Positions 1-64,000 of a DNA stretch of 64,000 nt are shown here, one piece after another. How positions within the stretch are numbered: the stretch's first letter is position 1; each line of letters starts with the position of its first letter. The notes under the pieces are model-generated. The model ran no database searches, had not been told where the DNA came from, and saw only the letters and a list, made by a program, of their open reading frames with translations. Position numbers and translations under genes: made by a program. Source of the DNA: Archangium gephyra (GTDB lineage Bacteria > Myxococcota > Myxococcia > Myxococcales > Myxococcaceae); assembly GCA_943370055.1 (NCBI GenBank), contig CALRPN020000058.1, positions 4,399-68,398 on the forward strand, given 5' to 3'.

Positions 1-19024: not shown

Positions 19025-20505
19025 ACCGCCTGCTCCCGCTCGTGTTGATGCTGGGCTGTGCCACGACGCCGATTGCCGTCGAACCCGTGATCACGCGGCC
19101 GAACCCGGGCCTCGAGGCTGCTCCGCAGAAACGCGTCCTCGCCGAACTCCCAGCGGCCCTCGACGTCGATCCGCGATCCCTCACCGTCGCTCCCCTGGAC
19201 GTGAAGGTGACGCGGCCCGAGCGCTACGAGCTGCCGAACGGACTCGTCGTCTACCTGATGGAGGATCACACCTCGCCGCTCGTGCTGGTGCGCACGTTGA
19301 TTCCTGTGGGCGCAGTGGATGAGCCAGCCGATCGCCTGGGCGTGTCGGGCATCGCGGCCGAGCTCGTCACCGCAGGCGGAGCCGGGAGCAGAACGCCAGA
19401 GCAGCTCGACGAACTGCTCGAGTTTCACGCGGCCGATCTCGGTGGCGGCGCGGCCGACGAGTATTCCCAGGTCAGTCTCTCGGTGCGCAGTCAGGATCTC
19501 GCAGCGCTCTTCCCTGTGTTCGCCGACGTGTTGCAGCGGCCGCGCCTGGACGCGGCGCGCTTCGAGGTGACGAAGTCGCGGGTGCTCGAGTCGATCAAGC
19601 GCCGCAACGATCGGCCAGACGGTCTCGCCGCACGGGCGTTGAGCAAGGCGCTCTACGGCACCGACACGTTGCTCGGTCGCGAGTCGTCCGAGGCGAGCGT
19701 CAAGGCGATCACCGTCGACGACGTGAAGAAGTTCCACGCGAAGTGGACGCCGAAGACGGCCCGGCTCGTGATCACCGGTGACTTCGATCGCGCTGCCGTG
19801 AAGACGCTCGTCGAGCGATCCTTCGGGGCCTGGAAGGGTGGTTCTCCACCTCCACGCAACTTCCCCACGGCTGGTCCTCCCGCGCGCCGGGTGATTCTGA
19901 TTCCTCGCGCCGTCGCTCAGGTGAAGGTGCGCATCGGTGGAGCAGGGTGGACGCGTCGGTCTCCCGACGAGTACCCGATGCGCCTGGTGAACACCGCGCT
20001 CGGCAGCTTCGGGGTCGGCCGGCTGTACCGCGAGATTCGTGACGAGCGGGGCCTCGCCTACTCGGCGTCGTCGAGCGTTGGCGGCGGGCCCACGTTCGGC
20101 CAGTTCACGGCAAGCTTCGACACGCGGCCGCAGCAGGCGGTGCAGGCCCTCGAGGTCGCGCTCGACGTGCTCACGAAGACGGGCAGCGCCGATTCACTGA
20201 CGAAGGCCGAGCTCGCGACCGCGACCGACATGGCGCTCAACACCTTCGCCTTCCGCTTCGACTCTGCTTCGCGAATCGCCTGGGAGCGGGCCCTCAGCGA
20301 GTTCTTCGGCTACGACGACGACTATCTCGACCGCTATCGCGATCGCATCGCTCAGGTGACAGCAGCCCAGGTGAACGCCGCCACCGCGAAGCTCACGAGG
20401 CAGGACGCGCTGCAGATCGTCATCGTCGGCCCGAAGGACGTGCTGGGCGATCTCTCTCGTTTCGGCCCCGTCACCGTCATCGAAGATGTCGACGCATTCC
20501 GCTGA
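19021..20505 (+). CDS. M16 family peptidase, non-catalytic partner subunit
   Basis: ATGA overlap with the preceding M16 gene. It has the M16 fold pattern but no HxxEH motif, and a lipoprotein-like N-terminus (LVLMLGC). Confidence 0.85.
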   Translation: MNRLLPLVLMLGCATTPIAVEPVITRPNPGLEAAPQKRVLAELPAALDVDPRSLTVAPLDVKVTRPERYELPNGLVVYLMEDHTSPLVLVRTLIPVGAVDEPADRLGVSGIAAELVTAGGAGSRTPEQLDELLEFHAADLGGGAADEYSQVSLSVRSQDLAALFPVFADVLQRPRLDAARFEVTKSRVLESIKRRNDRPDGLAARALSKALYGTDTLLGRESSEASVKAITVDDVKKFHAKWTPKTARLVITGDFDRAAVKTLVERSFGAWKGGSPPPRNFPTAGPPARRVILIPRAVAQVKVRIGGAGWTRRSPDEYPMRLVNTALGSFGVGRLYREIRDERGLAYSASSSVGGGPTFGQFTASFDTRPQQAVQALEVALDVLTKTGSADSLTKAELATATDMALNTFAFRFDSASRIAWERALSEFFGYDDDYLDRYRDRIAQVTAAQVNAATAKLTRQDALQIVIVGPKDVLGDLSRFGPVTVIEDVDAFR

Positions 20506-20573
20506 TCAGCAAAGAGCCACGTGATCAGCGCGATCAGCAGCAACGCAAGTTCTCCGTCATTCCGACGACTTTT

Positions 20574-20601
20574 TTGACGGCGCTGATCAGGTCCGTACGC
20601 T
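20574..20601 (+). promoter_or_regulatory. candidate sigma70-type promoter for the PilZ gene
   Basis: TTGACG-N16-TACGCT is preceded by a T6 run, which is rare in this sequence. The spacer contains one of the clustered TGATCA palindromes. Confidence 0.3.
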
Positions 20602-20653
20602 TCGCAACAGCTCGCTGCAGCAGTGCAGCAGCTGCCACCACAACGGAGCGTGC

Positions 20654-20983
20654 ATGAGCAACAACAAGCGGAAGAACAGCCGGGTCGCCCTCGACATTTA
20701 TCTGAACAAGTACGTCGCTGGCGTTCCGTACATGGCGCGCACGTCTGACATCTCGCGCGAAGGTGTGGGCCTGTCGCACCTCATCGAGCCGCAGATGGCG
20801 GGCAAGCGCGTCGGTCTTCAGTTCCAGCTGCCGGGCTCCGAAGAAGTCATCTATGCGGAAGGTGAGGTCGTTCGGGAGTGGGCCGACCTCGATCACGAAG
20901 AGGAAGGCTCGGGCGTTCGATTCACGTTGCTCACTGAACGCCACCGCCGCCTCATCGATCAGTTCGTTTCGCGCGCGAGCTGA
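20654..20983 (+). CDS. stand-alone PilZ-domain protein (c-di-GMP receptor type)
   Basis: 109 aa with RKNSR (RxxxR) followed by DISREGVG (D/NxSxxG), the bipartite PilZ binding motif. Confidence 0.8.
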   Translation: MSNNKRKNSRVALDIYLNKYVAGVPYMARTSDISREGVGLSHLIEPQMAGKRVGLQFQLPGSEEVIYAEGEVVREWADLDHEEEGSGVRFTLLTERHRRLIDQFVSRAS

Positions 20984-21014
20984 ACCCACCCACCCTTCCG
21001 GTGTCTTCGTTCCC

Positions 21015-21044
21015 TTGAAGGTCTCTGGCTTCCGTCCGTAGAGT
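21015..21044 (+). promoter_or_regulatory. candidate promoter for the LPP20/FlgT-like operon
   Basis: TTGAAG-N18-TAGAGT lies in the 105-nt gap before GTG 21089. Confidence 0.25.
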
Positions 21045-21088
21045 ACGGCGAACCGTTCAGAGCCTGTTGGACCTATCAAGGGGGCCCC

Positions 21089-21970
21089 GTGAAGCGTTTG
21101 GTGTTGGCAGTGGCGTTGGCCGTGTCGATGTATGCGGTCGCGCAGGGTGCAGCAAAGGACTCGAAAGAAGCCCAGCGCCCACCGCAGGGAATGAACTGGG
21201 AGGGTCAGGTCATTCGTGCGACCGGCGCGGGTGCTCCCGACATGAAGGCCTCGAGCCCGGCACAGGCGCGACTTGGCGCTGAGCGTGCTGCGTTGCTCGA
21301 CGCCTTCCGAAACCTGCTCTCGCAGGTGAAGGGCGTTCAAGTCGACGGCACCCGGAAGATGGATGACGTCATGCAGTCCAATGAGGTTCGCGCCCGCGTC
21401 GAGGGCCTCATCAAGGGCTACAAGGTCGTCAACAAGCGCTACTTCTCGGACAACGGCGTCGAGATCGACGTCGAAGTGCCGGTCTCGATGTTGACCGACA
21501 TTCTCGACCCCGACGCGACGCAGATGTTCGCGGTTCCGGCGAGCAAGACCGAGCCCGTGAAGACCGCTGAGAAGCCCGCCGAGAAGCCGGCCGAAAAGCC
21601 CGCTGAGAAGGGCACCGAGCCCGTCGTCGCGAAGGTCGAGGACGGCGCCGGCACGGGTCTGGTGATCGACGCCCGCGGTCTGAAGCTCATGCCCGCGCTC
21701 ATGCCCCGCGTGCTCGACGAGGCAGGGAAGCCGCTCTACACGGTCGACTCCCTCTCGGCCGAAGCGCGCAAGACGACCGGCGTCGCCGCCTACGTTCAGT
21801 CGCTCGACGAGGCCCGCAAGAGCATGAAGGCCGGCGACAAGCCGATGGTGGTGAAGGCCGCCAAGGCCAACGGCACCGACGTGCTCCTGCCTCAGGACGA
21901 AGCGAAGAAGCTGGTCTCCATGAATCCCCCGTTCCTTGCCCAGGGCAAGGTCGTCATCGTCTTCAACTAA
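21089..21970 (+). CDS. secreted LPP20/FlgP-like protein with AEKP repeat linker and C-terminal domain
   Basis: Signal peptide MKRLVLAVALAVSMYAVAQG. LPP20 pattern VIRATGAGAP...PAQARLGAERAALLDAFRNLL...RVEGLIKGYKV. A linker repeat (AEKP)x4 precedes a second domain, GLVIDARGLKLMPALMPRVLDE... Confidence 0.7.
   Translation: MKRLVLAVALAVSMYAVAQGAAKDSKEAQRPPQGMNWEGQVIRATGAGAPDMKASSPAQARLGAERAALLDAFRNLLSQVKGVQVDGTRKMDDVMQSNEVRARVEGLIKGYKVVNKRYFSDNGVEIDVEVPVSMLTDILDPDATQMFAVPASKTEPVKTAEKPAEKPAEKPAEKGTEPVVAKVEDGAGTGLVIDARGLKLMPALMPRVLDEAGKPLYTVDSLSAEARKTTGVAAYVQSLDEARKSMKAGDKPMVVKAAKANGTDVLLPQDEAKKLVSMNPPFLAQGKVVIVFN
21566..21610 (+). repeat. in-frame 12-nt tandem repeat (AEKP x4)
   Basis: gctgagaagccc / gccgagaagccg / gccgaaaagccc / gctgagaag read directly in the sequence. 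Confidence 0.8.
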
Positions 21971-21984
21971 GGAACTGCGCCACC

Positions 21985-23208
21985 ATGCGAACGCTCATTG
22001 TCCTCACCGCGCTCGGCAGCGCACTGGCCTTTGCACAGCCCCAGGCGGCACCAGCCGTCACGACGGTGGAAGCCACCGGAGAGTCGGCCGTCTTCCCCGG
22101 CCCCGAGCGCGAGAAGCTGGTCGCCAAGGCGATCGAGAAGGCCCAGAAAGAAGCACTCCGCTCAGCCGTCGAGAAGGCGTCTGGCGTGTACATTCAGTCC
22201 GACACGCAGACCCGCAACAACTCGCTCGTCCTCGACCGCATCGTCACCAACGCCTCGGGCTACGTGAAGAGCTTCGACGTGGTGAGCAAGGTCGTCGAGA
22301 AGGACGTCGCCAAGGTCACGATCAAGGCCCAGATCGCGACCGACACGCTCGAGAAGGACGTCAAGGCAGCGCGCTCCATCGTCAGCCGGCTCTTCGGGTC
22401 CAAGCTGCTCATCGTGTTGCAGGAGCAGCTGGTCGATGAGAAAGGCGTCGTGTCCCGCTCCGAGTTTCTTCCCGTTGCGCTCACCGGTCGCTTCAAGGAC
22501 TCGGGCTTCTCGATCATCGACGAGAAGGGCACTGGCAGCTCAGACCTCGGCCTCGTGCTCTCGAGCGGCGTCGGCCAGGGCAAGCTCGACGCGAAGGAGA
22601 TCCTCAAGCGCAGCGACGCCGACTTCATCATCTACGGCAGCGCGAACGTTCGCTACGTGCCGCCCGATCCGAGGTCTCCCGGCATTCCTGAGATTGATCC
22701 CGTCACCGGCAAGCAGATGACGTTCTTCGTGACCGGCGACTACGACCTCTCGATGTTCGCCACCCGAACGGGCCAGCAGCTCTCGAAGCAGGCCGGCCGT
22801 CTGAACGTGCAATACGGCAACGCCAAGAGCGCCATCCTCGTCTCGTACCAGCGCTCCGCGTCCTTCGCGGTCGAAGGCAGCTCGAAGGAGATCGTCTCGT
22901 CGTTCTTCGCATCGGTCTTCGAATACCTGCGCGACCAGGACGTGAACGGGGCGAAGCTCACCGTGCGCGTCTCGGGCATTCCAGCGTTCGACGAGGTGGA
23001 GGATGTCGAGAAGGCGCTCGGCGTCGTCGAGGGCGTCAAGGACGTGAAGGCGGGCGAGTTCGCCGACGGCCGCGCCGACTTTGGCGTTCAGTTCCTCGGA
23101 AACTCGAGCGACTTCGGCAAGGCGCTGAAGGGCGCGAACATCAAGAAGCGCAAGCTCGTGGTGACTGCGGTTCGAAACAACGTGGTCGAGGTCAACCTCG
23201 TCAAGTGA
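21985..23208 (+). CDS. secreted FlgT-like multi-domain protein (LPP20-like N-domain + alpha/beta middle domain + C-domain)
   Basis: Signal peptide MRTLIVLTALGSALAFA. N-domain: ATGESAV...AKAIEKAQKEALRSAVEKASGVYIQS...YVKSFDVV. The middle part (KLLIVLQE...FSIIDEK...ADFIIYGSANV...FATRTGQQL) resembles the FlgT-M / CsgG-LpoB-type fold. Confidence 0.55.
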   Translation: MRTLIVLTALGSALAFAQPQAAPAVTTVEATGESAVFPGPEREKLVAKAIEKAQKEALRSAVEKASGVYIQSDTQTRNNSLVLDRIVTNASGYVKSFDVVSKVVEKDVAKVTIKAQIATDTLEKDVKAARSIVSRLFGSKLLIVLQEQLVDEKGVVSRSEFLPVALTGRFKDSGFSIIDEKGTGSSDLGLVLSSGVGQGKLDAKEILKRSDADFIIYGSANVRYVPPDPRSPGIPEIDPVTGKQMTFFVTGDYDLSMFATRTGQQLSKQAGRLNVQYGNAKSAILVSYQRSASFAVEGSSKEIVSSFFASVFEYLRDQDVNGAKLTVRVSGIPAFDEVEDVEKALGVVEGVKDVKAGEFADGRADFGVQFLGNSSDFGKALKGANIKKRKLVVTAVRNNVVEVNLVK

Positions 23209-23552
23209 GGTGGGCCGTGCTGGCGTTCGCGGGCTGTGCGTCGTCACAGCCCGCTTTGCCAAACCTGCCGAGGGTCACCGAAACGCAGCTGCGCACGGCG
23301 TATCGGGTGTCGGGAGCTGGCGAGCTGGTGCTGCGTTGCGCTCCCTCCGATGCTGAGGTGGCGCTCGACGGCGTCTCGCAAGGGCTCTGCAGCGATTTCA
23401 ACGGCGAGCCTCACGCGCTCAAGGTGGGTACGAGCGCACGCCGCGTCGAAGTGAAGAAGTCCGGGTTTCACACGTGGGAAAGCTGGCTGGCCGCAGATCA
23501 GACCCGAGTGGTGATGACGGTCACCTTGCTGCCGAGCGGAGGAAGTCCATGA
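23205..23552 (+). CDS. PEGA-domain lipoprotein
   Basis: GTG start overlaps the previous stop (GTGA). Lipobox FAGC. PEGA-like LVLRCAPSDAEVALDGVSQG...VEVKKSGFHTWESWL. Confidence 0.65.
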   Translation: MRWAVLAFAGCASSQPALPNLPRVTETQLRTAYRVSGAGELVLRCAPSDAEVALDGVSQGLCSDFNGEPHALKVGTSARRVEVKKSGFHTWESWLAADQTRVVMTVTLLPSGGSP

Positions 23553-24277
23553 AGCGCCTGTTCGCCGTTGCAGTGACGCTGGCCTCGATGGCCGCGTTCG
23601 CCGAAGTGGGGAAGGTCGCGCTCGTCGAGGGCAAAGCGACGCGCACGCCAAAAGGCGGAGCGGCGGTCGAGCTCGCAAAGGACTCTGCGATCGAGCTGGG
23701 TGACACCATCGACGTGCAGAGCGGCAACCTGAAGCTGCTGCTGACCGACGAGAGCATCATCATGCTGGCCCCCGCCTCGAAGCTCGAGATCACCGAGGCC
23801 GAGTTCCAGGGCCAGGAGCGCAAGGGCTTCAAGGCCTTCCTCCAGTCGGGCAGCCTGTGGACGAAGGTGAAGAAGGCGCTCGGCGGTGGCGGCTACGAGG
23901 TGTCGACCGAGCGCGCCGTCGCCGGTGTTCGCGGCACGATCTTCCGCATCGACGCCGACAAGATGGTCACGGCGGCGAAGCCTCCCAAGGCGCGCAAGGC
24001 CTCGATCGTTCGCATCGTCGAGGGCGTCGTGAACATCAAGCCGTCGGCCGAGGTCGCCAAGGCGTCGACGGGCGCAGCACCTCCGCCGAAGAAGAAGGGC
24101 GAGCGGGTGCAGGTGGCTGGCCCGAGCGAGATCACCGCGGACGAGTGGGAGAAGAAGTTCGTCGACCTGCAGCAGAACCAGCAGATCGCGGTGGGCGTCG
24201 ACCTGTGGGACGTGGCGCAGTTCGAAGAGGCAGCCAAGCGCGATGCGTTCGCGAAGTGGATCGAGAAGAACCAGTAA
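23549..24277 (+). CDS. secreted FecR-domain protein
   Basis: ATGA overlap with the previous gene, with GGAGGA 6 nt upstream. Signal peptide MKRLFAVAVTLASMAAFA. FecR pattern GKVALVEGKA...LGDTIDVQSGNLKLLLTDESIIMLAPASKLEI...AVAGVRGTIFRI. Confidence 0.7.
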   Translation: MKRLFAVAVTLASMAAFAEVGKVALVEGKATRTPKGGAAVELAKDSAIELGDTIDVQSGNLKLLLTDESIIMLAPASKLEITEAEFQGQERKGFKAFLQSGSLWTKVKKALGGGGYEVSTERAVAGVRGTIFRIDADKMVTAAKPPKARKASIVRIVEGVVNIKPSAEVAKASTGAAPPPKKKGERVQVAGPSEITADEWEKKFVDLQQNQQIAVGVDLWDVAQFEEAAKRDAFAKWIEKNQ

Positions 24278-25076
24278 CGTCGCCCTCGTGGTGGTGATGC
24301 TCGGAGGCCTGTCGGCCTTCGGCCAGAACCAGCGCCCCCTTCCTTCCGAGAGCCCTGACGTCATCGTCGGGCGCTCGGTTCGGGTTCACGTCGTCGCCAG
24401 CGAAGACCTCGAGCCAGACGTGCTTCGAGCCCTCGCGCGCCCGCAGGTCGTGCTGTGGCTGACGACTCGTTCCAACACCCTGCGTGAGTCGACGCTCGAC
24501 ACGCTCAACCGCTTCGAGTCGAGCTTCGTTGAGCTGCGGCCTCCCGTGGCGGCGGTCGACGGAAACGCCCTCAAGAAGAGTCCGCGTGCTGGGCTCTGGC
24601 TGAAGCTCGACACAGCCTCGTCGCTCGCGACCGTGCGTGGTTCGCGCCCGCTTGCGCTCGAAGTGACGGGCAGCCTCGACGAGGTGAAGCAGGGCTGGGT
24701 GCTCGCCCAGCGGCCGACGTTCCTCCGCTGGGCGCCCGGTGAGTCGATCGATTTGCTCGAGTGGAGCCGCTTCAAGACGCTCCCGGGGCGCAAGACCGTC
24801 GTGCTCTCGCCTGGCCTGCTCCTTCCCCGCGACTGCGCCACGCGAGACCCCGCTGAACCTTCTGCGGAGTTGCACGTGGCGACGCTGCTGGCGGTGAGCG
24901 CTGGGGTGTTTCCCTGCGGCGCGGGCACGAGGGTCGAGGTGCCTCCCGAGGTCGAGCCGTGGTTGCTCAAGTCGTTGATCGTGCGGGACCCCTCGGTCGA
25001 GCTGGTCGTTCGGGTCGGAGACGACGTGCGCAAGGTCGGGCGCGCGCGGGCGCTGCTCGAGCTGCTGGGGCGTTAG
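24243..25076 (+). CDS. secreted protein, unknown function
   Basis: 277 aa. ATG 24243 gives a classic signal peptide MRSRSGSRRTSNVALVVVMLGGLSAFG. Overlaps the FecR gene by 35 nt. No motif recognised. Confidence 0.55.
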   Translation: MRSRSGSRRTSNVALVVVMLGGLSAFGQNQRPLPSESPDVIVGRSVRVHVVASEDLEPDVLRALARPQVVLWLTTRSNTLRESTLDTLNRFESSFVELRPPVAAVDGNALKKSPRAGLWLKLDTASSLATVRGSRPLALEVTGSLDEVKQGWVLAQRPTFLRWAPGESIDLLEWSRFKTLPGRKTVVLSPGLLLPRDCATRDPAEPSAELHVATLLAVSAGVFPCGAGTRVEVPPEVEPWLLKSLIVRDPSVELVVRVGDDVRKVGRARALLELLGR

Positions 25077-25087
25077 GCTGCGCACTC

Positions 25088-25134
25088 GCGCGGATTGCTT
25101 GACCTTCCGCTCGCTGAGCGGCGACAATCCGCGC
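25088..25134 (+). promoter_or_regulatory. nested inverted repeats in the gap before gltD
   Basis: Perfect 10-bp arms GCGCGGATTG / CAATCCGCGC (25088-25097, 25125-25134) enclose an inner hairpin CCGCTC-GCT-GAGCGG (25107-25121). Confidence 0.4.
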
Positions 25135-25154
25135 CTCTCAAAGGGTTGAAGGAG

Positions 25155-25175
25155 ACGAGGCGCCTTTCGCCTCGT
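25155..25175 (+). terminator. hairpin, weak terminator-like
   Basis: ACGAGGCG-CCTTT-CGCCTCGT (8-bp stem) is followed by TCGT only. The U-tract is poor, so it may be a 5'-UTR structure rather than a terminator. Confidence 0.3.
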
Positions 25176-25227
25176 TCGTAGCGCCACGATGCTTTTGCGT
25201 ACCCGCCCTTCTTTCGGGAACAGCCCC

Positions 25228-28200
25228 ATGCGTTCATTGATTCCGAGTCTCGTCCTCGTGTCGTCGTTCGCGCTCGCGCAGACGCCAGCCGCAACGAAGA
25301 AGGAGGCCGTCGACACAGAGCTGAAGAAGAAAGAGACGTCGATCGCCCCAGACAAGTCGCTGGCCGGCGACATCACGCGCAAGAAGAAGAAAGAAGAAGA
25401 CGCGCCGACGCTCTCGTACGACACGTTCCGGCTCGACGTCGAACTGCAGGTCGCCAGCAAGCGCCGAGATCAGATCGGCGATCTCACCAAGATCATCGAG
25501 CTGTCGAACGACAAGAAAGAGAAACCGGCGCTGCTGTTCCGCCTGGGCGAGCTCTATTGGGAAGAGTCGAAGTACTTCTTCTTCGAGGCGAACCGGAAAG
25601 ACGACGACAAGATCAAGGCGATGAACTCGAAGGACGAGGCGGGCATTCAGCGCGCCGAGGCCGAGAAGGCCGAGCTCATGGCGAAGTCGAAGGAGTTCGC
25701 CGACCAGGCCGTCGAGAAGTACTACCAGATCGTCCAGGAGTACAAAGAGTACGAGCGCACCGACGAGGTCCTCTACTTCCTCGGCCTCAACCTGATGGAT
25801 TCTTCCGACGAGAAGAACCAGAAGAAGGCGCTCGCTTCGTACAAACGACTCATCGAGAAATACCAGAAGTCGAAGTACCTGCCTGACGCCTACCTTGCCG
25901 TCGCCGAGTTCTATTTCAACGGCTCGAAGGGCAAGCGCGATCAGCTCGAGAAGGCGCTCGAGAATTACAAGAATGCCGCGAAGTACCCCGACAACCAGGT
26001 GTACGGCTATGCGCTGTACAAGCAGGGGTGGTGCCACTTCAACATGGCCGACTACGAGAAGGCCATGGACCAGTTCAAGACGGTGGTCCTGTACGCGAAG
26101 ATGCAGGGCGCCGAAGAAGTCGAAGGCAAAGGCAAGTCACGGCGTCAGGGCCTGGTGAAGGAAGCGCGCGGTGACTACGTGCGCGCGTTCTCTCGTGGGG
26201 GTGGTGCGCCGAGCGACGCCAAGGAGCGCTTCGGCAAGCTCGCCGACAAGGCTGAAGACCTGCGCCTGATGATGAAGCAGCTCGCGAACCTCTATTACGA
26301 AGACGGCAAGGATCGCGAAGCGGCCGTCACCTTCGACTCGCTCATCAAGGAGCGCCCGACCGCGCCCGACGCGCCCGGCTTCCAGGGCAAGATCGTCGAC
26401 TGCGTCATGCGCGCCGGCAACAAGCGCCAGACCGTCACGCAGGTTCGCCGCCTCGTGAAGATCATGGACGACGTGTTGAAGGGCAACACGAAGATGGACG
26501 ACAAGGACAAGAAGGCGCTCGACGAAGCGCGCGAACTGTCCGAGCGCACCATCTCGAACCTCGCGGTCAACTGGCACAACGAGGCGAAGAAGACCCGCGA
26601 CGACGAGACCTTCGGCTTCGCGAACGAGGTGTACGCCGACTACCTCACGCTCTTTCCCGAGAGCCCCAAGGCCTACGACCTGCGCTTCTTCTGGGCAGAA
26701 TTGCTCAACGACAACCTCAGCAAATACAAGCGCGCGGCAGAAGAATACACGCGCGTGATGATGACGGACGTCGGTCGAGTGGAAAAGAAGGGCGACGATG
26801 GCGCTCCGGGCAAAGCCGGCAAGTGGATGAACAACGCCGCGTACAACTCGATCCTCGCGTGGGACTCGGTGGTGAAGGAAGAAGCCACCGCCGACGCTGG
26901 AAAGGCGCCATCGGGTGGCGGAGACCCCTCGAAGAAGGCGGCCATTCCACTCACCAAGCAGGCGCTGCTCGAGGCGTGCGAGCGGTACCTCAAGTACGTG
27001 GAGAAGGGCGATAAGAAGGTCGAGATCGCCTACAAGGCCGCGAAGATCTACTACGACTACAACTACCTCGACGAAGCCGTCGGCCGCTTCGCAGACATCG
27101 CGCTCAAGTACCCCGACTACAAGTTCGAGAACGGCGACCGCGCGGGCGAGATCGCGGCCAACCTGGTGCTCGACTCGTACAACATCCTCCAGGACTGGGC
27201 GAAGGTGAACGAGTGGTCGAAGAAGTTCTACGCCGAAGAGAAGCTCGCGATCGGCAAGTTCCGTGAAGACCTCGCGAAGCTGATCGAGCAGTCGTCGTTC
27301 AAGCTCATCAATCAGCTCGAGGCGAAGAACGAGTACGGGAAGGCCGCCGAAGCGTACATGACCTTCGTGCAGGACTGGCCGAAGAGCGATCTCGCCGACA
27401 AAGCCCTGTACAACGCGTCGATCGACTTCTTCAACGCGAAGATGCTCGACCGCGCCATCGAGGTGCGAAAGCAGCTCATTCAGAGATACCCGAAGTCGCA
27501 GTACGTGCCGAAGACGCTGTACGCACTCGCAGAGGGCTACGAGGCCATCGCCGACTTCGACGACGCGGCTGATCACTACGAGCGATACACCGCCAACTAC
27601 GAGAAGAGCAAAGGCCCCGCTGGCAAGCGGCCCGCGATGAAGTCGAAGAAGGACGCTCCGACGCAGGCTGAGCAGGTGTGGGAAGAGCAGAAGGCCCAGG
27701 ACGCGCTGTACAATGCTGGGGTCTTCCGTGACGGCCTTGGCCAGTACAAGCAGGCGCTCAAGAACCGCGAGAAGTACCTCGAGCTGTGGCCCAAGTCGAA
27801 AGACGCCGAGGCCGTGACCAAGTCGATCATCGACCTGCACGAGAAGATGGCGCTCTGGACGAAGGCCCAGAAGCTCTACGAAGAGTACGAGAAGGACCAG
27901 ATCAAGGACCCGAGCAAGCTGCTCTGGGCCGAGGGGCGCATCGCGTCGATCTACGAAGAGAAGCTCAAGAACAACACCGGCGCGCGGAAGATCTTCATTC
28001 GCATCCTCGACTACCACGAGAAGCTCAACAAGAAGCAGAAGGAGGCCCTCGACATTCAGGCCCTCGACGCCGTCGCCCGCGCCTCGTTCGTGATGAACGA
28101 AGACGACTACAAGCGTTACTCGAACCTCAAGCTGCGCTGGTCGGCAATTCAGAACATCGGTGAGCTCAAAGGCTCCATCGCCACGAAGGCCAAGGCGCTC

Positions 28201-64000: not shown

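What the first reader, a model, noticed from the sequence alone, without database searches (positions are those of the whole stretch)
20654..25076. PilZ + FlgP/LPP20-like + FlgT-like + PEGA lipoprotein + FecR-domain + unknown secreted protein: uncharacterised envelope operon abutting the gliding cluster
Six co-directional genes sit directly upstream of gltD. The five exported ones are tightly coupled: a 14-nt gap at 21971-21984, a GTGA overlap at 23205-23208, an ATGA overlap at 23549-23552 and a 35-nt overlap at 24243-24277. The 21089 ORF carries the LPP20 pattern (IRATGAGAP...ARLGAERAALLDAFRNLL), the family that includes flagellar FlgP. The 21985 ORF repeats that fold N-terminally and continues with an alpha/beta module resembling the FlgT middle domain or the CsgG/LpoB fold. 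In Vibrio and Campylobacter, FlgP/FlgT-type proteins build periplasmic or outer-membrane rings around a rotary motor. Here such proteins occur without any flagellar gene in view, next to a machine driven by a TolQR/MotAB-type motor. A stand-alone PilZ gene precedes the operon, suggesting c-di-GMP input. To my knowledge this gene set is not part of the described Glt/Agl/Nfs inventories. Working hypothesis: a periplasmic ring or scaffold module, either serving the gliding complex or forming a separate c-di-GMP-controlled envelope structure.
Basis: partly seen in the sequence, partly recalled or inferred. Interest (0 to 1): 0.7.

Follow-up and report, generated by a model that had tools for sequence, protein, structure and literature searches.

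The report
Non-flagellar FlgP/FlgT-like envelope gene module
Next to the gliding-motility genes of an uncultured myxobacterium sits a conserved, uncharacterised gene set that pairs a c-di-GMP-type PilZ protein with exported relatives of flagellar ring proteins; it is widespread, only sometimes linked to gliding genes, and its FlgT-like gene has been swapped for a very different version between near-identical genomes.

Summary
The fold calls hold:
- **PilZ:** above Pfam threshold, with intact RxxxR and DxSxxG motifs.
- **293-aa protein:** its profile matches solved FlgP structures (1.7e-11).
- **407-aa protein:** its model matches Vibrio FlgT over its full length (Foldseek 1.5e-9).
- **PEGA:** orthologues pass Pfam's threshold.
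- **FecR:** passes the threshold.
- **277-aa protein:** remains unknown.

The link to gliding is weak. About 90 related loci show PilZ–FlgP-like–FlgT-like–(PEGA)–FecR–(AI-2E permease)–unknown as a self-standing module. It precedes gltD in only one clade. Elsewhere it precedes thrS–infC–pheS, and Myxococcus xanthus MXAN_3585–3590 shows that same layout by coordinates. Conserved promoter-like boxes precede PilZ, the five-gene operon and gltD separately.

New observation: in near-identical genomes (flanks 94–100% nt identity) the FlgT-like ORF is only 52–68% identical, which indicates allelic replacement.

Best reading: an autonomous module that builds an outer-membrane-tethered periplasmic scaffold, with probable c-di-GMP input. 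It is not an established Glt component. No function has been tested.

The parts
20574..20601 (+). Conserved promoter-like motif upstream of PilZ (TTGACG, 16-nt spacer, TACGCT)
   Evidence: TTGAC and CCGTA.GCT are invariant in an alignment of 7 loci that includes the divergent L001 and L004. Sequence read. Function as a promoter is inferred.
20654..20983 (+). Stand-alone PilZ protein (109 aa, cytoplasmic, no signal peptide) with R6xxxR10 and D32xS34xxG37 motifs
   Evidence: Pfam PilZ 1.1e-12, 48.6 bits. Motifs read from the translation. It is the first gene of the module in nearly all loci and the most conserved member, 78-100% identical.
21015..21044 (+). Conserved promoter-like motif upstream of the five-gene operon (TTGAAG, 18-nt spacer, TAGAGT)
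   Evidence: CTTGAAGGT and CCGTAGA are conserved in W, L007-9, L014 and L001. Sequence read. Inferred.
21089..21970 (+). FlgP/LPP20-like two-domain periplasmic protein (293 aa). It has an SPI signal peptide and no lipobox. Residues ~35-145 form the FlgP-like domain, followed by a PAEK-repeat linker and a highly conserved C-terminal domain (188-293) of unknown fold.
   Evidence: Pfam LPP20 6e-5. Profile A4 against PDB: C. jejuni FlgP 9hmf_C 1.7e-11, Vibrio FlgP 1.3e-5. Alignment. The C-terminal domain has no Pfam or PDB hit. The 12-nt tandem repeat lies at 21555-21610.
21985..23208 (+). Full-length FlgT-like protein (407 aa, SPI signal peptide) with an LPP20/FlgT_N domain, a CsgG/LpoB-like alpha/beta middle domain and a C-terminal alpha/beta domain. 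This is the dimorphic (allelically replaced) gene.
   Evidence: FlgT_N 4.7e-4. AF2 pLDDT 72. Foldseek hits FlgT 8z5n_0 at 1.5e-9 and 3w1e at 9e-9 over 413 columns. The exhaustive profile search found 6889 representatives. Allelic replacement is shown.
23205..23552 (+). Small PEGA-domain lipoprotein (115 aa; lipobox FAG-C). It is the only lipid-anchored member.
   Evidence: PEGA 0.073 in the window protein. Orthologues in L001, L011 and L016 score 21.2-27.2 bits, above the 20.8 cut-off. The lipobox is conserved.
23549..24277 (+). Exported FecR-domain protein (242 aa) with a cleavable signal peptide and no anti-sigma N-terminal domain or TM helix
   Evidence: Pfam FecR 6.3e-11, 43 bits. NCBIfam gives weak hits to LipL45 and Lsa33. 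N-termini.
24243..25076 (+). Exported protein of unknown fold (277 aa) with two invariant cysteines (C198, C225)
   Evidence: No Pfam, NCBIfam or PDB-profile hit. Alignment A3. The single-sequence AF2 model is unusable at pLDDT 40.6.
25099..25128 (+). Conserved sigma-70-type promoter-like site of gltD (TTGACC, 18-nt spacer, GACAAT), separating the module from the glt cluster
   Evidence: Found by the consensus scan. CTTGAC and GGCGA[CG]AATCCGC are invariant in 6 loci, including L001 whose surrounding spacer differs.
25155..25175 (+). Conserved hairpin in the presumed gltD 5' leader (ACGAGGCG / CGCCTCGT)
   Evidence: Read. In one search, L009 carries a two-sided change (GAGGCT/AGCCTC) that keeps the pairing. 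Not followed by a T-run, so it is not a terminator.
25228..28848 (+). gltD (context, not part of the module). gltE, gltG, gltI and gltJ follow downstream.
   Evidence: TPR and YbgF-like hits. GltG has FHA + TonB_C and GltJ has Zn-ribbon + GYF. Gene order.

Best explanation
The locus is a self-standing, vertically conserved myxobacterial cell-envelope module. It is not part of the Glt gliding machine.

**Composition.** The module is a separately promoted gene for a small cytoplasmic PilZ protein with intact c-di-GMP-binding motifs, followed by a tightly coupled five-gene operon for exported proteins:
- a soluble two-domain FlgP-like protein;
- a full-length FlgT-like protein;
- a small PEGA outer-membrane lipoprotein;
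- a signal-peptide FecR-domain protein;
- a 277-aa cysteine-pair protein of unknown fold.

**Most likely mechanism (inferred, not shown).**
- The PEGA lipoprotein tethers the assembly to the inner face of the outer membrane.
- The FlgP-like and FlgT-like subunits oligomerise into a periplasmic scaffold or ring, as their flagellar homologues do in the Vibrio H-ring and the Campylobacter basal disk.
- The FecR-domain protein and the unknown protein act as adaptors.
- PilZ provides c-di-GMP-dependent control from the cytoplasm through an inner-membrane partner not yet identified. In some lineages this could be the AI-2E-type permease encoded inside the module.

**Relation to glt.** The position next to gltD is a lineage-specific arrangement.

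**Allelic replacement.** Within the glt-linked clade the FlgT-like subunit is repeatedly replaced by recombination with deeply divergent alleles. This implies that it is either under diversifying or balancing selection or is freely exchangeable.
For: **Shown**
- Gene order PilZ-FlgP-like-FlgT-like-(PEGA)-FecR-(AI-2E)-unknown recurs in about 90 contigs.
- gltD, gltE and gltG follow only in the clade with at least 53% FlgP-like identity. No glt hit at E<=1e-4 was found in L036, L043, L046-49, L066, L072 or L092, despite 5-7 kb of downstream flank. In L036, L043, L048 and L072, the loci examined further, ThrRS follows, with IF3 also in L043, L048 and by gene order L036, and PheRS in L043.
- Fold homology comes from FlgP profile hits, the full-length FlgT Foldseek match and homology between the two N-domains.
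- The export signals and the single lipobox are conserved.
- PilZ motifs RKNSR and DISREG are conserved family-wide.
- Promoter-like boxes are invariant upstream of PilZ, of the operon and of gltD.
- Allelic replacement: flanks are 94-100% nt identical in L008 vs L012, while the FlgT-like ORF is 52-68% identical, with 487 core mismatches. The window vs L007 pair shows GltD 98%, PilZ 100% and FlgT-like 54%.

**Inferred**
- M. xanthus MXAN_3585 (PilZ) and MXAN_3586 (307 aa), plus four more genes, sit directly upstream of infC(dsg?)-rpmI-rplT-pheST. This is read from coordinates in the eLife 2019 supplement.
- Deletion primer 3585_B encodes KRKNKR, matching the family's N-terminal KRKNxR.
- The MXAN_3585 deletion mutant had no motility, EPS or development defect (PMC8316039).
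Against: - No oligomer, localisation or phenotype data exist for any exported member, so the ring or scaffold idea rests on homology alone.
- The FlgP-like protein lacks the lipid anchor of true FlgP.
- FlgT_M and FlgT_C Pfam models do not hit, and TM-scores to FlgT are low (0.35/0.39). The domains match but their arrangement may differ.
- A cytoplasmic PilZ has no obvious route to a purely periplasmic assembly in the window clade, which lacks the AI-2E permease.
- Immediate adjacency to gltD is maintained across GltD divergence from 98% down to about 60%, which could reflect functional coupling in that clade.
- M. xanthus orthology is inferred from coordinates and one primer, not from sequence comparison.
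Confidence: 0.5

Rival explanations
1. In the glt-linked clade the module is an accessory of the gliding machine. It would form a FlgP/FlgT-type periplasmic collar that supports or positions the Glt trans-envelope complex driven by the TolQR/MotAB-like AglRQS motor, with PilZ acting as a c-di-GMP brake or clutch.
For: The module lies directly upstream of gltD in every locus of one clade, with GltD identity ranging from about 60% to 98%. The genes are co-directional. FlgT and FlgP homologues scaffold stator-driven machines in Vibrio and Campylobacter (established knowledge; PDB 8z5n and 9hmf hits).
Against: The module exists without glt neighbours in many lineages and probably in M. xanthus. 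gltD has its own invariant promoter-like site. Other genes are inserted between the module and gltD in L010 (4 kb) and L011. Swapping the FlgT-like allele is not accompanied by any change in GltD, which stays 98% identical. M. xanthus gliding screens and the G1 definition do not include such genes. The probable PilZ orthologue is dispensable for gliding.
Confidence: 0.17
2. The module is a c-di-GMP-controlled export conduit or outer-membrane funnel for a polymer or small molecule. This would be analogous to the lipoprotein rings CsgG (curli) or PelC (Pel polysaccharide), with the AI-2E-type permease as the inner-membrane component.
For: The middle domain of the FlgT-like protein matches CsgG, LpoB, PelC and LptE folds, and relatives hit Pfam CsgG and FlgO. 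PilZ proteins classically gate exopolysaccharide secretion (established knowledge). An AI-2E family permease lies inside the module in about 10 lineages.
Against: The module contains no synthase, glycosyltransferase, polymerase or beta-barrel gene. The permease is absent from the window clade and several others. All 24 M. xanthus PilZ mutants made normal EPS.
Confidence: 0.12
3. The FlgT-like protein is exposed to or contacted by outside agents (phage, bacteriocin, or kin-recognition or outer-membrane-exchange partners). The module would then be a surface or envelope recognition structure, which would explain the dimorphism.
For: There are sharp, ORF-bounded allelic replacements in near-identical backgrounds, seen at least twice in the window clade and again in L004 vs L050. 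Structural relatives include the surface-associated H. pylori lipoproteins HpaA and HP0492. Polymorphic recognition loci such as traA are known in myxobacteria (own knowledge).
Against: The protein has only a Sec signal peptide and no known surface-export signal. In glt-unlinked clades the FlgT-like gene is as conserved as its neighbours, at 88-96%. There are no PADLOC defence hits. Divergence is uniform over all three domains rather than concentrated in one exposed loop.
Confidence: 0.08
4. The module is an envelope-stress or signalling device built around the FecR-domain protein, which would act as a periplasmic sensor. The other proteins would serve as ligands or anchors.
For: The FecR domain is above threshold. 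FecR domains transmit periplasmic signals in Fec-type systems (established knowledge).
Against: The protein has a cleavable signal peptide and lacks the cytoplasmic anti-sigma domain and TM helix. No ECF sigma factor or TonB-dependent transducer gene is adjacent in the window or related loci.
Confidence: 0.05

Closest known systems
Vibrio H-ring proteins FlgT and FlgP (PDB 3w1e; LPHT ring 8z5n)
   Same: The 407-aa protein aligns with FlgT over its full length in fold space (E 1.5e-9 and 9e-9) and carries the FlgT_N domain. The 293-aa protein's N-domain matches FlgP by profile. Like Vibrio FlgT, the FlgT-like protein is exported with a Sec signal and has no lipid anchor.
   Different: There is no flagellar gene context and no MotX, MotY, FlgH or FlgI. 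FlgT_M and FlgT_C Pfam models do not hit, and the global TM-score is low (0.35). The FlgP-like protein is not a lipoprotein and carries an extra conserved C-terminal domain. The partners here are PEGA, FecR, a protein of unknown fold and PilZ.
Campylobacter jejuni basal-disk protein FlgP (PDB 9hmf chain C)
   Same: It is the best sequence-profile match to the 293-aa protein (1.7e-11, residues 43-118) and is a ring- or disk-forming periplasmic scaffold protein.
   Different: C. jejuni FlgP is a 171-aa lipoprotein of a flagellar motor. The window protein is 293 aa, has no lipobox, has a repeat linker and a second domain, and comes from a lineage without flagella.
TsaP, the LysM plus FlgT-like-domain protein that rings the PilQ secretin of type IV pili (M. 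xanthus 3jc8, P. aeruginosa 6ve2)
   Same: It is a precedent for FlgT-like folds building a periplasmic ring around a non-flagellar envelope machine in myxobacteria. A TsaP orthologue is in this same window at 9852-11033 (2.9e-88).
   Different: TsaP has a LysM peptidoglycan-binding domain and is encoded as a single gene. The module protein has no LysM domain and is embedded in a five-gene operon. No secretin gene is adjacent.
Lipoprotein rings CsgG, PelC and LpoB/LptE-type alpha/beta domains
   Same: The middle domain of the FlgT-like protein matches these folds (E 5e-4 to 2e-3). Relatives hit Pfam CsgG.
   Different: The matches are weaker and cover only one domain. The module contains no curli, Pel, PBP or Lpt genes.
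Myxococcus xanthus Glt/Agl gliding machinery (G1 cluster gltD-J)
   Same: It is physically adjacent and co-directional in the window. The window's G1 cluster is canonical: GltG has FHA + TonB_C, GltJ has ZnR + GYF and GltI is 4085 aa.
   Different: The module is not in the published inventory (PMC3169522), has its own promoter-like sites, and is unlinked to glt in other lineages and probably in M. xanthus.

Membership tests
FlgT (flagellar H-ring protein) | FlgT_N domain (PF16548) | tested here: inconclusive
   The window protein scores 21.1 bits, below the 28.8 cut-off. Orthologues P0011, P0015, P0016 and P0053 carry precomputed PF16548 hits.
FlgT (flagellar H-ring protein) | Three-domain N/M/C architecture | tested here: inconclusive
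   Foldseek aligns the full length to FlgT (413 columns, E 1.5e-9, prob 1.0), but TM-scores are 0.35/0.39 and rmsd is above 10 A. FlgT_M and FlgT_C Pfam models do not hit.
FlgT (flagellar H-ring protein) | Flagellar gene context and association with the LP ring and MotX/MotY | tested here: not met
   No flagellar family appears among about 27 window ORFs scanned or in the gene tables of related loci.
FlgP / LPP20 lipoproteins | LPP20/FlgP domain | tested here: met
   Profile A4 hits C. jejuni FlgP at 1.7e-11 and Vibrio FlgP at 1.3e-5. The single sequence scores 23.8 bits, just under Pfam's 25.9.
FlgP / LPP20 lipoproteins | N-terminal lipobox cysteine (lipid anchor) | tested here: not met
   The signal peptide ...SMYAVAQG has no Cys, and none is present in the N-terminal signal-peptide region of any of 10 orthologues.
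FlgP / LPP20 lipoproteins | Assembly into rings or disks | not testable with these tools
   No multimer prediction or experiment is available here.
PilZ c-di-GMP receptors | PilZ domain above threshold | tested here: met
   48.6 bits against 22.5.
PilZ c-di-GMP receptors | RxxxR and (D/N)xSxxG binding motifs | tested here: met
   R6-KNS-R10 and D32-I-S34-RE-G37 were read from the translation. Both are conserved across about 70 orthologues.
PilZ c-di-GMP receptors | Actual c-di-GMP binding | not testable with these tools
   Motif-bearing PilZ proteins such as M. xanthus PlpA can fail to bind in vitro (PMC8316039).
FecR-type anti-sigma regulators | FecR periplasmic domain (PF04773) | tested here: met
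   43 bits against 24.
FecR-type anti-sigma regulators | Cytoplasmic anti-sigma domain plus TM helix, with an adjacent ECF sigma factor and TonB-dependent transducer | tested here: not met
   The protein starts with a cleavable signal peptide (MKRLFAVAVTLASMAAFA) and the FecR domain begins at residue 58. No sigma or transducer gene is nearby.
PEGA-domain proteins | PEGA domain (PF08308) | tested here: met
   The window protein scores only 13.4 bits, but orthologues score 27.2, 24.1 and 21.2 bits against the 20.8 cut-off.
Glt gliding machinery component | Conserved co-occurrence or synteny with glt genes across gliding myxobacteria | tested here: not met
   Synteny holds in one clade only. It is absent in L017, L036, L043, L046-49, L066, L072 and L092. 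No PilZ gene lies near MXAN_4870.
Glt gliding machinery component | Co-transcription with gltD | tested here: inconclusive
   An invariant promoter-like site lies in the 151-nt gap and no terminator is present. Read-through is not excluded, and no RNA data are available.
Glt gliding machinery component | Requirement for gliding | not testable with these tools
   The only indirect evidence is that the MXAN_3585 (probable PilZ orthologue) deletion mutant glides normally.

The most novel reading that the evidence does not exclude
In the clade that includes this window, an ancestral housekeeping FlgP/FlgT-type periplasmic ring module has been recruited to the Glt focal-adhesion machine. It would form a non-flagellar 'H-ring' around a TolQR/MotAB-type motor-driven complex under c-di-GMP/PilZ control. 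Its FlgT-like subunit would be kept polymorphic by balancing selection, for example from phage or kin-recognition pressure. This would be the first flagellar-type outer scaffold shown on a gliding motor.
Probability: 0.1. Interest if true: 0.85.

Novelty: new variant of a known kind. Interest (0 to 1): 0.5.

Why it matters
FlgP and FlgT are known as accessory rings of high-torque flagellar motors. Here, full-length relatives of both are conserved together with PilZ, PEGA and FecR partners across many uncultured myxobacterial lineages, which belong to a group without flagella. By coordinates, they are probably also present in the model species M. xanthus (MXAN_3585-3590), where nobody appears to have studied them.

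If these proteins build a periplasmic ring, that ring is a new envelope structure in a well-studied model organism. It would also be a second case, after TsaP, of flagellar-type scaffold folds reused elsewhere.

The ORF-precise allelic replacement of the FlgT-like gene between near-identical genomes is unusual for a supposedly periplasmic structural protein. It offers a handle on what the structure interacts with.

For the gliding field, the practical message is cautionary: adjacency to gltD in this window is lineage-specific and does not by itself nominate new Glt parts.

Tried and rejected
- **Broader protein search.** A third homologous-protein search with the wider alignment A2 returned essentially the same 17 proteins, so no cultured-species homologue could be fetched.
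- **Genome scan.** The single genome-contig scan used narrow peptide patterns and found only 5 MAG loci. Absence from cultured genomes cannot be concluded from it.
- **Structure of the 277-aa protein.** The single-sequence model had pLDDT 40.6 and was not searched against structure libraries.
- **Profile and HMM searches.** Searches for the 277-aa protein and for the C-terminal domain of the FlgP-like protein found nothing.
- **M. xanthus annotation look-ups.** Supplement searches for MXAN_4871-4876 and MXAN_3587-3591 gave almost nothing. Only MXAN_3585, 3586, 3592, 3593 and 3595 were recovered.
- **Cluster look-ups.** Twenty family representatives were checked and all were metagenomic.
- **Other screens.** PADLOC gave no defence-system hit. 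Rfam found no RNA family, including no c-di-GMP riboswitch, in 20300-25400.
- **Assembly chimera as the cause of the dimorphism: rejected.** Each allele type recurs on several independent contigs with the same flanks, and the breakpoints coincide with ORF ends.
- **General hypervariability of the FlgT-like gene: rejected.** In glt-unlinked clades it is as conserved as its neighbours.

Full report
**1. Observation**

- PilZ, 20654-20983
- a 293-aa ORF, 21089-21970
- a 407-aa ORF, 21985-23208
- a 115-aa ORF, 23205-23552
- a FecR-domain ORF, ATG 23549 to 24277
- a 277-aa ORF, 24243-25076

gltD follows from 25228. The 14-nt gap and the GTGA and ATGA overlaps follow from these coordinates. The 35-nt overlap depends on ATG 24243 as the start, which is supported by a conserved MRSRSG..RRTS N-terminus in close relatives. 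GC3 of 0.76-0.91 and conservation of the same gene order in about 90 independent contigs show that these are real genes.

The downstream cluster is a canonical G1 gliding cluster:
- GltE is a TPR protein.
- GltG has FHA + TonB_C.
- GltI is a 4085-aa homologue.
- GltJ has Zn-ribbon + GYF.

**2. What the proteins are**

- **PilZ.** It scores above the Pfam threshold (48.6 bits). It carries R6xxxR10 and D32xS34xxG37, and both motifs are conserved in about 70 orthologues.
- **The 293-aa protein.**
  - It scores just under Pfam's LPP20 cut-off.
  - A profile of ten orthologues hits solved FlgP structures: C. jejuni 9hmf_C at 1.7e-11 and Vibrio 8z5n_2 at 1.3e-5.
  - It has a Sec signal peptide but no lipobox cysteine.
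  - After the FlgP-like domain come a variable PAEK-repeat linker (12-nt tandem repeat at 21555-21610) and a strongly conserved C-terminal domain with no detectable relatives.
- **The 407-aa protein.**
  - Its FlgT_N hit is sub-threshold, but the family is on record for orthologues.
  - The AlphaFold model (pLDDT 72) has as best PDB matches FlgT in the Vibrio LPHT ring (8z5n_0, E 1.5e-9) and the FlgT crystal structure (3w1e, 9e-9). Both align over the whole length. Single-domain matches to HpaA, GNA1162, CsgG, LpoB and PelC follow.
  - TM-scores are low (0.35/0.39), so the domains match but their mutual arrangement is uncertain.
  - An exhaustive profile search finds 6889 representative clusters (58 at E<=1e-30). 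The nearest outgroup is a large family of ~390-aa proteins with FlgT_N plus a CsgG/FlgO-like middle domain, not bona fide Vibrio FlgT.
- **The 115-aa protein.** It has a conserved lipobox (FAGC), and its orthologues pass Pfam's PEGA threshold.
- **The FecR-domain protein.** It is exported via a cleavable signal peptide and lacks the anti-sigma and TM part.
- **The 277-aa protein.** It has two invariant cysteines and no detectable relatives. The single-sequence model was unusable.

**3. Is it tied to gliding?**

In the window's clade the module sits directly upstream of gltD, and this holds while GltD identity falls from 98% to about 60%.

A metagenome scan with the FlgP-like profile recovered 80 more loci. 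HMM profiling of all loci shows PilZ-FlgP-like-FlgT-like-(PEGA)-FecR-(AI-2E permease)-unknown as a unit in its own right:
- No GltD, GltE or GltG hit is present in lineages with at most ~50% FlgP-like identity and 5-7 kb of downstream flank (L036, L043, L046-49, L066, L072, L092).
- In the four of these loci examined further, ThrRS lies downstream of the module. IF3 follows it in L043 and L048, and a similar-sized gene sits at that position in L036. PheRS was confirmed in L043.
- A still more distant four-gene core (L017) also lacks glt neighbours.

Three promoter-like motifs are invariant across divergent loci while the surrounding spacers vary:
- upstream of PilZ: TTGACG, 16 nt, TACGCT
- upstream of the five-gene operon: TTGAAG, 18 nt, TAGAGT
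- upstream of gltD: TTGACC, 18 nt, GACAAT

The transcriptional picture is therefore PilZ alone, then a five-gene operon, then glt. This is an inference; no RNA data were available.

**4. The model organism**

The published G1 cluster is MXAN_4870-62 (PMC3169522). None of the 24 M. xanthus PilZ genes lies near it (PMC8316039).

Coordinates in the eLife 2019 supplement place the following genes:
- MXAN_3585, PilZ, 4182154-4182543
- MXAN_3586, hypothetical, 307 aa, starting 12 nt downstream
- MXAN_3587-3591, five genes in the next 4.8 kb
- rpmI (MXAN_3592), rplT (MXAN_3593) and pheT (MXAN_3595)

This is the same 'module then translation-factor and tRNA-ligase genes' layout as in the glt-unlinked metagenomic loci. 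The space fits FlgT-like + PEGA + FecR + unknown + infC.

The published deletion primer 3585_B encodes KRKNKR, matching the family's N-terminal KRKNxR. I therefore infer, but could not verify by sequence, that MXAN_3585-3590 is the M. xanthus orthologue, about 1.9 Mb from gltD by the MXAN coordinates. The MXAN_3585 deletion mutant had normal T4P and gliding motility, EPS and development.

**5. An unexpected feature: allelic replacement of the FlgT-like gene**

- Between the window and its closest relative L007, PilZ is 100%, FlgP-like 96%, FecR 96% and GltD 98% identical, but the FlgT-like protein only 54%.
- Nucleotide identity drops from about 90% to 45-70% precisely over 21985 to about 23300.
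- The cleanest pair is L008 vs L012.
  - The flanks are 94-100% identical at the nucleotide level, and the ORF is 52-68% identical.
  - There are 487 mismatches in the core against 5 in the last 850 nt of the right flank.
  - Intermediate divergence extends about 200 nt on either side, which is a recombination-tract signature.
- Two allele classes (window/L012/L014 against L007/L008/L009) are each found on several independent contigs, which excludes assembly chimeras.
- L004 vs L050 shows another swap, with a breakpoint after the N-domain.
- Divergence is uniform over the three domains.
- In the glt-unlinked clades the FlgT-like gene is as conserved as its neighbours, at 88-96%. The phenomenon is therefore clade-specific and not a general property of the family.
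- No defence-system model matches.

**6. Most likely mechanism**

This section is inferred from homology, export signals and gene coupling; none of it has been shown.
- The PEGA lipoprotein anchors a periplasmic assembly to the outer membrane.
- The FlgP-like and FlgT-like proteins oligomerise as their flagellar homologues do.
- The FecR-domain and 277-aa proteins act as adaptors.
- PilZ supplies c-di-GMP-dependent control through an unidentified inner-membrane partner. The AI-2E permease found inside the module in about ten lineages is a candidate, but it is absent from this window.

TsaP is a precedent for such reuse of flagellar scaffold folds. It is a LysM/FlgT-like ring around the PilQ secretin, and its orthologue lies 10 kb upstream in this window.

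Rival readings are listed separately with their evidence: a Glt accessory in this clade, a CsgG/PelC-like export funnel, a recognition or phage-target structure, and FecR-type signalling. The Glt-accessory reading is the most serious. I give it about 0.17.

**7. Verdict**

I rate it a new variant of a known kind: FlgP/FlgT-type periplasmic scaffold proteins in a non-flagellar, PilZ/PEGA/FecR context. No paper in the searched library connects such proteins with Myxococcus gliding. Interest is moderate. It is raised by the ORF-precise dimorphism and by the fact that a probable orthologue sits unstudied in M. xanthus, where decisive experiments are straightforward.

Noticed in passing
window 21985-23300; L007 5268-6479; L008 9998-11218; L012 10001-11215: The FlgT-like ORF is replaced by a ~53%-identical allele between genomes whose flanking genes are 94-100% identical at the nucleotide level. 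Two allele classes recur on independent contigs.
   Followed up: yes
window 9852-11033 (+): A LysM protein of 393 aa is the orthologue of M. xanthus TsaP, the ring around the PilQ secretin (PDB 3jc8, E 2.9e-88). TsaP is itself a protein with FlgT-like domains in a non-flagellar machine. bamD-like, recN, PP2C and M23 peptidase genes lie around it.
   Followed up: partly
window 25099-25175: An invariant promoter-like site (TTGACC, 18 nt, GACAAT) is followed by a conserved hairpin (25155-25162 / 25168-25175) in the presumed gltD leader. L009 keeps the pairing through a change on both sides. This may be a regulatory 5' UTR element of the glt operon.
   Followed up: partly
window 21555-21610: A 12-nt tandem repeat (4.7 copies) encodes PAEK repeats in the linker of the FlgP-like protein. 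Copy number and sequence of this linker differ among close orthologues, and the linker is absent in others.
   Followed up: partly
L004 6429-7538; L016 7680-8891; L043 11352-12545; L036 11457-12653 (absent from window): An AI-2E family permease gene sits between the FecR-domain gene and the unknown gene in about ten lineages, both glt-linked and unlinked. It is missing in the window clade. It may be the inner-membrane partner of the module.
   Followed up: partly
window 17258-20505; compare L012 6509-8702 and L008: The pair of secreted M16 zinc-peptidase genes directly upstream of PilZ is present in the window, L001, L004, L007, L027, L033 and L050. It is absent in the closely related L008 and L012, where a ~700-aa protein abuts PilZ. 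This is a presence/absence polymorphism.
   Followed up: no
L017 14709-17696: Next to the most distant copy of the four-gene core lie a PilB-type T2SSE ATPase gene on the opposite strand and an ORF whose N-terminus looks PilZ-like (…GGCFVRT…). In that lineage no stand-alone PilZ gene precedes the module.
   Followed up: no
window 14870-17134 and 34337-36178: Two large ORFs (754 aa and 613 aa) have no significant Pfam family. The second occupies the position of agmV (MXAN_4864/65) inside the G1 cluster.
   Followed up: no
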